In this document: positions 1 through 6,844 of the stretch, one piece after another
How positions within the stretch are numbered: the stretch's first letter is position 1
How the letters are laid out: each line of letters begins with the position of its first letter
Notes under the pieces: generated by a model
The model's input: the letters and a program-made list of their open reading frames with translations, nothing else
Databases searched by the model: none
What the model was told of the DNA's origin: nothing
IMG/VR virus record: IMGVR_UViG_2687453529_000005
Source of the DNA: a virus
Lineage: Duplodnaviria > Heunggongvirae > Uroviricota > Caudoviricetes
DNA: 6,844 bases
Strand: one strand, 5' to 3'
Translations under genes and position numbers: made by a program

Positions 1-54
1 ACGATCAGTAGAGGTGAATAGCGACCCACGACGCTATTCACCATGCCGGTTCAA

Positions 55-402
55 TTACGAATTACTGCGGCGCTGTTGCTTTTCCGCATGTACGCGTTTC
101 ACAATCTTATAAATCCATTGCAGCGTCAGATTATATTTCTTCGCTAATTCGGCGTAGTTGCGCCCATCGCACTCGCTATAGATTTGGTAGTCACGCTCCG
201 ATGCTCGTCCGGAGATCCCCTTAGGGAAATAGATGCTTTGTCCGCCCCAGTTACGCATCATTCGGTCGGCAATGGCAAAACCCACATTTTCTGCCGATGA
301 ACTGTCGAGATTGATGCTTTCAATCAGAACTTGCGATGCATGAAAAGCCAGGTCGTTAATGATCTCCGGTGTCCGGGCCATCTCTTTTGATTTTCGTATC
401 AT
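55..402 (-). CDS. Mor/C-family transcriptional activator (phage middle/late gene activator)
   Basis: 115-aa ORF with the Mor/C signature as I recall it from Mu Mor: ...GGQSIYFPKG...RD..IY...DGRNY.ELAKKYNLTLQWIYKIVKR (C-terminal HTH). GGAG Shine-Dalgarno about 8 nt upstream of the ATG at 400-402 on the minus strand. Oriented divergently from the lysis/tail genes. Confidence 0.8.
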   Translation of the reverse strand: MIRKSKEMARTPEIINDLAFHASQVLIESINLDSSSAENVGFAIADRMMRNWGGQSIYFPKGISGRASERDYQIYSECDGRNYAELAKKYNLTLQWIYKIVKRVHAEKQQRRSNS

Positions 403-623
403 TTTTCATCTCCATATATCTTGCATCCTGAATAAGACCCGATGCGTGTAAAACCACGGATATACGCTAAGCAGTTGTCATTACTGCTACTCAATACATT
501 CAATAAACAAATAAACAATCACCAAAAATATAAACTTTTAATATTAATGAACGTCATAAATTCACGAAATAAATATATTGTTTGGATTATGTTTCTTATC
601 AACAGGAGTATCATTTTACACTA

Positions 624-643
624 TACTGTATACATATACAGTA
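624..643. promoter_or_regulatory. Candidate LexA (SOS) box
   Basis: TACTGTATACATATACAGTA matches the E. coli LexA consensus TACTGTATATATATACAGTA at 19 of 20 positions, with CTGT-N8-ACAG intact. It overlaps a possible rightward sigma70 promoter (-35 TCAACA at 599-604, 17-bp spacer, -10 TATACT at 622-627). Lies in the AT-rich divergent region between the Mor-like gene and the lysis operon. Confidence 0.65.
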
Positions 644-939
644 TTATTTTTACCTGTAGAGTAAAAAGATCGTTTCCCTCACAGTCGCTGACTTTCTTAA
701 ACAAACTTTAAAAATCAAATAACTATCGACTATTCCTACGATCCACCATCATCTTTCCCCTGCATAATGACGCGCTTATTAGCCTGGTCACCTTTTGCTC
801 TTTAATTGCTGAGTCGATTTATTAGCGGGCTTGTTCATTTATAGAGAATCTATTTTTTAAACTTATTTATTAAAGCTTTTTTCATTCTTCACTGGCGGGG
901 TCTGACGACACTAAACGCTCACTTATCAGGAGATATCGT

Positions 940-1227
940 ATGAAAAAAGTCACTTTTCCCCGGCTTTCCGGCTGGCTAGTCGCTTCCGCCGCGCTGTTTG
1001 TCGTGATCGGCTGGACCTCTTCCGCACAGATCCCGGTCGTCATTTATAAACTAAGCCTGGTTTCGCTTTCCGCGGTGCTGGGATACTGGCTCGATCGCAG
1101 TTTGTTCCCCTGGGCACGGCCTGACTCTTTTAGCCCCTGGAAGGAACCTCGTTGCTGCGCGGCGGCAATGATTCGCCGCGCCATCATCGTTGCCGCCGTC
1201 TGTCTTTCCGTCGCCTTAGGGCTATAG
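940..1227 (+). CDS. Small membrane protein, holin candidate (first gene of lysis cassette)
   Basis: 95 aa with two to three hydrophobic helices (LSGWLVASAALFVVIGW; LSLVSLSAVLGYWL; AIIVAAVCLSVALGL). Strong SD AGGAGA 7 nt before the ATG. GC-rich with high third-position GC. Stop TAG at 1225-1227 lies 4 nt before the start of the next gene. The overlapping minus-strand ORF 1044-1442 is judged spurious. Confidence 0.55.
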   Translation: MKKVTFPRLSGWLVASAALFVVIGWTSSAQIPVVIYKLSLVSLSAVLGYWLDRSLFPWARPDSFSPWKEPRCCAAAMIRRAIIVAAVCLSVALGL

Positions 1228-1231
1228 TGAT

Positions 1232-1837
1232 GTGGCTGAAATATATCGCGTCTATGATTATTTTCGTTCTTTTCCCCGCTTAACCGCCTCTGAACCGCCG
1301 CGAGCCTCTCTGGCATGGCGAAACGAACTAATTCGTACAGCTCGAGAAGTCTGGGGGCTGAATGCTCCAGTGGCCGACTTTGCCGGGCAATTACACCAGG
1401 AGTCCGCCTGGCAGCCAATGGTACGTTCCCCCGTTGGCGCACAAGGTATGGCGCAATTTATGCCTGCTACAGCGACATGGATAAGCCAGTTGTATCCACA
1501 ATTGCGTGAAAACAAACCGTATAACCCAACCTGGGCGATTCGCGCGCTGGTGCAATATGACCAGCATTTGTGGAAAAACATCTCTGCGAAAAATGATTGT
1601 CAGCGTATGGCGTTTACCCTAAGCGCCTATAACGGCGGTCAGGGGTGGGTTAACCGGGATAAAAAACTGGCTGCATCCAAAGGGTTAGATGCCACTAGCT
1701 GGTTTGGTCATGTTGAGCAAGTCAACGCCGGGCGCAGCGCCACGAACTGGCGAGAAAATCGTCGCTATCCAAAGATGATCCTCTATCAACATGCCGCCCG
1801 CTATTTACTCTGGGGACAGGCAAGCTGTCTTCATTAA
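1232..1837 (+). CDS. Lytic transglycosylase (SLT-domain) endolysin
   Basis: 201 aa containing the family-1 lytic transglycosylase motifs in order: catalytic E-S (QLHQESAWQP), GMAQFMP (the GLMQ motif) and SAYNGGQG (the AYNxG motif). GTG start at 1232 is the first start after the in-frame stop at 1217-1219 and is probably translationally coupled to the upstream gene. No N-terminal signal or SAR-like hydrophobic segment. Confidence 0.8.
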   Translation: MAEIYRVYDYFRSFPRLTASEPPRASLAWRNELIRTAREVWGLNAPVADFAGQLHQESAWQPMVRSPVGAQGMAQFMPATATWISQLYPQLRENKPYNPTWAIRALVQYDQHLWKNISAKNDCQRMAFTLSAYNGGQGWVNRDKKLAASKGLDATSWFGHVEQVNAGRSATNWRENRRYPKMILYQHAARYLLWGQASCLH

Positions 1838-1849
1838 TCAGAGGGGCCG

Positions 1850-2164
1850 ATGAAACTCAGTATCGATTTTTGGGAAGTGATCTCCCTTATGCTTTCCTTC
1901 GTTGGATTAATGTTTGCTGCCGGAAAACTGCTGTTAGCACAAATTGAAAAACGACTTAATGAGCGTTTTGAGTCTCTGGAAAATGCCCGCAGGGAATCAG
2001 AAACAAGTTGGTCGAAACTGGAAAGAGAATTTCTCGAATTTCGTGCCGAGCTTCCGCTGCATTATGTCCGCAGAGAAGATTATCTTCGTGGGCAAGCAGT
2101 ATTAGAAGCGAAGCTGGATGCCTTATATAGCAAAATCGAGCTGTTACAACGTGGCAGTTATTGA
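1850..2164 (+). CDS. Membrane-anchored coiled-coil protein; possible i-spanin-like or other lysis accessory protein
   Basis: 104 aa with an N-terminal hydrophobic segment (VISLMLSFVGLMFAAGKLLLA) followed by a highly charged, heptad-like helical region. SD GAGGGG 6 nt upstream of the ATG. Sits directly after the endolysin gene. No embedded or adjacent lipoprotein (o-spanin) ORF was found. Confidence 0.5.
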   Translation: MKLSIDFWEVISLMLSFVGLMFAAGKLLLAQIEKRLNERFESLENARRESETSWSKLEREFLEFRAELPLHYVRREDYLRGQAVLEAKLDALYSKIELLQRGSY

Positions 2165-2202
2165 AAAATCCCCACCCTTATGTAAGGGTGGGGATTTTTT
2201 TA
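2164..2202 (+). terminator. Rho-independent terminator (likely bidirectional)
   Basis: Perfect GC-rich inverted repeat AAAAATCCCCACCCTTA-TG-TAAGGGTGGGGATTTTT followed by a run of 8 T; the A-run on the 5' side gives a U-tract on the opposite strand as well. Lies immediately after the stop of the 1850-2164 gene. Confidence 0.8.
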
Positions 2203-2308
2203 ACCATTCAATTTTTTCTCTAAATCACATTAAAAGATTCTTCACCTTCGCTGCTTCAGAATACATTTCAACGATAACGAAGTGAGCGGTAATTAAGGTA
2301 CAGCCTAT

Positions 2309-2764
2309 ATGGAAATTTTATCTGTAATGAATTCTGTTGTGACCAGATTACGTGAACACAACTCCGAAATGGATATATTTATTTCATCTAAGGATGCCCA
2401 GAAATATATTCCACAGACACAACGAGTTGCAGTGATTATTAATTATAGCGGTTCTGTCTTTGCTACGCCCGAAAGCAGTAATGCCATCGTGCAACAGCAA
2501 ATACTCCGCTTAACCGCCACCGTTATTGTTGGCAAAAATTGTGATGCATTAAACGCACTTGATCACATACGCAGCGCATTGGGTGGCCTTCCGCTTCCTG
2601 ATTGTGATCGTCTGCTTTGGCTTGAAAAAGAAATTAATACGGGTGAGAGCGGCGGTTTCTGCCGCTACATCCTGGAAATGGCGACCAGCTCGCTGTTTAT
2701 CGCTGAACAGGAAAGCACGGATCTTCCCCTGCTTACGGAAGTTAACTACGAGGAAACTGAATGA
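2309..2764 (+). CDS. Putative tail completion / terminator protein (Mu gp37-like position upstream of sheath)
   Basis: 151-aa ORF with AAGG 10 nt upstream of the ATG. Its stop overlaps the next start in an ATGA arrangement (2761-2764). Function is inferred from gene order in Mu/P2-type tail modules, not from a recognised motif. Confidence 0.5.
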   Translation: MEILSVMNSVVTRLREHNSEMDIFISSKDAQKYIPQTQRVAVIINYSGSVFATPESSNAIVQQQILRLTATVIVGKNCDALNALDHIRSALGGLPLPDCDRLLWLEKEINTGESGGFCRYILEMATSSLFIAEQESTDLPLLTEVNYEETE

Positions 2765-2958
2765 AATACATCTACAACGGCCCAGCAAGCGGCGTCACCC
2801 TTGCCGATGGACAAGAAATCTTATTGTGGCCGAACAGTGAAATTGATCTGCCAGAAGACAACGAGTGGGTCATGACCATGATTGCCCGCAATCATCTGAC
2901 TCCTGTCATCACTCAGGAAGAACAAAATAACGTAGAGGAAATTGTACATGGCAGCTAA
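2761..2958 (+). CDS. Small acidic protein of unknown function (Mu gp38-like position)
   Basis: 65-aa ORF translationally coupled at both ends: ATGA overlap with the upstream gene and an 11-nt overlap with the sheath start. No recognisable motif; supported only by operon context. Confidence 0.4.
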   Translation: MKYIYNGPASGVTLADGQEILLWPNSEIDLPEDNEWVMTMIARNHLTPVITQEEQNNVEEIVHGS

Positions 2959-4372
2959 TTATCTGCACGGTGTAGAAACTATTGAAATTGAAACCGGCCC
3001 GCGTCCGGTTAAAGCGGTAAAATCCGCCGTCATCGCTTTAATCGGTACATCCCCCTGCGGTCCGGTAAATAAACCAACATTATGCCTTTCTGAAAGCGAT
3101 GCTGCGCAGTTTGGCTCGACTCAGGCTAACTTTACGATCCCACAGGCACTGAAGGCAATTTATGACCACGGTGCCGGTACGGTGGTGGTGATTAACGTGC
3201 TGGATCCGGCAAAACATGGCTCCAACATCAGCAATGAGAGTATCACTTTTGATGCTAACAACCAGGCGAAGCTCGCTCACCGCAATGTGCGTAACGTGGT
3301 ACTAAAGCCCTCTTCATCAAATTCATCAACCTTTAACACCGCAGCATTTAGCGTAGATGAACAAACAGGCATAATTACCCGTAAAGGAGCCGACATTCCT
3401 CCTGGTGCGAAAGTTTGTGCCTATTATTCCTGGTGCGACCCTACAAAGGTCACCGCAGCCGATATTATCGGTACCGTAAATACCGCAGGCGACCGCACGG
3501 GGATGAAACTCCTTCAGGACACCTATAACCTGTACGGTTTCTACGCCAAAATCCTGCTTGCTCCTGTGTTTTGTACGCAAAAATCGGTGACTACTGAGCT
3601 GATTGCACAAGCGGAAAAACTCGGTGCGATTACCTACATTGATGCCCCGATTGGGACAACATTCCAGCAGGTATTGGCTGGACGCGGTTCGCAAGGGGCT
3701 ATCAACTTCAATACCAGCTCTGATCGTGCGCGTTTATGTTACCCACATGTCAAAGTTTACGATGGCATCACTAACCAGGAAATTCTTGAGCCTCTCTCTT
3801 CGCGTGCTGCCGGGCTGCGTGCCAAAGTAGACCTCGAAAAAGGTTTCTGGTGGAGCAACTCAAACCAGGAAATTCAGGGTATTACCGGTATTGAACGTTC
3901 GCTTTCCGCAATGATTGATGATCCACAAAGCGAAGTGAATCAGCTCAACGAAAACGGCATTACCACTATTTTCAATAGTTACGGCTCTGGTCTGCGCTTG
4001 TGGGGTAACCGCACAGCGGCATGGCCTACCGTGACCCATATGCGTAACTTTGAAAACGTCCGCCGGACAGGCGATGTAATCAATGAGTCAATCCGTTATT
4101 TCAGTCAGCAGTATATTGATATGCCGATTAATCAGGCACTTATTGACGCGCTGACCGAATCGGTAAATACCTGGGGCCGAAAACTGATTGCCGACGGCGC
4201 ACTGCTTGGCTTTGAGTGCTGGTACGATCCGGCACGAAATTCACCGGCTGAACTCAGCGCCGGGCATTTATTGCTGAGCTATAAATTCACCCCGCCACCG
4301 CCGCTGGAACGTCTGACGTTTGAAACTGAAATTACTTCTGAATATTTAGTCTCTCTGGAGAGCAATAGCTAA
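2948..4372 (+). CDS. Contractile tail sheath protein (P2 FI / Mu L family)
   Basis: N-terminus MAANYLHGVETIEIETGPRPVKAVKSAVIALIGTSP matches the conserved sheath N-terminal pattern (HGV..E...G.R.I...S.A..G.VGT) as recalled for P2 FI and Mu L. About 474 aa. SD GAGGAA 7 nt upstream of the ATG at 2948; the ORF track's TTG at 2942 is less likely. Stop overlaps the tube start (TAATG). Confidence 0.9.
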   Translation: MAANYLHGVETIEIETGPRPVKAVKSAVIALIGTSPCGPVNKPTLCLSESDAAQFGSTQANFTIPQALKAIYDHGAGTVVVINVLDPAKHGSNISNESITFDANNQAKLAHRNVRNVVLKPSSSNSSTFNTAAFSVDEQTGIITRKGADIPPGAKVCAYYSWCDPTKVTAADIIGTVNTAGDRTGMKLLQDTYNLYGFYAKILLAPVFCTQKSVTTELIAQAEKLGAITYIDAPIGTTFQQVLAGRGSQGAINFNTSSDRARLCYPHVKVYDGITNQEILEPLSSRAAGLRAKVDLEKGFWWSNSNQEIQGITGIERSLSAMIDDPQSEVNQLNENGITTIFNSYGSGLRLWGNRTAAWPTVTHMRNFENVRRTGDVINESIRYFSQQYIDMPINQALIDALTESVNTWGRKLIADGALLGFECWYDPARNSPAELSAGHLLLSYKFTPPPPLERLTFETEITSEYLVSLESNS

Positions 4373-4896
4373 TGGCTGGAAAAATTCAAATTAACCGTAT
4401 TACCAACGCCAATATTTATCTCGATGGTAATAACCTTTTAGGTCGTGCAACAGAAATTAAATTGCCGGATGTAAGTTTAATTATGCAGGAGCATAAAGCA
4501 CTGGGCATGGTGGGTAAAATCGAACTCCCGGCAGGTTTCGATAAACTGGAGGGCGAAATTAAATGGAACTCCTTCTATCAGGACGTAATGCGTAAAACGG
4601 CAAACCCGTGGCAGGCGGTTGCATTACAGTGCCGCTCCAGTATTGATTGCTATAACTCCCAGGGGAAAGCGAATCAATTAGCGCTAGTGACACATTTAAC
4701 CGTGATGTTTAAAAAGAATCCACTGGGCACATTTAAACAGAATGAAAACCCGGAATTCAGCAGCGCCTTTGGTTGCACTTATATTAAACAAGTAGTTGAT
4801 GGTGAAACGCTGCTTGAACTTGATTATATGGCCAATATTTTCCGGGTTAATGGTGTGGATCAATTAAGTACCTATCGCAATAACATCGGTGGCTAA
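4372..4896 (+). CDS. Tail tube protein (P2 FII / Mu M family)
   Basis: 174 aa; C-terminus ...FRVNGVDQLSTYRNNIGG closely resembles the P2 FII C-terminus as recalled (...VNGVD.L...R.NIGL). Immediately follows the sheath gene with a 1-nt overlap. Confidence 0.9.
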   Translation: MAGKIQINRITNANIYLDGNNLLGRATEIKLPDVSLIMQEHKALGMVGKIELPAGFDKLEGEIKWNSFYQDVMRKTANPWQAVALQCRSSIDCYNSQGKANQLALVTHLTVMFKKNPLGTFKQNENPEFSSAFGCTYIKQVVDGETLLELDYMANIFRVNGVDQLSTYRNNIGG

Positions 4897-4900
4897 GTTA

Positions 4901-4920
4901 TTCGGGGCTACGGCCCCGAA
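4901..4920 (+). other. Stem-loop between tube and chaperone genes (possible attenuator or mRNA-stabilising hairpin)
   Basis: TTCGGGGC-TACG-GCCCCGAA is a perfect 8-bp GC-rich stem with a 4-nt loop, 5 nt after the tube stop, followed only by CTTT (weak U-tract). Confidence 0.35.
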
Positions 4921-4946
4921 CTTTGCAAAATAAATAAGGACACAAA

Positions 4947-5264
4947 ATGAAAGAACATTATATCTTGCAGTTTCCATTTACGTCGGCAGCAGGAAATAAT
5001 ATCGACACGCTGCAATTACGTCGCCTGAAAGTAAAAGATATGCGCAACGCCCGCCGGATCAGCGAAAAGCCAGAAGAGTGGGATGAACCGCTGATGGCGG
5101 CGATGACCGGACTGGTGCCAGAAGATTTAGCCGAAATGGATTTGCTGGATTACCAGGCATTGCAGAAACGATTTCAATCCATGCTTACCGTGGTTACAGA
5201 ATCCTCCCCTGCTATGGCAGGCAATGGCGCTACTGGCGAGATGGTTTCGCTTTCCGCCCAGTGA
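4947..5264 (+). CDS. Tail assembly chaperone (P2 gpE-like)
   Basis: 105-aa ORF between the tube and tape measure genes, the conserved position of the tail chaperone. SD AAGGA 9 nt upstream. Similarity to P2 gpE is from recall only and is loose; ends ...SLSAQ. Confidence 0.7.
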   Translation: MKEHYILQFPFTSAAGNNIDTLQLRRLKVKDMRNARRISEKPEEWDEPLMAAMTGLVPEDLAEMDLLDYQALQKRFQSMLTVVTESSPAMAGNGATGEMVSLSAQ

Positions 5265-5352
5265 GATAGACGCCCTTACCGTCGATGACTTTAGCAACTG
5301 GCTGGATGAAGCCAGCGCCCAAATAAAAATCGAATATGACTCGCAGACCTGA
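5131..5352 (+). other. Open +1 frame overlapping the chaperone 3' end and extending about 29 codons past its stop (candidate E-prime-type frameshift extension or small overlapping ORF)
   Basis: The frame shifted +1 relative to the chaperone is stop-free from 5131 to the TGA at 5350-5352 and reads ...MALLARWFRFPPSEIDALTVDDFSNWLDEASAQIKIEYDSQT. The -1 frame hits TAG at 5267-5269. An internal ATG at 5224 could alternatively initiate a 42-codon ORF. Confidence 0.4.
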
Positions 5353-5453
5353 TGTCTGCGAGTTTCCCAAGCCCGTCAGGTTTATTTCTTCCCTGCCCCT
5401 TTTTTTAGAAAAATAACCAGCGGGCCATTATCAATATTTAAAGAGAAACAATT

Positions 5454-6248
5454 TTGGCCAACGATATTATTACCCAGCTTCAGGCGCGTAATGAGACGTT
5501 GACGCAGGCAATAGCCCGTTACGGCTCACTCAACGCCAGAACATTGTTAACTCTCTCTACTCAGCAGGCGACAGTTATCAAACTAACGCAGCAGCTTGCC
5601 GATTCCGCTCTCCGCCTGGAGGAAAATAGCCGCAGCCGCGCTAATCTGATGGAGAAAACCCAAACATTTGCCGGGCAATTTAGCAAAGTATTCAATGTTG
5701 AAGCCCCCGACTGGAAGTTGCCGTATGAGTTTCAGGACAACATGGTCAATATGGCGACCAAAGGTGGGATGAATGCTACAACCCGCGAGACGCTCAGCCT
5801 TAATCTGCGCGACTGGAGCATGGATTTTAACCAGCAGCAGACCACCTTACAGAACGCAGCCCAAACGCTGATCGAAGGCAATTTGTCGTCGATGCAGGAT
5901 CTCAACCGTTATATGCCGGAGATCGCCAAAGCTGCCACCGCCACGCGCGAAAGTGCTGAAACGTGGGCGAATGCCGCGCTCGCGACTCATGATCGACTGA
6001 ATATTGCCCCGGAAAATTTCCACGCCGCGCAAAACATGATGTACGGCATTAGCAAAAGCGGTGGGCCTGCCATTGCTGAACAAACGCAGTGGATAGAGAA
6101 ATTTGCAGGTAAAACCGGCGCTCAGGGTCTGGAAGGTATGGCTGAACTGACTGCCGCCATGCAGATCGCAATGAAAAATGGGGCCAGCGCCAGTGCGGCG
6201 GCGGAGAATTTTGAAATGATTTACTGGAGAGTTTATCAAAAGCGTTAA
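5454..6248 (+). pseudogene. Tail tape measure protein, N-terminal fragment only (truncated by deletion)
   Basis: TTG start after the chaperone, in the expected tape measure position, with Ala/Gln-rich helical sequence typical of tape measure N-termini. The ORF stops after about 264 codons, far too short for a sheathed-tail tape measure, and its last ~11 codons (..EMIYWRVYQKR) are read out of frame from cadC-like sequence. Confidence 0.6.

Positions 6249-6844: not shown

Follow-up and report, generated by a model that had tools for sequence, protein, structure and literature searches.

The gene at 55-402 of the window, by which is meant the whole 6,844-nucleotide stretch of DNA analysed here, is probably the late-gene activator of a domesticated, headless tail cluster of BcepMu type that lies beside lysC, in which control would pass from LexA to mor and from Mor to the late promoters. 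Judged from its genes, by which it is known here, the cluster looks like an R-type tailocin-like element. Comparison of gene orders indicates that the opposite orientation of mor is the ancestral Bcepmuvirus plan and not a new type of switch. The sequence-only reading had described the region as unlike classical Mu, and as a difference in layout this is correct, but the layout does not represent an unusual rearrangement of a Mu-like phage since in BcepMu the activator gp01 already lies opposite to the late genes.

The activator gene and its neighbours

The genes and boundaries on which the analysis rests are as follows.

13-42, hairpin GGTGAATAGCG-N8-CGCTATTCACC: probable terminator for both lysC and mor, which converge here, read from the sequence
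55-402, minus strand: mor, Mor/C-family transcription activator, 115 aa
403-428, minus strand: mor translation-initiation region, Shine-Dalgarno GGAGAT with about 15 further conserved bases; invariant or near-invariant alignment columns, including in the nine-sequence spacer alignment
403-939: regulatory spacer of 537 bp from which mor and the holin gene diverge, with conserved blocks in a nine-sequence alignment
940-1227, plus strand: holin (Holin_2-3; Pfam 1e-26), 63% identical to BcepMu gp21
1230-1837, plus strand: SLT-type endolysin (Pfam SLT 9e-15)
1850-2164, plus strand: membrane / coiled-coil protein, homologue of BcepMu gp25 (46% identity to BcepMu 13115-13429)
2163-2207, plus strand: intrinsic terminator closing the lysis operon (-28.5 kcal/mol, z = -5.75, then U7)
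2309-6214, plus strand: tail genes under the tail promoter P_tail, namely gp37, orf65, sheath, tube, TAC and a tape measure truncated at 6214 (Pfam; collinear with BcepMu gp37-gp44)

The mor product matches Pfam Mor PF08765 with E=7.1e-38 and 129.3 bits (cut-off 24.9) over profile positions 2-103 of 107, and Mor is the only significant Pfam family of this protein. Among solved structures it aligns through the linker and helix-turn-helix (HTH) region with Mu Mor (1RR7, E=5e-8; residues 46-109 with Mor 58-121) and Mu C (9L0X, E=7e-5; residues 52-105 with C 69-122), where its motif WGGQSIYFPKG corresponds to LGGGQVYIPRG. The other window ORFs tested gave no Mor/C match in Pfam, such that the earlier identification of a Mor/C homologue here, and of it as the sole one in the window, is borne out. 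A PrtN-type identity was ruled out, as the protein matches only Mor in Pfam. The closest comparisons are with BcepMu gp01, termed 'late transcriptional activator' (49% identical), and with a Pectobacterium protein (50%) whose gene follows that of a cI-like S24 repressor. No cI-like HTH-S24 repressor ORF lies beside mor, the neighbours of which are lysC and the spacer. The stop codon of lysC lies immediately to the left of the window, and the hairpin at 13-42, which forms the left edge of the element, separates it from that of mor; the distance from the end of lysC to mor is 54 nt in strains FDAARGOS_497 and IMT16316.

The holin gene and the lysis and tail genes that follow it are all on the plus strand, and the activator thus does point away from the late operon across an AT-rich spacer of exactly 537 bp, as had been proposed. 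The GC content of this spacer is 0.20-0.41 per 100 nt and 0.33 overall, against about 0.5-0.6 in the flanking genes. An Rfam scan of 1-2400 at a permissive threshold returned no family in the spacer, the only hits being chance matches on the terminator hairpin, and none of the small ORFs listed in the spacer stood out.

The element possesses its own lysis cassette, consisting of the Holin_2-3 holin, the SLT endolysin and the gp25-like membrane protein; no Rz/Rz1 homologue was found in it by comparison with BcepMu. By eye, an alignment shows the hairpin and T-run that close the lysis operon in Phytobacter and in the two Superficieibacter species, and not in Dryocola. Given the strength of this terminator between the lysis and tail operons, the tail genes need a promoter of their own.

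The Mor box and the late promoters

Two promoter regions of activator type were located in the window.

851-868, plus strand: conserved A/T block TATTTTTTAAACTTATTT, about -68 to -51 of the lysis promoter
869-912, plus strand: lysis promoter region P_lys, half-box and -10
869-885, plus strand: candidate activator half-box of P_lys, left arm ATTAAAG (869-875), right arm altered to TTTYCRT yet conserved, centred near -42
907-912, plus strand: P_lys -10 GACACT, xAyACT in all orthologues, no -35 match
2219-2262, plus strand: tail promoter region P_tail, Mor box and -10
2219-2238, plus strand: canonical Mor box of P_tail, TCTAAATCACATTAAAAGAT, 22.0 bits by position weight matrix (PWM)
2257-2262, plus strand: P_tail -10 CAGAAT, no -35 match; GATAAT or AATAAT in Superficieibacter species

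Fundamental to this assignment is the Mor box consensus, TnTAAAG-N4-TTAAAAGA, with a -10 hexamer 31 nt after the left arm. The PWM used to scan the window was built without any E. coli site, and its score at P_tail compares with shuffle maxima that average 9.7 and reach at most 18.3 bits; no other high-scoring box was found in the window. Promoters targeted by Mor and C have a 16-bp dyad at -43.5 that overlaps the -35 region, and a -10 but no -35 (PMC2582627; PMC4390567). P_tail appears to fit this rule, as it has a -10 and no -35, and the centre of its dyad at 2219-2235, position 2227, would lie near -42 if transcription starts 7 nt after the -10. The same geometry is predicted in BcepMu, in Mu-like prophages and in Chromobacterium.

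The box is also widely distributed. It occurs in the P_tail regions of five other enterobacterial genera and, with the same 31-nt spacing to a -10, in the GC-rich spacers of Chromobacterium and Rivihabitans. In Mu-like prophages it is found directly after mor and before the holin gene, in BcepMu before both holin gp21 (23.7 bits) and head gene gp32 (25.8 bits), and in the complete E. coli element before gpW too. Of 120 exact matches in viral contigs, 35 fall in contigs that also encode a homologue of Mor, of a lysis protein or of sheath, tube or TAC from the element, and in 13 of those 35 a Mor homologue is encoded. The inferred box appears to be specific to the Mor subfamily of the element, and together with its 31-nt spacing it is a usable predictor of late promoters in BcepMu-type phages and their derivatives. 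A bidirectional box in Chromobacterium was considered and rejected, as its mor side has no -10 at the right distance.

P_lys has half of a canonical box only and fails as a full Mor box in the PWM scan. Its left arm is kept in 9/9 orthologues and stands 31 nt from the -10, as in the canonical boxes of BcepMu and Mu-like prophages, while the right arm TTTYCRT is degenerate relative to TTAAAAGAC. Reading ATTAAAG as the right arm was dropped since the spacing is inconsistent, the motif being 11 bp too far from the -10. The A/T block at 851-868 may be UP-element-like or may provide an extra activator contact. A search for Mor/C-type dyads had been advised in 700-940 and 2203-2308, and promoters with a -10, no -35 and a conserved element near -42 are indeed present in both regions, although the site in the first is just a half-box.

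Does the activator serve these promoters at all, or does it mainly regulate host genes elsewhere, like RdgB for pectin lyase in Pectobacterium, such that its proximity to tail genes is incidental? The Pectobacterium homologues, at 50% identity, are located away from any tail cluster and after a cI-like repressor, and many Salmonella keep mor beside lysC with no adjacent lysis genes. However, the canonical boxes coincide exactly with the element's tail and baseplate promoters and the window holds no further high-scoring box, which makes a principal role in host-gene control very improbable and favours mor as an activator of the cluster.

The LexA box and the spacer

Between the two divergent genes the following features were recognised.

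490-516: conserved block 2 (AATACATT...GAATAAATA), from the nine-sequence alignment
577-582, minus strand: candidate -10 AACAAT for a speculative promoter reading leftward into mor; the TGTAAAA half-site lies 31 nt upstream
612-621: conserved CAyTTTACAc beside the LexA box, in all 7 spacers that keep the box and always 5-6 bp from it
615-620 and 637-642, plus strand: -35 TTTACA and -10 TACAGT of a rival rightward promoter by sequence match, start near 649
624-643: LexA (SOS) box TACTGTATACATATACAGTA, 1 mismatch in 20 to the consensus
697-720: conserved block 4 (TTTAAAC-AAAC-TTTAAAAATCAA), kept in 6/8 genera

The LexA box that the earlier reading had noticed is confirmed. With the operator consensus used (CTGT-N8-ACAG / TACTGTATATATATACAGTA), none of 200 shuffles gave any match at 3 or fewer mismatches. 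Orthologous spacers were compared from other genera or contigs, and seven of the nine retain the box. The box is absent from BcepMu, and in Enterobacter hormaechei it has been lost from an intact cluster, from which it follows that LexA control is not universal.

The main difficulty lies in the direction in which this operator acts, as the same conserved bases serve a plus-strand and a minus-strand promoter reading. On the plus strand 612-621 provides the -35 TTTACA; on the minus strand it gives TGTAAAA, which resembles the left arm of a Mor box or, as TAAAAT, a -10. The LexA box overlaps the rightward TTTACA-16-TACAGT and abuts the leftward candidates, which are either TAAAAT at 618-613 or the TGTAAAA half-box with the -10 at 582-577. 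A good -10 hexamer occurs at an offset of 31-32 in 4/6 genera, for a background of 0.039 per position. The full-box PWM detects no box near the operator.

It is thus conceivable, if unlikely, that LexA gates a rightward promoter into the holin/endolysin operon, with mor expressed from a LexA-independent promoter (for instance near 527-532) and with Mor required only for the tail operon beyond the terminator. TTTACA-16-TACAGT is the best sigma-70 match in the spacer (9/12) in the promoter scan, is oriented to holin and not to mor, and is fully covered by the LexA box, and its TTTACA is kept wherever the box is kept; moreover, a second positionally conserved -10-like hexamer, outside the box and about 130 nt upstream of the mor ATG (offset 81-82; 5/6 genera), could supply the independent mor promoter. 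Yet under such gating the SOS response would trigger lysis without tails and would leave mor with no visible control, which would be lethal if Mor also drives P_lys. Further, the 270 nt from the predicted start to P_lys are poorly conserved and variable in length, the -10 is weaker in Dryocola (AACAGT), and the ancestral BcepMu activator ends a leftward operon that is driven from a divergent control region. Repression of a leftward mor promoter by LexA is the likelier reading.

If mor is transcribed from the region of the LexA box, then block 2 lies within the mor leader. Block 4 may be a dyad that resembles the Mor box but has one extra base in its spacer, or an A-tract of IHF type with ATCAA; it is below threshold in the PWM scan and has no conserved -10 close by, and against an IHF site the WATCAA and A-tract match whereas TTR is missing.

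Comparison with known regulatory systems

All 17 of the 17 proteins tested have collinear homologues in BcepMu, where gp01 has the same relative orientation, on the strand opposite to holin, SLT, gp25, gp37, sheath and on to gpI, and where the same box precedes the holin gene with the same 31 nt to the -10. Unlike the element, BcepMu is a complete transposable phage, in which gp01 is the last gene of a leftward early operon of about 9 kb, is 11 kb from holin and is controlled through the cI-like repressor gp17, with no LexA box. The element has no counterpart of gp02-gp20 (early, transposition and repressor functions), of Rz/Rz1 or of packaging and head genes gp26-gp36, and its mor has a spacer of its own with a LexA box. 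With the opposite orientation inherited, the loss of gp02-gp20 would have brought mor next to the lysis genes.

Mor and C of phage Mu belong to the same Pfam family with the same conserved linker-HTH region, and their target promoters likewise combine a -10 with an imperfect dyad near -43 and lack a -35 (PMC2582627). In Mu, however, the middle activator Mor and the late activator C form a two-step cascade and are encoded on the same strand as the late genes, whereas the element has a single activator on the opposite strand.

Other systems couple DNA damage to related outputs. In Pectobacterium carotovorum a Mor-family activator is switched on by DNA damage in the RdgA/RdgB control of pectin lyase, and RdgA/RdgB control of carotovoricin and lysis was reportedly described by Liu et al. 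in 1994 and McEvoy et al. in 1992. The Pectobacterium homologue of mor follows a 249-aa HTH-S24 repressor (HTH...GDSMEP). In that system the damage signal is relayed by RdgA, a cI-like repressor dedicated to this task, and the activator gene lies apart from the tail cluster; the element, in contrast, has no such repressor gene, carries a host LexA box in its spacer and has the activator at the edge of the cluster. Carotovoricin has been described as a Mu-type tailocin with no repressor of its own (PMC13566846). The gp32 protein of phage phiE255 is annotated 'DNA-binding protein RdgB'.

The PrtN/PrtR system of pyocins resembles the circuit proposed below in its logic, with RecA-dependent removal of a repressor leading to an activator that acts on boxes upstream of the lysis and tail genes of a headless cluster (PMC5411513). 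It differs in that PrtN is not of the Mor family, the repressor PrtR is encoded by the pyocin element itself and the tails are P2-like. Two further candidates proved not to be the cluster studied here. The Epel endolysins of ExPEC, for which LexA control has been reported (PMC9621596), differ from it in both boxes and genes, and the 'tailocin' of ST131 (PMC9205054) is a prophage of P2 type that carries capsid genes. No regulatory information was found in a review of kosakonicin.

A proposed circuit

The origin of the circuit would lie in the loss of early genes that brought mor next to the holin gene, after which the 537-bp spacer would have taken over the control elements. In the undamaged cell LexA, bound to the near-consensus box at 624-643, would hold the leftward mor promoter shut. 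Upon DNA damage LexA would be cleaved and Mor made, and a Mor dimer is predicted to bind the conserved box near -42 in sigma-70 promoters with a -10 and without a -35. In this way Mor would turn on the tail operon through the box at 2219-2238 and the lysis operon through the half-box at 869-885, and in complete copies the baseplate operon as well. The resulting map thus has a single LexA operator and a single activator of the Mor family, with two promoters inside the window and a third one in complete copies. The comparison with BcepMu illustrates how a transposable phage can turn into a weapon under host control when two segments are deleted and a host operator is acquired. As a speculation, the degenerate right arm of P_lys could mean that lysis needs more Mor and hence comes later than tail synthesis.

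A more tentative extension, and one that we consider rather unlikely, is that host LexA directly replaced the phage repressor and that the switch is a LexA-gated positive-feedback loop with a Mor-dependent mor promoter. Such dependence is suggested by the TGTAAA(A/G) half-box, which is always 5-6 bp from the LexA box, together with the -10 hexamer 31-32 nt further towards mor, and it is from the positions of these two elements that autoactivation is proposed. If the loop were to exist, LexA would block autoactivation, so that a few cells would commit, all-or-none, to a suicidal release of tails, and the weaker box of the lysis operon would delay lysis until tails have been assembled.

Distribution and integrity of the element

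The headless tail cluster adjoining lysC is about 16 kb in length. About 3.6% of complete E. coli genomes (194 of 5,426) carry it, as do several other Enterobacteriaceae; at least five other enterobacterial genera carry it, and K-12 is without it. Full-text literature searches aimed at this lysC-linked element found no description, and it is apparently an undescribed contractile-tail bacteriocin-like cluster. The divergent mor layout is kept in Dryocola, Phytobacter, two species of Superficieibacter, Enterobacter hormaechei and metagenomic contigs. Adjacency to lysC is seen for the element in E. coli, Enterobacter and an ENA metagenome contig (L082), and for mor in Salmonella (L077/L078) and a Logan contig (L083). 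The annotation of 16.5 kb from lysC to yjbD shows no capsid, portal, terminase, replication/transposition or integrase genes, apart from an IS1 insertion.

The copy in the window is damaged. Its tape measure is cut at 6214 and joined to cadC, a junction that is absent from all complete E. coli genomes, and its endolysin is frameshifted by two extra C residues that cut off the N-terminal hydrophobic segment (alignment to three strains; intact gene translated). With both defects this copy is unable to make particles alone. Related copies also have deletions, namely WB61, the tail-less L084 and a Salmonella remnant with mor only. These losses are what would be expected of a decaying prophage remnant with no coordinated function, in which both the LexA box and the way mor points would be accidents of history. 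Against this stand complete copies, such as that of strain IMT16316, with sheath, tube, tape measure, baseplate and fibre genes all intact, the maintenance of the lysC-adjacent cluster in several genera at 76-94% protein identity, and the conservation of the LexA box and both promoter elements within an otherwise fast-diverging spacer. General decay is on this evidence improbable, and a functional cluster, of which the window holds a broken copy, is preferred.

In clinical strains the cluster is both target and passenger of ISEcp1/blaCTX-M-15 activity, a linkage through which SOS-inducing antibiotics could trigger lysis or tail release in resistant lineages.

A headless tail cluster beside lysC

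In the window mor is read on the minus strand and a long spacer separates it from plus-strand lysis and tail genes, with the features arranged as follows.

13-42: hairpin
55-402, minus strand: mor, a 115-aa ORF
403-939: spacer of 537 bp
851-868: A/T block
869-875: ATTAAAG
907-912: -10 hexamer (xAyACT) of P_lys, the candidate lysis promoter
940-1227, plus strand: holin (Holin_2-3)
about 1230-1837, plus strand: endolysin with an SLT domain
1850-2164, plus strand: membrane/coiled-coil protein of 104 aa
2163-2207, plus strand: strong intrinsic terminator (-28.5 kcal/mol, z = -5.75)
gap of 144 bp
then, plus strand: Gp37-family protein, 65-aa ORF, tail sheath, tail tube, tail assembly chaperone (TAC) and tape measure

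The tape measure protein is represented by its first 253 codons only, since the gene breaks off at 6214, and from 6215 to its end the window consists of the 3' part of cadC. Up to 6214 the window sits immediately after lysC in complete E. coli genomes, with at least 80% of it present in 194 of 5,426. In IMT16316 the element extends over about 16.5 kb, starting with mor and finishing, before yjbD/rluF, with the genes for tail fibre and fibre assembly, and encodes the tape measure, gpU/X/D-like proteins, V, W, J, I and fibre; its annotation there holds no capsid, portal, terminase, transposase, integrase or repressor gene. Because tail, baseplate and fibre genes are present and these others absent, the element is a headless cluster for a contractile tail with a lysis cassette of its own, i.e. 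tailocin-like. The cluster with divergent mor also occurs in Dryocola, Phytobacter, two Superficieibacter species and contigs from public assemblies, as well as in Enterobacter hormaechei, where it again adjoins lysC. A full-text literature search found no published description of the lysC-linked element, apparently a previously undescribed tail cluster of Enterobacteriaceae. The ST131 'tailocin' and the ExPEC Epel endolysins were considered as described versions and rejected, as they lie at different loci.

Ancestry and orientation of the activator

What is the origin of an activator gene that points away from the late genes? The mor product matches Pfam PF08765 (Mor) with E = 7.1e-38 and 129 bits (cut-off 25), and aligns with the solved structures of Mu Mor (1RR7, 5e-8) and Mu C (9L0X, 7e-5) across the linker and helix-turn-helix. 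By sequence and promoter geometry it is assigned to the Mor/C family, and it is the only such homologue among the window ORFs tested, as the sequence-only reading had held for a lone activator opposite the late genes. The AT-rich spacer described there is likewise confirmed, at exactly 537 bp and a GC content of 0.33 (0.20-0.41 per 100-nt window).

Among characterised phage proteins the nearest is gp01 of BcepMu, which is 49% identical and carries the annotation 'late transcriptional activator'. All 17 element proteins from mor to gpI have BcepMu homologues in like order and relative orientation, with identities of 63% for the holin, 55% for SLT, 46% for the gp25-like protein, 71% for the sheath, 69% for the tube, 61% for gpW and 52% for gpJ. 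In BcepMu gp01 ends the leftward operon gp16-gp01, and the lysis, head and tail genes gp21-gp52 run rightward. Since gp01 is already opposite gp21-gp52 and the element is collinear, the orientation of mor is taken to be the ancestral Bcepmuvirus plan, with no local inversion. The earlier claim of a layout unlike that of classical Mu thus holds as a difference from Mu but not as a novelty, the arrangement being inherited from BcepMu-type phages. Relative to BcepMu the element lacks gp02-gp20 (early, transposition and repressor genes), Rz/Rz1 and gp26-gp36 (packaging and head), and by gene content would correspond to a BcepMu-type prophage after these losses, of which that of gp02-gp20 would have put mor beside the holin gene.

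Mu-like prophages with homologous holin-SLT-membrane cassettes (L023, L057 and L059) do follow classical Mu, their mor lying directly upstream and pointing the same way. Headless-looking clusters of Chromobacterium and Rivihabitans have mor at the edge, divergent from gp37-sheath-tube, and in Rivihabitans mor adjoins host genes. The absence of homologues of the BcepMu Rz/Rz1 spanins can be seen by comparing window 1837-2164 with BcepMu 12513-13447; the 104-aa protein is the counterpart of gp25, which lies downstream of the spanins in BcepMu.

A predicted box for the activator at the candidate tail promoter

Alignment of P_tail, the candidate promoter region before gp37, from five genera reveals a conserved element, TCTAAAT/G-CAsA-TTAAAAGA, followed by a -10 (CAGAAT, GATAAT or AATAAT), with no -35. 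It recurs in several unrelated settings: the GC-rich spacers of Chromobacterium (CTGTAAAGCGCGTTAAAAGACC), Rivihabitans, where it forms a near-perfect palindrome (TTGTAAACGAGTTTACAA), and Mu-like prophages, where it lies directly between mor and holin (TTTAAAGCGGTTTAAAAGAC, then TAGCAT or TAGTAT). In all cases the -10 hexamer starts 31 nt past the seventh base of the left arm, so that the 17-bp element is centred near -42. This agrees with the published rule for Mor and C, a 16-bp imperfect dyad centred at -43.5 and overlapping the missing -35 (PMC2582627; PMC4390567).

With a weight matrix built from non-E. coli sites only, the window box at 2219-2238 scores 22.0 bits (shuffle maxima: mean 9.7, largest 18.3), and the scan of the window gave no second strong box. 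The proposal that 2203-2308 might hold an activator-type site is therefore upheld, with box, -10 and no -35. The complete element has an additional match upstream of gpW. The two best matches in BcepMu are on the late-gene strand, one just upstream of holin gp21 (23.7 bits), the other just upstream of the head protease gene gp32 (25.8 bits). Exact box matches in viral contigs number 120, of which 35 lie in contigs encoding homologues of the element's Mor, lysis or sheath/tube/TAC proteins, 13 of these with a Mor homologue; three positions recur: downstream of mor, in the tube-TAC gap and ahead of gp37. We infer that the box is the predicted binding site of this Mor/C subfamily, for which a defined box is new, and that P_tail may be a former head-operon promoter joined to gp37 through head deletion.

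The tube-TAC gap, which holds a Mor box in related Mu-like phages, has none in the window; a GC-rich hairpin (TTCGGGGCTACGGCCCCGAA) lies there at 4897-4946, and a further hairpin with a T-run at 5340-5400, between TAC and the tape measure gene.

The candidate lysis promoter

Ahead of the holin gene the A/T block, ATTAAAG, a pyrimidine-rich TTTYCRT, the -10 and a Shine-Dalgarno sequence are kept at fixed spacing in nine of nine orthologues. ATTAAAG lies exactly 31 nt before the -10, the canonical left-arm position; the right arm is non-canonical and the site fails the full weight matrix. Of the site sought within 700-940, a left arm and -10 were hence found, but no full box. With one arm canonically placed and the other divergent, P_lys is probably activator-dependent through a half-canonical site, and a lower affinity there might delay lysis, a reasonable if speculative reading.

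A conserved block at 697-720, TTCTTAAACAAACTTTAAAAATCAA, resembles either a Mor box whose spacer has gained one base or an A-tract of the IHF type together with ATCAA; neither strand shows a conserved -10 hexamer where one would be expected.

The LexA box and its proposed control of mor

The LexA box of the sequence-only reading is indeed present in the spacer (TACTGTATACATATACAGTA, 624-643), one position off the 20-mer consensus, and none of 200 dinucleotide-preserving shuffles matched even at three mismatches. In E. coli, Dryocola, Phytobacter, both Superficieibacter species and two metagenomic contigs it precedes the mor ATG by 239-309 nt, and in Enterobacter hormaechei it has decayed. BcepMu has no corresponding box, so the enterobacterial lineage has gained it.

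Which arm would it control? Wherever the box is kept, CAyTTTACA stands 5-6 bp to its left, and this motif can be read in several ways. As a rightward -35 it gives the best sigma-70 match (TTTACA-16-TACAGT, 9/12), although a LexA-gated promoter of this kind is the less likely reading. It can also be read as a leftward -10, TAAAAT, or as a leftward Mor-box left arm, TGTAAA(A/G), which in four of six genera is followed, 31-32 nt closer to mor, by a good -10 hexamer (background 0.039 per position). Control of mor by the LexA box is favoured, because the ancestral plan expresses the activator from the leftward arm of a divergent control region, because a cell could not survive a lysis cassette whose activator went uncontrolled, and because a rightward SOS promoter would drive lysis without tails. 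Damage would remove LexA, allowing Mor to be made and to bind boxes at the lysis and tail genes.

This proposed logic of repressor removal, activator and boxes at lysis and tail genes is like that of RecA-RdgA-RdgB in Pectobacterium and RecA-PrtR-PrtN in Pseudomonas. RdgB is said, in work of Liu et al. in 1994 and McEvoy et al. in 1992, to resemble Mor and to control carotovoricin; annotation of phiE255 gp32 as 'RdgB' is consistent with that resemblance. The Pectobacterium Mor homologue (50% identity) is encoded after a 249-aa HTH-S24 repressor, and carotovoricin has been described as a Mu-type tailocin without its own repressor (PMC13566846). The element, having no adjacent repressor, is not a member of the RdgA/RdgB module, and the mor product falls outside the PrtN family. 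The new aspect of the circuit is that host LexA probably acts directly where such a phage would use its own repressor.

The box region varies between copies. In a Logan contig (L084) a different 14-bp palindrome, GCTTTTATAAAAGC, replaces the LexA box, and in the Salmonella mor-only remnant (L077/L078, 880-1320) the box was lost via a short deletion between repeated TATA...GTA flanks. Hairpin-forming repeats (…ACTTCAGGTTGC…GCGACTGAA…), about 64-70 bp long, interrupt the mor-side spacer in Superficieibacter electus and the stretch just past the lysis terminator in Phytobacter, so these stretches tolerate insertions.

Damaged and rearranged copies

The exact tape measure/cadC junction occurs in none of the 5,426 complete E. 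coli genomes. In WB61 (L081) the order is cadC'-ISEcp1-bla fragment-'lysC-mor-lysis-tail-TMP'-'cadC, an ISEcp1 transposition unit having entered cadC and brought the cluster's left part with it, and the window probably derives from a similar event. At about 1270-1290, in the 5' end of the endolysin gene, the window carries two extra C (CCC to CCCC; AACG to AACCG) relative to FDAARGOS_497 and IMT16316, and the resulting frameshift stops the ATG-initiated ORF after MWLKYIASMIIFVLFPA, so that the SLT domain is cut off from the hydrophobic, signal-anchor-like segment at the N-terminus; the extra residues may reflect a genuine inactivating lesion or an error in sequencing a homopolymer. The WB61 copy (L081 4880-4895 and 5183-5190) has a 49-bp deletion that takes out the P_lys -10, Shine-Dalgarno and holin ATG, and a 66-bp deletion of the endolysin N-terminal segment. 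That two independent truncated copies both carry lysis-cassette lesions suggests selection against SOS-inducible lysis without tails.

In FDAARGOS_497 (L001 26598-43120) ISEcp1-blaCTX-M-15 and a 16-kb IS26 resistance island with aac(3)-IIe, blaOXA-1, aac(6')-Ib-cr and tet(A) lie inside the tape measure gene of the lysC-linked cluster. The Logan contig (2201-4345) keeps mor and the holin-SLT-membrane protein genes with all tail genes deleted, the lysis cassette abutting RlaP/RtcB/Band_7. Salmonella serovars (cluster P0004, 332 member sequences) have kept mor intact next to lysC, with a hexapeptide-repeat protein as its neighbour instead of the holin.

Follow-up and report, generated by a model that had tools for sequence, protein, structure and literature searches.

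A conserved, predicted LexA operator beside the Mor-family activator gene of a carotovoricin-like tail and lysis cluster in enterobacteria

A near-perfect and conserved LexA box lies between a Mor-family activator gene and the lysis and tail genes of a cluster known as a "defective prophage" of E. coli and Salmonella, and this arrangement suggests that the cluster is probably a DNA-damage-triggered, tail-shaped bacteriocin. The box was found in a 6,844-nt stretch of DNA, referred to here as the window, at positions 624-643. Its sequence, its score and its phylogenetic footprint support its assignment as a bona fide LexA-type operator. Judging from these sequence data, we consider it probable, though by no means assured, that the palindrome serves as a high-affinity operator for host LexA at the head of a cascade in which LexA would control mor, Mor would control the late promoters, and these would drive the tail and lysis genes. 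The cluster, as recognized from its genes, is probably a domesticated, head-less tail and lysis cluster of Bcepmuvirus type, that is, a carotovoricin-like R-type tailocin locus.

The palindrome and its phylogenetic footprint

The 20-mer TACTGTATACATATACAGTA at 624-643 carries the arms CTGT (626-629) and ACAG (638-641) and agrees at 19 of 20 positions with TACTGTATATATATACAGTA, the E. coli LexA consensus given in PMC8072944 and PMC11228462, the single mismatch being a C at central position 10. It has the form by which an E. coli SOS box is defined, a 20-bp palindrome TACTG(TA)5CAGTA with an invariant CTG-N10-CAG. Its CTGT-N8-ACAG is exact, and this pattern is unique both in the window and in the 46-kb native locus (L003). 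An earlier note on this DNA had claimed a near-consensus LexA box with one mismatch at this place, within a divergent regulatory region, and the claim proved exact: 200 dinucleotide-preserving shuffles of the window yielded no match with three or fewer mismatches, and the Mor-family gene (55-402) and the holin gene (940-1227) on either side of the box are read from the minus and the plus strand, respectively.

The same note had proposed scoring the site with a LexA matrix or heterology index. A heterology-index-type matrix was rebuilt from 28 E. coli LexA sites attributed to Lewis 1994 and Fernandez de Henestrosa 2000; as it is distinct from the original Lewis 1994 matrix, the resulting values are approximate. 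With the rebuilt matrix, the box received an approximate index of 1.9-2.05, which places it among the strongest chromosomal SOS boxes, in the class of umuDC, dinD and recN box 1 and ahead of recA (5.0), and the second-best 20-mer of the window received 15. Functional LexA sites have heterology indices of about 2-13 (PMC11228462 Table 1), and the approximate index of the box agrees with this range. By a back-of-envelope estimate, a site with at most one mismatch would be expected by chance at about 1e-6 in a spacer of 26-36% GC. A chance palindrome is ruled out by the shuffles, the index and the conservation described below. A role of the box as a cruciform or hairpin was also rejected, its DNA fold being only modest (-6.4 kcal/mol, z = -2.1). 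Neither the window nor the 46-kb locus L003 contains further LexA boxes or colicin-like tandem boxes.

Of 17 orthologous Mor-holin spacers, 14 retain the box, with indices of 0.5-4.9, and it occurs in all five Salmonella-like IMG/VR contigs. The box-bearing loci come from Escherichia coli, E. albertii, Salmonella, Citrobacter, Dryocola, Phytobacter and Superficieibacter, representing six named genera. The Mor-holin spacer has a mean column identity of 59% and many indels; the box and an adjacent 9-mer, CATTTTACA, are conserved nonetheless. The variants found among the orthologues are TACTGTATACATATACAGTA, TACTGTATACACATACAGTA, TACTGTATGCACATACAGTA, TACTGTATATATATACAGTT, TACTGTATGCATATACAGT(A/T/C), TACTGTATGTATATACAGCT, TACTGTATAAATAAACAGTA and CACTGTGTTTATATACAGCA, with Salmonella carrying either TACTGTATATATATACAGTT or TACTGTATGCATATACAGTT. 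Substitutions fall almost exclusively in the 8-bp spacer of the palindrome and never in CTGT or ACAG, and a flanking base is also altered in two lineages. This combination of a free spacer and fixed arms across six genera mirrors the known information content of LexA sites. In IAI39, an ISL3-family element with a ClbS/DfsB-type gene sits in the exact centre of the box, flanked by the 8-bp target duplication ATGTACAT; the box variant of this strain, TACTGTATGTACATACAGTA, was reconstructed.

The distance from the box to the Mor start codon is nearly fixed at 219-231 nt, apart from one locus with an insertion (292 nt). Among the loci computed, that to the holin gene ranges between 297 and about 341 nt, the window having 297 nt to the holin ATG. 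The conserved 9-mer occupies 612-620, 3 nt to the left of the box in the window and 3-4 nt across relatives; according to the alignments it is invariant in most box-bearing orthologues, two of which have one substitution. Its plus strand supplies a -35 hexamer, TTTACA (615-620), and its minus strand a -10 hexamer, TAAAAT (618-613).

The Enterobacter clade, represented by three loci, has lost both the box and the 9-mer CATTTTACA, its downstream island has diverged, and it retains Mor and the tail genes, which indicates that LexA control is dispensable for retention of the cluster. No box was found in the Mor-only remnants adjoining lysC, in the Bcepmuvirus PhiKM, in those true Mu-like prophages and phages with Mor after GemA that were examined, upstream of Mor in Pasteurellaceae Mor loci, or in the region preceding the carotovoricin holin gene. 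The view of the earlier note that Mu-like phages are normally free of LexA control agrees with PhiKM, the true phage of this lineage that was examined. Inheritance of the box from the parent phage was rejected because neither PhiKM nor the sequence preceding Mor in the Pasteurellaceae loci has one. Its retention in the domesticated loci and its absence from the phages and from carotovoricin point to a specific, selected feature and not a phage-inherited one.

The lysC-linked tail and lysis cluster

E. coli ST648 NZ_CP008697 contains the window with 100% identity. Positions 1-6214 are passenger DNA that an ISEcp1-blaCTX-M-14 transposition unit has carried into cadC, leaving the 5-bp target duplication AATGA; the 3' part of cadC, at 6215-6844 on the plus strand beyond the right end of the unit, lies outside the system. 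The Mor/C-family late transcription activator (55-402, minus strand, 115 aa) is RdgB-like and belongs to the family defined by a Mor domain with a C-terminal helix-turn-helix, PF08765 covering residues 10-112 at 7e-38. In the PDB it matches Mu Mor (1RR7, 5e-8) and Mu C (9L0X, 7e-5), and it corresponds to the PHROG "late transcriptional activator".

On the plus strand, a lysis cassette of three genes spans 940-2164 and comprises a holin (940-1227; Pfam Holin_2-3, 1e-26; PHROG holin), an SLT lytic transglycosylase (1232-1837; Pfam SLT, 9e-15) and a membrane protein or lipoprotein (1850-2164; PHROG lipoprotein). It is followed by a predicted intrinsic terminator, a GC-rich hairpin and a T run at 2163-2203 (-26.9 kcal/mol, z = -5.7). 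The tail genes, assigned from Pfam and annotation and likewise on the plus strand, encode Gp37 (2309-2764), a 65-aa protein (2761-2958), the sheath (2948-4372), the tube (4372-4896), the tail assembly chaperone (4947-5264) and the 5' part of the tape-measure protein (5454-6214), whose gene is truncated in the window copy.

The complete native locus is present in CFSAN061771, between lysC and yjbD, and extends beyond the genes of the window with U-like, X, D, V, W, J, I, tail fibre and fibre-assembly genes. It contains no head, terminase, portal, transposase, integrase or repressor genes. The gene-level features expected of an R-type tailocin were found: a complete contractile-tail set of sheath, tube, tape measure, baseplate, fibre and chaperones (L003 20940-35770); a fixed chromosomal locus free of head, packaging, replication and integration genes; and a lysis cassette of its own, together with purifying selection. 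The markers of a Mu-like prophage (transposase A/B, c repressor or Ner, GemA, head and portal) were all missing from the native locus. The earlier note had treated the element as Mu-like, which is sound as to lineage, the sheath being 71% identical to BcepMu gp39 and 74% identical to that of the E. coli Bcepmuvirus PhiKM, but a locus that lacks head, transposase and repressor genes and stays at a fixed site is not a Mu-like prophage.

Approximately 200 of 5426 complete E. coli genomes (about 4%) carry the cluster, including ST648 and IAI39. It also occupies the lysC/yjbD interval in Salmonella, Escherichia albertii, Citrobacter freundii, Dryocola, Phytobacter, Superficieibacter and Enterobacter, so that seven named genera are represented when the boxless Enterobacter is counted. 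A Lelliottia-like cluster has an XRE-type gene in place of Mor. Comparison of E. coli with Salmonella showed all 18 genes to be intact, with dN/dS values of 0.04-0.24 for the 16 of 18 genes that were computable and dS values of about 0.5-1.8, mostly above 1. Intact genes and low dN/dS indicate that the cluster is maintained and is not decaying.

Because the Infantis record cross-references LT2 STM4198-STM4219, the Salmonella cluster can be equated with the "Def4" remnant of the Typhimurium literature. Def4 of Salmonella Typhimurium (STM4196-STM4219, also called "BTP6") is orthologous to the window cluster, lies by lysC and has the same gene order; its proteins are 61-96% identical to their E. 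coli orthologues. The two differ in that Def4 carries gtrABC between the baseplate genes V and W, whereas the E. coli locus is without gtrABC. Def4 has been described solely as a defective remnant carrying gtrABC (PMC5322425). For Def4 and its E. coli orthologue, our literature search returned no description of a LexA box, of Mor or of a tailocin function, and no report of tail-particle production or killing by the lysC-linked locus.

Promoters, late islands and the proposed cascade

The box overlaps two predicted promoters. The candidate rightward sigma-70 promoter, P_R, consists of TTTACA (615-620), a spacer of 16 nt and TACAGT (637-642) on the plus strand (615-642) and gave a 9/12 match in the promoter scan; both hexamers are conserved, and the spacer and the -10 lie inside the box. 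The candidate leftward promoter of mor, P_L, was read from the sequence on the minus strand (613-640) and consists of a -10 TAAAAT (613-618, reverse complement), a spacer of 16 nt and a weak -35 TGTATA (635-640, reverse complement) that lies inside the box. It matches the sigma-70 consensus at about 8/12, and P_R is the better match. As the earlier note had suggested, a rightward -10-like TATACT is present at 622-627, and it pairs with TCAACA at 17 nt for a 9/12 match, but this -35 is not conserved in relatives. The TCAACA/TATACT promoter was rejected on that ground, TTTACA/TACAGT being the better-supported rightward promoter. A minus-strand match from the scan, ATGATA, 17 nt, CATAAT, was likewise rejected as not conserved.

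The spacer rightward of the box has no conserved ORF of 20 aa or more, the leader matches no Rfam family, and no terminator is predicted between the box and the holin gene. A LexA-controlled small gene or sRNA in the spacer was rejected, since there is no conserved ORF and no Rfam match and the spacer is full of indels. The spacer has a GC content of 26-36%, and such an AT-rich region may be silenced by H-NS-type proteins.

Further downstream, AT-rich islands precede -10-like hexamers that have no -35. The first such island, identified by its conservation in alignments, reads CTTAAAC-AAA-CTTTAAAAATC (696-716) and is followed by the -10-like TACGAT (737-742); we regard 696-742 on the plus strand as a candidate Mor-dependent promoter. 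Compared by eye, it resembles elements upstream of the holin gene in carotovoricin (L042 3815-3860) and PhiKM (L037 32245-32300). The second, likewise conserved, comprises TTTTTTAAACTTATTTATTAAAG (853-875), TTCTTCAC (885-892) and the -10-like GACACT (907-912), which is GATACT in most relatives. The region 853-912 on the plus strand is a candidate activator-dependent late promoter of the lysis operon; its motif is unique in the 46-kb locus L003, and the promoter scan found no -35 match there. A further late-promoter-like island was seen in the alignment upstream of the tail genes (2212-2266, plus strand), where TTTTTTCTCTAAATCACATTAAAAGA (2212-2237) is followed directly by TTCTTCAC (2238-2245). 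This motif also occurs upstream of the PhiKM head operon and of Gp37 in the carotovoricin cluster. An exact Mor-binding site could not be assigned, because the three similar AT-rich islands differ in their spacing to the -10-like hexamers.

By sequence alone, the target of LexA could be the activator, the lysis operon or both. In the cascade that we prefer, we infer LexA binding, the choice of the repressed promoter, the Mor dependence of the late promoters and the production of particles, as follows. As long as the DNA is undamaged, LexA bound as a dimer at 624-643 would block P_L, the promoter of mor, and possibly also P_R. DNA damage would lead to RecA filaments and self-cleavage of LexA, and mor would be transcribed once LexA is gone. 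Mor would then turn on the late promoters that have no -35, namely 696-742 and/or 853-912 for the holin gene and 2212-2266 for Gp37. Finally, tail particles would assemble and the holin/SLT cassette would lyse the producer cell.

Control of mor is favoured by three observations. First, the distance from the box to Mor is constant, whereas that to the holin gene is variable. Second, the lysis and tail operons have conserved promoter-like islands of their own without a -35. Third, in S. Typhimurium 14028, published RNA-seq data show STM14_5073 upregulated 4.08-fold with nalidixic acid, and the genes upregulated at least 2-fold include none of STM14_505x-5072, which are lysis and tail genes (PMC8072944 Dataset S1). 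STM14_5073 (348 bp) was equated with the Mor orthologue STM4219 solely from its length and its place on the map. Since 1091 genes are upregulated at least 2-fold in the same dataset (PMC8072944), its 4-fold induction is weak evidence, and the lack of response of the lysis and tail genes speaks against the full cascade. The gene is absent from the authors' list of box-bearing SOS genes (PMC8072944), and a search for transcription starts in the supplements of Canals 2019 returned only a SNP entry for the STM4218/STM4219 spacer. The Salmonella expression data favour LexA control of the activator.

A different arrangement, which we regard as unlikely, is a colicin-like one in which LexA directly represses P_R, transcription reads through the leader of about 290 nt into the holin and lysis operon, and Mor acts independently to boost or time the tail genes. 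It would draw on the best sigma-70 match of the region (9/12), on a conserved -35 at a fixed 3-4 nt from the box and on the terminator-free path predicted from the box to the holin gene. However, the leader varies in both length and sequence, and it harbours islands resembling activator-dependent promoters that are shared with carotovoricin and PhiKM. Moreover, the Salmonella holin and SLT genes are not induced at least 2-fold by nalidixic acid whereas Mor is, and the distance that is fixed runs from the box to Mor and not to the holin gene.

We consider it more doubtful still that a single LexA dimer closes both face-to-face promoters, P_L and P_R, as at uvrA/ssb, and that the rightward leader transcript is regulatory, for example through transcriptional interference or late-promoter priming. 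Both sets of hexamers do overlap the box and share the conserved 9-mer CATTTTACA, and boxes shared by divergent genes are known (PMC8072944). Against this, the leader contains no conserved ORF, Rfam family or structure, and the scheme is more complex than the data require.

Very improbable, finally, is a palindrome that LexA does not use in vivo, being a relic, the operator of another protein such as Mor or a lost phage repressor, or an AT-rich insertion target: the ISL3-family insertion at the exact centre of the box in IAI39, the boxless Enterobacter clade that still has the genes and a region of 26-36% GC that may be under H-NS-type silencing would suit it, but arms and flanks agree exactly with the LexA motif, the free spacer and fixed CTGT/ACAG recur in six genera, the estimated chance expectation is about 1e-6, the locus has no other repressor gene, and the late-promoter-like islands elsewhere in the cluster look quite different from the box.

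Relation to known systems and significance

The closest counterpart of the window cluster is a tail-only cluster of Pectobacterium brasiliense (L042/L043), with a sheath identity of 75-76% and the same gene order, which is taken to be carotovoricin. Like the window cluster, it is head-less, runs in the order holin, SLT, Gp37, 65-aa protein, sheath, tube and onward, and has similar AT-rich islands preceding both the holin gene and Gp37. The Mor protein of the window is 50% identical to Pectobacterium RdgB, which appears in sources as "regulator of pectin lyase production" or as "regulator of pectin lyase and carotovoricin". Carotovoricin has been called a "Mu-type tailocin" without a dedicated repressor (PMC13566846). 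Its positive regulator is a Mor-family activator, RdgB, and its signal is DNA damage (PMC13566846); for the window cluster, a Mor-family positive regulator and the same signal are proposed here.

The two systems differ in the placement of the activator gene, which in Pectobacterium is unlinked, with no Mor gene beside the L042/L043 cluster, whereas in the window Mor is adjacent and divergent. In Pectobacterium carotovorum, carotovoricin and pectin lyase are under RecA-RdgA-RdgB control, which Liu and colleagues are reported to have detailed in 1994. The Pectobacterium RdgA is a cI/LexA-like repressor-type regulator paired with RdgB. The native locus of the window has no RdgA-like gene, and a consensus host LexA box stands in its place. 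By analogy, the most economical model is that the control logic would be the RecA-RdgA-RdgB circuit of carotovoricin with host LexA replacing RdgA.

The Mor-to-C cascade of Mu and BcepMu uses the same activator family and is associated with homologous lysis and tail genes, and PhiKM shares the late-promoter upstream motif with the window cluster. In Mu and BcepMu phages, Mor is ultimately held by the phage c repressor. In phages such as PhiKM, Mor lies behind GemA at the end of the early operon and has no LexA box, whereas in the window cluster the early region, transposase, repressor and head module are gone.

The earlier note had likened LexA control of a lysis and tail operon, or of its activator, to the regulation of colicins and some tailocins. 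The site does lie between the activator gene and the lysis and tail operon, but the colicin analogy is loose, and induction of the best-known tailocins runs through their own LexA-like repressors (PrtR in R-pyocins, RdgA in carotovoricin), not through host LexA. In colicin operons, a pair of overlapping LexA boxes lies immediately downstream of the -10, directly before the toxin and lysis genes, and no activator is used. Unlike colicin operons with their tandem boxes (e.g., colE1 cea-kil), the window has a single box, 297 nt from the holin ATG. Colicins and R-pyocins share with the proposed system an SOS-induced release of bacteriocin that is coupled to lysis. R-pyocins further share its two tiers, in which a repressor controls an activator and the activator drives the tail and lysis genes. 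PrtR is LexA-like, and the R-pyocin activator PrtN is unrelated to Mor. R-pyocins employ a repressor and an activator of their own, PrtR and PrtN (PMC12066065, in part), in place of the host LexA and Mor proposed here.

Coupling of a phage module to the SOS response through a host LexA box before a small regulatory gene is exemplified by tum of coliphage 186 (PMC3121763, in part), and Gifsy dinI-gfoA provides a LexA-controlled antirepressor (PMC5322425). In both cases the product is an antirepressor that inactivates a phage repressor, whereas here it would be a transcriptional activator in a locus that contains no repressor. SOS boxes before phage-derived regulators are already known, as are SOS-induced bacteriocins with lysis genes (colicins, pyocins and carotovoricin). 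In the literature searched, we found no prior description of a host LexA box directly before a Mor/RdgB-type activator of a tail-only cluster.

Beyond the cascade itself, we put forward a wider proposal, to which we would give clearly less than an even chance. According to this proposal, the lysC-linked cluster would function as an SOS-induced R-type tailocin in Escherichia, Salmonella, Citrobacter and their relatives, in which host LexA replaced a phage- or RdgA-type repressor during domestication by way of a consensus box before a Mor-type activator, and the ISEcp1-blaCTX-M unit of ST648 would carry a second LexA-Mor-lysis module. If this is true, the cluster, which all S. Typhimurium strains and about 4% of complete E. 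coli genomes carry, would not be junk but would serve as a weapon and lysis module set off by DNA damage, and a directly LexA-controlled Mor-type activator would join the enterobacterial SOS regulon. It would also provide a simple, testable case of a phage cascade rewired to a host repressor during domestication. In addition, it would account for the statement that carotovoricin-type clusters "lack a dedicated repressor" and supply a sister system for comparison with the Rdg circuit. In clinically important lineages, the proposal, if true, bears on quinolone-induced lysis, on the release of DNA and vesicles and on strain competition. With a LexA-Mor-lysis module on the ISEcp1-blaCTX-M unit, DNA-damaging antibiotics could set off lysis functions encoded in physical linkage with a resistance gene. 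As a separate observation on resistance elements at this locus, the native tape-measure gene of FDAARGOS_497 is interrupted by a 17-kb CTX-M-15/IS26 resistance island.

The transposition unit carrying the window copy

As far as position 6214, the window consists entirely of passenger DNA belonging to an ISEcp1-blaCTX-M-14-IS903B transposition unit (window 1-6219; positions 8799-21844 of locus L002). A TonB-receptor fragment and the 3' part of lysC travel on this unit as well. The unit is inserted in cadC, the 5' part of which abuts the ISEcp1 IRL, and its far end falls within the tape-measure gene; the 5-bp target duplication, AATGA, occupies window 6215-6219. The genome therefore possesses a second, truncated copy of the LexA-box, Mor, lysis, sheath and tube region, together with a disrupted cadC.

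Within this copy, a 2-bp indel relative to the native-locus allele, located between the holin and SLT genes (window 1228-1232), yields a GTG-started SLT protein (WP_060684353, versus the native WP_000266448). Between the lysis cassette and the tail genes, an intrinsic terminator was predicted at window 2163-2203 (-26.9 kcal/mol, z = -5.7). It is strong and symmetric, with an A-run and a T-run, and is possibly bidirectional. Expression of the tail genes, which lie beyond this terminator, would therefore require either a separate promoter or antitermination.

Insertions at the native locus

ISEcp1 units land recurrently in the tail cluster of this E. coli lineage. At the native lysC locus of E. 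coli FDAARGOS_497, a resistance island of approximately 17 kb (positions 26411-43120 of that locus) splits the tape-measure gene; it contains ISEcp1-CTX-M-15, IS26, aac(3)-IIe, OXA-1, aac(6')-Ib-cr and tet(A). In E. coli IAI39, the ISL3-family element ISEc53 (positions 4620-6530 of the IAI39 locus, corresponding to window 631-637) has inserted within the central 8 bp of the LexA box, carries a ClbS/DfsB-family gene and is associated with the target duplication ATGTACAT. This insertion splits the operator and increases the separation between Mor and the lysis operon by 1.9 kb. Strain MS 21-1 displays a blast boundary at the ISEc53 site identical to that of IAI39.

Regulatory layout in related loci

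Salmonella spacer copies contain a strong predicted LexA box approximately 227 nt upstream of Mor. In the published Salmonella Typhimurium 14028 data, STM14_5073, identified here as the Mor orthologue by gene length and map position, was upregulated 4.08-fold with nalidixic acid (PMC8072944, Dataset S1); despite the box in these Salmonella spacer copies, this gene is absent from the list of box-bearing SOS genes in Table 1 of the same study. In Salmonella Infantis, a gtrABC O-antigen glucosylation operon (positions 4451-7286 of locus L022) is situated between baseplate genes V and W of Def4, the Salmonella orthologue of the cluster. If the tail targets O-antigen, gtrABC might, speculatively, provide self-immunity.

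Three Enterobacter-like loci (L025, L045 and L046) retain Mor (90% identical) together with the genes for lysis and the tail. All three have lost the LexA box and the neighbouring TTTACA, and the late-promoter island downstream has likewise diverged. The L045 cluster has the opposite orientation inside the lysC/yjbD interval, such that Mor adjoins yjbD. A related Lelliottia-like cluster (L047; sheath 79% identical) appears tail-only across the 9.4-kb stretch examined. Upstream of its holin gene (L047 positions 1270-1906) it has an HTH_3/XRE-type gene instead of Mor, and it lacks a LexA box; the shared structural module is thus regulated in another way here. In some Salmonella genomes and gut-metagenome contigs (L023, L024, L031 and L032), Mor alone, either full-length or truncated, is kept beside lysC, with unrelated hexapeptide transferase or glycosyltransferase genes replacing the box and the entire tail cluster.

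What the first reader, a model, noticed from the sequence alone, without database searches (positions are those of the whole stretch)
940..6214. Lysis cassette joined directly to a contractile-tail module with no head genes: tailocin-like architecture or a decayed prophage
In Mu-type phages the late region runs lysis, then terminase, portal, protease/scaffold and capsid, then tail. Here the lysis genes (940-2164) are followed after one terminator by tail completion, sheath, tube, chaperone and tape measure genes, with no room for head genes. That is the layout of phage-tail-like bacteriocins such as R-type pyocins, but built from a Mu-order tail core with a Mor/C-type activator rather than the known PrtN/PrtR control. 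Alternatively the head genes were lost by internal deletion. In this genome the module is certainly defective because the tape measure gene is truncated.
Basis: partly seen in the sequence, partly recalled or inferred. Interest (0 to 1): 0.7.

Follow-up and report, generated by a model that had tools for sequence, protein, structure and literature searches.

The report
Headless phage-tail weapon cluster, partly copied
The window holds the first third of a head-less, phage-tail "tailocin" gene cluster that sits next to lysC in some E. coli and in Salmonella. This copy is cut short because the mobile element ISEcp1 carried it, together with a CTX-M-14 resistance gene, into the cadC gene.

Summary
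Window 940-6214 encodes holin, SLT endolysin, a small membrane protein, a terminator, then Gp37, sheath, tube, chaperone and a truncated tape measure, with a divergent Mor gene and no head genes.

The truncation is not decay. Position 6214 is the right end of an 11,502-bp ISEcp1-blaCTX-M-14 transposition unit inserted in cadC, with a 5-bp duplication AATGA. The same genome keeps the complete 15.8-kb cluster at its native lysC site.

The complete cluster runs from Mor to tail fibre and has no capsid, packaging, transposase or integrase genes. It occurs in about 190-200 of 5,426 complete E. coli genomes. It is also lysC-adjacent in Salmonella (STM4198-4219), Superficieibacter and Phytobacter.

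All 20 genes are intact in both the E. coli and the Salmonella copy compared. dN/dS is 0.04-0.27 for the 17 genes where it could be computed. The fibre C-terminus is variable.

The nearest head-bearing relatives are BcepMu-like phages. Relative to them, Rz/Rz1 and gp26-gp36 are missing. Carotovoricin of Pectobacterium is a parallel, phylogenetically separate head loss.

A near-perfect, conserved LexA box lies between Mor and the holin gene.

Verdict: a probably functional, SOS/Mor-controlled R-type tailocin. It is a new member of a known kind, and I found no description of it.

The parts
1..54 (.). Spacer between the lysC stop codon (just before the window) and the Mor stop codon. It lies inside the ISEcp1 transposition unit.
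   Evidence: Annotation of the source genome. The window equals L001 15001-21844.
55..402 (-). Mor/C-family late transcription activator, homologue of BcepMu gp01. It is the only regulator gene of the cluster.
   Evidence: Pfam Mor E=7e-38 and phrog_532. 48% identical to BcepMu gp01 and 91% to Salmonella STM4219.
403..939 (.). AT-rich (about 33% GC) divergent regulatory region between Mor and the holin gene.
   Evidence: Composition. Conserved blocks in a six-genome alignment.
624..643 (.). LexA (SOS) box TACTGTATACATATACAGTA, one mismatch from the consensus. The flanking block CATTTTACAC is invariant. It reads as a -35 TTTACA (615-620) with a -10 TACAGT (637-642) rightward, or as a -10 TAAAAT (618-613) leftward toward Mor.
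   Evidence: It is the only CTGT-N8-ACAG in the window; the stricter core CTGTAT-N4-ATACAG matched in 0 of 200 shuffles. It is conserved at the same place in E. coli, Salmonella, two Superficieibacter and Phytobacter. It is absent from carotovoricin, Brenneria, Lonsdalea, Chromobacterium, Lelliottia, BcepMu and PhiKM. Promoter scan.
852..875 (+). Conserved A/T-rich element ATTTTTTAAACTTATTTATTAAAG, 65-88 nt upstream of the holin ATG. Candidate Mor-dependent late promoter (inferred).
   Evidence: It has 0-1 mismatch in all lysC-linked clusters and occurs nowhere else in them. It shares the ATTAAA(A)G core with the element upstream of Gp37.
940..1227 (+). Holin (Holin_2-3 family), equivalent to BcepMu gp21.
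   Evidence: Pfam E=1e-26 and phrog_1528. tblastn hits BcepMu 11573-11749.
1230..1837 (+). SLT-domain endolysin, equivalent to BcepMu gp22. The native protein starts MWLKYIASMIIFVLFPLNA (signal/SAR-like). In this copy two extra C bases (1277, 1284) frameshift that N-terminus, leaving a GTG-started ORF from 1232.
   Evidence: Pfam SLT and phrog_669. Base-by-base comparison with the native copy and with IMT16316.
1850..2164 (+). 104-aa membrane protein with an N-terminal TM segment and a coiled coil, homologous to BcepMu gp25. Function unknown. It is not Rz/Rz1.
   Evidence: phrog_462. 45-50% identical to BcepMu gp25 and the PhiKM equivalent, with no hit to Rz. No similarity to Mu gp25. No lipobox ORF in 900-2400.
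2166..2200 (+). Intrinsic terminator hairpin that closes the lysis operon.
   Evidence: dG -26.9 kcal/mol. Compensatory stem changes among E. coli, Salmonella, Superficieibacter and Phytobacter.
2212..2266 (+). Conserved promoter-like element (TTTTTTCTCTAAA..ATTAAAAGA ... A-AATAC) upstream of Gp37. Candidate late promoter of the tail operon (inferred).
   Evidence: Alignment of seven genomes. In E. coli the combined motif occurs only here and upstream of the holin gene.
2309..2764 (+). Gp37-family protein, equivalent to BcepMu gp37. Its role as tail completion/terminator is assumed from its position beside the sheath gene and from my recollection of Mu gene K.
   Evidence: Pfam Gp37 E=4e-32. 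Synteny with BcepMu gp37.
2761..2958 (+). 65-aa protein, equivalent to BcepMu gp38.
   Evidence: phrog_895 E=4e-35. tblastn hits BcepMu 22271-22423.
2948..4372 (+). Contractile tail sheath.
   Evidence: Pfam Phage_sheath_1/1C and phrog_23 E=4e-143. 71-74% identical to Bcepmuvirus sheaths.
4372..4896 (+). Tail tube.
   Evidence: Pfam Phage_tube E=4e-56.
4947..5352 (+). Tail assembly chaperone (4947-5264) plus an overlapping +1-frame ORF open from 5131 to 5352. This is a probable frameshift-extended chaperone; the slip site was not identified.
   Evidence: Pfam Phage_TAC_7. Overlapping frame. dS for this gene is unusually low, 0.56 against about 1-2 for its neighbours.
5454..6214 (+). First 253 codons of the 791-codon tape measure gene. 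It is cut at the transposition-unit end and read through into cadC sequence to a stop at 6248.
   Evidence: Pfam PhageMin_Tail and phrog_28. The full-length gene is 2,376 bp in intact copies. The homology break is at 6214.
6201..6214 (+). Surrogate right end of the ISEcp1 transposition unit, GCGGAGAATTTTGA.
   Evidence: 9 of 14 identical to the inverted IRL. The canonical IRR ACGTGGAATTTAGG lies 9.8 kb upstream.
6215..6219 (.). 5-bp target-site duplication AATGA. The other copy immediately precedes the ISEcp1 IRL.
   Evidence: Removing the unit and one copy of the duplication restores a 512-aa CadC.
6215..6844 (+). 3' part of cadC, which is interrupted by the transposition unit.
   Evidence: Annotation and reading-frame reconstruction.

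Best explanation
There are two layers.

(1) What the window is. It is the right-hand 6.2 kb of an 11.5-kb ISEcp1 transposition unit. ISEcp1-blaCTX-M-14-IS903B first inserted into lysC of an E. coli ST648 strain. In a second transposition ISEcp1 missed its own right end and used a weak surrogate end inside the tape measure gene. That copied the lysC 3' part and the first third of the neighbouring gene cluster into cadC. This explains the truncated tape measure.

(2) What the copied DNA is. It is the proximal third of a chromosomal R-type (contractile) tailocin cluster descended from a BcepMu-like transposable phage. The ancestor lost its early/transposition region (except Mor), its Rz/Rz1 spanin genes and the whole head module gp26-gp36. 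It kept holin, endolysin, the gp25-like protein and a complete tail, baseplate and fibre set.

Proposed mechanism (inferred). DNA damage leads to LexA cleavage, which frees the single conserved SOS box in the Mor-holin intergenic region. Mor is then made and switches on the late promoters in front of the lysis operon, the Gp37/sheath operon and probably the baseplate operon. Tails assemble, holin and endolysin lyse the producer, and the released particles kill related bacteria. Their targets are chosen by the variable fibre C-terminus.

Shown here: gene content, synteny, the transposition junctions, conservation, purifying selection, the conserved LexA box and phylogenetic independence from carotovoricin. 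Inferred: particle production, killing, and the LexA to Mor to late-promoter order.
For: Transposition unit. The ISEcp1 IRL lies at L001 9713 and the unit ends at window 6214. Both ends are flanked by AATGA, and removing the unit restores a 512-aa CadC. The unit matches the native lysC locus of the same genome at 99.97% over 11.5 kb, and the first insertion has its own duplication TGGAA. Five-bp direct repeats are typical of ISEcp1 transposition (PMC8111917).

Head-less and complete. The intact clusters encode Mor, holin, SLT, gp25-like, Gp37, gp38-like, sheath, tube, chaperone, tape measure, U, X, D, V, W, J, I, fibre, DUF4376 and a 151-aa protein. None has a capsid, terminase, portal, transposase or integrase gene. 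They occur in 188-204 of 5,426 complete E. coli genomes; in the five intact copies inspected the cluster lies between lysC and yjbD.

Synteny. Salmonella STM4198-4219, two Superficieibacter genomes and Phytobacter carry the cluster beside lysC as well.

Selection. No gene has an internal stop in either copy. dN/dS is 0.04-0.27 for the 17 genes where it could be computed, with dS about 1-2, like flanking lysC and pgi.

Fibre. The N-half is conserved and the C-half is 26-79% identical. The N-terminus of the adjacent DUF4376 protein varies with it.

Ancestry. The closest phages are Bcepmuvirus, with sheath 71-74% identical. Gene-by-gene synteny shows exactly which blocks are missing.

Regulation. 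The LexA box is conserved across four genera and absent from phage and carotovoricin relatives. Promoter-like elements recur behind terminators.

Expression of the Salmonella orthologue. The STM4213 sheath protein was detected by proteomics (PMC5797601) and its mRNA was induced about 6-fold by indole (PMC3405474).

Precedent. Carotovoricin has the same kind of architecture.
Against: No experiment shows particles or killing for this cluster in any host. I found no paper describing it, but closed-access literature was not searchable.

No spanin (Rz/Rz1 or unimolecular) is detectable, so release from a Gram-negative producer is not fully explained.

The direction of the LexA-controlled promoter is ambiguous. 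The best consensus match points toward the holin gene rather than toward Mor.

The late-promoter motif is only partly conserved between genera, and its TTCTTCAC part is found only in E. coli.

Only about 3.5% of complete E. coli genomes keep the cluster, so it is dispensable and often lost.

The window copy cannot make tails. It lacks two thirds of the tape measure gene and all baseplate and fibre genes, and its endolysin signal sequence is frameshifted, unless that is an assembly error.
Confidence: 0.75

Rival explanations
1. The cluster is a defective Mu/BcepMu-like prophage remnant. It lost its head genes by deletion, is slowly decaying and has no function of its own.
For: It clearly derives from a BcepMu-like phage. 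It is absent from about 96% of complete E. coli genomes. Individual copies are hit by IS1, ISEcp1 and resistance islands. Sister lineages include elements that look like intermediates, such as Lelliottia L012, which still has a transposase.
Against: All 20 genes are intact in both the E. coli and the Salmonella copy compared, and dN/dS is 0.04-0.27 for the 17 computable genes, at synonymous divergence as deep as the flanking core genes. The same trimmed gene set sits at the same locus in four genera. What is missing is precisely everything not needed for a tail plus lysis. A host LexA box is present that the phage relatives lack. The fibre tip is diversified.
Confidence: 0.12
2. The head-less layout or the truncation is an artefact of this genome, caused by misassembly of a repeat or created by the ISEcp1 event itself.
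For: The source assembly has several 'frameshifted' genes. It has an N in the native tape measure gene exactly at the repeat boundary. The window copy has two homopolymer-type insertions. A second assembly (WB61) with a similar junction looks reference-guided and contains Ns.
Against: The lysis-to-Gp37 junction is identical in hundreds of independent assemblies and in other genera. The cadC junctions have an exact IRL, a 5-bp duplication and a restorable CadC reading frame. A misassembly would not produce these.
Confidence: 0.03
3. The cluster makes contractile tails for a purpose other than bacteriocin killing. Examples are supplying tails to tail-less capsids of another element (a satellite or another prophage), acting on eukaryotic cells, or serving mainly as an SOS-triggered lysis and vesicle-release module.
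For: Function is untested. The lysis cassette with Mor and the LexA box is a self-contained SOS lysis module. The Salmonella sheath protein was detected during amoeba infection.
Against: There is no toxin cargo, AAA+ ATPase or eCIS/PVC-type gene, and all structural genes are of the P2/BcepMu tail type. The BcepMu head-tail adaptor gp36 is deleted, which argues against joining to heads. The fibre plus chaperone mosaicism is what receptor-driven killing or adsorption predicts.
Confidence: 0.1

Closest known systems
Carotovoricin Er (Ctv) of Pectobacterium (Yamada et al. 2006, as cited in PMC13195805)
   Same: It is a chromosomal R-type tailocin with the same gene families in the same order: Holin_2-3 holin, SLT lytic transglycosylase, gp25-like protein, Gp37, gp38-like, sheath, tube, chaperone, tape measure, baseplate and fibres. 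It has the same kind of excision of the BcepMu-type head module. Sheath identity is about 75%.
   Different: It has a different locus (tolC_2/ybiB, not lysC). It keeps the Rz spanin. No Mor gene lies within 10 kb and there is no LexA box. In a five-protein tree it groups with head-bearing enterobacterial phages to the exclusion of the E. coli/Salmonella clade in 200 of 200 bootstraps, so the head loss was independent.
BcepMu-like transposable phages (genus Bcepmuvirus: BcepMu, phiE255, Klebsiella KP12, Escherichia PhiKM)
   Same: They are the nearest complete phages. Sheath is 71-74% and tube 69-75% identical. The order of lysis and tail genes is identical, and they carry a Mor homologue.
   Different: The phages carry transposase and early genes, Rz/Rz1, and gp26-gp36 (terminase, portal, protease/scaffold, capsid, adaptor) between gp25 and gp37. 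All of these are absent here.
R-type pyocins of Pseudomonas aeruginosa and R-syringacin of P. syringae
   Same: They are head-less contractile tail clusters with their own lysis genes, fixed at a chromosomal locus and induced by DNA damage. R-syringacin shows that different phage lineages have been co-opted independently (PMC4542187).
   Different: R-pyocin is P2-derived and controlled by PrtR/PrtN. R-syringacin has a Mu/SfV-type tail. Here the tail is BcepMu-type, the only regulator is Mor, and a canonical LexA box sits in the control region.
ISEcp1 transposition units carrying blaCTX-M
   Same: The unit has an IRL, a 5-bp target duplication, read-through past the normal IRR to a poorly matching surrogate end, and co-mobilised downstream DNA (PMC8111917).
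   Different: The passenger here includes 7.3 kb of chromosomal DNA (lysC' plus a third of a tailocin cluster), picked up after a first chromosomal insertion. The target is cadC.

Membership tests
R-type (contractile) tailocin | Complete set of contractile-tail genes: sheath, tube, chaperone, tape measure, hub/spike (D, V), baseplate wedge (W, J, I), U, X, fibre and fibre chaperone | tested here: met
   All are present and intact in the native cluster of the same genome and in other E. coli and Salmonella genomes. The window copy contains only the sheath-to-partial-tape-measure part.
R-type (contractile) tailocin | No capsid, packaging, replication/transposition or integration genes | tested here: met
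   tblastn with BcepMu and PhiKM TerS, TerL, portal, F, G, protease, capsid, gp36 and transposase gives no hit in the lysC-linked clusters. The annotations agree.
R-type (contractile) tailocin | Own lysis cassette for release | tested here: inconclusive
   Holin and SLT endolysin are present. Rz/Rz1 or any lipobox ORF is absent.
R-type (contractile) tailocin | Maintained by selection rather than decaying | tested here: met
   All 20 genes lack internal stops. dN/dS is 0.04-0.27 for the 17 genes where it could be computed, between E. coli D7 and S. Infantis.
R-type (contractile) tailocin | Produces head-less particles that kill sensitive bacteria | not testable with these tools
   This needs induction, electron microscopy and spot assays. 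Only indirect expression data exist for the Salmonella sheath protein.
Carotovoricin lineage (orthologue of Ctv) | Shares the Ctv head-less ancestor (monophyly with Pectobacterium clusters) and the tolC_2/ybiB locus | tested here: not met
   Bootstrap support for monophyly of the two groups is 0 of 200. Ctv groups with head-bearing phages instead. The locus is lysC, not tolC_2.
Bcepmuvirus prophage (complete or simply deleted) | Transposase and early operon plus a head module between gp25 and gp37 | tested here: not met
   Both are absent. Only Mor remains from the early region.
LexA (SOS) regulon member | Canonical CTGT-N8-ACAG box in the promoter region | tested here: met
   TACTGTATACATATACAGTA lies at 624-643, matched in 0 of 200 shuffles, and is conserved in four genera. 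LexA binding and SOS induction themselves were not tested.
ISEcp1 transposition unit | IRL at one end, 5-bp target-site duplication, and target gene restored when the unit is removed | tested here: met
   The IRL is CCTAGATTCTACGT, AATGA flanks both sides, and a 512-aa CadC is restored. The surrogate end is 9 of 14 identical to the inverted IRL.

The most novel reading that the evidence does not exclude
Salmonella enterica and a minority of E. coli lineages, including the ExPEC clone ST648, share an uncharacterised, functional R-type tailocin fixed next to lysC. It was domesticated from a BcepMu-like transposable phage independently of carotovoricin. It has been rewired to the host SOS system through a LexA box acting with a retained Mor activator, and it is released without a spanin. 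In Salmonella the gtrABC O-antigen modification operon inserted inside the cluster could act as self-protection.
Probability: 0.45. Interest if true: 0.65.

Novelty: new member of a known kind. Interest (0 to 1): 0.5.

Why it matters
If functional, this would be a native contractile bacteriocin of two of the most studied enteric bacteria. It would bear on strain competition in the gut and on Salmonella colonisation, and it could serve as a scaffold for engineered anti-enterobacterial tailocins. It also adds a clean case to the evidence that phage tails are repeatedly domesticated. At least four separate head losses from one phage family are suggested by the related loci; only the separation from carotovoricin was bootstrap-tested. 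For this particular genome, the finding shows that ISEcp1 can move several kilobases of chromosomal DNA together with blaCTX-M-14. Here it inactivated cadC and duplicated an SOS-controlled lysis cassette.

Tried and rejected
- The ST131 'tailocin' of Tantoso et al. is a full P2-like prophage, not this cluster.
- Kosakonicin is P2-like with P2 gene order, not this cluster.
- The 104-aa membrane protein as a spanin or as a Mu gp25 homologue: it matches BcepMu gp25, not Rz, and has no BLASTP similarity to Mu gp25. No lipoprotein ORF lies in 900-2400.
- Rfam found no RNA family in the window.
- Full-text searches for the Salmonella locus tags STM4198-4219, for tailocin with lysC/Typhimurium/Mu-like/Mor, and for BcepMu with tailocin found no description of this cluster as a tailocin.
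- The TTCTTCAC part of the putative late-promoter motif occurs only in E. coli, so only the A/T-rich ATTAAA(A)G part counts as conserved.
- The WB61 assembly cannot serve as independent confirmation of the cadC junction. It contains Ns, lacks an exact IRL and looks reference-guided.
- Similarity of the surrogate ISEcp1 end to the IRR is weak. Many 9-of-14 matches occur by chance in the unit, so the duplication and the restored CadC carry the argument.
- The slip site of the chaperone frameshift was not identified. The overlapping ORF is in the +1 frame, not the usual -1.

Full report
**Observation.** The window is 100% identical to E. coli strain ST648 (NZ_CP008697.1, 487190-494033, reverse strand).
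- Mor, 55-402 on the minus strand
- Holin_2-3 holin, 940-1227
- SLT endolysin, 1232-1837
- 104-aa membrane protein, 1850-2164
- Gp37-family protein, 2309-2764
- 65-aa protein, 2761-2958
- Sheath, 2948-4372
- Tube, 4372-4896
- Phage_TAC_7 chaperone, 4947-5264
- Tape measure N-terminus, from 5454

The 144-bp gap between the membrane-protein gene and Gp37 holds a strong terminator at 2166-2200 (dG -26.9 kcal/mol). Its stem shows compensatory substitutions between genera.

**Why the tape measure is truncated.** In the source genome the window lies inside this arrangement: cadC' - ISEcp1 - blaCTX-M-14 - IS903B - TonB-receptor fragment - lysC' - Mor ... tape measure' - 'cadC.
- The ISEcp1 left inverted repeat starts at L001 9713, and homology to the intact element ends at window 6214.
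- Both ends are flanked by AATGA. Deleting the 11,502-bp unit and one AATGA restores a 512-aa CadC.
- The same genome carries ISEcp1-blaCTX-M-14-IS903B inserted in lysC at the native locus, with its own duplication TGGAA. The complete cluster follows it directly.
- The cadC unit is 99.97% identical to that native stretch.
- The unit's right end, GCGGAGAATTTTGA, matches the inverted IRL at only 9 of 14 positions. The canonical IRR lies 9.8 kb upstream.

This is the usual ISEcp1 read-through. Five-bp direct repeats are typical of it (PMC8111917). The truncation is therefore a transposition boundary, and the window is a partial duplicate.

The native tape measure gene is annotated as frameshifted only because of a single N placed exactly at the repeat boundary, which is an assembly mark. 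The window copy differs from the native copy by one substitution (position 900) and two extra C bases (1277, 1284). The insertions frameshift the signal/SAR-like N-terminus of the endolysin. Whether they are real or assembly errors is open.

**What the intact element looks like.** The full cluster, about 15.8 kb, reads as follows: Mor(-), holin, SLT, gp25-like, Gp37, gp38-like, sheath, tube, chaperone, tape measure (791 aa), U, X, D, V, W, J, I, fibre, DUF4376 protein, 151-aa protein.
- In the five intact copies inspected it lies between lysC and yjbD, and it has no capsid, packaging, transposase or integrase gene.
- It occurs in 188-204 of 5,426 complete E. coli genomes at 95-100% identity. 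Most of the variation is in the fibre region.
- Salmonella carries the syntenic cluster next to lysC (LT2 tags STM4198-STM4219), with gtrABC inserted between V and W.
- A scan of one genome per species found it next to lysC-pgi also in two Superficieibacter genomes and in Phytobacter massiliensis.

**Decay or maintenance.** I compared E. coli D7 with S. Infantis. All 20 genes lack internal stops. dN/dS is 0.04-0.27 for the 17 genes where it could be computed; Mor, the fibre and the DUF4376 gene gave no value. dS is about 1-2, comparable to the flanking core genes lysC (1.2) and pgi (0.73). The fibre has a conserved N-half and a C-half only 26-79% identical, and the N-terminus of the adjacent DUF4376 protein varies with it. 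This pattern indicates a maintained function with a diversifying receptor-binding tip, not a decaying remnant.

**Ancestry.** The closest complete phages are Bcepmuvirus members (BcepMu, phiE255, KP12, PhiKM), with sheath 71-74% identical. The gene-by-gene correspondence to BcepMu is below.

| This cluster | BcepMu |
|---|---|
| Mor | gp01 |
| Holin | gp21 |
| SLT endolysin | gp22 |
| 104-aa membrane protein | gp25 |
| Gp37 | gp37 |
| 65-aa protein | gp38 |
| Sheath onward | gp39 onward |

Missing are the early/transposition region, Rz/Rz1 (gp23/24) and gp26-gp36, which include terminase, portal, protease/scaffold, capsid and the head-tail adaptor. The 104-aa protein is therefore not a spanin homologue. 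It shows no similarity to Mu gp25, and no lipoprotein ORF is embedded in the lysis region.

**Relation to known tailocins.** I classified 80 related loci with BcepMu and PhiKM head proteins.
- Many are complete prophages with head genes.
- A head-less class with Rz is found in Pectobacterium, Samsonia, Brenneria alni and B. izbisi, and Lonsdalea.
- A head-less Chromobacterium class has Mor directly beside Gp37.
- The Rz-less class comprises E. coli, Salmonella, Superficieibacter, Phytobacter and Lelliottia.

The Pectobacterium class is carotovoricin. In the P. carotovorum type strain a TolC-like gene lies directly upstream of the holin gene. That matches the published tolC_2 boundary and gene content (PMC13195805), and that paper cites Yamada et al. 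2006 for the origin of Ctv.

A neighbour-joining tree was built from sheath, tube, D, J and W (1,551 columns, 63 loci, 200 bootstraps). The E. coli/Salmonella clade and carotovoricin are each monophyletic at 100%. They are never monophyletic together. Carotovoricin groups with head-bearing enterobacterial phages in 100% of replicates. So the closest known analogue is carotovoricin, but the head loss was independent.

The ST131 'tailocin' and kosakonicin are P2-like and unrelated to this cluster. R-syringacin is a further independent co-option of a Mu/SfV-type tail.

**Regulation (partly inferred).** The only CTGT-N8-ACAG in the window is TACTGTATACATATACAGTA at 624-643, in the Mor-holin intergenic region. 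Its core CTGTAT-N4-ATACAG matched in none of 200 shuffles.
- It is conserved at the same position in E. coli, Salmonella, Superficieibacter and Phytobacter.
- It is absent from carotovoricin, the other head-less classes, Lelliottia, BcepMu and PhiKM.
- The invariant flank CATTTTACAC can be read two ways. Rightward, it gives a -35 TTTACA with a -10 TACAGT inside the box. Leftward, it gives a -10 TAAAAT for a promoter toward Mor whose -35 region the box covers. I cannot decide between the two.
- A conserved A/T-rich element (852-875) precedes the holin gene. A related one (2212-2240, sharing the ATTAAA(A)G core) follows the terminator in front of Gp37. A third, similar one follows the V-W terminator. 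Its TTCTTCAC part occurs only in E. coli.

The most economical model is that LexA cleavage allows Mor expression, and Mor then activates the late operons. This order is inferred.

**Expression.** For the Salmonella orthologue, the sheath protein STM4213 was detected by proteomics (PMC5797601). Its mRNA rose about 6-fold with indole (PMC3405474). No paper in the searchable library describes the cluster as a tailocin. Closed-access literature could not be checked.

**Verdict.** The closest intact relatives have baseplate and fibre genes and no head genes. The cluster is best filed as a new, apparently uncharacterised member of the R-type tailocins. It is parallel to carotovoricin and differs from it in having Mor plus a LexA box and no spanin. 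Function remains unproven.

Noticed in passing
L001 9713-21214 (window 1-6219 is its right part): An 11.5-kb ISEcp1-blaCTX-M-14-IS903B unit has inactivated cadC. It gives the strain a second chromosomal CTX-M-14 copy and a second copy of Mor plus the lysis cassette.
   Followed up: yes
window 1277 and 1284 (also 900): Two extra C bases and one substitution distinguish this copy from the native copy in the same genome. The insertions frameshift the endolysin's N-terminal signal/SAR-like segment. They may be assembly errors, since the assembly has other 'frameshifted' genes.
   Followed up: partly
L004 (native locus), equivalent to L002 26211/26212: A single N sits in the native tape measure gene exactly where the duplicated segment ends. 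This is why that gene is annotated as frameshifted. It looks like an assembly mark at a repeat boundary.
   Followed up: yes
L005 26227-29062 (S. Infantis; STM4204-4206): The gtrABC O-antigen glucosylation operon is inserted between baseplate genes V and W of the Salmonella cluster, at the terminator/promoter junction. It might provide self-protection against the strain's own particles.
   Followed up: no
L012 1-8000 (Lelliottia wanjuensis): The sister of the lysC-linked clade is also head-less and Rz-less. It is not at lysC, keeps a 583-aa transposase and other early genes between Mor and the holin gene, and has no LexA box. It may be an evolutionary intermediate.
   Followed up: partly
L075-L079, L082, L087 (Chromobacterium spp.): A further head-less class has Mor directly beside Gp37 and the sheath gene, with no lysis genes between them.
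   Followed up: no
L016, L020 (Brenneria alni, B. izbisi); L048, L050, L053 (Lonsdalea): Head-less, Rz-containing relatives lie among head-bearing prophages in the tree. This suggests more independent head losses in this phage family.
   Followed up: partly
L092 1-9000 (E. coli strain 500111): A multidrug-resistance region (IS26, aac(3)-IIe, OXA-1, aac(6')-Ib-cr, tetA) has replaced the first 6.4 kb of the cluster up to mid tape measure. This is another resistance-element hit at the locus.
   Followed up: no
L090 (E. coli WB61): A second assembly shows ISEcp1-lysC'-Mor...tape measure'-cadC. It has different break points, contains Ns and lacks an exact IRL, so it is probably a reference-guided assembly rather than an independent event.
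   Followed up: partly
L006 19834-21758; L002 36561-38485: A convergent nucleotidyltransferase-domain gene and a slipin-family gene lie between the cluster and yjbD in E. coli but not in Salmonella. They may be a separate accessory or defence pair.
   Followed up: no
phage-collection records OR845313, OR845696, OR851066, OR851449: Short unannotated records are deposited as 'Escherichia phage ECO95 1-6-1' and 'Salmonella phage S.Kent 1-2-1'. They match segments of this cluster at 75-80% nucleotide identity. In the sheath-protein search one S.Kent record reaches 96% amino-acid identity.
   Followed up: no
window 442-711 (+): An 89-aa ORF covers the AT-rich regulatory region and spans the LexA box. 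It is not conserved as a reading frame in the six-genome alignment and is probably spurious.
   Followed up: partly

Follow-up and report, generated by a model that had tools for sequence, protein, structure and literature searches.

The window, that is, the whole stretch of 6,844 nucleotides analysed here, comprises a regulatory gene, three short ORFs at positions 940-2164, a terminator, the proximal half of a contractile-tail module and part of a host gene. The individual features are as follows:

55..402, minus strand: Mor-family transcription activator (PF08765 Mor, E=7e-38; PHROG 532 'late transcriptional activator'; RefSeq annotation in L001/L007)
403..939: AT-rich Mor-holin intergenic region, 33% GC, presumed regulatory region
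940-1227, plus strand: putative holin ORF, 95 aa, with 2-3 predicted transmembrane segments at about 11-27, 31-50 and 73-95
1230..1283, plus strand: remnant of the canonical endolysin start and signal sequence, an ATG and 17 codons (MWLKYIASMIIFVLFPA), then a stop
1232-1837, plus strand: SLT endolysin ORF, 201 aa, GTG start, an SLT-domain lytic transglycosylase with no export signal as readable
1274..1285, plus strand: two single-C insertions, CCCC for CCC at 1274-1277 and CC for C at 1284-1285
1850-2164, plus strand: BcepMu gp25-family protein (PHROG 462), 104 aa, assigned by orthology and position
2163..2200, plus strand: intrinsic terminator hairpin of bidirectional form, flanked by runs of A and T, ending the lysis cassette
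2309..6213, plus strand: contractile-tail module, proximal half, from Pfam matches
2309-2764, plus strand: Gp37 (tail module, Pfam)
2761-2958, plus strand: 65-aa protein (tail module)
2942-4372, plus strand: sheath (tail module, Pfam)
4372-4896, plus strand: tube (tail module, Pfam)
4947-5264, plus strand: tail assembly chaperone, with an overlapping ORF at 5224-5352
5454-6213, plus strand: tape-measure fragment, truncated at 6213
6214..6844, plus strand: 3' part of host cadC, fused directly to the tape-measure fragment

The three ORFs at 940-1227, 1232-1837 and 1850-2164 exist as originally predicted, and the family matches of the holin and SLT genes bear out their reading as a lysis cassette. 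The Mor gene is divergent from this cassette and adjoins the 3' end of host lysC. The intergenic region between Mor and the holin gene carries a G900T substitution relative to the common allele, accommodates a ClbS/ISEc53 insertion in CE10, and contains sigma-70-like promoter sites that are no commoner than in shuffled sequences. At the other end of the cassette, the terminator hairpin is predicted to fold with -26.9 kcal/mol (z=-5.2), none of 200 shuffles being as stable, and was also found on the minus strand by the terminator scan.

The window contains one incomplete copy of an element that about 3.6% of complete E. coli genomes, 196 in all, carry. In CE10, the lysC-to-yjbD interval comprises Mor, the three lysis genes and the tail genes from Gp37 through baseplate, fibre and chaperone. 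Intact copies thus display the gene content of an R-type tailocin: a full tail module, a lysis cassette and a regulator, with no head, packaging, replication or integration genes. The same head-less locus occurs in Enterobacter and Superficieibacter. Ka/Ks values range from 0.03 to 0.20 for the genes with estimable Ks, the gp25-like gene showing 0.09, and the divergence resembles that of host lysC; by this measure, the cluster is under purifying selection in E. coli, Enterobacter and Superficieibacter. The lysC-linked cluster would presumably produce tail particles. The searched literature contains no description of the cluster or of its tail particles for the E. coli/Enterobacter locus, and identity with the published 'ST131 tailocin' or with kosakonicin was rejected, both being P2-type clusters.

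The 95-aa product of the first lysis gene matches Pfam PF13272 Holin_2-3 (E=1e-26, 93.6 bits against a cut-off of 27) and PHROG 1528 'holin' (E=6e-34), displays three hydrophobic segments by hydropathy, and shares 59% amino acid identity with the BcepMu gp21 holin and 82% with the Enterobacter copy. This family membership bears out its proposal as the holin candidate, and the protein probably acts as such; the papers searched yielded no experiments on the PF13272 family. Its stop codon lies 2 nt upstream of the endolysin ATG. The lysis genes had also been described as GC-richer than the tail genes; the holin gene does stand out (58.0%), but it is the only one to do so, the SLT gene having 52.0% and the 104-aa gene, at 42.9%, falling below the tail average. 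The tail genes span 41.7-52.8%, the flanking intergenic DNA 33-36%, and the cassette overall has 51.2% vs 47.9% for the tail block. The mosaic acquisition proposed on this basis is not supported: the gene order is collinear with the BcepMu-type cassette, and all three genes have their closest counterparts in the same Enterobacter element. Since, among the relatives sampled, that element is the nearest for each of the lysis genes, separate import of the E. coli holin from a GC-richer relative was likewise rejected. A GC3 gradient is also present.

The 1232-1837 product matches PF01464 SLT (E=9e-15) and PHROG 669 'endolysin' (E=1e-60), and an alignment of 11 sequences, comprising the window and 10 relatives, displays the conserved SLT motifs HQES, GMAQFMP and AYNGG. 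The catalytic domain is intact in the window (QES...GMAQFMP...AYNGG), with the catalytic Glu-Ser, GxxQ and AYNxG all in place. The canonical start is ATG 1230, located 8 nt downstream of an AGGG Shine-Dalgarno sequence at 1218-1221; its frame codes for a hydrophobic leader (MWLKYIASMIIFVLFP...) that runs into a stop after 17 codons in the window, and in the common allele, L001, the alignment places the same ATG at the head of a 201-aa ORF beginning MWLKYIASMIIFVLFPLNASEPP. The leader is split from the catalytic domain because the two single-C insertions shift the frame. None of the 196 complete E. coli genomes carrying the element has either insertion, and the best identity of 98.8% reflects these two gaps. 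All 196 encode a hydrophobic Sec-type/SAR N-terminal signal on the SLT endolysin, as do the endolysins of Enterobacter, Salmonella, Pectobacterium, Yersinia, BcepMu, PhiKM and B3, the window alone being without it. The hydrophilic N terminus described in the original prediction is therefore true of the GTG-1232 ORF as written, which contains no hydrophobic segment (maximum 19-residue hydropathy 0.53), but is a product of the two C insertions when set against every other copy. The further claim, that the endolysin lacks an export signal and depends on a true holin, does not hold for a family that bears an N-terminal Sec-type/SAR signal and whose loss of it here is a frameshift private to the window. 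In intact relatives the leader is short and strongly hydrophobic (13-residue hydropathy 2.1-3.2) and is followed by an A-x-A-like site (LNA|S, AEA|K, ANA|A and VCA|D); it resembles a cleavable signal peptide more closely than it does a classic Gly/Ala-rich SAR domain, and export would proceed by either the SAR or the cleaved-signal mode.

Only three positions in 6.2 kb set the window apart from the common allele, all within 900-1285, the 4.9 kb of tail genes being identical to L001. The tail module of this copy ends at 6213 and the cadC matches start at 6214; because cadC is joined directly to the truncated tape-measure gene, the window copy is a translocated, incomplete fragment fused to cadC. 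No complete genome spans the cadC/tape-measure junction. A comparable ISEcp1-linked cadC arrangement occurs in WB61, where the cadC-linked copy has lost the holin RBS and ATG to a 49-bp deletion and the endolysin signal to one of 66 bp. As it reads, the window copy is defective, with the signal parted from the catalytic domain and the tail module truncated.

Two rival explanations were considered for these observations. It is possible, if on the doubtful side, that the extra C's are sequencing or assembly errors, i.e., homopolymer miscalls, and that the endolysin gene of the source strain is actually intact: both changes lengthen C homopolymers (CCC to CCCC and C to CC), a typical long-read consensus error, they occur in no other genome, and the region may be duplicated in the source genome, as it is in WB61, which makes consensus calling harder. 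Against errors of this kind, all three differences fall in the lysis region beside 4.9 kb of identical tail genes, and in the cadC-linked WB61 copy the same two sites, the holin start and the endolysin signal, carry different lesions. The lesion pattern shared by the window and WB61 suggests selection against lysis genes in translocated copies. A broader objection, which we regard as improbable, is that the entire cluster is a decaying, functionless prophage remnant whose missing spanins and heads reflect random decay. The window copy is plainly dead, with its frameshift and truncated tape measure; the tape-measure gene is interrupted by a stop codon in CE10, which also carries an IS insertion, and by a resistance island in L001. 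Yet three genera share this gene set at one chromosomal site, synonymous divergence is saturated, Ka/Ks does not exceed 0.2 where Ks is estimable, the complete tail module is intact in most copies, and the related carotovoricin is a proven tailocin (PMC11974492, PMC13195805).

The 104-aa protein encoded at 1850-2164 is 45-54% identical (tblastn) to BcepMu gp25, B3 ORF28 and the PhiKM/KP12 'membrane protein', whose genes lie directly after the annotated Rz(/Rz1) genes and before the Mu gp26-like and TerS genes. The order Rz/Rz1, gp25-like, gp26-like, TerS is also present in Salmonella and Yersinia prophages, and the carotovoricin locus preserves it minus TerS, which is gone along with its head genes. 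By identity and gene order, the protein is an orthologue of BcepMu gp25 (PHROG 462) and non-orthologous to Rz. The family, which comprises at least 958 representative clusters at 50% identity, displays the invariant motif LPxxYVRREDYxRGQxxIEAKLDA; the contigs of its very distant members are too short to show an endolysin. Its 'lipoprotein' label in PHROG 462 and in RefSeq phage records looks wrong, because the gp25-like family has no conserved cysteine. The 104-aa protein has an N-terminal TMD at about 7-29 followed by a predicted cytoplasmic helical domain, and its AlphaFold model (pLDDT 78.7) comprises a helix at 7-67, a loop and a second helix at 75-102. Fold searches with this model returned one meaningless hit in BFVD and none in the PDB, i.e., no solved or viral predicted relative, and a PDB sequence-profile search gave only coiled-coil noise (E about 0.7). 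In a positive-inside analysis of 22 gp25-like members, the N-flank contains 0-1 K/R and 1-2 D/E, and the C-flank 2-4 K/R, a mean difference in K/R of +2.4 in favour of the C-flank, whereas in the i-spanins encoded by these phages the N-flank is basic, and acidic residues there are few or absent. The predicted topology is accordingly N-out/C-in, opposite to that of an i-spanin, with about 6 residues in the periplasm.

The resemblance of this protein to an i-spanin, as first proposed, gives way before these results. Rz-like identity was rejected on the predicted N-out/C-in topology, the lack of a lipoprotein partner and the orthology to gp25, which coexists with a real Rz/Rz1 in BcepMu, B3, PhiKM, the Salmonella and Yersinia prophages and carotovoricin. 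The absence of a lipobox-bearing o-spanin partner did stand: searching every nested ORF turned up none on the plus strand of the window, the whole intact CE10 element yielded no credible one, and the same scan recovered the embedded Rz1 in six relatives (BcepMu, B3, PhiKM, Salmonella, Pectobacterium and Yersinia). The +1 ORF from ATG 1959, already singled out as having no lipobox, is present inside the 1944-2105 ORF and indeed has none. In a published census of spanins, BcepMu and B3 are entered as two-component systems of the embedded type (PMC6139136); the whole Rz/Rz1 pair is missing from the lineage studied here.

The closest known system is the BcepMu cassette, comprising gp21 holin, gp22 SLT endolysin, gp23/gp24 Rz/Rz1 and gp25, which together with those of B3, PhiKM, KP12 and phiE255 displays the same families in the same order. 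Besides the PF13272 holin, the SLT endolysin and gp25 of BcepMu are 54% and 50% identical to their window counterparts, and a Mor-family regulator is a further shared component. Unlike BcepMu, the element has no Rz/Rz1 (gp23/gp24), no gp26-like gene and no head, transposase or replication genes, and its holin is ~20 residues shorter in the loop before the last TMD. Carotovoricin Er of Pectobacterium, an R-type tailocin (Yamada et al. 2006, cited through PMC11974492 and PMC13195805), belongs to the same BcepMu/Salmonella-prophage lineage and is likewise a head-less contractile-tail cluster that opens with a holin and a lytic transglycosylase, followed by a gp25-like gene and later by Gp37, the 65-aa protein, sheath and tube; its lysis proteins share 59-64% identity with those of E. 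coli. It differs in keeping Rz with an embedded Rz1 and a gp26-like gene, and in its location between tolC_2 and ybiB, not beside lysC, with no Mor gene seen at the upstream edge. The likeness to lambda-type Rz/Rz1 is only superficial, being that of a small protein with an N-terminal TMD and then long helices at the cassette end, whereas the 104-aa protein is of opposite predicted topology, has no lipoprotein partner and is non-orthologous to the Rz of related phages. We consider it likely that 940-2164 is the lysis cassette of a head-less contractile-tail (R-type tailocin-like) cluster of BcepMu-like descent, related to carotovoricin, that functions by the mechanism set out below; the cassette is a variant of an already known type.

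A more specific parallel is offered by the Mu releasin gp25 (DUF2730, PF10805; Chamblee et al. 2022, PMC9239132), which, like the 104-aa protein, is about 100 aa long with a single N-terminal TMD, a predicted N-out/C-in topology, a cytoplasmic helical domain and 2-4 K/R in the C-flank, has its gene a few positions after that of the endolysin and immediately before gp26/TerS in a transposable phage, and is paired with an endolysin bearing an N-terminal membrane or export segment. The releasin architecture of N-terminal TMD, N-out/C-in orientation and cytoplasmic domain is thus predicted for the 104-aa protein as well. The position also corresponds: in BcepMu, B3, PhiKM and the Salmonella and Yersinia prophages, the gp25-like gene comes 1-4 genes after that for the endolysin, and in the window the two are directly adjacent. 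On the other hand, the two proteins display no sequence or profile similarity. Pfam scans of the 104-aa family gave no match to DUF2730 for 4 members at E<=10 and for 46 diverse members at E<=1, Mu gp25 scoring 2.5e-13 in the same kind of scan, and two hhalign runs of the gp25-like family against a Mu gp25 family alignment that represents only Mu-type (type I) DUF2730 gave probabilities of 0.7% and 3%; DUF2730 membership was rejected on sequence. In addition, the Mu releasin works without a holin, whereas BcepMu-type cassettes, this one included, have one, and the endolysin of this cassette differs from that of the Mu system in being a transglycosylase with a cleavable-looking leader. Because there is neither a detectable relation to DUF2730 nor a relative of solved or viral predicted structure, a releasin-like role proposed for the 104-aa protein would be an argument from position, architecture and retention only.

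The 104-aa protein is best read as a candidate lysis accessory protein of a different kind from a spanin, as the original prediction had guessed in the alternative. A match to a non-lysis family, which had been named as evidence against a lysis role, was not found: no Pfam or other curated family matches the protein at all, and NCBIfam returned nothing useful for it or for the holin. This same lack of any match leaves room for a rather unlikely reading in which the protein is not a lysis protein at all, being instead a leftover between the lysis and packaging genes or a factor in regulation or in the assembly or release of tail particles, with no part in disrupting the envelope. Its gene lies directly upstream of the gp26-like and terminase small-subunit genes in complete phages, and carotovoricin keeps the gp26-like gene too. 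The gp25-like gene is, however, retained (Ka/Ks 0.09) in head-less clusters without any packaging or head gene, its product is membrane-anchored and encoded in one transcription unit with the holin and endolysin, with a strong terminator before the tail genes, and it occupies the slot of Mu's releasin (PMC9239132). Very improbable, by comparison, is the model first put forward, in which a cytoplasmic, signal-less SLT endolysin relies on a canonical large-hole holin and is accompanied by an orphan i-spanin that either has no o-spanin or has one of a novel kind. That model draws on the GTG-1232 ORF, which has no hydrophobic segment as written, and on the TMD followed by long helices that the 104-aa protein shares with i-spanins; the signal loss is nevertheless a frameshift private to the window, the relatives encode both the gp25 orthologue and Rz, and the predicted topology leaves only those ~6 residues of the protein in the periplasm.

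In the intact form of the tailocin-like cassette, the Mor-family activator would turn on the lysis genes and the PF13272 holin, with its 2-3 TMDs, would build up in the inner membrane. The SLT transglycosylase would be exported via its N-terminal Sec-type or SAR signal, and its action would be gated by holin-driven permeabilisation or depolarisation of the membrane. The 104-aa protein, tethered to the membrane through a single N-terminal helix, its conserved helical domain lying in the cytoplasm, and encoded in the genomic slot held by the releasin gp25 in phage Mu, would work at the inner-membrane step, either in holin timing or in endolysin release. The Rz/Rz1 pair, located between the endolysin and gp25 in the parental phages, would have been deleted, and the outer membrane must therefore yield without a dedicated spanin; the spanin loss could instead mean inefficient lysis or dependence on other prophages. 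A bolder proposal, which we hold to be unlikely, is that the gp25/PHROG 462 family forms a second class of inner-membrane lysis factors unrelated to DUF2730, acting as a releasin analogue or as a holin co-factor for signal-bearing SLT endolysins, and that it takes part in tailocin release without a spanin.

For the annotation of phage genomes, the cassette illustrates that a TMD-plus-helix protein whose gene closes a lysis cassette need not be an i-spanin, and that a "signal-less" endolysin can reflect a frameshift in one strain. A large uncharacterised family lies at the position of the Mu releasin and is kept under selection in the head-less tail clusters of E. coli, Enterobacter and Pectobacterium. 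The E. coli cluster provides a tractable system in which to ask (i) whether releasin-like functions exist outside DUF2730 and (ii) how a tailocin producer breaches the outer membrane without spanins. If the proposal of a second class is true, the retention of the gp25-like gene after the loss of Rz/Rz1 would point to a spanin-independent, holin-endolysin-gp25 mode of release in this tailocin lineage.

The window comprises 6844 bases of E. coli chromosomal DNA, begins directly past the lysC stop codon, and is organized as follows:

55-402, minus strand: Mor-family activator
between Mor and the first lysis gene: AT-rich spacer of 537 bp
940-1227, plus strand: candidate holin gene (PF13272, PHROG 1528)
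1232-1837, plus strand: SLT endolysin gene (SLT domain, PHROG 669)
1850-2164, plus strand: third gene, encoding 104 aa (PHROG 462)
2163-2200: strong terminator closing the lysis cassette ahead of the tail genes
after the terminator, up to 6213: first half of a contractile-tail module, including Gp37, a 65-aa protein, sheath, tube, assembly chaperone and a truncated tape-measure gene
6214 onward: 3' part of cadC

At 2163-2200, a very stable hairpin (-26.9 kcal/mol, z=-5.2) with an A-run and a T-run at its sides forms an intrinsic terminator of bidirectional appearance, located where parental phages have head genes. The tail assembly chaperone ORF (4947-5264; PF10109 in relatives) is overlapped in a different frame by a 42-aa ORF (5224-5352), the layout expected of a P2 gpE/E'-type programmed frameshift product.

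The three ORFs of 940-2164 are real and their reading as a lysis cassette stands: (i) the 940-1227 product, proposed as the holin in the original prediction, matches the Pfam family "putative 2/3 TMD holin" (PF13272, E=1e-26) and PHROG 1528 "holin"; (ii) the 1232-1837 product displays an SLT domain (E=9e-15) and matches PHROG 669 "endolysin"; and (iii) the third protein matches PHROG 462, labelled "lipoprotein", with no match in Pfam and NCBIfam searches. The cassette is of a known type, a variant without spanins but with gp25 kept, in a tailocin-like cluster, and the copy in the window is damaged and truncated.

The third protein had been read as i-spanin-like or, alternatively, as a different kind of lysis accessory protein; the latter, as a predicted role, is the reading retained. 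In tblastn searches of phage genomes it aligns with 45-54% identity to BcepMu gp25, B3 ORF28 and the "membrane protein" of PhiKM and KP12, where the holin gene is followed by those for SLT endolysin, Rz with embedded Rz1, the gp25-like protein, a Mu gp26-like protein and the terminase small subunit; Salmonella and Yersinia BcepMu-like prophages are arranged in the same way. The i-spanin assignment is thus rejected, the protein being orthologous to a gene that stands beside real Rz/Rz1, and charge-flank analysis predicts the opposite topology: gp25-like proteins are N-out/C-in throughout, like Mu gp25, with ca. 6 periplasmic residues, whereas the N-termini of i-spanins from these phages are basic and contain few acidic residues or none. 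AlphaFold models the protein (mean pLDDT 78.7) as a long helix (7-67), a loop where the invariant LPxxYVRRED motif falls, and another helix (75-102). The family counts 958 representative clusters at E<=0.001. The "lipoprotein" label of PHROG 462 apparently stems from a chance LGAC inside the TMD of B3 ORF28 (L006, 2501-2890), a cysteine not conserved in the family alignment; the window's protein contains no cysteine.

The noted lack of a lipobox-bearing o-spanin partner was borne out by an ORF scan, which returned none on the window plus strand and no convincing candidate anywhere in the intact element, the head-less tail cluster beside lysC; the same scan picked up the embedded proline-rich Rz1 lipoprotein in BcepMu, B3, PhiKM and the Salmonella, Pectobacterium and Yersinia relatives. 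A spanin census likewise lists BcepMu/phiE255 and B3/JBD as embedded two-component systems (PMC6139136). Since the relatives encode Rz/Rz1 besides the gp25-like protein, a true spanin pair is present in the parental phages and has been deleted in this element, where the gap from the endolysin stop to the 104-aa start codon is just 12 nt.

The apparent absence of an endolysin export signal results from a frameshift. The RefSeq start differs by 2 nt from the one used in the window; in the alignment, the common intact E. coli allele opens at ATG 1230, reading MWLKYIASMIIFVLFPLNASEPP..., whereas in the window this frame ends after 17 codons because of two extra C's (one in the run 1274-1277, one at 1284/1285), leaving the catalytic domain accessible only from GTG 1232. 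All 196 complete E. coli genomes with the element lack both insertions. Every intact relative examined (E. coli, Enterobacter, Salmonella, Pectobacterium, Yersinia, BcepMu, PhiKM and B3) begins with a hydrophobic segment, after which an A-x-A-like site comes immediately ahead of the conserved domain; this indicates that the family is Sec-exported, the leader being either a putative cleaved signal peptide or a putative SAR anchor.

The tail cluster of the window is broken within the tape-measure gene and fused directly to the 3' part of cadC (6213|6214), a junction found in no complete E. coli genome. Strain WB61 carries a similar, not identical, arrangement (L002, 2070-12722), comprising cadC', ISEcp1, a bla fragment, the lysC 3' part, Mor, lysis and tail genes, a tape-measure fragment and the remaining cadC, in addition to a normal cluster copy at lysC; part of the cluster thus appears to have been mobilised into cadC by ISEcp1. 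The extra C's of the window may be homopolymer miscalls. However, only three differences from the common allele occur in 6.2 kb of the window, all within 900-1285 (900, 1274-1277 and 1284-1285), and the WB61 second copy has its own deletions, equivalent to window 894-942 and 1236-1301, which take out the RBS and start codon of the holin gene as well as the endolysin signal; together these suggest real inactivating mutations in translocated copies. Expression of lysis genes downstream of the outward promoter of ISEcp1 may have been selected against, which would account for such lesions.

The cluster is often hit by insertions. In CE10 (L007), ClbS/DfsB and ISEc53 are inserted in the Mor-holin spacer (17665-19422), and the tape-measure gene has an internal stop (24275-26650). 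The far end of the CE10 cluster (34578-36502) carries two genes on the other strand, one with a nucleotidyltransferase domain and one of the slipin family, which separate the fibre chaperone gene from yjbD and are possible cargo or a possible defence pair. In FDAARGOS_497 (L001, 26598-43122), a 16-kb ISEcp1/IS26 resistance island (CTX-M-15, OXA-1, aac(3)-IIe and tetA) resides within the tape-measure gene.

Regarding composition, the claim that the lysis genes are GC-richer than the tail genes (41.7-52.8%) holds for the holin gene (58.0%) and not for the SLT (52.0%) and third (42.9%) genes. GC3 falls along the E. coli cassette (0.66, 0.52 and 0.38), whereas the Enterobacter orthologues (L008, 9090-10315) are uniformly low (0.35-0.39) despite 69-82% amino-acid identity; the gradient is real. 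The proposed mosaic acquisition finds no support, since the cassette follows the BcepMu-type gene order and every gene has the Enterobacter copy as its nearest relative among those sampled.

The element is a carotovoricin-like tail cluster derived from a BcepMu-type phage. In CE10, the lysC-to-yjbD interval comprises Mor, the three lysis genes and a complete tail module including baseplate, fibre and chaperone genes, whereas genes for head, packaging, transposase and replication are all missing; the Enterobacter cloacae complex and Superficieibacter have this arrangement at the same locus. Synonymous sites have reached saturation between E. coli and Enterobacter, divergence resembles that of lysC, and Ka/Ks is 0.03-0.20 for genes with estimable Ks (0.09 for the 104-aa gene). 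The Pectobacterium locus with a TolC-like gene at its upstream boundary is the carotovoricin cluster (PMC13195805), which shares the cassette but retains Rz/Rz1, absent from the E. coli element, and a gp26-like gene. In contig L018 (1-12315) a head-less, Rz-less late region (holin, SLT, gp25-like, Gp37, sheath and others) remains joined to the early region of a transposable phage (Mor, MuB-like ATPase, rve transposase and repressor); the contig may be an intermediate from prophage to tailocin cluster. The "ST131 tailocin" and kosakonicin, both P2-type clusters, were ruled out as identities of the element, and a literature search returned no published description of this E. coli/Enterobacter locus.

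That the gp25-like gene persisted through the loss of heads and spanins argues for a role in lysis and against one in head assembly. Mu gp25 belongs to DUF2730, has an N-terminal TMD and a cytoplasmic domain, and is required for release of the Mu SAR endolysin; its gene lies between the spanin genes and gp26/gp27 (PMC9239132). The BcepMu gp25 family occupies the same genomic slot with the same predicted architecture, but has no sequence relation to Mu gp25. Membership in DUF2730 was rejected on sequence grounds: Pfam scans of 4 and then 46 diverse members found nothing, profile-profile comparison with the Mu gp25 family gave probabilities of only 0.7% and 3%, and fold and profile searches found no relative among solved or viral predicted structures, so the family is not filed there. 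Some role of the gp25-like protein in lysis has about an even chance, and action like a releasin or holin co-factor is considerably less probable. Additional small membrane lysis factors do exist, as Lcc6 of LambdaSo is needed at the holin step (bioRxiv 10.1101/2024.01.23.576932).

Follow-up and report, generated by a model that had tools for sequence, protein, structure and literature searches.

Programmed frameshifting in tail chaperone genes is near-universal among long-tailed phages, of which automated annotation recognises the -1 form only. Shifts of -1, -2 and +1 in tail chaperones are nonetheless all on record (PMC5009743), and 350 cases of forward slippery sites no more than 10 bp from annotated joins have been collected from actinobacteriophage genomes, the joins being nearly all in tail chaperone genes (PMC10274946). 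The stretch of E. coli prophage DNA analysed here (6,844 nucleotides, IMG/VR record IMGVR_UViG_2687453529_000005; hereafter the window) raises the question of how a second chaperone product could be made if the -1 frame is closed. Behind its tail assembly chaperone gene, the -1 frame is open only at 5087-5266 and is ended by TAG 5267-5269, while the +1 frame is open for 73 codons, and the original prediction therefore took the +1 frame to carry the chaperone extension, in contrast to the usual -1 arrangement. This is a fair description of the locus, but the principle is not new given the -2 shift of Mu and the +1 shifts of other chaperones (PMC5009743, PMC10274946): with all three directions on record, the kind of recoding is already known and its direction is an uncommon one.

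A decayed BcepMu-like prophage beside lysC

The window is a decayed BcepMu-like (Bcepmuvirus-type) prophage that adjoins lysC in E. coli and carries genes for a Mor-family activator (on the minus strand), a holin, an SLT transglycosylase and a Gp37-family protein together with the tail genes for sheath, tube, chaperone and a tape measure fragment, with the chaperone gene sitting between tube and tape measure (Table 1). The sequenced phages closest to it are PhiKM, KP12, Ralstonia YO107_2 and the Burkholderia BcepMu/phiE255 group. From position ~6214 to its end at 6844, the window consists of the 3' part of cadC and matches the gene of many E. coli strains at 100% identity. Since cadC lies ~168 kb away from the lysC-side prophage in strain FDAARGOS_497, the junction of tape measure and cadC near 6213 implies a large deletion; a similar junction was seen in strain WB61 only. 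Other E. coli genomes have the same tape measure gene split by ISEcp1-blaCTX-M-15 (L002, NZ_CP033850, 8042-10622) or by an IS903B-family element, suggesting that the prophage remnant beside lysC is a recurrent site of insertion and rearrangement. Because head, baseplate and most of the tape measure are missing, any frameshift signal in the window is an intact relic and not part of a working phage, and it probably serves no tail assembly today.

Table 1. Features of the tail module and of the chaperone reading frames (positions in the window)
Feature	Position	Strand	Details
Sheath gene	2942-4372		
Tail tube gene	4372..4896	+	PF04985, E=3.7e-56
Tail assembly chaperone ORF (P2 gpE / BcepMu gp41 homologue)	4947..5264	+	ATG 4947, TGA 5262-5264, 105 aa, PF10109 Phage_TAC_7
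Open +1 frame, entire	5131..5352	+	73 codons (5131-5349), stop TGA 5350-5352
Candidate +1 frameshift cassette CGA_TTT_CAA	5169..5177	+	slip codon TTT 5172-5174; predicted re-pairing to TTC 5173-5175
+1-frame extension past the putative slip	5176..5352	+	58 codons and TGA; linker NPCLPWLQNPP, then E'-like domain
E'-like domain, conserved core (LLWQAMALLARWFRFPPSEIDALTVDDFSNWLDEASAQIKIEY)	5209..5337	+	+1 frame kept in all relatives
Tape measure gene fragment	5454..6213	+	PF10145; start TTG 5454; 3' part of cadC fused on; partial according to PGAP

Two intergenic stretches flank the chaperone region. Between the tube stop and the chaperone start, a strong hairpin at 4902-4921 (UUCGGGGC-UACG-GCCCCGAA) has a minimum free energy of -19.9 kcal/mol (z=-3.6 against shuffled sequences) and is not called as an intrinsic terminator; it might set the ratio of tube to chaperone expression or stabilise the mRNA. 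The ~100 nt from the stop of the +1 frame to the tape measure start (5353-5453) contain a run of seven T followed by A-rich sequence (CCCCTTTTTTTAGAAAAATAA). A scan for promoters and terminators across 4850-5520 gave nothing beyond the expectation from shuffled sequences, and a scan of the window against Rfam matched zero families.

The +1 frame probably encodes a homologue of P2 E'

The 0-frame product matches PF10109 over residues 6-80 (E=1.9e-19, 69.9 bits against a cutoff of 25), a model that also matches P2 E, KS14 gp13 and BcepMu gp41, and PGAP labels it as a "phage tail assembly protein". Its chaperone domain ends at Phe76, the last conserved PF10109 residue, and the final 29 amino acids form a variable tail. 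Across relatives, this 0-frame tail behind the Phe ranges from 5 to 35 amino acids and varies in sequence as well, while the peptide encoded in the +1 frame is conserved and has extensions of 43-78 residues, mostly 54-61. The +1 frame of the window reads ..WFRFPPSEIDALTVDDFSNWLDEASAQIKIEYDSQT, and the original prediction considered it a protein-like extension; its coordinates hold, as do those of the 0-frame ORF, of the 42-codon ORF opened by ATG 5224 in the +1 frame and of a CTT TCC at 5250-5255 that had been put forward as a slip site. The chaperone stop and the start of the tape measure gene are 189 nt apart, matching the gap of 190 bp that had been called otherwise unexplained, but the +1 extension fills much of it and leaves ~100 nt. 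PGAP annotates nothing in this gap, and the reference record of BcepMu uses a different model (see below). The PGAP locus tags skip one number between chaperone and tape measure in two of the loci (RS02250 and RS10675 are missing; L001 and L002), which may reflect a withdrawn call for the small +1 ORF.

Several comparisons link the extension to E' of phage P2, which is joined to the chaperone in the P2 product E+E'. The extension of the window matches PF06528 (Phage_P2_GpE) below threshold (E=0.003, 17.6 bits against a gathering cutoff of 23). Of eight +1-type extensions that were scanned, the window's included, four match this model at the same residues with E values of ~0.003-0.04, all of them sub-gathering, and the other four (BcepMu, Komp_PAO1_1, Bise and vB_HM795) do not match; for reference, P2 scores 2e-22 and the E' of Pasteurella phage AFS-2018a 3.9e-14, which clears the Pfam threshold. 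A profile of 12 +1-type extensions aligns in hhalign to P2 E' with a probability of 91.5% (E=8.5e-7) and to the Pasteurella phage AFS-2018a E' with 97.7% (E=1.6e-12), and the motif (A/L)xWFxFxP(S/G)EIxxLxxDDxxxWLxxAxxQIK is common to +1-type extensions and E'. NCBIfam has no model for E' or for the fusion, and a sequence search of the PDB returned no relatives. From the recurrent PF06528 match and the profile alignments to the E' of both P2 and the Pasteurella phage, we conclude at the level of sequence homology that the +1 ORF is probably homologous to E' as found in P2 E+E'.

The +1 frame is conserved across relatives

Frame conservation was assessed in a pooled set of 144 unique +1-type loci that form 23 clusters at <60% identity, span a GC content of 0.45-0.70 and include BcepMu, PhiKM and phages of Ralstonia, Pseudomonas and Burkholderia; all counts on this set ignore shared ancestry. 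All 144 have E' in the +1 frame. In the collections that were pooled into this set, the +1 frame was seen for the 88 loci gathered with a chaperone query, for 23 additional loci from GC-rich hosts and for 83 of 87 loci gathered with E'-like peptide queries, where the exceptions are three -1-type loci and one in-frame fusion created by a 1-nt deletion. Scanning contigs with a single protein retrieved 5 close loci only. Among 30 representatives, the arrangement is that of two overlapping ORFs ahead of the tape measure, the second of which has no conserved start, and extensions of the -1 frame behind the chaperone range from 1 to 77 codons among relatives.

The +1 frame is hence not a chance ORF, being conserved as protein in every related locus examined and probably homologous to P2 E', and the prediction that the chaperone extension of this locus lies in the +1 frame is borne out. 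Aligning homologous chaperone regions had been suggested as a check on the frame and on the slippery motif alike: the +1 frame proved to be conserved throughout the 144 loci, and so did a candidate slippery motif, which is an in-frame TTT_C (144/144) and not the CTT_TCC originally proposed.

A single slip site candidate is under synonymous constraint

A +1 shift must fall where the 0 and +1 frames are both open. Over the 144 loci, the latest opening of the +1 frame is 8 nt before the TTT and the earliest closing of the 0 frame is 18 nt after it, so these limits leave a shared interval of 26 nt that corresponds to 5164-5189 in the window. Within the overlap of 0 and +1 frames, each of the 144 loci has exactly one in-frame TTT_C, located at the Phe that ends the chaperone domain; in the window, this is the TTT_C at 5172-5175 (F76) preceded by CGA. 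The window thereby shows the in-frame TTT followed by a pyrimidine that characterises sites of the UUU_Y type, in a stretch where the +1 frame is open from 5131 onwards.

The site codon is constrained at the synonymous level. All 144 loci have TTT there, GC-rich hosts with a preference for TTC included, whereas the other Phe codons of the same ORFs are 66 TTT and 118 TTC (50 TTT and 64 TTC in low-GC loci, 16 and 54 in high-GC loci) and the annotated genes of BcepMu use TTT 10 times and TTC 64 times. Other Phe codons switch between TTT and TTC among close relatives, but the site codon never does. Among 29 enteric representatives with <93% identity, the TTT alone shows no third-position entropy among the degenerate codons of the 51 that lead up to the site. 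In the same representatives, variation follows position 3 of the 0 frame up to the TTT and position 3 of the +1 frame from ~12 nt after it (~5184 onwards), and the +1-frame Trp codon TGG at 5191-5193 is invariant.

The preceding codon is not universal and includes CGA, TCC, GCC, CAG and others, with members of the BcepMu type carrying TCC_TTT_CGC. In the 85 loci with an Arg before the site, this Arg codon is the rare CGA in all but one (84/85), as compared to 31 of the 658 other Arg codons of these ORFs (~5%), and CGA stands before the slip codon also in GC-rich hosts. This strong preference suggests that the 5' codon contributes to the shift, and one idea is that an E-site effect of the I:A wobble pair lies behind it. 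With a shift one or two codons further upstream, both frames would encode Phe here, which could account for part of the TTT_C conservation; no conserved slippery pattern was found at those positions.

Proposed recoding mechanism

We infer from these comparisons, with a probability of roughly 80%, that an E+E'-like product is made by +1 ribosomal frameshifting at CGA_UUU_C (5169-5175). The chaperone gene would then give rise to two proteins from one start codon. The majority of ribosomes would remain in the 0 frame up to TGA 5262 and produce the 105-aa chaperone, while a minority would shift by +1 at CGA_UUU_C, where the P-site tRNA-Phe (anticodon GAA) is predicted to let go of UUU at 5172-5174 and re-pair with UUC at 5173-5175, its better-matched codon. 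C5175 would not be read again, and decoding would pick up at AAU 5176 and run in the +1 frame as far as UGA 5350. The putative long product of 134 aa, join(4947..5174,5176..5352), would comprise the chaperone domain (residues 1-76), the linker and the P2 E'-like domain and read ...ALQKRF|NPCLPWLQNPPLLWQAMALLARWFRFPPSEID...SQT; the UUU_C junction is thus predicted as ...ALQKR/FNPCLPWLQNPPLLWQAMALLAR, with FNPCLPWLQNPPLLWQAMALLAR as its tryptic peptide. By analogy to G/GT of lambda and E/E+E' of P2, the short form may coat the tape measure protein, and the rarer long form may link the complex of chaperone and tape measure to the tube protein.

Stimulatory elements are not evident around the 5172 site: the A site holds CAA, which is not a rare codon, nothing like a Shine-Dalgarno sequence lies upstream, and the downstream RNA fold at 5176-5265 is not significant (z=-1.17). 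The efficiency of the shift may therefore be low. By analogy to lambda, a low efficiency would suit a chaperone long form that is needed in small amounts; the ratio of short to long form in lambda is 30:1 (PMC5009743). A -2 event cannot re-pair at TTT_C, and a run of three T is too short for transcriptional slippage.

A broader version of this proposal is that, in BcepMu-like myoviruses and their prophage kin across proteobacteria, a stimulator-free +1 shift on UUU_C is an obligatory and deeply conserved step of tail assembly, with CGA (rare, read through I:A wobble and sitting in the E site) as a selected enhancer in the Arg-Phe lineages. We put this forward tentatively and at somewhat less than even odds.

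Alternative explanations

The E' homologue might also be a separate small protein with an initiation of its own, for instance from ATG 5224 (42 aa) or through termination-reinitiation, and no frameshift would then be needed. The ATG 5224 is present in the window and in 19/30 representatives, gene callers do report stand-alone ORFs of 41-84 aa from the E' family, and a TTG directly follows the 0-frame stop in lineages whose overlap is very short. Yet ATG 5224 has no match to a Shine-Dalgarno sequence, a start codon shared by all 30 representatives is found in no column of the alignment, and conservation of the +1 frame (LLW.A with the invariant Trp at 5191-5193) already starts upstream of it, so that the 42-codon ORF offered as an alternative in the original prediction does not stand up well. 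Reinitiation is ruled out in the window's lineage, as its 0-frame stop lies far downstream of where the conserved +1 peptide begins. Separate initiation would also leave the synonymous constraint on TTT and CGA unexplained, and the homologous E' of P2 is made only as a fusion according to its GenBank annotation. Altogether, we consider an independently initiated E' unlikely.

The remaining alternatives keep a shift but move it away from the UUU_C. A C run at TCC_CCT (5205-5210) could in principle support a Mu-like -2 shift or a +1 shift giving ..TESSP|LLWQ..., since tRNA-Pro could re-pair from CCU (5208-5210) to CCC (5206-5208); Mu offers a precedent with its -2 shift on a G run, as recounted in PMC5009743, and two database proteins of 134 aa (P0010 and P0017) are fused by an indel in exactly this C run (5205-5208). 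A -2 or C-run shift predicts the junction ...VVTESSPLLWQAMALLAR, and a junction FNPCLPWLQNPP... would be at odds with it. The run is nevertheless missing from most relatives, which carry, for example, GAACCCACAGCA or GCAGCCGGCGCT instead, and it falls downstream of the 0-frame stop in two loci (L037/L038) and in many GC-rich lineages. The +1-frame Trp codon at 5191-5193 is invariant despite lying upstream of the run, and P0010 and P0017 represent indels at the DNA level or sequencing errors rather than evidence of recoding, all of which makes a C-run shift very unlikely. The shared interval 5164-5189 holds no homopolymer run that would permit -2 re-pairing, and the C run at 5205-5208 is unconserved. 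A Mu-like G run (GCC_GGG_GGA) was considered as a candidate in the PhiKM clade and rejected because it codes for the conserved P-G-E of E'; it is absent from the window.

Closer to the original prediction is a prfB-like +1 slip on CUU_U at 5250-5253, which would allow re-pairing of tRNA-Leu in the style of prfB and lies inside the 0/+1 overlap of the window. We give it next to no probability: its A-site codon UCC is a sense codon and not a stop, no Shine-Dalgarno element precedes it, the CTT_T motif lacks conservation, with GTT_TCA, CTT_CCA and others in its place among relatives, and in many relatives the 0 frame closes long before this position. With its location inside the conserved +1 peptide LLWQAMALLARWFRF (5209-5253), a slip there would also produce a protein that misses this very segment.

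The GenBank model of BcepMu implies yet another scheme, in which the +1 ORF gp42 is the analogue of lambda G with a start of its own and slips by -1 into gp43, an ORF ahead of the tape measure gene. AY539836 indeed annotates gp42 as "probable lambda G..." and gp43 as [quoted passage not shown]. The PF10109 chaperone domain is however found on gp41 and not on gp42, which instead carries the E'-like motif; the window has no equivalent of gp43, as its tape measure gene starts only ~100 nt past the E' stop; and the -1-frame extensions behind the chaperone are of inconsistent length among relatives. Conservation of a gp43-like ORF with a -1 heptamer at the end of E' was not seen across the family, and we regard the scheme as highly improbable for the window. 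For the BcepMu record itself (AY539836, L003, 5841-6346), homology indicates that gp41 corresponds to E and gp41+gp42 to E+E'.

Chaperone-E' fusions in public databases

A fusion protein with the RF|N junction expected from a +1 shift at UUU_C was found neither among 5.8 billion sequences (in a word-indexed search) nor among 1.84 billion cluster representatives, and the E' extension shows up in those protein collections only as stray ORF calls of 41-84 aa. Public collections do hold proteins in which chaperone and E' are "fused" (P0010, P0017, P0007, P0031, P0048 and P0061; also locus L162). Some of them go back to a 1-nt indel in the C run at 5205-5208 and others to an in-frame loss of sequence between short repeats, while in L162 a 1-nt deletion ~20 nt past the candidate slip site joins the two parts in frame. 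These database proteins are decay products or sequencing errors. They indicate that the sequence of the linker is dispensable, and L162 and the indel fusions show that fused forms can exist without recoding.

Implications

A description of +1 frameshifting in BcepMu-like chaperones did not turn up in the literature that could be searched. If the +1 shift at UUU_C is real, it would add a rare bacterial case in which +1 frameshifting is conserved yet involves neither a stop nor a hungry codon, would, on the broader version of the proposal, be a natural bacterial counterpart of the influenza PA-X site, and would offer a system for studying how the direction of frameshifting changes as one gene family evolves. 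With a defined TTT_C site, hundreds of prophages and phages could also be annotated correctly, among them therapeutic candidates from the phages of Burkholderia, Pseudomonas and Klebsiella. The proposal is testable, as one synonymous change at TTT_C is predicted to abolish the shift.

Comparison with known systems

The proposed shift invites comparison with prfB (RF2), which likewise shifts in the +1 direction by re-pairing in the P site. prfB requires CUU_UGA with its in-frame stop and a Shine-Dalgarno element 3 nt upstream; stop and Shine-Dalgarno element are absent from the window at both 5172 and 5250. The proposed chemistry is shared by the PA-X site of influenza A virus, UCC_UUU_CGU, which BcepMu-type members approach with their TCC_TTT_CGC and where a +1 shift takes place within this sequence without evident stimulators and, as we propose for the window, tRNA-Phe in the P site would move from UUU to UUC with no stop codon involved (PMC5009743). 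The enteric members differ from PA-X in their 5' codon, which is CGA and not UCC, and in their A-site CAA or CAG, which is not rare. Bacterial +1 sites of the UUU_Y type, with the same chemistry, are known from argI, from the Yersinia YopN-TyeA fusion (as the likely site) and from FseA of a Mesorhizobium ICE (PMC5009743); like PA-X, they belong to genes and hosts that are unrelated to the window.

Within phage tails, lambda G/GT follows the same logic, with two chaperone products made at a fixed ratio from one start between the major tail and tape measure genes. Lambda has a siphovirus tail and shifts by -1 on G_GGA_AAG. Mu is a myovirus with the same gene order in its tail module and with an extension of gp41, a distant PF10109 relative, in the same relative frame (+1, equivalent to -2). 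Its -2 slip takes place on the G run CGG_GGG_CGA, close to where a 144-aa ORF ends, a shift documented by Xu, Hendrix and Duda 2004 as cited in PMC5009743 and PMC2628397, whereas the window has no such run and the Mu extension, unlike that of the window, has no E'-like motif.

The nearest relatives in architecture are P2 E/E+E' and KS14 gp13/gp14, which share with the window the PF10109 domain, a probably homologous extension and the position between tube and tape measure genes. As in the window, their extension has no start codon of its own, and their shift is located at a Phe codon or close to one, just past the final helix of the chaperone domain. The difference lies in the direction: P2, KS14 and the Pasteurella phage have E' in the -1 frame behind T_TTT_TTG, but the window has it in the +1 frame, and a -1 shift of the P2 type would find neither an X_XXY_YYZ heptamer nor a -1 frame open beyond 5267. 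The P2 E' furthermore overlaps the start of the T gene, whereas E' and tape measure are well separated in the window. The TTT_C of the window is placed three codons upstream of the aligned P2/KS14 site and is the sole conserved candidate. If the broader version of our proposal is true, the PF10109 chaperones would be one family that uses -1 (P2), -2 (Mu) and +1 (BcepMu-type) frameshifting at essentially the same junction.
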